A DNA stretch of 51,649 nucleotides from Octopus bimaculoides. Its lineage: Eukaryota. Positions 1-51,649 of this stretch are shown in pieces. Location of the stretch: assembly GCF_001194135.2 (NCBI RefSeq), contig NC_068983.1, forward strand, positions 10,554,438-10,606,086, given 5' to 3'. Each line of letters opens with the position of its first letter. Position 1 is the stretch's first letter. The notes below the pieces were generated by a model that worked only from the letters and a program-made list of their open reading frames with translations, did no database searches and was not told the DNA's origin. A program made the position numbers and the translations under genes.

Positions 1-295
1 GAAAGTGTAACTGCTAGAATAAGAATAGCCTGGGCCAAGTTTAGAGAGCTCTTACCGCTGCTGGCGACAAAGGGACTCTCACTCAGGGTAAAAGGCAGAC
101 TGTATGACGTATGTGTACGAACAGCCATGCTACATGGCAGTGAAACATGGGCTGTGACTGCTGAGGACATGCGTAAGCTCGCAAGGAATGAAGCCAGTAT
201 GCTCCGCTGGATGTGTAATGTAAATGTGCATACCCATCAGAGTGTAAGTATCTTGAGAGAAAAGCTGAACATAAGAAGCGTCAGTAGTGGTGTTG
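1..295 (+). mobile_element. RTE-clade non-LTR retrotransposon ORF fragment (RT thumb / C-terminal region)
   Basis: Frame 1 is open from base 1: ARIRIAWAKFRELLPLL...KGRLYDVCVRTAMLHGSETW...EASMLRWMCNV. A degenerate relative lies at 37335-37700. Confidence 0.85.
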
Positions 296-509
296 AAATT
301 ATGAACCACTTCTATCTAGCAGTTTAGTTTGAGCAATATTTGGGTCAGCTGTGAATAACAAACAACACTTCACATAGAAGGATTAATTACAAGTACAGTA
401 ATAGCCCATATAACAATTTATTATAACAACATAACGTATCAAATTAACATAAGAGGTTACTGTTATGTTACTTTAATATTTTATAATAATAGTATATTAT
501 ATAGTAATA

Positions 510-830
510 TGTGAAGGTGTGTGGCTAAGTGGTTAGAGTTTTTGGTTCATAATCATAAGGCTGTGAGTTCAATTTCTGGCAGTATGTTGTGTCCTTGAGC
601 AAGACACTTTATTTCATGTTGCTCCAATCCTCTCAGCTGGCAAAAATGGGTCGTGCCTGTAATTCAAAGGGTTAGTCTTGTCACCCTCTCCCTGAGAACT
701 ATACTAAGGGTACACCTGTTTGTGGAGTGCTCAGTCACTTGCATGTTAATTCCATGAATAGGCTGTTTTGTTGAACAGGTCAAGTGAGACACTCATTGTA
801 ACCAATGGAATGCTTGTTATAATAACATAA
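510..830 (+). mobile_element. Degenerate SINE with CORE-like centre and family C 3' tail
   Basis: tggctaagtggttag and gagttcaatt head, gtgtccttgagcaagacactt centre, and a tail gtgcctgtaattcaaaggg...gagaact...ggagtgctcag shared with 29100-29290. Confidence 0.75.
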
Positions 831-840
831 ACAACAATAT

Positions 841-1180
841 CATCATCATCATCATCATCATCGTTTAACATCCGCTTTCCATACTATCATGGGTTGGACG
901 ATTTGACTGAGGACTGGTGAACCAGAAGGCTACACCAGGCTCCAATCTGATCTGGCAGAGTTTCTACAGCTGGATGCCCTTCCTAACGCCAACCACTCCG
1001 AGAGTGTAGTGGGTGCTTTTACATGCCACTGGCATGAAGGCCAGTCAGGCGGGTACTGGCAACGGCCACGCTCGAAGGCCAGGCAGGCGGGTACTGGCAA
1101 CGGCCACGCTCGAAATGGTGTATTTTACGTGCCACCTGCACAGGAGCCAGTCCAAAAGCACTGGCAACAATCTCACTCGG
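841..1180 (-). mobile_element. Family B retro-element (RTE 3' UTR-derived) with ATAT target-site duplication
   Basis: (GAT)n tail, ccatgctagcatgg palindrome and ggcgttaggaagggcatccagctgtag core. ATAT at 837-840 and 1181-1184. An empty paralogous site lies at 6167-6170. Confidence 0.9.
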
Positions 1181-2855
1181 ATATATAACACTATATTATT
1201 ACCTACCGGCCTGTTGCCAAACTTTGGTACCTGGAGGTGCTTCGGAATACTCTGGGTGGGCACTAATTTGTATTGTGGGAAGGTTTTTGTAAACTGTATT
1301 TTCTAAATTTGAGAGTGCACCAACAAACAACGAGGATGCAGAGCTGTCCAATGCCCCGTCACACCTTAATGATGATCACATAGTAATATAATTGTCATCA
1401 AAAGGCAGTGAGTAGGCAGAATCATTACCATAGCAACATTTCATCTGTCTTTACATTCTGAGTTCAAATTCCACTGAGGTCTTACCATGAGAAAAAATCT
1501 CATATTGGCTTTTGTTGCATAAAAGCACTCTTGTCTAGATTGTTAACAGGGAGATAAATGCTCACTGGTCCTGTGACCACCGGATCACGTGATTTCGGTT
1601 TTCCTTGGCCTTGTCAGTGGTGGACACTCAGTTGCTGGAGATAGCAGCAATGTATCTCTGTTAATGGTATATAGGATCATATAGAAAGCCAATATGAAAA
1701 TTTCTTTCATGGTAACTACTGCAATATTCTGTGTGCTAAGACGGCAACATCCACTTTTAAGTGGAGATAAATATACCTTTTGGTATTAATACTGCTTCTG
1801 TTGCTATTAATTATTTTTTAATGATAATAGTGTATTAATAATCAACAGCAACTCTAAATGATTAAATGATTACAAAAGTAAGCAGACAAGCTAATGAATC
1901 ATACTGGTTAAGCAACTGAATTAAAACATGAAGGTATGTCAGACGTGTATCTCTCAACGCATTTGCAACTGGTACAACTAGAATGATACACAATTGCTTC
2001 TGTGAAGGTAAAAAACAAGCTATCTTATATGATTAAAGATTAGGTACATTCTAGAATATAGCAATACTTGGGTCTACAAATATTGTGAGACCATCTCACA
2101 AAAATACTTGTTAACCACAGATATTTACATGGAAAATCTTCTGTTTTGCACTCTTTTTTTTTTTTGACATATATTGTTTCTATAACAGCATAGCCATCAA
2201 CAACAATTTTGAGGTCAGGTGTTTAGTCAATACTGCTGGCCTAAGGCTATAGTGGATGACATTTACCCAAGGTGCCACACAGCGGGACTAAACCTGGACC
2301 CATGTAGCTGGGAAGCAAACTTCTTACCACACAGCCACACCTGTGATTATATAAATTTATAGTAAGCAGATCCATCAAATCTAAGCCAAATATAATTTCA
2401 AGATGAAGTATAGTGATAATAGTACAAGTTAATATTTATGCCCACTTAAAAGTGCATGTTGTGTGTGACTCTAGTGCTTGATTGGTACCTTATTTCATTT
2501 ATCCCTAAGGGATGAAAGACAAAGTTGACATTGGTGGGATTTGAATTCAGAATGTAAACAGCTGAAACAAATACCACAAGGCATTATTTCTGATGTTGTA
2601 ATGATTCTGTCAACTCACCAATATTAATAATAAAGGTTTCAAATTTTGGCACAAGGTGCACAATTTATTTTGGGTGGGGGGGTATAAGTTGATTACATCA
2701 ACCCCAGTGCTCAACTGCTACTTGTTTTACTGACCCTGAAAGAATGAAAGGCAAAGTTGACCTCAGTGGAATCTGAACTCGGAATATAAAAGATGAACAA
2801 AATGCCATGAAGTATTTTTTCCAGTGTACTAACAATTCTACAAGGCCACCACCTT

Positions 2856-3055
2856 AGAAGAAGAAGGAGAAGGAGAAGAAGAAGGGAGAAGAAGAAGAAA
2901 AAGGAGAAGAAGAAGAAGTGAGAAGAAGAAGAAGAAGAAGAAAAGGAAGAATAGGAAGAAGAAGAAGAATAGGAAGAAGAAGAAGAATAGGAAGAAGAAG
3001 AAGAATAGGAAGAAGAAGAAGAAGAAGAGGAAGAAGAAGAAGCAGAGGAAGAAGA

Positions 3056-3086
<31 letters not shown>

Positions 3087-3151
3087 TAGGAAGAAGAAGA
3101 AGAAGAAGAAGAGATGATGATGATGATGATGATGATAATAATAATAATAAT
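2856..3151. repeat. Compound microsatellite (AAG/AGG)n-(GAT)n-(AAT)n
   Basis: Seen directly. Explains ORFs 2711..3211 and 2918..3163. Confidence 0.97.
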
Positions 3152-3589
3152 TTCCACTGCTGATGTCACCATTGCCCTTTCAGTGTCTACATTCCATTTC
3201 CGTGTTGACATAGGTTCAAAAGGATCTGATGTCTTGTTTAGGCATGGTTTCCATGGTTACACATCTTTCCCAATGCCATGCATGGTTTTCCAAAGACGGT
3301 TGGGTTTTCTGCAGCACTGCATGTCACCAATTAATTCAGTCCTTTGTTATCTCTTCTGTAAGACGCAGCATCTTTGGGCACAAGGCCAGTAGCGGAGGGT
3401 GAGGGGTTAGTCGACTGAATTACCTTTAGTACTTGACTAGTACTTTTTTTATTTTTTTTTATCAATCCTGGAAAGATTAAAGACGAAGATGACTTCATCA
3501 CAATAGACTTGGAGGAGTTTCTTGTACCATCTATAAACATTGCACTATTTTTGTTTTAGTTACCATACTATGTAATTTTATTTAGCTAA

Positions 3590-4163
3590 CTGGCCGTTGC
3601 CAGTACATCCTGACTGGCCTTCGTAGGATTTTCAAGCAAGATCGTTGCCAGTGTCCCTGGACTGGCTCTAGTGTGGGTGGCACATAAAATACACCATTTT
3701 GAGCTTGGCTGTTGCCAGTACCGCCTGACTGGCCTTCGTAGGATTTTCGAGTGAGATTGTTGCCAGTGCCCCTGGACTGGCTCTTGTGTGGGTGGCACAT
3801 AAAATACACCATTTTGAGCGTGGCCGTTGCCAGTACCGCCTGACTGGCCTTCGTAGGATTTTCGAGCGAGATCGTTGTCAGTGCCCCTGGACTGGCTCTA
3901 GTGTGGGTGGCACATAAAATACACCATTTTGAGCGTGGCTGTTGCCAGTACTGCCTGACTTGCCTTCGTGCGGGTGACACGTAAAAACACCCACTACACT
4001 CTGAGTGGTTGGCGTTAGGAAGGGCATCCAGCTGTAGAAACTCTGCCAAATCAGATTGGAGGCTGGTGTTGCCATCCGGTTTCACCAGTCCTCAGTCAAA
4101 TCGTCCAACCCATGCTAGCATGGAAAGCGGACGTTAAACGATGATGATGATGATGATGATGAC
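3590..4163 (+). mobile_element. Family B copy with three 115-bp tandem units
   Basis: Unit starts near 3590, 3705, 3820 and 3935 (period 115), then the common core and (GAT)n tail. Confidence 0.92.
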
Positions 4164-5313
4164 ATAAGGAACCAGAACAAACACTGCAAGGCATTTTGTC
4201 TGATTTTCTACTGAGTTTGTCACCACCACCTAAGAATAATAATAAAAATAATCCTTTCTACTATAGGTAGAAGACCTGAAATTTTGGGGAAGAGGGGACG
4301 TTGACAATATTGATCCCAGTGCTCAGCTGGTTCTCATTTCATCGATTCCAAAAGGACGAAAGGGGGAAAAAAAAAAAATCGACTTTGGTAGAATTTGAAC
4401 TTAGAACACCAAGATGGATAATATGCCTCTAAGCAGTTTGTCCACAGTGTTAACAGTTCAGACAGCTTGCCACAGCAATAACAACAATTAGTTGTTTTTT
4501 TTTTAAATAATAGAATGTCAAATAAGTGAAGCAGTTACACAAAGAAAAGAATCCCATGTCAAACAGCTAAATTAGAGCACTATAAATTATGTAGGTCAGG
4601 GGAGAGGGATAGCTGGCAGTGACTTGTGTAAGTAGAGGTTTCATGCCTTTGGAAATACATTGACCTTCAATTGTGTTGCCACCCCAACAGTTACTGGACC
4701 TACAAGAAGCAACTGTTAATTCTCCCTCGAATCATATCCTACCATCTTGAAAAAAGGCACACAAAGGATATTGTAGTAACACAAGATTTACTATATTACT
4801 AAATGAAACCCAATAAACAAGATAATCATCAACTGGAGTATCATTGAAAAATAAACCTGCTCTATTATAGCACCCCTGAAACAAAACAACAGATGCAAGA
4901 GTGGGGATGACTAGTCATATTTGCAAGTGAATTACATGAGAACTAGCATAGTTCACTATATATATATTCTCCATGATTATTTATTAATCAAGCTCTCGGT
5001 CTAGGTTATAGTTCAGTCTGACATTGGACAGGCATGGCTGATTATAATTCGTCATGTCTCTGTTGTGTCAGGTTCACTCTATGACAACAGTTGACGTGGA
5101 AGAGTGAGAATTATCCATATAAACATATCTACCTTGATGTTAATAGAACACAGTAGGGCTACTGACATATATCACCACACTAACATTTAAAAACAAAAAT
5201 CAATAACTGAAAAAGGAAGGAAAATAACAAAATAAAAATCAATGCAGAATATATGGCAAAGAAACAAAAAAACAAAACAAAAACACTCAGTACATTATTG
5301 TGAATGAACTAAC

Positions 5314-5471
5314 CTTTATCTCAACTCCAGCTGGTACCACAATAGGTCGGAAAGACAATGAATGAGGGCAGATGGGGGTTATCATGATGGAAGGGACACT
5401 AGGATGCATCATAGAGGCACCTGCGGCAACAGCATAGGCTGTACTTCCGGTAGGAGTAGATATAATAATAC
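5314..5471 (-). CDS. NADK: NAD kinase exon ([53 protein letters not shown])
   Basis: Inside ORF 5287..5484. STPTGSTAY and [12 protein letters not shown] signature. Acceptor atttttcag, donor gttagt. 158 nt. Downstream exons were not found in 1-5313. Confidence 0.98.
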
Positions 5472-5641
5472 CTGAAAAATTCAATCAACAAATTTCTTGT
5501 AACTTTTTTTCTCTTTTTTCTTTATCATTAATAACATTATACCTTATATACTAATAACATTATACTTTACAAGAAACAATTTAAGACAAAAAAAAGTGAC
5601 CTGTTCATTGATAAGCCCCCAACTCGTTCTTAATTTAGTTA

Positions 5642-5860
5642 TACAAGGGGGTTCCTGGCTTTGGGTAAAAGAAAATACAAGAGGATCAGTAAATTATCTA
5701 ATCATAATTTTATTCAACATATTCCCCTCTTAGATTCACACACTTATTGCAGTGGTCCTTCAGTTTTTCTAAGCCCTGTAAAAGAACTTAGAAGGTTCGG
5801 CCTCCGACCAAGCCTTTTCTGAAACCTTTAAAGCCAGGCATTTTTCAGCACCCCTTTGTA
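5642..5860. mobile_element. Mariner-type MITE
   Basis: Termini tacaagggggttcctggcttt and aaagccaggcatttttcagcacccctttgta are inverted, with the left one partly deleted. TA ends. Confidence 0.7.
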
Positions 5861-6704
5861 CAAATCATTTTTTTTCTACTATGATTATTTAAAAAAATTC
5901 CTCTTTTTATCTTTACAGTCAGTCAGTTACTTAGACAAGCATCAAAGATTAAACTGCATGTGTGTGTGTGTGTGTTATATAGACGAATGTTGTAACTGGT
6001 GAATATGTCATATACGACTATGTTGAACTTAGTAGTTAGTTCATTCATAATTGTAGGAGATTAAACAAAAAGATGAAAATTCCTTAATGAGTAGGCTGTT
6101 TTGTCAAACAGGTCAACTGAGACACTCATTGTAACCAATGAAATGTCAGTTATAATAACATAAACAATATATAACTCTATATTATTACATACAGGCCTGT
6201 TGCCAGACTTTGGTACCTGGAGGTACAAAATGCCATGAAGCATTTTTCCCAGTGTACATTGTTATACAAGCCAACACAGAAATCTTTAAGTAGTCACATG
6301 AACAATTGCGGATGCTCCTGCTTGGCCATTCAAACAAATGAGCAGTCTAAGTGCATATGAAGGAAGTCTCTATGCAATTGCATGAGCCAATGAGACAACT
6401 CCTATGAGGTCACAATAAGCCAACCATTCCATAATTGTACAAACCAAGATGAACATCCTTTATACAGTCACTTAGTCCATAATGGAAAACCTGCAGGAGT
6501 CGTATGAGACAACAAGGAAGCTTCTAAGTGGTTACACTACCTGCTAAAATAACTCAAACCCCATCTTCTACCATTATAAAAAAGAAGGGATACGTTGGAT
6601 AATGTAATGCTTGATATACAAAAATAATGACAGTCATGGCTTGAATATCTTAGACCTGAGGTTAAACAATAGTAACAAGAACAAGAACAAGAACAACAAC
6701 TCAC

Positions 6705-6804
6705 CATCACCTTGTACAGATGTCACTAAATGTCGCTCTACATACAAATCCAGATTACACAAATAGGGAGATAATCCTCGGTCAAGAACAACTTCATTCA
6801 GTAC
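6705..6804 (-). CDS. NADK: NAD kinase exon (VLNEVVLDRGLSPYLCNLDLYVERHLVTSVQGD)
   Basis: Inside ORF 6634..6852. NE and QGDG motifs. Acceptor atcacttccag, donor gtgagt. 100 nt, phase 0 to 1. Confidence 0.97.
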
Positions 6805-7199
6805 CTGGAAGTGATTAAAAAGAGATGCTATAAGTTTATTTAATGGGAACATCTGTAAGTTGGAGAGGTAGGATCTAATTGCTTCTACAAGTGTCTATAA
6901 AGTACACAAGTCGTTAAAGAATCCATAGGGAAGAAGGAGTTCAACTTTAGTTCTCTACCTGGATATGTCACTAAACTGTCCTGAGTAGTTTTCCCCACAG
7001 GCAGACTTGATCATCAAGATTGCCACTGAGTAAACCTTAGTGTTGCCACTGGTTATAAAGGTGAACCATACAACCTGTATCAACAAAGGATGTCTATGCA
7101 TTCGTGATACAGATAGCAGCCAAATCTCCCTCAAATAAAACATCCTATACATTTTTTTTAAAGGATACAATGGATAATGTAGTTCTAGATGAAATAAGG

Positions 7200-8510
7200 C
7201 TAAATAGAAGATAGGACAGTCACAACTGGAACATTTTTCACATTGGTCAGCTCAATCGGGAGGAAGGTTTTACATTTGTGTTTTTGACCCTTTTGTTAGT
7301 CAGCCAACCCTACATACATCATTCGTAATGGTAATTTCAAAGATAGGTGAAGTTTAACTTTAATTTGTTTATTAACACTGTGGTCTTGATAAACTGCTTT
7401 GAAGATCAAAGTTACTATCATCTGGGACCTTTCTATTAACATATCCATGCATAGTCTTCTACTCATATAGGCTCATCCTTTCATCTGATGATATGCTGCA
7501 GTAGCTGTGTGACTTCTTTGGGCATGTATTCTAGGTTATCAGACATAAAATGTTGCTCAAGGAGCTGCCTTCCAAGTCTTATGACATTATCAACCACATG
7601 TGTGCACACTTGGTCAAGGGATGCACTTCAACACTTGCTGGTTAAAAGATGTTGCTGAAAGGATATGATACAACATTCAAAGGCATTTTGGATTGATGTT
7701 AGGCTTCTTCCACTTCGTTTTCATTTTAGGTAGAGGTGGTCTATGTTTGTTTATGTGGAAATTATGTGTGCTTGTTGGTATTTTTGGGGTTTTCACATCA
7801 ATGGCTTGGATCTTATCAAGCATCTCATTAAGCAGCCCAAATGTTGGTATGAGTACTGGCACTGCAAACACATTGTGGGCTACTGTTTTATTGAATGCAG
7901 AGAGTTCTGAGGTCCAAATTTTCTTTATTCGGCTAATAGTCTTTAGTGACATGTGTTTCGTTACAGGTGCTATTGCAAGATATATTTTCATCCACCCCTA
8001 GATACCTGTAACATTCCTCGTCAGATACAGGAGAAACAGTCAAATCATTGATAGAGATGTTGCTACTCTGGTTTATAGTTTTCCCCCTTTTCACAACCAT
8101 ATAACCACATTTAACCTGACCAGACTCCAACCCTACACCCTTTGAGAATGTTGTAACTAGGTCAAGGCTCTTTTTCATTTCATGCATATTCTTTGCATAA
8201 AGTTTTAAGTCATCCACAAAGAAGCGGTGTATAATTTTGGTATTTCTGTTTCCTTGTGAACTAGTGAGATCAGACTTCCTTAACATGAATGACAAGAGGT
8301 TTACTGAAAGTGTAAACATCACAGAGAGAGACTGTCTCCTTGGATAATACAGTCACTCTTTGTGTTTAATTTCAAGATGGTGACCCACGATAAAGTCAGA
8401 TCAGCTATGGCTTTGACTATGTTCACTGGAACTTTAGCAAGTTGAAGGGCTTCTAGCATCCCTGAGTGGGGAACAGAGTCAAGGCAATATTTCCCCCTGG
8501 GCCAGTCATG
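7200..8510 (-). mobile_element. Degenerate Dong/R4-clade (RLE-type) non-LTR retrotransposon RT and downstream region
   Basis: Remnants in order: DSVPHS, IIQGDSLS..F, FFVDDLKLYAK, KCG, YRYLGV, RIKKIWTSELSAFNKTVAHN.FAVPV, MHG, QD and a zinc-knuckle-like stretch. ORFs 7933..8322 and 7677..7991. Confidence 0.85.
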
Positions 8511-9521
8511 TTTTTCATGGAGGACTGGAAATGAACAACTTCATTGCATGATGGTGATACTCATTTACAACCATCATGTGATGTCTAGACAAGGGTGTGG
8601 CACCCTGGGCAAGTGTCTCTTCTACTATACTCTTGGGCAGACCAAAGCCCTGTGAATGGATTTGGTAGATGGAAACTGAAAGAAGCCTGTCATATATATA
8701 TACATCTACGTGTGTCTTTGTGCCTGTATTTGTCCCCAACAACCGGTCAACCTTTTTTCTCTTCTCAATTCTGTTCTTTATGTCCATCTGAGAATTTCTC
8801 CCAGGTGTTAATTAATCGTTCTCATGTTTGGACCCAAGGCTATATTTATTTATTGTCTTTGTCCATCGTTTCAAATTACTGTTGTTTACTTTCGTATGTC
8901 CATCCTGTATTATTTTGTTTGCTCAAGGCCTAATTCTCTGCAAATCTTGCAGGTGCCGCTGATATACAAAGTTCCTGGTCTTATCAATAAAGGCATGAAA
9001 CTAGGTATTAGTATTTTTTGGTCGATAACTAAAGTATTAGGGTTCTGGTGTCTGTCCTACATATATGTTTTGTAGTATTTAATGCATTTTTCATCTGTGG
9101 AATAACTGAACACCACGTATCCCAACTTTTGTTAACAGTATATATATGTATGTGTGAGTGTGTGTATGTGCATGAGTGCATATTTGTACAGTGAAACTGC
9201 TTGGAAAAAACGTAATTAAAATCACACTGGTTCAACAAAAAGAGATTGGCTAAGTACAAGATTTAAAAAGAAGTACTGGACATCCAGTTTGTGTCGCAGC
9301 ATAGCTACAGTCCAACAACCGAAACAAGTAAAAGAGGAAATAATATTCCCAGGACCCCAGGGTGGGAAGCACTGTTTTACAGTGTTTTGGATGGAATGCT
9401 TTTGAACAAGGATCTGTTGGATTAGAACTCTGCAATAAAGCAAAGCAGCAGCAAAAAGAAAAAAAAAAAGAGGAATTGGTTAAGAACACAATTTTACATA
9501 AAGCAAAAGACAGAATCTAAC

Positions 9522-9616
9522 CAGAATATTCTTCCAGTCACTCTTTTTTGACAGTTCCGTACCAGCTTTACAGACAATACATTCCAGTCGACTTCGAAGT
9601 AGTAAAGTAGCGTTAC
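9522..9616 (-). CDS. NADK: NAD kinase exon (GNATLLLRSRLECIVCKAGTELSKKSDWKNIL)
   Basis: Manual translation. LRSRL motif. Acceptor ttctcatctaaag, donor gttaga. 95 nt, phase 1 to 0. Confidence 0.93.
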
Positions 9617-9807
9617 CTTTAGATGAGAACAAATCAGTATTAGTTTATAGTGGATATATCAAAGGGGGCAGTACAAATAGGGAACAGGTAAACTAGATAT
9701 CTCACAATAAGTAAATAGATATTTGTCAGTTTTGATAATAAATATTCTAGGAGTTCAAATAACAGAACGATCTATTCTTGAATGGCAGTGTAAGTGGCCA
9801 AGTAGGT

Positions 9808-10332
9808 GCAGGCATGGCTGAGTGGTTAAGAAGCTTGCTTTGCAACAATGAGGTTTTGGGTTCAGTCCCACTGTGTGGCACCTTGGGCAAGTGTCCTCTA
9901 CTATAGCCCAGAGCCAACCAATAACTTGTGAGCGAATTTGAAGATGTGAACTATGAGGAAGCTCATTGCATATATATGTGTGTATGTGTGGTAAGTAGCT
10001 TGCTTACGAACCACATGGTTCCAGGTTCAGTCCCACTGTGTGGCACCTTGGGCAAGTGTCTTCTACTATAGCCTCGGGCTGACCAAAGCCTTGTGAGTGG
10101 ATTTGGTAGACGGAAACTGAAAGAAGCCCGTCGTATATGTGTGTGTGTGTGTGTGTTTGTGTTTGTTACCCCAACATTGCTTGACAACCAATGCTGGTGT
10201 GTTTACGTCCCCCGTAACATAGCGGTTCGGCAAAAGAGACTGATAGAATAAGTACTAGGCTTACAAAGAATAAGACCTGGGGTTGATTTGCTCGACTAAA
10301 GGCGGTGCTCCAGCATTGCCACAGTCAAATGA
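9808..10332 (+). mobile_element. Tandem family A SINEs (older 5' half plus younger near-complete copy)
   Basis: Two heads: 9808-9965 and one starting at tgtgtggtaagtagc near 9985, joined within the microsatellite. Confidence 0.85.
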
Positions 10333-11639
10333 CTGGAACAAGTAAAAAAGTAAACTCGAGACCTAATGATTGCAAAGCACACAGCAGTCTAGAGAGATAC
10401 ATACCTAAACTTACTGAGCAGCTAAAACACACCACTTATTTACACTCTTTTGTGATCCTTTAGAAATTCCATCACGGAAAAGGTGACACACCTAATTACT
10501 AAGTTTTTAAAGGGTGGACTAAACTTTCAACTTTAAACATTACAACGTCAAACCCAAAATGAGTAAAACTAGAGACACATCTGCTGACCAAAGCACTCCC
10601 TCTACCTACCTACATCCTTTTTGAGAATCACGAAAAATACCCATGACCTGAAGCTAACACACCTAAATATACACAGCTGTTTACAAAGTTCTACATGTAT
10701 GAATAAATTCTGAACAGTAACATAACCCCACATTTAATCAATAAAAATTTTCTCCACAATACATTTCCAACACATCTCACCTTACAAACTACTTACTATT
10801 CAAATGAACCTTACATACGCAAAATAAAAAAATAATTTTAAGAGTGACTATATAAAGTCAAAATTAACTTAAATGCATCACTTTGAAGTCACTATCATTC
10901 CATCTACTGAGTCCACTCACAAGTGGCCTGGGGCTACAATAGACAGCAGTTGCCTAAAGTACCATACAGTGAGATTGAACCTGAAACCTAGTGGTTGAGA
11001 AGTAAACTTCTTAATCATATAGTCATGTCAGCACCTATATATAAATATATATTTCTTGATAGTGTATGCTGGCACATACATGTAATTTTATTCACTTTCT
11101 TGCAATTATTTGGAGTAGGTTTCTAATCTGGGAGTCATTCTGATTGTCTATATTCCCTTCTGCACATGCCTTTGTTAGAATTCAGTATTTCTGACTGTTA
11201 ATTTACTGGTAATAAATAATATTTTAATTTATAAACATTATTGTTCTTCATTGTAAATAGGTTATTTTCTTTAGAACTAGAATTGTTTTCACAAGGAGCT
11301 ACCTTCTTAATCATTATCATGGTATTGCTTTCCAGTGGCCAATTTAGTGACTTCTGTTAATACTATATCCAGTTTCATTAAATTGATATTCTGTTGATTG
11401 CTATCTGTTGTCATATTTTTTTTCATTATTGTATGCTGTAACTCCAGTTTTTAAAAACTTACACTGACTATGAAAGAAAATGGCCCACTCCTTATTTCAG
11501 GTTTGAATGATTAATGTTTGAATGATTAATATTTGAATTCATGTTTGTTGTAAACATATCAAATCCCATGTCATATTGGGAAGTGGACACTGTAATGAGT
11601 GCAATAATCAAGTTTTATAACTAGTTTAAAGCCTTTCAT

Positions 11640-11825
11640 CTTGGTTGAAAAGAGGTAGGGCAACTTTCTGCACTCAATGCAATGACATATGGTGTCCTGC
11701 AGGGATCTGTTCTTAGTCCCATGTTATTTTTTATGTATATTAAATAAATAGTTGCCAACCTGAAGCATGGTTGCTGTGTTAAAATATGCAGATGACATTA
11801 AGCAGTATTTTCAAATAGAAAGAAT
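11640..11825 (+). mobile_element. CR1/L2-like LINE RT remnant
   Basis: GVLQGSVLSPMLF and KYADDIK motifs, degenerate. Confidence 0.65.
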
Positions 11826-12136
11826 GGATCCTGTATGCTATATCTATATTATAATGGAGAAAGCTACTTATTAATTAGATATGTAATAGTTATTAAAAGA
11901 AAGCAATTATTAAAAGATTGACCATCTGGAAATTTTTTTATAAATTCGTATTTCCAAGAAATTTCCTATAATTTCTATTTCTGAACTTTATTGAATTTTT
12001 GAACTTTAATTTTCCACAAATTTAAATATTTGTTGCATCCACTGCAGAGTATTCCATTTTCATTTGCAAAGTCTCTCACCCTCTATTTCAATGTTTTCAT
12101 TTCAAGCTTTAATTCGCTATTTGGAAAGAACCAAAT

Positions 12137-12581
12137 TCGATGACTGGCACCCGTGCCAGTGGAGCGCTAACAGCTCCATCCGAGCAGGGTCACTGCCAGA
12201 GCAGCTGTCTGGCTTCCGTGCCGGTAGCACGTAAAAAAGCACCATTTGAGCATGATCATTACCAGCATCGCCTTACTGGCACTTGTGGCGGTGGCATGTG
12301 AACAAAACATTGGACTGGCTCCTGTGCAGGTGGCACGTAAAAAACATCAATTGAGCGTGGCCGTTGCCAGTACCACCAGACTGGCCCTCGTGCCAGTGGC
12401 ACGTAAAAGCACCCACTACACTCTTGGAGTGGTTGGCGTCAGGAAGGGCATCGAGCTGTAGAAACTCTGCCAGATCAGATTGGAACCTGGTGCAGCCATC
12501 TGGTTCGCCAGTCCTCAGTCAAATCGTCCAACCCATGCTAGCATGGAAAGCGGACGTTAAACGACGATGATGATGATGATA
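12137..12581 (+). mobile_element. Family B copy (long, four module variants)
   Basis: Same core and tail as the other copies. 5' part matches the reverse complement of 17600-17690. Confidence 0.9.
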
Positions 12582-12904
12582 TACATAATAAGTCTCCTCA
12601 CCATGGTTTTGAAGTGCAAAAAAAAAAAATTGGCCAAAATAGGTCTGGAGTGAGATGATGACAAGACACAGTATCCTTCAAAAATTCCATGCTTCCTGAA
12701 ATTTGCCAATATTACTTCTAATGTATCTTTTCCACTTTAAACCTCTTTTAGTGTTTACTTTTCTGTCTTCTTCTGTTTTATACTGTGCACTATGCATGCA
12801 CTTTTGGTTAACATTGTTGTGTTTTTTTTTACTTATTGCTGTCATCCCTTCACCCTTATTTTTTAAATAAGTTGCAGTGCATTTGGGCACTACATACAAT
12901 AAGC

Positions 12905-13463
12905 TCATCATCATCATTAATATTATTATTATCATTATTATTATTATTACTACTATTATTATTTCTATTATTATTATTATCATCATTATTATTATCATCA
13001 TTATTATTATCATCATTATTATTATTACTATTATTATTACTATTATTATCATTACTATTATTATTATTATTATTACTATTATTATCATTACTATTATTAT
13101 CATTATTACTATTATTATTATCGTTATTATTACTATTATTATTATCGTTATTATTATTTATTATTATTATCATTATTACTATTATTATTATTATCATTAT
13201 TATTACTATTATTATCATTATTATCATTATCATTGTTATCACTATTATTATTATTACTATCATTATTATTATTACTATTATTATCATTACTATTATTATC
13301 ATTATTACTATTATTACTATTGTTATTATTATTATCATTATTACTATTATTATCATTACTATTATTATTATCATTACTATAGGTAATATTAGGACTGCTA
13401 TGACTCCTCTGGAAGGAATATGTAAATAGAGAAGAAGAGTTCTATAATAAAATTTTTTTATTT

Positions 13464-13502
<39 letters not shown>

Positions 13503-13551
13503 CTATTATTATTACTATTATTATTACTATTATTATTACTATTATTATTAC

Positions 13552-13586
<35 letters not shown>
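12905..13586. repeat. Compound (ATT/ATC/ACT)n microsatellite, two blocks
   Basis: 12905-13380 and 13465-13586. Explains the poly-I/L/N ORFs. Confidence 0.97.
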
Positions 13587-13587
<1 letters not shown>

Positions 13588-13868
13588 GGAGGTGAGCTGG
13601 CAGAATTGTTAGCACACCAGACAAAACGCTAAGTGGCAATTCCTCTGTCTTTATGTTCTGTGTTCAAATTGAACTGAGAGTGACTTTGCCCATTATCCTT
13701 TCTGGGTTGATGAAATAAAGTACAAAAGCAAAACCTATCTCAATGGGATTTGAACTTGGAATATAACGGGACATCACTAAATAACATAAAGCTTTAACTG
13801 CCTGCTCTACAAACTCTGCTAACCAATAGCCTTCACTGAATTATAATAAAAAACAACATTCAATATAC

Positions 13869-13971
13869 CTTCTAAAACTTGTGTGATGTCTTCTTTAAAT
13901 TCCCGAAACTGGAACGGTGCAAGAAATCCAAGAGAGCCAAGATGGAAAGACATTACTGGGGGTACACTTTG
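13869..13971 (-). CDS. NADK: NAD kinase exon (QSVPPVMSFHLGSLGFLAPFQFREFKEDITQVLE)
   Basis: Manual translation. VPPV..FHLGSLGFL motif. Acceptor ttcaacag, donor gtatat. 103 nt, phase 0 to 1. Confidence 0.96.
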
Positions 13972-14556
13972 CTGTTGAATAACACATTAAAATACTATAA
14001 GAATAAATTCATTACAAACGACTCAACTTATCAAGTTTATAATTTCATATTCAAATAAAGAATTCAGAAAAGCAATAGAATAACATTTAAGTGTCTGAAA
14101 CGTGTTGTTATTAATAAGATCATTGCATTGTTAAGAGGGAAAATTTTTTTTAATAAATGATAAAATGATTCATCTCTGAAAATAACAAGGGCATTAAAAA
14201 TTATAACCTCATTAACAGGTTGATAATTCATTGTTGCTACATGGAGTTTCTCGTCATGTATTCTCCATGAAGCTGAAAGACTGTATGAAGGATGCTTTAA
14301 GGTTGGAAAGAAAGTCTTATAATAGTGATAGAGTGAATCAGTTCCTTCAAGCAAACAAATAAATTATATGCATTGATTTGTACATTTTTTTTCATGTATG
14401 CATTGAGAACTTTTTTCCCTTCTTTGCATATCCAAATATATATATATAATCATAATAATAATAATATTAGGGGTAAAAATCCAAATTTACAGGTAAAAAC
14501 TCAATTAAAATCAATTTATTAAAAAATTAAAATTAAATTAAGTTTCACAGTATAAA

Positions 14557-14854
14557 ATATATATAGTTTTAGGGAAAAGAACCAAAGTTCATGAACTCAT
14601 CGATGAAAATCTACTGTCACATATAGAAAAATTAATAAGTAAAAGCACAATAAATAAGTATAATATAATACAAAGTTAATATCATAAGATAATGATAATA
14701 ATAATAATAATATAATCATTATCTTATGATATTAACTTTGTATTATATTATACTTATTTATTGTGCTTTTACTTATTAATTTTTCTATACGTGACAGTAG
14801 ATTTTCATCGATGAGTTCATGAACTTTGGTTCTTTTCCCTAAAACTATATATAT
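14557..14854. repeat. Long inverted repeat: 140-bp arms, 18-nt spacer, one mismatch
   Basis: 14557-14696 is the reverse complement of 14715-14854 except cacAtat versus cacGtat. Confidence 0.97.
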
Positions 14855-15387
14855 ATATATATATAATCATATATATATTTCTAAGATTTAAAAGGAAATA
14901 TACATTTTTTTCTCTCTTTTAATCTTTTAGCTCTTACATGGACTGTGGCCATGTTGGGGCACCACCGTGATGGCTTTAATTGAACAAATCAACTCCAGTA
15001 TTCATTCTGTAAGTTTCTTTTGCTGAACCACAAAGTTAAAGGGACATAAACAAACCAACACTAGTTGCCAAGTGGTGCTGAGGATTAAACACAAAGACAC
15101 ACACACACACAAACACGATGAACTTCCACACACTTTCTATCACTCACAGGGCAGTGGTTCGCCTAGGGCTATAGCAAAAGACACTTGCTTTATGTTTTAT
15201 GAAGTGGGCCTGAACCTGAAACCATGTGGTTACAAAGCAAGCTTCTTAACCACACAGCCATGTCTGCACCAATATATGAGAATATATTTACTTCCTAATT
15301 TTATATTACTTTTAACGTTGTTAAAGCTGATATCAACAAAGTAAATAAATATAGGGAATGTGTATGTAAAACTTAAAAAGAAAATAC

Positions 15388-15473
15388 CTGGAAAAGAGAT
15401 GCTGCATACATCAAGGTTCCATCTCCTCCTAAACATATCACAAGATCTATGCGGTCTGTTAGGTCTTCATTAT
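15388..15473 (-). CDS. NADK: NAD kinase exon with GGDGT catalytic motif (DNEDLTDRIDLVICLGGDGTLMYAASLFQ)
   Basis: Manual translation, not in the ORF track. Acceptor tttcttaaacag, donor gtattt. 86 nt, phase 1 to 0. Confidence 0.96.
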
Positions 15474-15517
15474 CTGTTTAAGAAAGAAAAAACATAACTG
15501 TAATTAAAATTTAATTT

Positions 15518-15927
15518 TTCATCATCATCGTTTAATGTCCACTTTCCATGCTAGCATGGGTTGGACGATTTGACTGAGGACTGGCGAACCAGATGGCTGC
15601 ACCAGGCTCCAATCTGATCTGGCAGAGTTTCTACAGCTGGATGCCCTTCCTAACGCCAACCACTCCAAGAGTGTAGTGGGTGCTTTTACGTGCCACTGGC
15701 ACGAAGGCCAGTCAGGCGGTACTGGCAACAGCCACGCTCGAAATGGTGTTTTTTATGTGCCACCTGCACAGGAGCCAGTCCAGCGGCACTGGCAACGATT
15801 TTGCTCGAATGACTTTTCACATGCCACCGGCACAAGTGCCAGGAAGGCAATGTTGGTAACGATCACGCTCAAATGGTGCTATTTACATGCCACTGGCACA
15901 GAAGCCAGACAACTGTTCTGGCAACGT
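15518..15927 (-). mobile_element. Family B copy ending about 45 nt upstream of a NADK 3' splice site
   Basis: catcatcatcgtttaatgtccactttccatgctagcatggg start on plus; modules follow. Confidence 0.9.
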
Positions 15928-16349
15928 TTAATATAATTAATATTGTTTCATCACTGCAAACTGGGTTTTTGGATTCTCTTATGATACAGTCTTGCCATTA
16001 ATACTTGTTAATCACAAGGACTGTAAAAAAATAAAGAAAAAAATTGGGTTAATTAGTACCATTATTTGACCGATGGCTGGATTTTTATATATTTTATAAC
16101 CGTATTACTGGCATTATCATATTACAGCAGACAGAATCATTAGCATATTGGGTGAAATGATTATCAGCATTTCTTCTGACTCTTTACATTCTGAGTTAAA
16201 GTTCTGCTGAGGTCAACTTTGCCTTTCATCCTTTCGAGGTCGATAAAATAAGTACCATTTGAATGCTGGGGGTTGATGTAATCTACTCATCCCCTCCCGC
16301 AAAACTGCTGCCCCTGTGGCAAAATTTGAAACCATTATTATGCTGAAAA

Positions 16350-16695
16350 CTAGCTCCTGTGTCGGTGGCACATAAAAAGCATCTTTCGAGTGTTGGGCCT
16401 CACAGAGGCAATGACAAATGACCAAGAATTTTGGCAATATGTAGTGCTTGAGTAGAAGACCCATCAAGTCAAGTGAGATCACATTCATGGCAGATATTGG
16501 CATCAGGCAACTGGCACATAAAAGCAACCATTATACTATCGGAGTGGTTGGCACTAGGAAGGGCATCCAATCGTAGAAACCACACCAAATCAGACTGGAG
16601 TCTGGTGCAGCTCTTCAGCTTACCAGCCCTCGTCAAACTGTCCAACCCATGCCAGCAAGGACAACAAACATTAAATAATAATGATGATGATGATA
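16350..16695 (+). mobile_element. Older family B variant retaining the RTE ORF end
   Basis: Reads RVLGLTEAMTNDQEFWQYVVL-EKTHQVK* directly upstream of the B core and (GAT)n tail. Confidence 0.7.
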
Positions 16696-17257
16696 ATTTC
16701 TGACATATATACAAGGTCACACATTTGGGGGAGGTAGGGTAGTGACAATCATATCGACAGTCATGAACTACTACATGCCCAATAATTAATTTTATTGATC
16801 CTATAAAGACAAAAGCAAAGTCTAATCCAGCAGCATTTACTACATTAATATATGTTAATTATCTTTAGAATTCCATTTAATTACAGCTATGCTTAATGAA
16901 CTTACATTATTTCACTTTTAAATTTAATTTCAGAATATGCCAAAATGAGGAATCAACTGTGACAATGATGAGTAAGGAAATTTTGCTCTTTGTAAAATAA
17001 TAAATTTGATTTACAAAAATGTATTTATCTTAAAAGCAGGTATTACATATAGGTGCAGACATGCTGTGTGGTAAGAAGTTTACTTCCCAACCATATGGTC
17101 TTGGGTTCAGTCCATTGCATGGCACCTTGGGTAAATGTCTTCTACTACAGCCCTGGGCTGATCAACATTATTACTCTATGTATTGAATAGGGTAGTAGAA
17201 GAAGGTGTATAACATATACAATGACTGTATACTGGAAAGTGTGTACAACATAAAGTA

Positions 17258-17692
17258 TCATCATCGTTTAATGTTCGCTTTCCATGCTAGCATGGGTTGG
17301 ACGATTTGACTGAGGACTGGCAAACCAGATGGCTGCACCAGGCTCCAATCTGATCTGGCAGAGTTTCTACAGCTGGATGCCCTTCCTAACGCCAACCACT
17401 CCGAGAGTGTAGTGGGTGCTTTTACGTGCCACTGGCACGAAGGTTGGTCAGGTGGTACTGGCAACGGCCACGCTTAAAATGGTGTATCTTACATGCCACC
17501 TGCACAGGAGCCAGTCCAGCGGCACTGGTAACGACCTCGCTCGAATGTCTTTTCACGTGCCAGTAAGGCAACACTGGTAACGATCACACTCAAATGGTGC
17601 TATTTACATGCCACTGGCACGGAAGCCTGACAGCTGCTCTGGCAATGATAACAATCGGATGGTGCTCTTAGTGCTCCACTGGTGCAGGTGCC
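17258..17692 (-). mobile_element. Family B copy
   Basis: High similarity to 15518-15927 and 12137-12581. Confidence 0.9.
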
Positions 17693-17927
17693 CCAACAAA
17701 GTATACAAAGTGTATATAGTATAAAGGGTGCGTACAGTATAGAGGTGCAGAGTATGGAAACACTGTAATCAGCAGAAGGTAATTTAGTGCATAGAGAGGA
17801 AGTATAGTAAAAATATAACACAAGAAACTTGAGGAGGGTGATATCAAGTACCCTTGAAGATTTGATTTCCTATGTAAATTGGTGCAGCATTGAGACATGT
17901 AGAGAAACTGCATAGCAGATCTGTCAT

Positions 17928-17961
<34 letters not shown>

Positions 17962-18382
17962 AGTGTGTGTGTGTGTGTGTGTGTGCGTGCGTGCGTGTGT
18001 GTGTGTGTGTGTTCTGAAACACCAAAGGCTTGCACCTGCCATTTGGTTTGGTTTCTAGAGATTAAACAAAATACATTACATACTGAAACATGTACTGGGG
18101 TTAATATGACTGACTAAGCTCCTTGAGGACTATGCTCCAGCATGGTCAAAGTCCAAAAATATTTACTCTTAACTTATAACGGTTGCTAATACAGGTGTGA
18201 GGCTATACTTGACAAGTGCATTGTTTTACTGAGCTCAGAAGGATACAAGATAAAAATTAGCCAAAATGGGAATTAGACTTAGAAAATAAAGGGCTTTAAT
18301 TAAACACCAAAAGGTATTTTCTCTGTCACTCTGCCAATTCTGCAAATCAACTGCTCATTAACTCATTATGAATATAATTAAG

Positions 18383-18736
18383 AACAAGAGCACTCAGAGA
18401 GCGCAAACCTCCACCAAAGCAACATCAATATCCTCTCAATGATTAGCCGGAGATGATTTTTTAAAATGAGAATGTCTGAAATAAACTCATCTGTTCTCAT
18501 GAACGAGAATACTAAAAATGAACACGACTGCTCTCAAAAATTAAGTAAAGAAACAGGAAAAATAATCCAGAATCCTTGCCCGGTACCAGATCGATCCCAA
18601 AAATTTAGTCACGAGGTCAAACTTCCCTGAAAGTTTCATCTGAATCTGTCCAGCGGTTCTTGAGATATCTTATCCATGGACAAACAAACAAACACAACTG
18701 AAAACAATACCCTCACCTTCGCTTAGGCAGAGGTAA
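18383..18736. mobile_element. pearl/DINE-1-like (Helentron-associated) non-autonomous element
   Basis: Subterminal inverted repeat acctccaccaaagc (18407-18420) and gcttaggcagaggt (18721-18734), (ACAA)n at about 18679-18698, terminal imperfect hairpin, internal core unit. Confidence 0.7.
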
Positions 18737-18852
18737 TAATAATGACGTTAATGAAAAGCATTCGATATAACCTATAAATTTTGCTTTTTGCTTGATTGTT
18801 TGTTTGCTACAGCACAAAATTACCATTTCTTACATTGTAATCCAAGGGAAAA

Positions 18853-18886
<34 letters not shown>

Positions 18887-19434
18887 CACTGACTGACACA
18901 TACATAACCACATTCAGTGACACATTAAATAAAGAAACAGGAAAAATAATCCAGAATCCTTGCCTGGTACCAGATCGATCCCAAAAATATAGTCACGAGG
19001 CCAAACATCCCTGAAAGTTTCATCCAAATCCGTCCAGCGGTTCTTGAGATATCGTAATGGTGGTAGATGTCATTTTGCTGATCAAACCAAAGAAAATGTG
19101 TTTCCAATTGTTTTTCTCAAATTGCTGATACTATCCATCAGCTGTAACTCCTGACAGAAGTGTCATGACTTTTTTGGTGAGATTTGAACTCAGGATGTAT
19201 AGAACTAAATTGGAAACCACAAGGTACCCAACACTAACAATTTTGCCAATCCACTGCCCTAAACTGATAAAATTTTTTATTCACCCTGCAAAGATGAAAG
19301 ACAGAGTTGACCTCAACAGGATTTTGATCTTCGTTGATTTGCTACCCATATAATAAAATACAATCACCAGTTATCTTCACTGTAATTACAAGAAATAAGA
19401 AAGGCAAGAAAGACAAGAAAGCAAAAAAAAGTAC

Positions 19435-19540
19435 CTTGATTGAAAGTTTGTAGATGATTTTTTATGCCGTCATATCGTTCGTCCTTGAAAAATATAGGGT
19501 TTAAAACTTTTGACTCTACAAACACCGTCAATTTTTTCTC
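19435..19540 (-). CDS. NADK: NAD kinase exon (EKKLTVFVESKVLNPIFFKDERYDGIKNHLQTFNQ)
   Basis: Inside ORF 19364..19567. Acceptor tatttccag, donor gtactt. Resembles NADK IVYVEKKVLED...FCTF. 106 nt, phase 0 to 1. Confidence 0.88.
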
Positions 19541-20027
19541 CTGGAAATATAAAAAGAAAATATTCAAATATCAATAATATTAAATCCTTGTGAGTGGATT
19601 TGTAGATGGAAACAGAAAGAAGCCCATTGTATGTGTATGTATGTGTACATGTGTGAGTATATGAACGTGAGCGTGCAACTGTGTGTTTCTCCTTATTTTG
19701 ACACTGTGTAATTGTTGTAAATGAACATCATTAATTAATTTTCTGCAGAAACATATCTGGAAATATTACCTTAACTGGAAACAGGCAAGGGTTGGCAATA
19801 AACAGGGCATTTGGTTGTAGAAAATCTGCCTCATTAAACCCTGTCTGATCAGTGCAAGCATGGAAAAGTGGATGTTAAAATGACAGTGTATTCATTACAT
19901 TCAGTGTAACTCTTATTCTAAATTACTCTGTCCTAATATAGCCTAAACTTATCTAAAGACAGGGAACTGACAGAGTTGTTAGAGCATCAGATAAAATTCC
20001 AGGAAGTATTTGTTCTGGTTCACCACA

Positions 20028-20256
20028 TCATTATCATCATCATCATCGTTTAACGTCCACTTTCCATGCTAGCATGGGCTGGACGATTTGACTGAGGACT
20101 GGTGAGCCAGATGGCTACACCAGGCTCCAATCTGATTTGGCAGAGTTTCTACAGCTGGATGCCCTTCCTAATGCCAACCACTCCAAGAGTGTAGTGGGTG
20201 CTTTTATGTGCCACTGGCACGAAGGCCGGTCAGGCGGTACTGGCAACAGCCACACT
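20028..20256 (-). mobile_element. 5'-truncated family B copy
   Basis: Tail, core and one module. Confidence 0.88.
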
Positions 20257-21221
20257 TTTAGCTAAAATCTCACCAAGGTCTTTGCCTTTCTTTTTTTTTG
20301 AGTGAAGGGTCATTAAATAAAGTACCAGTCCAGAGTGGAAGATTGGCAGAATTTGAATGTTGGACAAGATGATTTTCAACATCTAACTTGGCTCTTTGAA
20401 GTCTGAGTTCAAATTCTGTTTATCATTGACCTTCAAACTCCGGCTAACGGTGATAGAGCAACACTGTCAGGTGAGTGGTGCATTGGTCAGAGAAAAATTG
20501 CAGTTGTACATAATGTGCATGAATGTGAACCCAGCACTCTTTATCATCATCTTTGTTTTACATCTATTTTCCATGCTGGCATGGGTTGGGCAGGTCAATT
20601 CTGCTCTCTCCTGAGGGTCAGAAGACCAAATCTCACTCAAATTTAATTTCTGGTTTGGTTTTTATGGCTGAATGCCCTTCATAACACCAACCATTTTACT
20701 GGGTGCTTTTTACATGGCACCAATATTAGAGAGATTGTTATGTGTGACAAGACTGAAAACAGTCCTCACAGCCCTACACTAAAAAGAGTGTATTGACAGC
20801 ATTTTATCATGGTAACAGCACCAGAAAGGATAGGTGTGAGAGAGTGATAGATAGCAAGAGGTGGATAAACACAGAGTGAATGATGGATGAAAGTACTAAA
20901 TGGCCTATGGTGAGTATAGGTAGAGATACATGGAGGTCTGATGAGGTCTCATGAGTGTATAACTCAAGATGGTGAGAGAGCCAGGGTGATAAAAATGAGA
21001 GTAAGAGGGGTGATATGCAGGAGAGAGGGTTAGATGAGTCTTCTGGCACCACTAGTTATACTGCAAGTAATATACAATGAACTTAAGTGAGATAAATCCT
21101 AGGACCAAAATAGCTTTAATTTTTCTGCATTTTACATATATTTTCTTGATACTAATTTTGTCACAACATTTGTGCTTTGTTGTGACAATTAACTTTGATA
21201 GCTGAATGCCTTCTAAGAATT

Positions 21222-21506
21222 TCCGTGCGTGAGAAGACCCGGCAAGCCAAGTGAGATCGTTGCCAGTGTCCCTGGACTGGCTCTTGTGCGAGTGGCACAT
21301 AAGATGTACCATCCTGAGCGTGACCGTTGCCAGTACCGCCTGACTGGCCTTGTAGGGTTTTCGAGCAAGATCGTTGCCAGTGCCCCTGGACTGGCTCTTG
21401 TGCGGGTGGCACATAAAAGACACCATTTCGAGCGTGGCCGTTTTCGTGCGGGTGACACGTAAAAGCACCCACTACACTCTCTGAGTGGTTGGCATTAGGA
21501 AGGGCA
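21222..21506 (+). mobile_element. Family B copy beginning with RTE ORF end (gagaagacccggcaagccaagtga = EKTRQAK*), running into a gap
   Basis: ORF-end remnant followed by modules and the core up to N at 21507. Confidence 0.85.
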
Positions 21507-22425
21507 NNNNNNNNNNNNNNNNNNNNNNNNNNNNNNNNNNNNNNNNNNNNNNNNNNNNNNNNNNNNNNNNNNNNNNNNNNNNNNNNNNNNNNNNNNNNNN
21601 NNNNNNNNNNNNNNNNNNNNNNNNNNNNNNNNNNNNNNNNNNNNNNNNNNNNNNNNNNNNNNNNNNNNNNNNNNNNNNNNNNNNNNNNNNNNNNNNNNNN
21701 NNNNNNNNNNNNNNNNNNNNNNNNNNNNNNNNNNNNNNNNNNNNNNNNNNNNNNNNNNNNNNNNNNNNNNNNNNNNNNNNNNNNNNNNNNNNNNNNNNNN
21801 NNNNNNNNNNNNNNNNNNNNNNNNNNNNNNNNNNNNNNNNNNNNNNNNNNNNNNNNNNNNNNNNNNNNNNNNNNNNNNNNNNNNNNNNNNNNNNNNNNNN
21901 NNNNNNNNNNNNNNNNNNNNNNNNNNNNNNNNNNNNNNNNNNNNNNNNNNNNNNNNNNNNNNNNNNNNNNNNNNNNNNNNNNNNNNNNNNNNNNNNNNNN
22001 NNNNNNNNNNNNNNNNNNNNNNNNNNNNNNNNNNNNNNNNNNNNNNNNNNNNNNNNNNNNNNNNNNNNNNNNNNNNNNNNNNNNNNNNNNNNNNNNNNNN
22101 NNNNNNNNNNNNNNNNNNNNNNNNNNNNNNNNNNNNNNNNNNNNNNNNNNNNNNNNNNNNNNNNNNNNNNNNNNNNNNNNNNNNNNNNNNNNNNNNNNNN
22201 NNNNNNNNNNNNNNNNNNNNNNNNNNNNNNNNNNNNNNNNNNNNNNNNNNNNNNNNNNNNNNNNNNNNNNNNNNNNNNNNNNNNNNNNNNNNNNNNNNNN
22301 NNNNNNNNNNNNNNNNNNNNNNNNNNNNNNNNNNNNNNNNNNNNNNNNNNNNNNNNNNNNNNNNNNNNNNNNNNNNNNNNNNNNNNNNNNNNNNNNNNNN
22401 NNNNNNNNNNNNNNNNNNNNNNNNN
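21507..22425. other. Assembly gap
   Basis: Run of N. Confidence 1.
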
Positions 22426-22485
<60 letters not shown>

Positions 22486-23071
22486 ATGTTTCCAACACTT
22501 TAAAATTTTTGATCACTCTTTGATCAAAAATTAGTCTATGTTGGCATTTGATTTCTCCATAAAACAGAACAACAAATTACATTGGCCTCTAGATGTTTTG
22601 TTGTTTTCTATGGATATTAGAAGATTTCCAGAATAATTACTTTAACCCTTTAACAGTCAGATTACTCTGTCAAATGTGATGCTTAGTTTATGCACATTGT
22701 TTTCAATTAATCATACATTATCTTGTAGCTTTGTGACTTCAGTTATGTGAGTGTATATTTCTAGAATGACATTGTAGCACAGGTGTGAGAATCACATCTG
22801 GCAAAATTTGAACATAGAACAGGTAAAATATTTTTTCCATTCACCCCTTTGATACCAACCAGCCTAAGATCATCCCAGTTTTTATGACACTAAGCAGGTA
22901 AGTTCTGAAGTGTTTATATTTAAATTGTACCATTCTATAATTTTACGTATGAACTTTCTGTTAAATTATGTTCTAAACAGCAACTGAATAAAGGGAAATT
23001 TAGTTATTTTACTGAACACCTCTGAATCCTTGATTGTCAAAATTAGATCTCATCATTTATGTGTTTCAATA

Positions 23072-23454
23072 AAAATATTACGTGACGGCACCACCGTTCG
23101 AGCGTGATCGTTACCAGCGTTGCCTTCCTGGCACTTGTGCCGGTGGCACGTGAAAAGTCATTCGAGCGAGATCGTTGCCAGTGCCGCTGGACTGGCTCCT
23201 GTGCAGGTGGCACGTAAAATACACCATTTGGAGCGTGGCCGTTGCCAGTACCGCCTGACTGGCCTTCGTGCCGGTGGCACGTAAAAGCACCCACTACACT
23301 CTCGGAGTGGTTGGCGTTAGGAAGGGCATCCAGCTGTAGAAACTTTGCCAGATCAGATTGGAGCCTGGTATAGCCATCTGGTTTGCCAGTCCCCAGTCAA
23401 ATTGTCCAACCCATGATAGCATGGAAAGCGGACGTTAAACAACGATGATGATGG
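23072..23454 (+). mobile_element. Family B copy (three modules)
   Basis: Best-preserved pseudoknot modules at 23200-23225 and 23267-23291. Confidence 0.92.
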
Positions 23455-24084
23455 TCACATCCCTCTTTTTCAGGTTCATACAAAAAAAAAGAACCTAAAC
23501 CAAATGCCTTTTGAATTCTTTGCAGCATTTAAAAATATCAAACTTTTCTATGAACACCTTCTATGGACCAACTGTTACCATTTTTATTTTATTGAAGTAA
23601 TTTGTTTTTTGCAGCTGGATATAAATAACTCATCTGCTGTTTTTATTGCTATTGTTTTGAGAGGATTGCAGTTCCAAGGCAAGGGTAGAGGCAGCAATAA
23701 AGGAAAAAAATAAAAAAGGACTTGGACATTTCAGTCAAGTGCTGAGTGTAGAGGGAGATGGAGAGAGGGTGGATGAAAGGAATACAAAACAATTTCAGGC
23801 CCATTTACACTGTTTGAAGATGTTCATTCAGTTAGAGTCAGAAGAGACTATCTACAGTAGTAGTAGTAGTAGCAGAAAGAGGAGGAAAGACTAATTACAT
23901 TGAGCATGATTAGATGGGAGTGACATACATAGTATTGCTGTTGGTGGTGTGTCCTAGGTCAATTCTAATCTATGATTAAAGGTGTTCCAGCCATGACTAT
24001 CTCATCTTTTTCCTTCCCAACTTGCTATAATATCGCAAGAACTAGATAATCCAATGTCCCTTTATCCAAGTAGGGTGTGATGTA

Positions 24085-24135
<51 letters not shown>

Positions 24136-26199
24136 GAGAGCGAGAGAGAGAGAGAGAAAGAGAGAGCGAGAGAGAGAGAGAGAGAGAGAGCGAGATTTAG
24201 CTGTTATTTGTAGTATATCAATCACCACATAGAGGTTCCTTCACAGGTTCTCACACATGGAGTGCTTGTGGATTTGATCACATAATTGCAGCAGATGTAA
24301 ACATGATCTAGATTACGTCAGGGTTTCCTGAGTTTTGAGCACACTGTGAGGTATCATAAGCTAATAATTTCTACCATTAATTTGGATCATATCAAACCAT
24401 GTGAGTGAAAGTGGTTTGGACTCTACCTGTTTTTGGTTAATAGACTTAACTACCCAGTTGAACTCTATCACCAATTGGCCCCCTCATGCTTCAAGTGGAA
24501 TCCAACTGCAAAGGGCCCAGAATTAATTATAATGCCAGGGCCTTTTTTTTCTAAGAATGTTGGCCTTCTGGAAATCCCTTCATGTATATGTCCTTTTTGC
24601 AGCTGTTGATTGTGCAACAGATTAAAGTTGCACATTAAGGGTGTCAACCTCACCTGTTTCAAAGAGCCTGCAAAGGACATGAATACTGTTACATTCTTTA
24701 GACAAAATTAATGGGGAAAAACCCTCAAAAAAAACATGAAGGAAGTAATGATAACAAAGGAGTAAGAAGATACAGCTAGCTAGTTAATATTCAAGCTGTG
24801 TAACAGGATATGAGGAAATAAGATAGTTTTGTGTAGGCATATATTCTTCAAATCTGTCAACACTTTCAAAAGAAGGCACAGCCTTACGTCAACTAGTTTT
24901 CACACAAAAACTGCAAAAGGAAATATCAAAAAGACTGTCTTCGTGACTTACAACATGCATGTGTACATACAGGTGTGAGCAGACAAGTGTAGCTGATGTT
25001 TATAATTGTTAATCAATGATTTATGAGCATGGAGGTATTGAGCAACACTGCTATATTTTTTGACTTTACGATTAGAATCCTTTATATCTTAGCATCTGTT
25101 ACAATAACACACAGACAGACAGACAGACACACACACACTACTTACTGGCACTCTGTGTATGACTAAAAGACTTGAGGCAATATTAGAAGACACTTGTCAA
25201 AGATACCACACATTGGGATTGAAGACCAAACTATGTGGCTGCAAGGCAAGCTTTGTAACCACAGCCTGTGTCTATTTATTGAATTGTCATCATCATTCAA
25301 ACTTCACTTTTATAAATGGATTTATGAATGAAAGTTTGGTAATTGCACTTATTTCCACCATATGACACTTATTATTGCAAACATGTTTTAACTAACCTAT
25401 ACTATACACACACACACACACAAATACATTCATATATATATGCCTCGAGCTGGAGCTGTAATTCAAAGGGGCCAGCCTTGTCATATTCTGTGTGAGGCTG
25501 AATGTCCCTGAGAACTACGTTAATATTATGCATGTCTACGGAGTACTCAGCCATTTGTGAGTTAATTTTATCCTCGTGTGGTAATGAAAAGTGAAATTGA
25601 CAGCCAATATTTGTTGTGTCCTATGTAAGAACTTTTCTTTGGATTTATGTATCTACTGTCTCTCTCACTTCCTTTGTGCCCCTCTTCTTTCCCACCACTT
25701 TTGATTTAACAATGTGTGTATGTATCTATGTATCTACTTCTGTTGCGATGTGATAAACATTTAAAAATGCAAAATGAACACTGTCACCACTCATTGTCTC
25801 TTTCACTTTTTCCCTCTTACTTCCTCTCTGAAACATTTAAAAACATAAAACAAACGCCATCGCCACTCACTGTCTCTTTCACTCTCTCTCTCTTACTTCC
25901 TCTCTGTCCTCCTCTCTCTTGCTTTGCCACTTCTTTGAAGTGCGATGCACACAGCAGGTACGTACAAAAACAAAAAGTTAGCGTATTAATATCATTGATG
26001 ATGATAGCGAGACAGCTGGGTGTGAACCTGGCTATTATTAAATTGGAATTTTTGCTATTTTTGTCATTGTTAAGCTATCACAGACTAAAAGATTATTGGT
26101 AACAGGATGAGATTAGATTGACTTATGCTCAAACTAGTTATCATTCCTAAATATCATCAAGTGGAATAACAGTGGAAACAGCAAATATAACATACTTAC

Positions 26200-26329
26200 A
26201 TAAGTAAGCCAGAAGAGAACCTCAATAAATGGTTCAAACATATTGTCACCAAATGACTTTTTAAGCACCAGAACTGTTTCTGGAGGTTCTGACCATTTTA
26301 GTTTCTGTCCTGTTTGTTCCGGAATTGTT
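26200..26329 (-). CDS. NADK: NAD kinase exon (TIPEQTGQKLKWSEPPETVLVLKKSFGDNMFEPFIEVLFWLTY)
   Basis: Manual translation. Acceptor ttttatcttccag and donor gtaagt. Aligns by eye to the animal NADK QRLTW...KSVLVIKK...QPFKEL region. 130 nt, phase 2 start, phase 0 end, joins the next exon. Confidence 0.88.
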
Positions 26330-26536
26330 CTGGAAGATAAAAAAAAAAAAAAAAAAAAAAGAAACCATAAAATCAGAAAGATTGATAGAGCACAGTATGA
26401 AATTAATATAAAAGGGTTTGGAGTGGAATATTAATAAGAATTTAACGACTTGGTCATGAATTCATAGTGTCTAGCATTGCGATATAAAACTAATGTTAAT
26501 GTACACATATGTTTTATGATTAATGTTTACAGCATA

Positions 26537-26696
26537 GGCACAGGAGTGGCTGTGTGGTAAGTAGCTTGCTTACCAACCACATGGTCCCGGGTTCAGTCCC
26601 ACTGCGTGGCACCTTGGGCAAGTGTCTTCTACTATAGCTTTGGGCCGACCAAAGCCTTGTGAGTAGATTTGGTAGACAGAAACTGGAAGAAGCCCG

Positions 26697-26738
<42 letters not shown>

Positions 26739-26961
26739 ATGTGTGTGTGTGTGCTTGTGTGTCTGTTTGTCCACCCAGCACCGCTTGACAACCGATGCTG
26801 GTGTGTTTACGTCCCCCGTAACTTAGCGGTTCAGCAAAAGAGACCGATAGAATAAGTACTAGGCTTACAAAGAACAAGCTCTGGGGTCAATTTGCTCGAC
26901 TAAAAATGCGGTGCTCCAGCGTGGCCACAGTCAAATGACTGAAACAAGTAAAAGAGTAAAA
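26537..26961 (+). mobile_element. Full-length tRNA-derived SINE (family A) with internal (TA)n(TG)n and AGCATA TSD
   Basis: A-box-like TGGCTGTGTGG, B-box-like GGTTCAGTCC, CORE-like ccttgggcaagtg, tail gaaacaagtaaaagagtaaa. TSD at 26531-26536 and 26962-26967. Other copies near 2215, 8545, 9808, 9984, 10900, 14915, 17050, 25135, 27995, 30665, 40087, 40480, 41250, 45868, 50170 and 51020. Confidence 0.92.
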
Positions 26962-28507
26962 AGCATAGTGATATAAGTCCAATCACAATAGAGACCACAT
27001 GTTATATGATTAGTGTTACAAGAGCAAATGCAATATAGATCATATAAATGTTATATTAGTGTCCAGTTTTGATAGTAAATGCAGTTGAATGACTAATGTT
27101 TATTTATTCTTACTGAAAGAAATAACCAGAAGACAAGACATTCATATTTAAGTGACAGGTAGGATTAAGAAAGATGTTGGTTTGTATTTAGGCAAGAAAC
27201 AACAGCTGTTAGTTTGTAGGAGGGTGTATTGACCAACCTGCTCATAGGTTGCCAGATCAAATCCACTTCAGGTACTTTGTTATACTTCTCCTGGGCAGAA
27301 GAGTACTGTCAACATCAGCTCAATTAATTTAGTTTTCTACAGAAGTGTGTGGGGAATAGGAATGAGGTCATCTGGAAATGTGATGCGACTTGCAGTAAGC
27401 CAGGCCTCCTATTCAAGGGATGATTAATTTTTTATCCACCTATGAAACCCTAGAGGTAAGCATTTACTCTTAAAATTGCATAGGGCTTATGAGTTTATGA
27501 AGCATTGGGGGAGAGAGATAGATAGATAGATAGATAGAGAAAGAAAGAAAGAAAGAAAGAAAGAGTGTGTGTGTGTGTGTGTTTTCCCCAAACTATGAGT
27601 TAATGGGGTTTTATTTATATCTTGTAAATGTTGTTAACAGCTGATCTTTGACATTTCTGCTGGAGTATTGAATGTTTGTTCCCGAGGGTGTTACTGAAAC
27701 TGTCAAATAAGATGTTGACATCTCCGTGTGGAAACACTCTAAAGCTGTAACAGTTTAAACAAACATTACTTCTTGCTTTTGTTGTACAGTTAGAGATATT
27801 TGTAGTAAATAAACAAAAACATATGAATTGCTCACACAAAAGTAGGTAGGGGACATTTGTATCAAATTGAAGACAAATAATAACTAAATAATTTAGAACT
27901 GCATATATTTGTTGTTGATTAAATTTAGCCCTGATCAAGCAGACTTATGGTCTTAGGTCTTCCAGCCATGACTGCCTCATCTTATATTTAGACATTTATG
28001 TTTTTATTTTTTACTTGTTCCAGTCTTTGGACTGTTGCTATGCTGAGACACCACCCTGAAGGGTTTTAGTTGAATGGTCCTTATTCTATCAGTCTCTTAA
28101 GCTGAACTAAGTTACAGGGACATAAACAAACCAACACCAGTTGTAAAACAGTGGTGGAGGACAAACACACACACACACACACACATGATGGGCTTATTTT
28201 GGGTTTCACCAACAACCAAGTCCACTCACAAGGCTTTGGTTGACTCACAGCTATTGTAGAAAACTAGGAGCCATGCAGTGGGACTGAACCCAGAACCATG
28301 TGAATGGAAAGCAAACTTCTTACCACACAGCCACAAGGTCTTTCAATTTTTTGAGGTAATAGGGAAGAGTTAGCTACTATTTCTAGCAGGTCAAGGACCA
28401 CACATGTTGGTTCATTTATAGTTGTGTTTAGCCCCAGGTCAGCTCTGATTAAACAAACCTATGATCAAAAGTGCTCCAACCATGATTAATCCAGCTCTTG
28501 TCTAGAC

Positions 28508-28805
28508 CAGGGGTTCTCAACCATTTTTTATCTATGGATCCCTTCGAAATACTATTTTATTCTGGTGGACTTCAATAACCATTTGATGTTTAAAAACTAG
28601 TTAAAAAAAAAAAAAAATTCTTTCAAACTCCCTATTTCATTTTTCACACATTAACTTAGGCAAAGAAACCTGTTTTCTGCAATACATACCAATACATATA
28701 TCTAAAGTAAAATTTTTTCAAGGGCCCTTAAAATACTATTGTGGACCCCCAATTTACTATTTGGTTGCATAACAATCTTATATGGACCCTGGTTGAGAAC
28801 CACTG
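28508..28805. mobile_element. hAT (Charlie-like) MITE
   Basis: TIRs CAGGGGTTCTCAACC and GGTTGAGAACCACTG. Left flank gTCTAGAc is the Charlie-type target; right TSD is degenerate. A related one-ended fragment starts at about 43197. Confidence 0.85.
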
Positions 28806-28913
28806 TTTCTAAGCATACATAATCTAATGTATCTGGGGTTTTCTCCTTTCAAAAGTAGTAGTTTGATTTGAAGCAAGATCTAGCTGCTATTTCTAGCAAG
28901 CCTAATGTTTATT

Positions 28914-29290
28914 GGAGGCGCAATGGCCCAGTGGTTAGGGCAGTGGACTTGTGGTCATAGGATCGCGGTTTCGATTCCCAGTCCGGGCGTTGAGAGTGTT
29001 TATTGAGCGAAAACACCTAAATCTCCACGAGGCTCCGGCAGGGGATGGTGGCGAACCCTGCTGTACTCTTCCACCACAACTTTCTCTTACTCTGTTTCTG
29101 TTGTGCCTGTAATTCAAAGGGTCAGCCTTGTCACACTGTGTCACGCTGAATATCCTCGAGAACTACGTTAAGGGTACACGTGTCTGTGGAGTGCTCAGCC
29201 ACTTGCACGGTAATTTCACGAGTAGGCTGTTCCGTTGATCGGATCAACTGGAACCCTCAACGTCGTAAGCGACGGAGTGCCAGCAACAAC
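28914..29290 (+). mobile_element. Full-length tRNA-derived SINE (family C) with (CAA)n tail and GTTTATT TSD
   Basis: A box TGGCCCAGTGG, B box GTTTCGATTCC, head resembles tRNA-Arg. TSD at 28907-28913 and 29291-29297. A related 5' piece lies at 36478-36560 and a tail at 25450-25570. Confidence 0.92.
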
Positions 29291-30116
29291 GTTTATTAAA
29301 TATGAAGCTGGGGAGCTGCACCGGATCAAGTTGATAAAGTGTTAGATGCCTGTGTAACAGTTAAACTATGCTTATGATTAGAATCCCATCAGCTGCTCTG
29401 AATGGTAGCGTGTTGCATTAATATCCAGGACAATTATGAACAGTCCAGTTCATCTGTGAGTAAATAGGTTGATACAAGCAGGAGAAATACTGCGTTAGCT
29501 CTGATGAGTATTTTGTTAGTTTGGCTGCTGTTTAGCTTCTATCTTCTATAGCGTGGAGAGAGAAATGTATTTTGATGGGTTTCCTTGATATACCTCAGGA
29601 AACATTTAATGGGTGATGGAACACACTGTTACCACTGTTATATTTAATGGATTTTTGAACACATGCTCCCTTATCGGCAAGTATATCTACAACTATGTAA
29701 AACAGTAGAACCTATGGCAACTAGTCACGATCTACATGGATAAATAGGAAGCACATTAAATTCACAAGGTGAACTAATTTATAACATTTTACTATCTACG
29801 GTTATAATAATAATACTAAGCTGACAACATGAATAACAACTGGAAAACTATTTAGTTAAGGCAATAATTTACTATTTACAGCTATAGTTATTAATTCTTT
29901 CTGCAACAGGTACAAGATCTGAAATTTTCTAGGTAGGGGTTAACTGATTATGTCAACCCTAGTGCTCAACTGGTACTTAGTATATCAATGATGAAAAGCA
30001 AAGATGACCTTAGTGAAATTTGAACACAGAATGTAAAGCCAGAAGAAATGCTGCCAAGTATTTTGTCAGGTGTGCTAACAATTCTACCATCTCATCACCT
30101 TTATAATTATAATTAT

Positions 30117-30348
30117 TCATCATCGTTGTTTAACGCCCGCTTTCCATGCTAGCATGGGTTGGACGATTTGACTGAGGACTGGTGGACCAGGAGGCGACAC
30201 CAGGCTCCAATCTGATTTGGCAGGGTTTCTACAGTTGAATGCCCTTCCTAATGCCAACCACTCAGAGAGTGTAGTGGGTGCTTTTACGTGCCACCTGCAC
30301 AAGGGCCAGTCAGGCGGTACTGGCGATGATGGCCAAGCGGTACTGGCA
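30117..30348 (-). mobile_element. 5'-truncated family B copy
   Basis: Tail, core and one module. Confidence 0.85.
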
Positions 30349-31266
30349 GCAAATAAAATATGACTGTAGTTTATATCATCTTTATCATTATTGTTGATGT
30401 CGTGTGGCCAGAAGTGAGTCACTACTGTTCTAGCAGAGGCAAGATCAAAAGTGTTCCAGCTATGACCATCCCAACATTTTTCCTAGGTACAGTGAACCCA
30501 AAGTCATTATTATCTAATGTGTGTTTTCCTGAAAGACAAAAATATATCGGTCACGACAATCTTTTTTTTTCTAAGTATATCTAGGACTACATTATCTATA
30601 GAATTCAGACATTTTGCCTAACACTTATTATTCTGGCAATTTCACACTTTAACTGTGCTCAAAAGATGCAGGCATGGATCTGTGGTTAAGAAGCTCACTG
30701 TGCAACCAAGTGGTTTTGGGTTCAGTCCCAAAGTGCTGCACAATGGATAAATGCCTTCTACTATAGCCCTGGGCTTGCCTATGTATCATGAGTGAATTTG
30801 GTACATGGAAACCATATAAATATAAACAAGGCACACAGAGCTGTGTAAGGTAATGTAGTGAAAGCATGCAATAAAATGAAGACTCTTGAAAATATCATTT
30901 TATTGGGCCACAGGTGTCCAAGAAATTGAGGACAAAATAAGTATAAAATGCAGAATGGAGTTTATGTCAAGTAAAAAAGAAGTCAACAAATACAAAAATC
31001 ATAATAAAAATTTTAACAAAAGTCCTCCACTAGCAGGATGATCACCAAGATAAATTCAAGGGAGACTCCATGCAAAGCTGCAGATTACTCTGCCATGTTC
31101 GAGGCATCAAAAGACTCCTCTCCTAGTTCCTTACCTTCTCCTTCAGAAAAACATACTAAAGGTAGGCCCATTCAGCACCCACCTTTCATTATGTACACAA
31201 AAAGTAGTACCTTCCTCTTTAGTTTGATGATAATGACATAATAATAATAATGATAATAATAATAAT

Positions 31267-31679
31267 AGTTGTCGGAGATCATGAAGGAAAAAAATGCTTT
31301 CTAATTGATGTATCAATACCAGCAGATGACAACGTTTCCCTAAAAGAAATAGAGAAACTTTTCAAAATACAAAGACCTGGAAATAGAGGTAACTCGAATG
31401 TGGAATCTAAAAAACAGAATCAATTCCTATCATAGTAGGTGCCTTAGGTAAGATAAAAAAAAAAATATTCAGACAAATACATAACAAAAACACCAGGACT
31501 TACAAATATATATAACATAGAGAAAATTGCACTACTGGGCACTGCACACATCCTACGCAAAACACTTTCAATACAGTAACCATAAGAGCATCACAGCAAA
31601 CCACAGCACATACCCAAGGCACACAGAGCTGTGCTCGGTAGTGAAGTGAAAGCACGTTATAAAAATAAAACTACTGAAC
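31267..31679 (+). mobile_element. 5'-truncated Dong/R4-clade element 3' end (RLE endonuclease tail plus 3' UTR)
   Basis: DHEGKKCFLIDVSIPADDNV..KEIEKL/KYKDLEIEVTRMW/PIIVGALG...KIALLGTAHILRKTLSIQ* with small frameshifts. Flanked on both sides by (TAA)n. Confidence 0.88.
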
Positions 31680-31958
31680 AATAATAATAATAATAATGGC
31701 TTTGAATTTTTTTGGCACAAGGCCAGAAGTTTCGGAAAATGGAGGGTAAGTTGATTATATTAACCCCTGTATTCAACTGGTACTTATTTTATCAACCCTA
31801 ACAGGATGAAAATGTTGGCCTTGGCATAATTTTAACTCAGAACACAGAGACAGGTACGTGCTAACAATTCTGCCAGCTCACCGATAATAATAATTATCAT
31901 CATCATCATCATCATCATCATCGAATTTGGGGTTTTTGAGATAAAAACAACATCTTAC

Positions 31959-31969
31959 CGTAAATACAT
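31959..31969 (-). CDS. NADK: Candidate first coding exon of NADK (ATG TAT TTA CG = MYL-R)
   Basis: aaacATG context, in-frame upstream TAG, and strong donor cg|gtaaga giving the phase 2 needed by exon 26200-26329. CT-rich leader upstream. Inference only. Confidence 0.35.
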
Positions 31970-32164
31970 GTTTGCTTGCTTGCAGAAAACACTCTAATGA
32001 TGTTTACAGACAGAGAAATGTACAGACAAAGACAGAGAGGTACACATTCAATGAAACAGAAAGTAAGAGAGAGAGAGAGGTGGGAGCGACACAAGGAAAG
32101 TAACAGAGACATAGACACTGAAACCAAGCAATAAAACACCAGGAAATAGAAAACTTGTTTTTTT

Positions 32165-32173
32165 AGCCAATGA
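32165..32173. promoter_or_regulatory. Possible NF-Y/CCAAT box upstream of the candidate first exon
   Basis: agCCAATga at 32165-32173, about 200 nt upstream (minus sense) of the candidate ATG. Short motif, could be chance. Confidence 0.2.
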
Positions 32174-33444
32174 ATTCGGTGCAACGGGATTTCCTGAATG
32201 TATTTATTTTTTATCTGAAATATTAGCAAGGCACACCTAGCATTATAGGATAATTTACAAATAGATAAAAGGATCTGCAACTAAGAGGAAATCAAGTTTA
32301 AAACAAACACTTCCTCTGTTACTTGTCGGTTCAAATCCCACTCATGTCAACTTAGCCTTTCATCCTTCCAGGGTTAATATAATAAATTCCAGTCAAGTAC
32401 AGAGGTTGTATTATAAAATACCCCCTTCCTCAAAATGTATGATCTTGTACCTAAATTAGAAATTATAATATTATTGTTGTTGTAAAGGCGGCAAGCTGGT
32501 AAAATCATTAGTACACTAGACAAAATGCTTCATGGCATTTTGTCTTTACATTCCGAGTTCAAATCCTGCCAAGGTTGACTTTGCCTTTCATCCTTTTGGG
32601 TTTGATACAATTAGTACCAGTGGACTACTGGAGCCAATGTAATTGACTTAACCCCTCTTCTCAAGGATTATTATTATCATTAAGGTAGCAAGCTGACAAA
32701 AATCATTAGTGCTTAACTGTATTTCTTCCATTTCTTTACGTTTTGAGCTCAAATCCTGCCAAGGTCAGCTTCGCCTTTCATTCTTTTGGGGTCAATTAAA
32801 TAAAGTGCCAGTCAAGCACTAGGGTCAATGAAACTGATTAATCCCCTCCTAAAAATTGCTGGTCTTGTTTCAAAATTTGAAACCATTATTAATTATTATC
32901 ATCAAATTTTTTTTCAGGTAGTAGATTGGCAGAATTGTTGGAGCTAAGGGCAGATAGTTATAACCCTTTATACTCTGAAAGCAAATCTTGTTGAGGTTAA
33001 CAAAGTTTTATATCCTTCTATACATTAGACACAGATTTCACGAAGTGGGTACAGACACAACTGTCTTCACATGAGGTACTTCAAATTATTCCACTAAACA
33101 CGACATTCCAATAAGTACAAGATCTCAATGACTTCCTCCAGCTTCCACGAAATCTCAACGACTCCTATGACTTCGATGAACTCTCAACAATTCCTATGGC
33201 TTCCATGAACTCTCAACCAATATGCTATTCTTTGTAAGAGTTTGGCTAGTCCATTCTTCCACTCGCACAGGGGTGTCAATAACTCTTGCCACAATATTTC
33301 TCTCTTTGAGATTTACTCCCTAGGGAAGTTTAATATCTCTTCCGTTTAGGCATTACTTTCAACCATTCTGTTTGTTTCCTCTTTCTTGTGCTGCTACGCC
33401 TGGGTTCATGACACTGGAACATCAAAGGTGTCATAGAGCACTTC

Positions 33445-34667
33445 CATCATCATCATCATCATCATCGTTTAACGTCCGCCTTCCATGCTAGCATGGGTTG
33501 GACGATTTGACTGAGGACTGGTGAAACCGGATGGCAACACCAGGCTCCAATCTAATTTGGCAGAGTTTCTACAGCTGGATGCCCTTCCTAACGCCAACCA
33601 CTCAGAGAATGTAGTGGGTGCTTTTACGTGTCACCCGCACGAAAACGGCCACGCTCGAAATGGTGTCTTTTATGTGCNNNNNNNNNNNNNNNNNNNNNNN
33701 NNNNNNNNNNNNNNNNNNNNNNNNNNNNNNNNNNNNNNNNNNNNNNNNNNNNNNNNNNNNNNNNNNNNNNNNNNNNNNNNNNNNNNNNNNNNNNNNNNNN
33801 NNNNNNNNNNNNNNNNNNNNNNNNNNNNNNNNNNNNNNNNNNNNNNNNNNNNNNNNNNNNNNNNNNNNNNNNNNNNNNNNNNNNNNNNNNNNNNNNNNNN
33901 NNNNNNNNNNNNNNNNNNNNNNNNNNNNNNNNNNNNNNNNNNNNNNNNNNNNNNNNNNNNNNNNNNNNNNNNNNNNNNNNNNNNNNNNNNNNNNNNNNNN
34001 NNNNNNNNNNNNNNNNNNNNNNNNNNNNNNNNNNNNNNNNNNNNNNNNNNNNNNNNNNNNNNNNNNNNNNNNNNNNNNNNNNNNNNNNNNNNNNNNNNNN
34101 NNNNNNNNNNNNNNNNNNNNNNNNNNNNNNNNNNNNNNNNNNNNNNNNNNNNNNNNNNNNNNNNNNNNNNNNNNNNNNNNNNNNNNNNNNNNNNNNNNNN
34201 NNNNNNNNNNNNNNNNNNNNNNNNNNNNNNNNNNNNNNNNNNNNNNNNNNNNNNNNNNNNNNNNNNNNNNNNNNNNNNNNNNNNNNNNNNNNNNNNNNNN
34301 NNNNNNNNNNNNNNNNNNNNNNNNNNNNNNNNNNNNNNNNNNNNNNNNNNNNNNNNNNNNNNNNNNNNNNNNNNNNNNNNNNNNNNNNNNNNNNNNNNNC
34401 CGCACAAGAGCCGGCCCAGCGGCGTCGCCCGCACATGAGCCAGTCCAGGGGCACTGGCAACGAACCCGCTCAAACATTTCATGTGTCGCCCGCACATGAG
34501 CCAGTCCATGGGCACTGGCAACGATCCCGCTCGAAAGATTCAGGTGTCGCCCGCACATGAGCCAGTCCAGGGGCACTGGCAACGATTCCGCTTGAACGAT
34601 TTCATGTGTCACCCGCACATGAGCCAGTCCAGGGGCACCGGCAACGATCTCGCTCGAAAAACCTCAT
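33445..34667 (-). mobile_element. Family B copy with expanded 61-62 bp tandem array (contains gap)
   Basis: cccgcacatgagccagtcc recurs at 34428, 34489, 34550 and 34612. N gap 33678-34399 is internal. Confidence 0.88.
33678..34399. other. Assembly gap
   Basis: Run of N. Confidence 1.
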
Positions 34668-35565
34668 CACGGGTATCTTTTCTTTTTTCCATATATTTTA
34701 AAACTTTTTTTAAAATGTCTTTTGCATTCCCATTTTTCGCCAAAACACTAAGCTTAACATTTAAGATCAATAAAACAAAGTACTTATCAAATACTGGTTT
34801 TGATTTAATCACTTAATCTCTCCCCACAAATTTCTAAACTGGTGCATATTTAGTGAGTTTTAAGTGCCTATGTCAAAAGCTTGCAATGATTCTCCGCAGA
34901 AGACACAAAGTGCTGTGAAGGGCTGATGACAGCAGCTGGAATAGGAAAAAACAGTTGAGCAGATATATATTGCCTGGTTTGGATGATCTACCCTATATGT
35001 TAACCTAACTGAAGGAGGCCTTAAAACATAAAATTTTATAAATTCATATTTAAATTATAATTCAAATATAAACATTTTAAATGACCAAATGATGAAACCA
35101 AAGAAGTTTGCTTACTTCTGTCGGGGTTTCTAAAGGAACAAGTGCATGTATAAAACCTTGATTTAAATAGAGTCACAATGAAGCAAAGATGAAGAGCAAA
35201 GAAAAAAATTTTAAATGCTAACCAAATCAAAATCTAAACAAAACTTTTTTTAAAAATCATACAAATGGATACACTCATGAGAGAAAACTATAAACAATGT
35301 TTTGGTGGTGGATTTACAACCATTAACCATGGTGTAAGTGAAAAAAACTATTAGGAGATGAATTTAGAATGAGAAATGCTTTATGAATGGAATGAATGAC
35401 TGAAATAATCATGCATCAACACCCAAGTAAATATAATCAGATGGAAATATATGCCATTGTTAGCAGTGTGGGAATCTAGTTGGCTGGAAAAAATTGTACA
35501 ACTTAAATTTTCTATGAATGCAGTTTGCAATAATTTCTGAATGGCAGTTGTGTAATGTAGTCTTT

Positions 35566-35737
35566 CTTCGTGCCGGTGGCATGTAAAAGCATCCACTACA
35601 CTCTCGGAGTGGTTGGCGTTAGGAAGGGCATCCAGCTGTAGAAACTCTTCCAAATCAGATGGGAGCCTGGTGTAGCCATCTGGTTCACCAGTCCTCAGTC
35701 AAATCGTCCAACCCATGCTAGCATGGAAAGCGGACGT

Positions 35738-35778
<41 letters not shown>
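35566..35778 (+). mobile_element. 5'-truncated family B copy with long (GAT)n tail
   Basis: One module, core and tail. Confidence 0.88.
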
Positions 35779-35983
35779 ATGGCAGCCCTCCATAGTGGGC
35801 TGCCATATCTGTTTTTTCATATACTTCATGCCTTGAAAGTATACTCCATTTACAATGACATAGCATTGAAATTTTCTTTAATGACCAAAAGATGGAACCA
35901 AAGAAGTCAATTTGCTTTTGTCAGGGTTCCTAGAGGAAAGTGTGTGGAAAAAAAAAACCCCCTAAAAAATCCCTTTGATTTAA

Positions 35984-36202
35984 CCCTTTAGCATTCACAT
36001 TATTCTGTCAAAAATAATGCTTATCTATTCACAATATTTTCAAATTAATCATGCACTATCTTGTAGCTTTGAGATTTTGATGAGGTAATTTGATTTTTAA
36101 AATGATATTGTAGGGTAGGTATGATAGACTGGATCTGGCCAGTTTGAGCATAAAGCAGGTAGAATATTTTGGCTGGATATGGCTGGTTCAAATACTAAAG
36201 AA
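35984..36202. mobile_element. piggyBac-like TTAA MITE
   Basis: TTAA-cccttta gcatt...aatactaaag aa-TTAA. A second 3'-truncated copy lies at 22642-22835. Confidence 0.75.
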
Positions 36203-37334
36203 TTAAGTTATGCAGTCATACTGACAGCCTTTGAATTGTTAATGCTACCTAAACATTGATACACAAAAGCTTTAACCATGAAGTTAGGTTCTACAGAGCA
36301 GTTTGCATGAATTAGATGTTTTTGCTTTTATTATATGTTTACTAAATTTATTCCTTCATTTAATGATGTTTTCTTTAAATTACTGTACTGACCAGACTCC
36401 AGACTGTTGGATGTTGTTATACACATTTGGTCACATGCAGCTTTTGAGTGATGTTACCTTGCTGGTTAAGAGGGCAGGCCAGCGCATGGCTCAGTGATTA
36501 GAGTGTCAGGATCACAATTATGAGGTAGTGAGTTTGATTCCCAGACTGGGCTCTGTGTTGTAAGTTTGAGGCCTTAGGATTTAAAATGAGTATTAAACTT
36601 CATTTATTGCAAGCCCATTTGGATTTCTTTCTGGAAAATCTGGGGTGGGGGTGAGTGAGGCGCAGAAGAAAAGGTTTAATCAAGACAAAGGGGATGGAAA
36701 GAAGATATCAAGGAAAATGAAATGTCAGTTTGATGGCTGACTACTGCTGGATGGTGCAACGTCCATTAAATGCCCACAAGCGAAAGAGTTCCAGGCATAG
36801 TTACCAAGTGTAACAGAATAGATTTTGAGGTGATGAACCATAAAGTGAATGGAACCCTTGTAAAAAATTTTTTTTTCACCTTTTAATTGCATTTGTACCA
36901 TTTTATTTTGCTAAGTAAAGAACCAAATTCATTTTTATTAGTGACATTTTGTCCTACCATATGTGGATTTACCTACAGATTATGGTATATTTTACCATTA
37001 AATTGTGAGAAAACTTTAGGTAATGAGAAAGGGCTATTCTGATATTTCAAATAAGCACCACAAAAATATATAAAATAACACACAAATATCAAAATGATTT
37101 TCAAAAAGTTCCATTTTGCAGACATGCGTTGGAGAATTTTTTCAAAAAACAGTTCGGGGATTTAGATTTTGAACATCAGACATTTAGGATCTGGGAGATT
37201 TTTTTCTATAATCGAAAACAAAATTAATTATGCAATGAAAGTAATTTTATACGTTAAGATCATTTAATACAAAGAAGGAAGTATTTTTGAATGACTTGTA
37301 TTTAATGATTTTAACATATTCAACATATATCACA

Positions 37335-37700
37335 AATTACACTTGTGTTAGAACTGCAATGCTGTATGGTAGTGATACAGATCTTTGAACGGAGCTGGAA
37401 AGAAATGAAGCAAGCATCTCCACTGGATGTGCAATGTAAGTATGAATGTAGGACACAATAGAAATGTGCAGAGAAAAAAAAACACTGGGCATCAGTGGAA
37501 TCAGAAGTAGTGTGTAAGAAAGAAAATTGCATTGGTATGATCATGTGATGCATATAGATGAGGGAAGCTGTATAAAGAATGCTGATCACTTAATGTGGAT
37601 AGGGCTTGTGAAAGATGGAAACCCAGGAAGATATAAGATGAAATGGTGAAGGATGATCTCAGGACCTTGTACCGCACAGAGGAGATGACAATGAACTAGT
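37335..37700 (+). mobile_element. Degenerate RTE ORF C-terminal fragment
   Basis: CVRTAMLYGS / LERNEAS / WMCNV / WYDHVMHIDE / DDLRTL remnants with frameshifts, same family as 1-295. Confidence 0.75.
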
Positions 37701-38430
37701 ATGATTGACAGTTCTCAAGAAGAACCACCTAACTTGGCAAAACTAAGTTCCAGAAACATCCTGAGTGTGTGCATGTGTACAATTGGATTCTTTATTCAAA
37801 TTTCCCTCCCAAGACACCCTACCACTCTTCATCTCTCTAACTGCAGTTCTTCCTTGAAGCCACTAATCTTTCTAACTATCTGAAACCATTTCATTTCATA
37901 TCAACCCCTCATCCTTAATACTGTCCTCTCTAACCACATTTATATTGGCTCCTCTCCCAACTGAGCCTCCAAATCATCTCACCTTGGCCGCCATACATCT
38001 CTCACTCTTCTCACATACTATACTTGCCTCTCTCTCTCTCCCTCACACTCTTGCAACCTACTCAGCCACTTGTCATATCTCTTTCTCTTTCTCACACCTT
38101 TCCTTTGTCTACTTATCACCATTGGTCACTTCTCCCTCACCCACTATTCATTACATCCACCAATCAACCCTACCCAACCTACTCTTTCGTACCTCCCCTA
38201 CTTATCATCCATTCAACACCTGTTCTTCAGTTATTATATTCACTACTCCCACCCATTCACTCCTCTAACCTCCATTCACTCCCATGCTCCTAGTTTTGGC
38301 CCCATTCAATTTTACTCACCTCCTGGGACAAAATAGTGAAGCATGTTGACGATTCACACAGATGTTTCATCACCACTATTTTTATCTTTTCCTAGCTTCA
38401 CCCCAATCACCTTTCCACACTCTTTTAAAA

Positions 38431-39201
38431 TATGAGTATCCAAATATGGCCCCTCTGTAGCAAGAAACCTGTTCTGCTCTGGTCCCTTCACTTATACTTT
38501 AACACCTCATCTCCTAGTATAAAGCTACCTCTCTTGGAGTTCATACTCAAGCTCAAACCATCCTGAGGATTCAGCAGGCCTTTGGTGATGATACCATGGG
38601 CAAAGCTCAGATCAAGGAATGGTACAAGTGCTTTGAACATGGTTGCACCTGAGTGGAAATCATGGCACACTCAAATGAGCCAGCCACAAGCCGAAATGAG
38701 GAGCCGATTGAGAAAGTTTGGTGAACAGTCATGGAAGACCATTCATGTAACAATCCAGGAAATTGCTCGGGATGTGGGGATTAGTATATGCCATCGTAAT
38801 GGAGGATTTGTGTATGCAGAGTGTTCATAAAATTCATCCCCAAGGTGCTGGTGAGGCAGCAGAAGCAACTCCACATGGAAATTGCTCAGGACATGCTGAA
38901 CTGCACAAACTACAACCCAGACTTCATGAAGACCATCCTTACGAGTGAAGAGATATGCATTTCTGGTCCCTGCTTGATGCATTTAGTCATCTTGCATGAA
39001 AATGAAAATCTGATGAAGGTGCAGTACACATCTATAATATCCTAGGTGTAACAGCAAGAAACAGATGCAGCCTACTAGCATGAAAATGTTCGTGCATATG
39101 CAGAAAGAGTGGCATCACTTCTCACCCAAAGGATTTTGTCCACACAGCATTAGTTTTGACATGAGAAAATAATGTTGGATACTTTCTGAACACACTTCGT
39201 A
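38431..39201. mobile_element. Degenerate mariner transposon, internally deleted and rearranged
   Basis: Plus-strand transposase remnant RIQQAFGDD.MGKAQIKEWYKCF...TIQEIARDVGIS...KFIPKVL..QQKQLHMEIAQDMLNC...DFMKTILTSEE at 38520-38955. TIR tacgaagtgtgttcagaaagtatcc on minus at 39177-39201. Confidence 0.8.
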
Positions 39202-39402
39202 TGTGCACTTACATAATGAACATTTAATGTAGTTTCATAGAAAAATACATTATTACAGAAATTTAAACTCTTCATTGCACATTAATTAGCTTGGACAACA
39301 GATATCACTTATGCCAAGCCAAACATCTGATTAACTGCAAATAATGTATCATGTGCATCTATAATTTTTAGGTTTAAAATACATATACATCATAATTAAA
39401 TA

Positions 39403-39879
39403 CCGTGAATCCTCAAGTATAATTCGCATTTTCCCCCCAAAATTTAAAGGTCAAAATCCCTAGTGTGTACTATATACGAGGTTAAAAATGAAAAATAATT
39501 TTCTAAGCAATGTCCGAGTCTCTATTTGCTGTTCGGCAATGTTTATTCAGACGCATTTTCTGATGTCGGGATTGTAACTGATAGTGATAAATATGTAAAG
39601 GCAATTTACTTAATAGTTATTTTTCACTGTTATTTCTTTATTTTCTGCAAAAAAAGTGCACAAAAAAGCTACACATTTGCATTATGTTATATATACAATA
39701 ACAATAAAGGATGTTACCGTATATACGCTTACAAACCAAGGACGTTATATAGACTTCCTTGACTCAAGTTAGAGAAGGGGTACGTATTATACACAAGGTT
39801 TAGGTTTTTCAGAGGTACAGCCCCCTAAAAATTTTCTGCGTATTATACTCAAGGGCGGACTATACTCGAGGATTTACAG
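39403..39879. mobile_element. TA-flanked MITE, Tc2/pogo-like TIRs
   Basis: ccgtgaatcctcaagtataattcgc versus the reverse complement ctgtaaatcctcgagtatagtccgc. TA at 39401-39402 and 39880-39881. Subterminal gtattatac repeats. Confidence 0.85.
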
Positions 39880-40086
39880 TAATTAAAGATATCAGAGCTA
39901 ATTAAATAATTTATAAAGTTATTAACCTTTTTACTTGAGTACAGCATGAATATAAAGCAACTACCACTTTTCTATTCTTAAAAATCAGTAACATAATTTA
40001 TCCTCATATCTTTTTTTGTAACATTCACATATAATACTAACCCACCACTTCAATTTTAACTCTGATGTTTTGTATTAAATTACTTG

Positions 40087-40850
40087 TACAGGCATGACTG
40101 TGTGGTAAGAAGTTTGGTTCTCAACCACATGGCTCCAGGTTCAGTCCCACTGAGTGGCACATTAGGTAAGTTTCTTCTACTATAGCCAAGAGCCGACCAA
40201 AGCTTTGGGAGTGAATTTGGTAGAAGGAAACTGAAAGAAGCCTGTCATATATGTGTGTATGTCTCCCACCACCACCACTACTTCATAAGTGGTGTTGGTG
40301 TGTTTATGTCTATAACTTAGTGGTTTGGCAAAAGAGACCAATAAAATAAGTACCAGGCTTAAAAAAAATAAAAGTACTGTGGTTGATTTGATTGAAATTC
40401 TTTGAGGCAGAGCTCCAGCATGGCCACAGTCTACTGACTGAAACATAAGAATAAGAGATCAAAACTATCCAAATAAATGGCACAGGCATGACTGTGTGGT
40501 TAAGAAACTCACTTTGCAACCATGTTGCTTTGAGTTCAGTCCCACTGTGCAAGTGTCTTAAACTTTAGCACTAGGCTGACCAATGTCTTGTGAAGGAACT
40601 TGATTGACAGTACGTGGAGGCCCATTGTGTGCAAATGTGTGTTTTTTGTCCCCCAAAACTGCTTGACAACTGATGCTGTTTATTTGTGACCCATAATTTA
40701 GTGGCTTGGCAAAAGAGACCATTAGAATAATTATTAGACTTATTAAAAAAAATAAGCACTGAGATCAATTTGTTCAACTAAACCCTTCAAGGTGATGCCC
40801 CATGGTGGCCACAGTTTAATGACTGAAACGAATAAGATAAAAAAAAAGAA
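40087..40850 (+). mobile_element. Two tandem degenerate family A SINEs
   Basis: Heads acaggcatgactgtgtgg at about 40087 and 40483, each ending in the gactgaaac...ataaga tail. Confidence 0.8.
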
Positions 40851-41249
40851 AAAATAAGAATGGTAGTACAGCAGTGAAAAGATCTTAGAAACTACAGGAA
40901 ACATTAAATGTTTTTTTTTCAAATGAAATTTCCGGATGAAGTAATACTGAAAGGCAGAAGATAGATATTCAGTGGTGTTGTTAACTTGCATTGAAGTGTT
41001 TCAGTATATTGTGTTTCAAATATCTGTTTCCTAGTCAATTCTAGATCCTGTTCGAAGCTGTATTAACCACAAACAAATATGGTTCATCTATCATTATGAT
41101 CAGTAAATTTGGTGGGAGGAAAGTGAGAAGTGTCTGACTGAATAAGATGTAATGAAACCAGAAACTGTAACTGTGTTGACACTGATATGGGATACTGGGC
41201 TAAACTGCTGTGTTCTATTGTGATGTGATGTGTTGTATTGTATTACCCT

Positions 41250-41852
41250 TTACTCTCTCTTTTACTTGTTCCAGTCATTTGACTGCGGCCATGCTGGAGC
41301 ACCGCCTTTAGTCGAGCAAATCGACCCCAGGACTTATTCTTTGTAAGTCTAGTACTTATTCTATCGGTCACTTTTGCTAACTGCTAAGTTACAGGGACGT
41401 AAACACACCAGCATCGGTTGTCAAGCGACGTTGGGGGGACAAACACACACACACACACATACATACATACATACATATCATCATCANNNNNNNNNNNNNN
41501 NNNNNNNNNNNNNNNNNNNNNNNNNNNNNNNNNNNNNNNNNNNNNNNNNNNNNNNNNNNNNNNNNNNNNNNNNNNNNNNNNNNNNNNNNNNNNNNNNNNN
41601 NNNNNNNNNNNNNNNNNNNNNNNNNNNNNNNNNNNNNNNNNNNNNNNNNNNNNNNNNNNNNNNNNNNNNNNNNNNNNNNNNNNNNNNNNNNNNNNNNNNN
41701 NNNNNNNNNNNNNNNNNNNNNNNNNNNNNNNNNNNNNNNNNNNNNNNNNNNNNNNNNNNNNNNNNNNNNNNNNNNNNNNNNNNNNNNNNNNNNNNNNNNN
41801 NNNNNNNNNNNNNNNNNNNNNNNNNNNNNNNNNNNNNNNNNNNNNNNNNNNN

Positions 41853-41885
<33 letters not shown>

Positions 41886-42055
41886 CACACACATATATAT
41901 AATATATATATATATATACGACAGGCTTCTTTCAGTTTCTGTCTACCAAATCCACTCACAAGGCTTTGGTCGGCCCGAGGCTATAGTAGAAGACACTTGC
42001 CCAAGGTGCCACACAGTGGGAATGAACTCAGAACCATGTGGTTGGCAAGCAAGCT
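41250..42055 (-). mobile_element. Young family A SINE (contains gap 41487-41852)
   Basis: Reverse complement of the family A tail and body, closely matching 26537-26961. Confidence 0.88.
41487..41852. other. Assembly gap
   Basis: Run of N. Confidence 1.
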
Positions 42056-42170
42056 GAATGAACTGGAGCAACAGGAAATGAAGTGACTTGCTCAAGAACA
42101 CTGAACGCTTTCTCACAGACACACACACACTGGAAAATGTGTGAGATCCTTGGTACAGTTGGGTATATTT

Positions 42171-42318
42171 GAAAAAAGAAAAATAATGACTTCACTGGTA
42201 GTTCTAATCAGTTTAATTTATTATTTTTTAATAATATAAATGTAAAATTCATATTATTAAAATAATAATAAATCAAACTGATTAGAACTACCAGTGAAGT
42301 CATTCTTTTTCCTTTTTC
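42171..42318. repeat. Inverted repeat: 67/68-bp arms, 13-nt spacer
   Basis: aatgacttcactggtagttctaatcagttt and aaactgattagaactaccagtgaagtcatt form a perfect core. About four differences overall. Confidence 0.93.
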
Positions 42319-42322
42319 ATAG

Positions 42323-42380
<58 letters not shown>

Positions 42381-42504
42381 ATGTATGTATAAGACTAGAA
42401 ATAGATAAATTAATATGATTGCTAAAGAAAAGAGAATAGTTACTGAGAAAGGATAAAGTCTTCCAAAAATAATTACAGTGTTCATCAGCCAACAAGGACT
42501 CAAA

Positions 42505-42745
42505 TCTATCTGCTCACTATGCTAAAATAGCAGCCAAATCATCCTCAGTTCACAGTACAATCAATATCCTTTAATATGTTCTTTCCATGCTTGAATGAGT
42601 TGAACTTATAATTTAGAAGAAAAAAAAAAACAGAGGGACAAATTGAAATGTGATCTTAAATATGTCTAAAATAAAGACAAGATGGTTACTACTGGAAACT
42701 CTTTGATAATAGGTGGGCTGGTTCAATATTGACCTGGGGTTAAAA
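42505..42745 (+). repeat. Dispersed repeat family E (probable retroposon tail)
   Basis: Recurrent tagcagccaaatct...ggataatgtagt...gacctgggg motif. Also near 4690, 6525, 7105, 23950, 28375, 28830, 30420, 43030 and 45640 in either orientation. Class not determined. Confidence 0.6.
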
Positions 42746-43532
42746 AGCCTCTACTGTCCTCAGTTCTAGACATTTCTCCAGTTTATAGGAGAATCTGGAA
42801 TGTTGCCAAGTCATCCACCAATGTCACACTTGTCCCTCCCATCCCCCTTCCATAAAGCTTCACTAAAGAAATGACTGTTCCTCACCTCTACAGTCCTATT
42901 CTTTTTTTTTCAAAAGTAGTTGTTGTTTGACCACAGGTGAGCTCATAACAAATAGATCTATGATAGCAAGCATTCCAGGTTGAGTTGAATCATTCTGACA
43001 TGTTCGGCCTTTTTTTAAAGACAGTAGGATACAGTTTGAGAGAAATTTGACTGATATTTCTAGCTGTTTGAGTGACCATATAGAAGAACCCTTGTTGAAG
43101 AACCCTTCTCTTCAGTGACTATTACAGAAAGTGAAGAGGGCACCAGATACTAATGCAGTGGAAGCCACAGCTGATCAACAGTTTTGTCTTCTAACACAGG
43201 GGTTTTCAAACTGTGGTCCCCGGACCACAGGGGGTCCGTGGACAGCAAATACTTTTTATGGGCAATTTGATTTTATATATGTTTTTTAATCGAAATCTTT
43301 TAACTGACAATAAACCTATTTGTTAAATACTGTTAAATAAAGTATTAAATAAGGAAGCTGTGAACTCGGAACCTAACGGATGACCAATTATAGCCCTTAC
43401 ACAGCATACCTATTCATTTAGATCACCAGTGAACTAAACCCCTCATATCCTATATAGACAGATAGACAGATAATGAGTGTGTGATTGTGTATGTTGTTTG
43501 TCCCCCTTCCTGTTGCCTAACAACCAATGTTG

Positions 43533-44614
43533 AAATCTTCCGAGTGGGATCGTTGCCGGTGCCCCTGGGCTGGCTTTTGTGCAGGTGACACATGAGGTTT
43601 TTTGAGCGAGATCGTTGCCGGTGCCCCTGGACTGGCTCTTGTGCGGGTGACACATGAGANNNNNNNNNNNNNNNNNNNNNNNNNNNNNNNNNNNNNNNNN
43701 NNNNNNNNNNNNNNNNNNNNNNNNNNNNNNNNNNNNNNNNNNNNNNNNNNNNNNNNNNNNNNNNNNNNNNNNNNNNNNNNNNNNNNNNNNNNNNNNNNNN
43801 NNNNNNNNNNNNNNNNNNNNNNNNNNNNNNNNNNNNNNNNNNNNNNNNNNNNNNNNNNNNNNNNNNNNNNNNNNNNNNNNNNNNNNNNNNNNNNNNNNNN
43901 NNNNNNNNNNNNNNNNNNNNNNNNNNNNNNNNNNNNNNNNNNNNNNNNNNNNNNNNNNNNNNNNNNNNNNNNNNNNNNNNNNNNNNNNNNNNNNNNNNNN
44001 NNNNNNNNNNNNNNNNNNNNNNNNNNNNNNNNNNNNNNNNNNNNNNNNNNNNNNNNNNNNNNNNNNNNNNNNNNNNNNNNNNNNNNNNNNNNNNNNNNNN
44101 NNNNNNNNNNNNNNNNNNNNNNNNNNNNNNNNNNNNNNNNNNNNNNNNNNNNNNNNNNNNNNNNNNNNNNNNNNNNNNNNNNNNNNNNNNNNNNNNNNTT
44201 CGAGCGAGATTGTTGCCGGTGCCCCTGAACTGGCTCTTGTGTGGGGTTGTCGTAGGATTTTCGAGCGAGATTGTTGCCGGTGCCCCTGAACTGGCTCTTG
44301 TGTGGGGTTGTCGTAGGATTTTCGAGCGAGATCGTTGCCGGTGCCCCTGGACTGGCTCTTGTGCGGGTGACACATGAGACTTTTCGAGCGAGATGAGCGT
44401 GGCCGTTGCCGGTGCTGCCAGGCTGGCCTTCGTGCGGGTGACACGTAAAAGCACCCACTACACTCTCTGAGTGGTTGGCGTTAGGAAGGGCATCCAGCTG
44501 TAGAAACTCTGCCAGACCAGATTGGAGCCTGGTGCAGCCATCTGGTTTCACCAGTCCTCAGTCAAATCGTCCAACCCATGCTAGCATGGAAAGCGGACGT
44601 TAAACGACAACGAC
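43533..44614 (+). mobile_element. Family B copy with 61-62 bp tandem array, nested in a family A SINE (TSD GTTG)
   Basis: GTTG at 43529-43532 and 44615-44618. Flanks rejoin into the SINE A sequence. Gap 43660-44198 is internal. Confidence 0.85.
43660..44198. other. Assembly gap
   Basis: Run of N. Confidence 1.
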
Positions 44615-46167
44615 GTTGATTTGTTTAAGTTCCTGTAACTTAGTGGTTCAGCAAAAGAGACTTAGAAAATAAGTACTGGGGCTGAATTGTTCAACCAAAC
44701 CTTTCGAGCCCCAATATGGCTACAGTCCAACAACTGAAACAAAGAACAGACAAAAGATTGTATAATGTAGTCCTGTATGCCTCAGTCATGGCTTGCACAG
44801 GAATGCTACTGATCTTTGACTCACTCAATCAGAATTGACCAAGGGCTATACAAGAACAACAACAGTAGTAGCAGCAGTAGCTGCAACAGCAGGGCCATCA
44901 AACTGAGGAAGACTGCCTGGTCTAATTAAAAACAATGTAGTTAGATCTTCAGTATTGATCTGGTATGCAGCTTGATCTATCTAATACGTTAATACTGGCT
45001 ATTCAGTGTAATAGAACAATGTTCTGTTCTGCTTTTTATCAAATGCAACTGGTTATTTGCACTATTATATTACTGTAGCTTTCTTTGGACAGATAGTAGC
45101 TATATCCACCACATATACTTACAGGGTAAGAATTTACTTGAAAATTACTTCTAATCCTCTAGAAAAAGCTATACGGTTCTCCATTATTCCTCAGATAAAC
45201 CTCATGAAACACAGTTGCTTAGGTTCTCATCCATGAATCTCTATTTTAGACGGCAGTGTTGCCAAGAATTGACAGCTCTACAGTTCATAGACATCAAAGC
45301 TCCGATTATAACTGACCCAGTGGTACTAGGCTTTCATGCTTGTTCAGTAGTACAACATCAACAACAACAAACCTCTGTTTTCCATGCTGGCCAGTCTGGC
45401 AGAATCTAGCAAGCCACCGGACTGCATTGGGCTCCAATGTCAGCTTTGACATGTTTTCTACAGGTGGATGGCCTTTCTAATACCAATCCCTTTACGGTGT
45501 GAAAGAACTCATCCGGTTCTTACACTCACTGTGGAAGAACTACTTCAGATGCTTTAACCTCAGTACAGAGTTGTACATCAAACAGCCAGGCCATCCCCAA
45601 AATTCTGTAGTACGGACTATTGTTGCTTAGTTACTCCCGACTGAAGTGAAACCTATAATCAAAGATGTTACAGCCATAATCACGCTGTCATTTGCATACC
45701 AAGGACTGTTACATGAACCAACATGTCCTTCCTTTTTTCAGAGATGGCTGTGGGTTATTTGGTTGTTATTTCGAGTGATCACTTAGTGACACTCACTGTA
45801 GTGCAGGTGGTAGTTATAAATGCTTCTTGTCACTATGAATACAAGACCCTTAAAAAACTGTGCATGTGGACAGGCATGGCTGTGTGATGAAGAAGTTTGC
45901 TTCTCAACCACATGGTCACAAGTTCAGTCACACTATATAACACCTGGGGTGTGCTCTACTAGTCTCAAGCCAACCAAAACGTTGTGAATGAATTTAATAG
46001 AGGTACACTGAAAGAAGCTTGCTGTATATATAAATATATATCTGGCATTGACACTTGTCACAACCCTGTGGCTCACCAGATCCAGTGAAATCATGCAGCC
46101 TGTGTCAGCATGGAAAAAGGAGGCAAAATGATGACGACGACGAAGAGGATATATGTATGTATATATC

Positions 46168-46201
<34 letters not shown>

Positions 46202-47915
46202 TCTCTCTCTCCTTGCCTTGAAATCATGAGATAGTTGTAAAGAAGTGTTACTATTATACAAGCAGCATCATTCATTTCCAATTCTGCAAAAACTTGTATG
46301 GCTATCAGGAAATATTAGCTTGCTTGTAGACATGTGGTGGCTGGTGACAGGGAGGCCAACTGACCATAGAAAATCTGCCTCAAACTTCATCCAACCCATG
46401 CAACCTTGGAAAAGTGGACGATAAAACAACGATGATGATGGTCAGACAGAGACTGATGCACATTCAAAGTAAACATTGCAAGGTGTGCGTGGACAAACTG
46501 AGACTGGCCCAACATTTGCATGGATAGAGGCTCACCTGCTCTTATAAAATTATACAAATATGTATGAACATAAACAAATTGGCTCCTCTCTCCTAAGGTT
46601 TACACGACATTTGATTGTATGAACAGAGAAAAGTCATCACCTCTGTCTCACACACACACACTTTCTCGCTGTATCAAGGTCTACACCACACAGTGAGTGT
46701 AGAGAGAGAATTTGATCCTCTTTTAAGGTAAACTTTATACAAATGTTTATGGACAAGGATCATATCTCTCTCTCAAAGTGTGTATGGAGAGATAAAGATC
46801 AAACCCACCCCAAATAAACAGTTGAGGGAACTGAATCATGCAGAGTGAGTCAGTTGCACTGGTAAACCCAGAAAGAAAGAAACCAGTCAAAATGATAAAA
46901 AAGAAAACCATGTCACACAATTTTAGAGATAGTATAGAGAAAATGTCATCCATTTCTCTCTTCTCAAAGCAGGTCTCAGTGACTTTGTTCGCAATATTTT
47001 CTATTAAGAACAAATAAAATGTTCTCGCATGAAACAACTGAAGAGAATCTTCCAACTTTGGTTTTGATAACATGAAACCGAAATGTAATTACATTGAAGT
47101 TGAAGTTTTGCTATAAATGTGAAAATAAGTGTCTCTTATGAATTAAAAATATATATGTACTTAAGTTCACTCAAGTTGTGCTATATTTACACAAAAATTC
47201 TTTTTAAAGAAATGACGAACAATATCTTGTAAAGAATGACAAAGAAAAGAATTGACATGACTTTGACAATATATTTGTGCTTTTGAATTCACACACACAC
47301 AAACAAAAATACAAATAATAAATAAAAACTGTATGAACCCTATTCCTCCTTCCCTACACTCCTCATCTGCAAAGGTCATGGAAGCACTATTCAATTGGCT
47401 AAATAGGGGGGAAAAATACATAAATGAAAATAAACTAAAAAGAAAAAAAAATAAATAACAACAAATGGTGAAAATGAAGAGGAAGTCGAAGAGAGTAGAT
47501 ATAATATGGATGATTGAATCTGAAAATGAAGTCAATTAAATATAAATAAACAATTATAAATAATGAAATTAAATAAATGCACTTACAGGAACATAGTTTT
47601 GGAAATCTATCGGATCATTAGTTCAATGAAAAATTTGCAAAATTTCTAGAAATCAGTTTCTGGACAAACAAGTTCACTGTCTCCAAGTGATAAAAACACG
47701 CAATGAGAAGGCCACCAGGTCAGATAAATGTACCAACACCGAATTTAAACATCATCATTGGTAATGTTATTACAGTAGGAAGACCCTGAAAACATCTTTG
47801 GTATCGGCAAAAATCAGCTGAGCTGGCATCGAATGCAGGGTCAAATGTACCAGCTGAGATAGCAGCATATGAATTGAGCAGAAGTTAAATGCAAACAACA
47901 CATTGTCTTCGTTTT

Positions 47916-47968
<53 letters not shown>

Positions 47969-47978
47969 CATACATACA

Positions 47979-48021
<43 letters not shown>

Positions 48022-48994
48022 ACGCGTCTGTCTGTGTGTGTTGTTGCTTAAGAGAGACTACTTGTTTCCACCACTTGTTTTAAGTTCAGTGAGTTCCCTT
48101 TATAGTTCATTATTTCAAATACTATGCTTCATTCAGAGCGACAATCCTCCACCGAGGTTTGCCTGACTATCAGTAATCTATGTACTTAAATTTGTAAAAA
48201 GTATGTCACACGGTATACTCGTGGGAAGGGCCACGAGAGAACTACAATGATTTCTATGTAACTGAGTGAATAGTTTTATGACAACAGTTGGTGTTCAACC
48301 AAGGTGATAACTTAATAAAGAAAAAATAAATAATAATAATAATAATAAACAGAAATAAACGTGGCTGTTTTGATGTATGTATACTTTGTTTTTAGTTTTT
48401 TTACTCATAGATATTTAGTCAAGCAGATTTTTTTTTTTTGCAAAGAGGAAGCCATAGGGATCTCTTGAGCCAATGAAGAAGCTCTACACTAGGGATTCTT
48501 AACTAGGGTGCTAATAGTGACCCATTTGGAGTAGAGTATCGGGAGTTCACAAGGGGACAGTAGATGTTACAGAAGTGCCATAATGGAATATTGGGTGTTT
48601 AGAGGGGTTGTTTTTCTTAGAAAGAAAATATTCAAACTAGGTGGTACTCTTAATCCATTGATTAGTTTAATACTAGCATCACCTGGCACTTTGCATACTT
48701 TTAAACTAAATCTACTCTCAGGGCCAGTGCTGCAAACTAGGAAATCATATTGGATGCTAAAATCTGGGAATGCCACACAAACTCTGAACAACTAAAACAG
48801 AATTTCTCAAACCAACTTTTAAAATATATCTCACAAGTAAAGTGAGCAGGGGAGGTTACTTCTGGAAGACAGGATTGAGGTGCAACAGGGACGATGAGCA
48901 GGTTGTGTCGTGTTAAAAAGGGTAAAGACCTCCTTCAGTCATGAATGACCATGGGATTGCACCTAGGAAGTTCCCTTCTGAGGCACAAGTTTGT

Positions 48995-49065
48995 TAGTAC
49001 CTGAAAGATTGTGATGAACAAGAGGGGACTGAGGACTGATCCTTGGTGAACCCCTAAATGCAGCT
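48995..49065 (-). mobile_element. Non-LTR RT fragment (GVHQGSVLSPLLF)
   Basis: Minus-strand translation gives the RT motif G.HQGS.LSPLLF. Confidence 0.65.
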
Positions 49066-51299
49066 AAGACCCAAACACTGACATCTGCTTGACTACATGA
49101 GTGTAGACCTCAAAGATGCCTACTCCCCTATGCAATTAGGGAGCTGAGTGTGGGACAGATTATTACATGATACTAACGAAGGTAAGAGTGTGAGTGTGCC
49201 CCCATTACAAGGTTCAAGAACAAAAAAGTTCAATAATTGCAATATTGACAGTTTCTGTATTTGAAAGGATTTTTGTCATGTTCTGTCAAATAGACGGTTT
49301 CAGAAGTACTAGTCACCCAAGTAGCAGGCCTGGGTGACAAATAGTTCTTTTTTAAGTTTCACATGCTATCAAGTTGCAGCTGAAATACTGAGGCTATTGG
49401 ATTTCTTATGAAAGAAAAAAAAAAAAAAATGACTAGGTGAAAACTCCTGAATGATATGCACAAGGCCCTACAGTGAAATGGCAGACATTTACTGAGTAAA
49501 CACTCTAAAAAAGCAGTGGCAAGCTTTTTAGGGTAAGGCTCAATCAGCTCTTTTTATCCTGAAATATGAATGATGGCAGGCAAAAACTTGAGAAATCCAG
49601 ATGGATGTTGTGAAGCATAACATGCACAGCTTCTATGAAACAGTAAAGACTAGGTCCCTAGGAACTGTTCTATGACACCAGGTATATTTGATGACATATA
49701 ACACACAGAATTTCCAAAAATAAGTCTAAAAAGAAAAGAAAAGTCAATCCAAGTCCTATATGTGAAGCTGCTTTAAATAGTACATGATCTAATGCACTAA
49801 AAACGTTTTTTTCTTGAATATGTGCTGCTTAAACTGGGGAGCCTCTAATTTGTCTGTGCACCTTTTATGCTATCAAATATAGTAAGTCACCACATCGCAC
49901 ATCTCTACAGAAAGGCAAATCAGTATTAGAATACTGGGGAATAAATCTTAACCAGCTTAAACCAGTGGATAGAGTGGTAAAGGAGGGATTTTATGAAATG
50001 TTTGATGAGCCAACCACCTTTCCTGAAGCTCTCATAACATAAAAAACAAGTATGATAATGGTGGTGGTGATGATGGTATCACCTGGACCAAACACTCCAG
50101 CGGAGTTCTTGAAGAAAAAAGTCATTATCTCTGCACAAGAATACCTCAAAGCTATATCATAGAAAGGTTCTAATTGATCTAATTAATTCAGGTACTTATT
50201 TTTAAGCCTGGTACATATTCTGTTGGATTCTCTTTTGCCAAACCACTCAGTTGACAACATTAATTGTGAAGCAGTGGAGGAGGAGGGTAAACAAACACAC
50301 ACACAAAATGGGCTTCCACACAATTTTCGTCTATCAAGCAGCATTGGCTGGTCTGGGTCTATACTAGAAGACAGTTACCCAAGGTACTGCACAATGGACT
50401 GAACCCCCACAACCAAGCAGTTGAATAACAAACTTCTTAACCACACAAGGGCCAAAAAATGTGATTTTATTTTTTTTATATAGTACACTCTGTAAAGTGG
50501 TTAGTGTTAGGAAGGGTGTCCAGCTGTAGAAACCATGCCAAAACAGGTAATGATGCCAAGTACAGCTCCCAGCCTTTTTCCAGCTCCTGTAAAACCATCC
50601 AACCCAGCATGGAAAACAGACATTAAATGATGATGATGATGATACATACACAGACATTTGTATGCACCCATGTGTGTGGTGCATGCGTATGTCTATTAAT
50701 TTTTTTTGTCCATTTGTTTTATGCTCATTTTTTCTTTCCATGTTAGCATAAGCTATTTGAATACATATGATTGGGGGGGAATTTTTTTTTTTTATACACA
50801 AATGCCCTTCTTTTTCTATGGCTCACTTGTCTTTCAAGTTAGAAAGTTTTCCTTCTGCTTGTCTTTGAAAGCACACAGCTACCTGACGACTTGCTGAGAG
50901 AAAGAAATGTCAACAAATCTCACCACCCATAGTTCAGCAAATTTTAGAAGAGGTGCAGAATGAAAAACATTCACCTAGATACATGCACAAACACACACAC
51001 ACACACACACTATTATCCTAAAGAATTTTAGTTGAACAAATCAACCCTACTACTTTTTGTTTTTAAGGCAGGTAATTATTTTAGTGGTAGCTTCTATCAA
51101 ATTGCTAAGTTACAGAGATATAAAAAAACAAAACATACCAACACCAGTTATGGGAATATAAACATGAAGATACACACATGCATGTGCATATATATGATGG
51201 GCTTCTTTCAGTTTACTTTACCCATATCCACTCACAAGGCTTTAGTTGGTCAGAGGGAATTATAAAAGACACTTGCCCAAGGTGCCACACAATAGAATG

Positions 51300-51515
51300 A
51301 AAGGCGAGCTGACAGAAACGTTAGCATGTCATGCGAAATGCTTAGCGGTATTTCGTCTGCCGTAACGTCCTGAGTTCAAATTCCGCCGAGGTCGACTTAG
51401 CCTTTCATCCTTTCGGGGTCGATAAATTAAGTACCAGTTATGCACTGGGGTCGATGTAATCGACTTGGTCCCTTTTTCTCTCCTTGTTTGTCCCCTTGTG
51501 GGCAGTAAAGAAATA
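51300..51515 (+). mobile_element. Young tRNA-like SINE (family D) with AGAATG TSD, inserted into a family A SINE
   Basis: ggcgagctgacagaaacgttag...gagttcaaattccgccgaggtcgacttagcctttcatcctttcggggtcgataaattaagtacc. AGAATG at 51294-51299 and 51516-51521. Degenerate copies near 1400, 2630, 4170, 13587, 16130, 19170, 29900, 31700 and three at 32330-32890. Confidence 0.88.
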
Positions 51516-51649
51516 AGAATGGAAATTTAATGTAACTCTACATAATAATAACTGATATTATTACAGATATATATATATATATATGTTACAGATATATATA
51601 TATATATATATATAAAAATATGTGACACTTATTCAGTAGCCATGATAAA

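What the first reader, a model, noticed from the sequence alone, without database searches (positions are those of the whole stretch)
14436..14871. Single TSD-flanked insertion forming a 140-bp perfect duplex inside a NADK intron
Seen: arms 14557-14696 and 14715-14854 differ by one base. It is an A.C mismatch on plus but a G.U pair on the transcribed minus strand, and is compatible with CpG decay. The roughly 400-bp insert is bracketed by the same 19-mer (AT)6A-ATCATA at 14436-14454 and 14853-14871. The left copy extends about 100 bp further to an (ATA)n end. The right arm starts at a (TA)n microhomology with the target. Inference: two cDNAs were primed from both target strands on the same template (twin-priming-like) and both ended at the same point. 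Established: long intramolecular dsRNA is an ADAR/Dicer substrate and coleoids edit heavily. The hairpin lies about 0.55 kb from both flanking exons.
Basis: partly seen in the sequence, partly recalled or inferred. Interest (0 to 1): 0.7.

Follow-up and report, generated by a model that had tools for sequence, protein, structure and literature searches.

The report
Young hairpin-forming insertion in octopus NADK intron
A 398-bp AT-rich insert with a duplicated 19-bp target site lies in one intron of the Octopus bimaculoides NAD kinase gene and is absent from two sister species. It carries a nearly perfect 147-bp inverted duplication that should fold into long double-stranded RNA, which makes it a tidy but fairly ordinary case of insertion-linked template switching.

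Summary
The arms 14557-14703 and 14708-14854 are 98% complementary (1 mismatch over the central 140 nt). An exact 19-mer brackets a 398-bp insert. The locus is a 1416-bp intron of NADK on the minus strand, and the window is Octopus bimaculoides.

I fetched the orthologous loci of O. sinensis and O. vulgaris. Both have a clean empty site with one copy of the 19-mer. The insertion and its target-site duplication (TSD) are therefore real and specific to one lineage. The arms are about 13 times less diverged than the flanks, so the palindrome is young.

The insert has no other copy in 276 kb of octopus sequence. It matches no tRNA, Rfam family or protein. Its ends are not inverted repeats, so it is not a MITE. 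It consists of two diverged ~100-130-bp monomers, each starting with an AT microsatellite, and all three junctions fall on those microsatellites.

The best reading is one templated insertion, most likely target-primed reverse transcription, in which the same 147 nt were copied in both orientations. Classical twin priming is not met. Effects on RNA editing, Dicer processing or splicing were not tested. Interest is modest.

The parts
14436..14454 (+). Left copy of the target-site duplication, ATATATATATATAATCATA
   Evidence: Exact 19-mer with only two copies in the window. The same 19-mer occurs once at the empty site of O. sinensis and O. vulgaris.
14455..14852 (.). The 398-bp insert, specific to the O. 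bimaculoides lineage (GC 19.8%, against 31.7% in the rest of the intron)
   Evidence: Absent from the orthologous intron of O. sinensis (L004) and O. vulgaris (L005), whose flanks align at 89-90% identity.
14455..14556 (+). Single-copy 102-bp part ('monomer 1'). It starts with an (ATA)n tract next to the left TSD.
   Evidence: It is a diverged direct repeat of 14557-14660 (z = 4.3-6.3 against dinucleotide shuffles, 0/400 shuffles as good).
14557..14703 (+). Left arm of the palindrome ('monomer 2'). It starts with ATATATATA.
14697..14714 (+). Asymmetric single-copy centre, AATAATAATAATAATATA. It pairs with itself except for two A.A mismatches around the loop at 14704-14707.
14708..14854 (+). 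Right arm, the reverse complement of the left arm. Its outer (TA) run merges with the right TSD.
14853..14871 (+). Right copy of the target-site duplication
14621..14621 (+). The only difference between the 140-nt arms (A here, C at 14790). It is a U.G wobble in the minus-strand transcript, and the right arm keeps a CpG.
15388..15473 (-). Upstream NADK exon (GGDGT motif), 533 nt from the hairpin
13869..13971 (-). Downstream NADK exon (GSLGFL motif), 585 nt from the hairpin

Best explanation
After O. bimaculoides split from the O. sinensis/O. vulgaris lineage, a single templated insertion landed in an (AT)6 tract of this NADK intron. Staggered breaks about 17-19 nt apart produced the duplicated 19-mer.

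The template was a low-copy, AT-rich, ~258-nt sequence. It consists of two diverged monomers, each headed by an AT microsatellite.

Synthesis was primed from the plus-strand 3' end after 14454, using ATA microhomology with the template's (ATT)n/(ATA)n end. It ran to an (AAT)n tract. The last 147 nt were then copied a second time in the opposite orientation. This happened in one of two ways. Either the other target end, whose 3' overhang ends in (AT)n, primed on the internal (UA)n of the same template (double-ended priming). Or the nascent strand snapped back on its (AAT)n end, copied itself, and was captured by the (AT)n overhang.

The polymerase was most likely a retroelement reverse transcriptase acting in trans by target-primed reverse transcription (TPRT). 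Candidates are an active RTE-type LINE with a microsatellite tail, or a Penelope-like element.

The consequence is that the NADK pre-mRNA now carries a 147-bp near-perfect hairpin in an intron. This is predicted to be a substrate for promiscuous A-to-I editing and removed with the intron. There is no evidence that it has a function.

Shown: the insertion, the TSD, lineage specificity, youth, microhomology at all three junctions, and the predicted fold. Inferred: an RNA intermediate, the enzyme, the order of steps, and every downstream effect.
For: The empty site in two species holds exactly one 19-mer.

Flank divergence between O. bimaculoides and the other two species is K2P 0.08-0.11. The arms differ at 1 of 140 positions. 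The palindrome is therefore roughly 7% of the age of the split. The split is put at 13.3-33.5 Mya in PMC13282606.

All three junctions sit on AT microsatellites: the (ATA)n tract that starts at 14455 (array called at 14446-14466), (AT)n at 14557-14565 with its complement at 14846-14854, and (AAT)n at 14689-14716.

Lineage-specific SINE insertions in these same loci have TSDs of 5-18 bp, so 17-19 bp lies at the upper edge of the local TPRT range.

Resident SINE tails are (GAT)n, (AAT)n or (ATT)n. PMC9115989 reports an active RTE whose 3' UTR is a microsatellite in O. vulgaris, and non-reference RTE insertions in O. bimaculoides.

Inverted duplications made by small snap-back hairpins, and twin-priming intermediates, are documented at L1 TPRT sites (bioRxiv 10.1101/2024.12.14.628481). 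PLE/Naiad insertions show tandem or inverted structures, variable TSDs, a (TA)n target bias and trans-mobilisation of host RNAs (PMC8557442).

The predicted hairpin is -213 kcal/mol for the arms alone.
Against: There is no direct sign of an RNA intermediate. The insert has no recognisable retroelement, no pol III head, no poly(A), and no other copies in 276 kb.

The orientation of the template is ambiguous. The (GAT/AAT)n tract at the palindrome centre looks like the sense tail of the local SINEs. That would put the 3' end at the centre rather than next to the left TSD.

The same product is predicted by a DNA-polymerase template switch.

Polarity rests on parsimony and arm identity, because O. 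sinensis and O. vulgaris are effectively one lineage (K2P 0.0015) and no further outgroup was available.

The palindrome is supported by one short-read assembly only.
Confidence: 0.55

Rival explanations
1. DNA-level replicative template switching (FoSTeS/MMBIR type), with no RNA or transposon machinery. The nascent plus strand left the template after ...AATCATA and copied about 258 nt from a distant AT-rich locus using ATA microhomology. It folded back on its own (AAT)n end and copied 147 nt of itself. It then re-annealed by its (TA)n end to the (AT)6 tract 19 nt upstream of the departure point and re-replicated the 19-mer. On this reading the '19-bp TSD' is a re-replicated stretch.
For: Every junction shows microhomology in a hairpin-prone AT microsatellite. 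The return point coincides exactly with the only (AT)n tract next to the departure point. The insert has no transposon features.
Against: No donor lies within the 89-kb O. bimaculoides locus. TSD-flanked insertions of 200-400 bp in these loci are overwhelmingly retroposons, so the prior favours TPRT. Three consecutive switches that restore the flank perfectly are rare.
Confidence: 0.22
2. Two steps. First, an ordinary TSD-flanked retroposition of a plus-sense ~250-nt unit placed its (GAT/AAT)n 3' tail against the right TSD. Later, a replication snap-back at that tail copied 147 nt backwards and returned to the adjacent (AT)6.
For: On the plus strand the centre reads GATAATGAT(AAT)5, like the sense tails of resident SINEs such as GATGATGATGATGATAATGA. 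In the step-1 product the departure and return points would be adjacent. The centre tract is single-copy and asymmetric.
Against: This needs two rare events at one site within a short time, because the arms differ at only 1 of 140 positions. No intermediate allele is known.
Confidence: 0.12
3. A foldback or MITE-type DNA transposon family. The palindrome is the element and was cut and pasted into a TA-rich target.
For: Octopus genomes do hold MITE-like palindromes. One is the 259-bp element at L004:88439-88697, matched at L005:84381-84637. The arms here are bounded by (TA) runs.
Against: The segment missing from the empty site is asymmetric: 102 bp of single-copy sequence plus the palindrome. 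Its termini are not inverted repeats. A 17-19-bp duplication is longer than any fixed DNA-transposon TSD that I know of (own knowledge). There is no second copy, even a diverged one, in 276 kb.
Confidence: 0.06
4. The insertion is real, but the palindrome is an artefact of short-read assembly or gap closure. For example, a collapsed longer structure, or a heterozygous SNP placed once in each arm.
For: The window is a gapped draft with four N runs. The chromosome-scale record re-uses the same shotgun contigs (PMC9068888). PMC8557442 notes that inverted insertions trouble short-read assemblies.
Against: Both outer junctions and the centre are spanned by sequence more complex than the short repeats. 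The right junction joins the arm end to the TSD and then to a flank that is orthologous in two species. The only path from the left flank to the right flank runs through the arm twice (inference).
Confidence: 0.07

Closest known systems
L1 twin priming (5'-inverted LINE insertions)
   Same: TSD-flanked insertion. One segment is primed by each of the two staggered target 3' ends. There is microhomology at the internal priming site. The inverted part lies at the end away from the tail.
   Different: In twin priming the two cDNAs cover adjacent template segments with little overlap (own knowledge; an intermediate is shown in bioRxiv 10.1101/2024.12.14.628481). Here the inverted segment repeats 147 nt of the direct one and makes a hairpin with a 4-nt loop. 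The insert is not a recognisable LINE, and the tail is an AT microsatellite rather than poly(A).
Inverted duplications at L1 TPRT sites by snap-back of a 3' end (bioRxiv 10.1101/2024.12.14.628481)
   Same: Self-annealing through a small hairpin with a few bases of microhomology, followed by fill-in, at a retrotransposition-induced break.
   Different: Those cases duplicate flanking genomic DNA in human cells and tumours. Here the duplicated stretch is the newly inserted sequence itself, fixed in (or at least present in) a germline assembly.
Penelope-like element (Naiad/Penelope) complex insertions (PMC8557442)
   Same: Variable-length TSD, preference for (TA)n targets, inverted copies formed during one integration, and the ability to mobilise host RNAs in trans. 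PLEs are recently active in O. vulgaris (PMC13282606).
   Different: No PLE sequence, pseudo-LTR or hammerhead is present. In PLEs the inverted copy is 5'-truncated and keeps its 3' end. Here the shorter copy lacks the outer end and shares the inner end.
Inverted Alu or SINE pairs in introns as ADAR substrates
   Same: Intramolecular dsRNA from young inverted repeats within one transcript, which is the main class of A-to-I targets across metazoans (PMC9989829).
   Different: Those arise from two independent insertions hundreds of bases apart and are 10-20% diverged. Examples are the 77-78% SINE pairs at 15576-17436 in this gene. This hairpin was made in one event, is about 99% paired and has a 4-nt loop.
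MITEs and foldback elements
   Same: A short non-coding palindrome, and AT-rich.
   Different: The inserted segment has asymmetric ends, the TSD is 17-19 bp, and no family was detected.

Membership tests
Classical twin-primed TPRT insertion | TSD flanking the whole insertion | tested here: met
   The 19-mer is duplicated in O. bimaculoides and single at the empty site.
Classical twin-primed TPRT insertion | Template 3' tail abuts one TSD | tested here: inconclusive
   The (ATA)n/(ATT)n tract that starts at 14455 abuts the left TSD. A tail-like (GAT/AAT)n tract also sits at the centre, so the orientation is ambiguous.
Classical twin-primed TPRT insertion | The inverted segment comes from the template region 5' of the direct segment, with little or no overlap | tested here: not met
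   The inverted arm is the reverse complement of 147 nt already present in the direct segment.
Classical twin-primed TPRT insertion | The inserted sequence is a retroelement or cellular RNA | not testable with these tools
   No octopus genome or transcriptome could be searched. There is no hit in 276 kb, Rfam, ARAGORN or the protein database.
MITE / foldback DNA transposon | Terminal inverted repeats at the ends of the mobilised segment | tested here: not met
   The segment missing from the empty site is 14455-14852. Its left end is 102 bp of single-copy sequence.
MITE / foldback DNA transposon | Short TSD of fixed length | tested here: not met
   The duplication is 17-19 bp.
MITE / foldback DNA transposon | Multiple dispersed copies | tested here: inconclusive
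   None in 89 kb of O. bimaculoides plus 187 kb of the sister species by blastn and nhmmer. The whole genome was not available.
Penelope-like element insertion | PLE sequence (RT/GIY-YIG ORF, pseudo-LTR, hammerhead ribozyme) | tested here: not met
   No Rfam hit to hammerhead models at E <= 1. ORF translations have no homologues.
Penelope-like element insertion | Variable TSD and (TA)n target bias | tested here: met
   The target is (AT)6AATCATA and the TSD is 17-19 bp. The feature is as described in PMC8557442.
SINE | Pol III-type head (tRNA, 5S or 7SL related) and high copy number | tested here: not met
   ARAGORN found 0 genes. Rfam found nothing at gathering score. No copies were found in 276 kb, whereas the resident SINE occurs many times.
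miRNA precursor / hpRNA locus | Match to a curated family, or small-RNA reads | tested here: not met
   The only hit is mir-2513 at 36 bits against a gathering score of 89, on both strands. This is a generic AT-rich hairpin effect. Small-RNA data are not available.
ADAR hyper-editing substrate | Long intramolecular dsRNA within a transcribed region | tested here: met
   147-bp duplex, z = -35, inside a spliced NADK intron.
ADAR hyper-editing substrate | Clustered A-to-G mismatches in RNA reads | not testable with these tools
   No RNA-seq access. The supplements of PMC9989829 list recoding sites only.

The most novel reading that the evidence does not exclude
Octopus retroelement machinery (RTE-type LINE or Penelope-like element) can, in one integration at an (AT)n microsatellite, copy a non-transposon RNA from both target ends. 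This would create a perfect long intronic hairpin from nothing. It would be a one-step route to new dsRNA substrates for ADAR or Dicer, separate from the usual pairing of two independently inserted repeats, and possibly recurrent in coleoid genomes. A second tight hairpin specific to O. bimaculoides lies in the same gene at 42165-42324.
Probability: 0.15. Interest if true: 0.6.

Novelty: new variant of a known kind. Interest (0 to 1): 0.35.

Why it matters
This is a datable, fully resolved example with both filled and empty sites. It shows how a near-perfect 147-bp intramolecular dsRNA can appear inside a housekeeping gene in one mutational step. If such events recur in coleoids, they would add to the pool of young dsRNA that ADAR acts on. 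They would also give a natural test of what a perfect intronic hairpin does to splicing, editing and small-RNA production. As a single locus with an unknown donor and no expression data, it is mainly a clean illustration of insertion-linked template switching at AT microsatellites.

Tried and rejected
1. Other copies in the window. blastn of the unit and the arm found only low-complexity hits to the (AAT)n microsatellite at 12916-13590.

2. Public DNA scans with arm k-mers. Metagenomes gave three chance 20-21-mer matches with no extension. Viral and prokaryotic genome collections gave none.

3. Protein-space search with concatenated intronic and arm ORFs, to catch contigs from other individuals. 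No hits.

4. Short two-exon query. It returned only 71-112-aa fragments at 77% identity or less. A longer query built from seven exons was needed to reach the octopus proteins. The exons were located with a human NADK probe written from memory, used only as a probe.

5. Rfam. There is only a sub-threshold generic hairpin hit and nothing at gathering score. ARAGORN found nothing.

6. Hammerhead or retrozyme idea. The CGATGAG...GAAC stretch lacks a helix II and has no Rfam support, so I rejected it.

7. piggyBac-like ends (TTTTAGGG...CCCTAAAA). The orientation is the reverse of piggyBac termini and there is no TTAA, so I rejected it.

8. Mitochondrial origin (NUMT). I could not test this because no octopus mtDNA was to hand. 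A 19-bp TSD would be atypical for a NUMT.

9. Second hairpin at 42165-42324. I tried to find its empty site, but the region is not alignable between species because of SINE turnover and an N gap.

10. First local alignment of the two monomers with stiff gap penalties and mononucleotide shuffles was not significant. With milder gap costs and dinucleotide shuffles it was.

11. Editing-site supplements of PMC9989829 hold recoding sites only.

Full report
**1. The observation**

The sequence is as described. The repeat finder reports arms 14557-14703 and 14708-14854, 147 nt, 98% complementary, 4 nt apart. A base-by-base check gives three mismatches. One is 14621 A against 14790 C. The other two are A.A pairs next to the loop (14697/14714 and 14701/14710).

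That base is a U.G wobble on the minus strand. The right arm keeps a CpG (CACGTA) where the left arm equivalent reads CACATA.

The 19-mer ATATATATATATAATCATA is exact at 14436-14454 and 14853-14871. It occurs nowhere else in the window and cannot be extended. Between the left 19-mer and the left arm lie 102 single-copy bases that begin with (ATA)n.

As minus-strand RNA, the region folds at -243.8 kcal/mol against -70.4 +/- 5.0 for shuffles. It is the best inverted repeat in the window by a wide margin.

**2. Context**

The minus strand carries NADK. The exon at 15388-15473 encodes ...ICLGGDGTLMYAASLFQ, and the exon at 13869-13971 encodes QSVPPVMSFHLGSLGFL.... Pfam NAD_kinase scores E = 6e-17.

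Seven concatenated exons are 100% identical to NAD kinase isoform X2 of Octopus bimaculoides (XP_052821970.1). The window is therefore O. bimaculoides, and annotated transcripts splice across this intron. The intron is 1416 bp, and the hairpin lies 533 nt and 585 nt from the two exons.

The window has four N gaps. The chromosome-scale record (L006) is identical over the region. It was built from the earlier shotgun assembly plus Hi-C (PMC9068888), so it is not independent support.

**3. The decisive comparison**

Through the protein cluster I fetched the NADK loci of O. sinensis (L004) and O. vulgaris (L005). The intron aligns at 89-90% identity on both sides. About 430 bp of O. bimaculoides sequence face 45 bp in the other two species.

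At base level both species read ...TTGCATATCCAA[ATATATATATATAATCATA]CATATATTCCTAAGATT.... That is one copy of the 19-mer directly followed by the right flank.

The 398 bp at 14455-14852, plus a second copy of the 19-mer, are thus an insertion with a genuine target-site duplication. The TA overlap makes the duplication 17-19 bp.

A separate ~30-bp indel lies 10 bp further right.

Flank divergence is K2P 0.08-0.11. The arms differ at 1 of 140 positions (Poisson 95% range 0.0002-0.04 per site). The palindrome is therefore about 7% of the age of the species split, barring gene conversion. The split is quoted as 13.3-33.5 Mya in PMC13282606.

O. sinensis and O. vulgaris differ by only 0.15% here, so they count as one lineage. 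A precise deletion in that lineage is formally possible, but it is unparsimonious and at odds with the near-identical arms.

**4. What the insert is**

It is very AT-rich, with GC 19.8% against 31.7% in the rest of the intron.

It has no other copy in the window. It has none, even diverged, in 89 kb of O. bimaculoides or 187 kb of the sister species.

It has no tRNA-like head and no Rfam match apart from a sub-threshold generic hairpin hit. It has no protein homologue and no match in metagenomic, viral or prokaryotic collections.

One new feature emerged. The 102-bp left part is a diverged direct repeat of the first ~100 nt of the arm (z = 4.3-6.3, 0/400 dinucleotide shuffles as good). The template was therefore two tandem monomers, each headed by an AT microsatellite, followed by the microsatellite of a third.

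All three rearrangement junctions fall on these microsatellites:
- the left junction at 14455;
- the outer end of the arms at 14557/14854;
- the palindrome centre at 14697-14714.

The centre tract, (AAT)5ATA, is single-copy and asymmetric. It pairs with itself except for A.A mismatches.

**5. Mechanism**

Lineage-specific SINE insertions are frequent in these loci and carry TSDs of 5-18 bp. Resident SINE tails are (GAT)n, (AAT)n or (ATT)n. An RTE LINE whose 3' UTR is a microsatellite is expressed in O. vulgaris. An RTE also shows non-reference insertions in O. bimaculoides (PMC9115989). Penelope-like elements are recently active in O. vulgaris too (PMC13282606). A target-primed event therefore has the highest prior probability.

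With a nick after 14454 on the plus strand and a second nick 19 nt upstream on the minus strand, both fragments carry 19-nt 3' overhangs. The plus-strand overhang (...TCATA-3') can prime on an (AUU)n end, which gives 14455 through to the centre.

The right arm can then arise in either of two ways:
- (a) The minus-strand overhang (...ATATAT-3') primes on the internal (UA)n. Both cDNAs run to the same (AAT)n end, where they anneal and fill in.
- (b) The first cDNA snaps back on its (AAT)n end and copies itself until its (TA)n end is captured by the (AT)n overhang.

Both give exactly the observed product.

Two further routes also give it. One is a purely DNA-level series of template switches. The other is a two-step history in which a plus-sense unit with a SINE-like (GAT/AAT)n tail against the right TSD later suffered a replication snap-back.

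Classical twin priming is not met, because the two segments overlap completely.

Related behaviours are documented. Snap-back inverted duplications and twin-priming intermediates occur at L1 sites (bioRxiv 10.1101/2024.12.14.628481). PLE/Naiad elements form inverted structures, have variable TSDs and prefer (TA)n targets (PMC8557442).

A MITE or foldback element is unlikely. The mobilised segment lacks terminal inverted repeats, the TSD is too long, and no family was found.

**6. Consequences**

A 147-bp near-perfect duplex in a pre-mRNA intron is well above the length at which ADARs edit promiscuously (established knowledge). Young inverted repeats are the main A-to-I targets across metazoans (PMC9989829). 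Editing, Dicer processing and splicing effects at this locus are untested. The gene is annotated as normally spliced. Long perfect palindromes are generally unstable in DNA (own knowledge), which fits the young age.

**7. Verdict**

The specific mechanism remains one of several equivalent readings, and the donor is unknown. This is a new variant of known insertion-associated inversion and duplication phenomena, and a clean textbook-style case rather than a surprise. Interest is 0.35.

Noticed in passing
window 15519-15926: A 406-bp SINE specific to O. bimaculoides, in sense to NADK, with a (GAT)n tail. Its tail ends only about 45 nt upstream of the 3' splice site of exon 15473-15388. The site is empty in O. 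sinensis (L004 73956/73957), and there is no clear TSD.
   Followed up: partly
window ~14888 (between 14880 and 14890); L004:74585-74616: A ~30-bp indel 10 bp to the right of the right TSD. ATAACCTTACAAATAAAGGATTTACTCGGATT is present in O. sinensis and O. vulgaris and absent in O. bimaculoides. It is bounded by GATT microhomology, and its polarity is unknown.
   Followed up: partly
window 42165-42229 / 42260-42324: A second tight hairpin in the same gene: 65-nt arms, 91% complementary, 30-nt AT-rich loop. It lies between a (CA)n and a (TG)n tract and is unrelated in sequence to the first. It was not found in the O. sinensis or O. vulgaris loci, but the surrounding 3-6 kb cannot be aligned because of SINE turnover and an N gap.
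   Followed up: partly
window 12916-13590: A ~675-bp impure (AAT)n-type microsatellite in the next NADK intron. Together with the SINE at 12140-12570 it lies in a 1466-bp stretch that faces only 119 bp in O. sinensis.
   Followed up: no
window 15576-15700, 16507-16631, 17312-17436: SINE copies in opposite orientations (77-78% complementary, 0.7-0.8 kb apart) in the upstream intron. These are the ordinary kind of potential dsRNA, useful as a contrast with the one-event hairpin.
   Followed up: no
L004:88439-88697 and L005:84381-84637: A MITE-like 259-bp palindrome (TGCAGCG...CGCTGCA, ~91% self-complementary, GC-richer) shared by O. sinensis and O. vulgaris near the 3' end of NADK. The matching O. 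bimaculoides region is gapped.
   Followed up: no
window 14455-14660: The insert has internal structure: two diverged tandem monomers of ~100-130 bp, each starting with an AT microsatellite followed by TTAGGG.
   Followed up: yes
window 21507-22425, 33678-34399, 41487-41852, 43660-44198: Four N gaps, so the window comes from a scaffolded short-read draft.
   Followed up: yes
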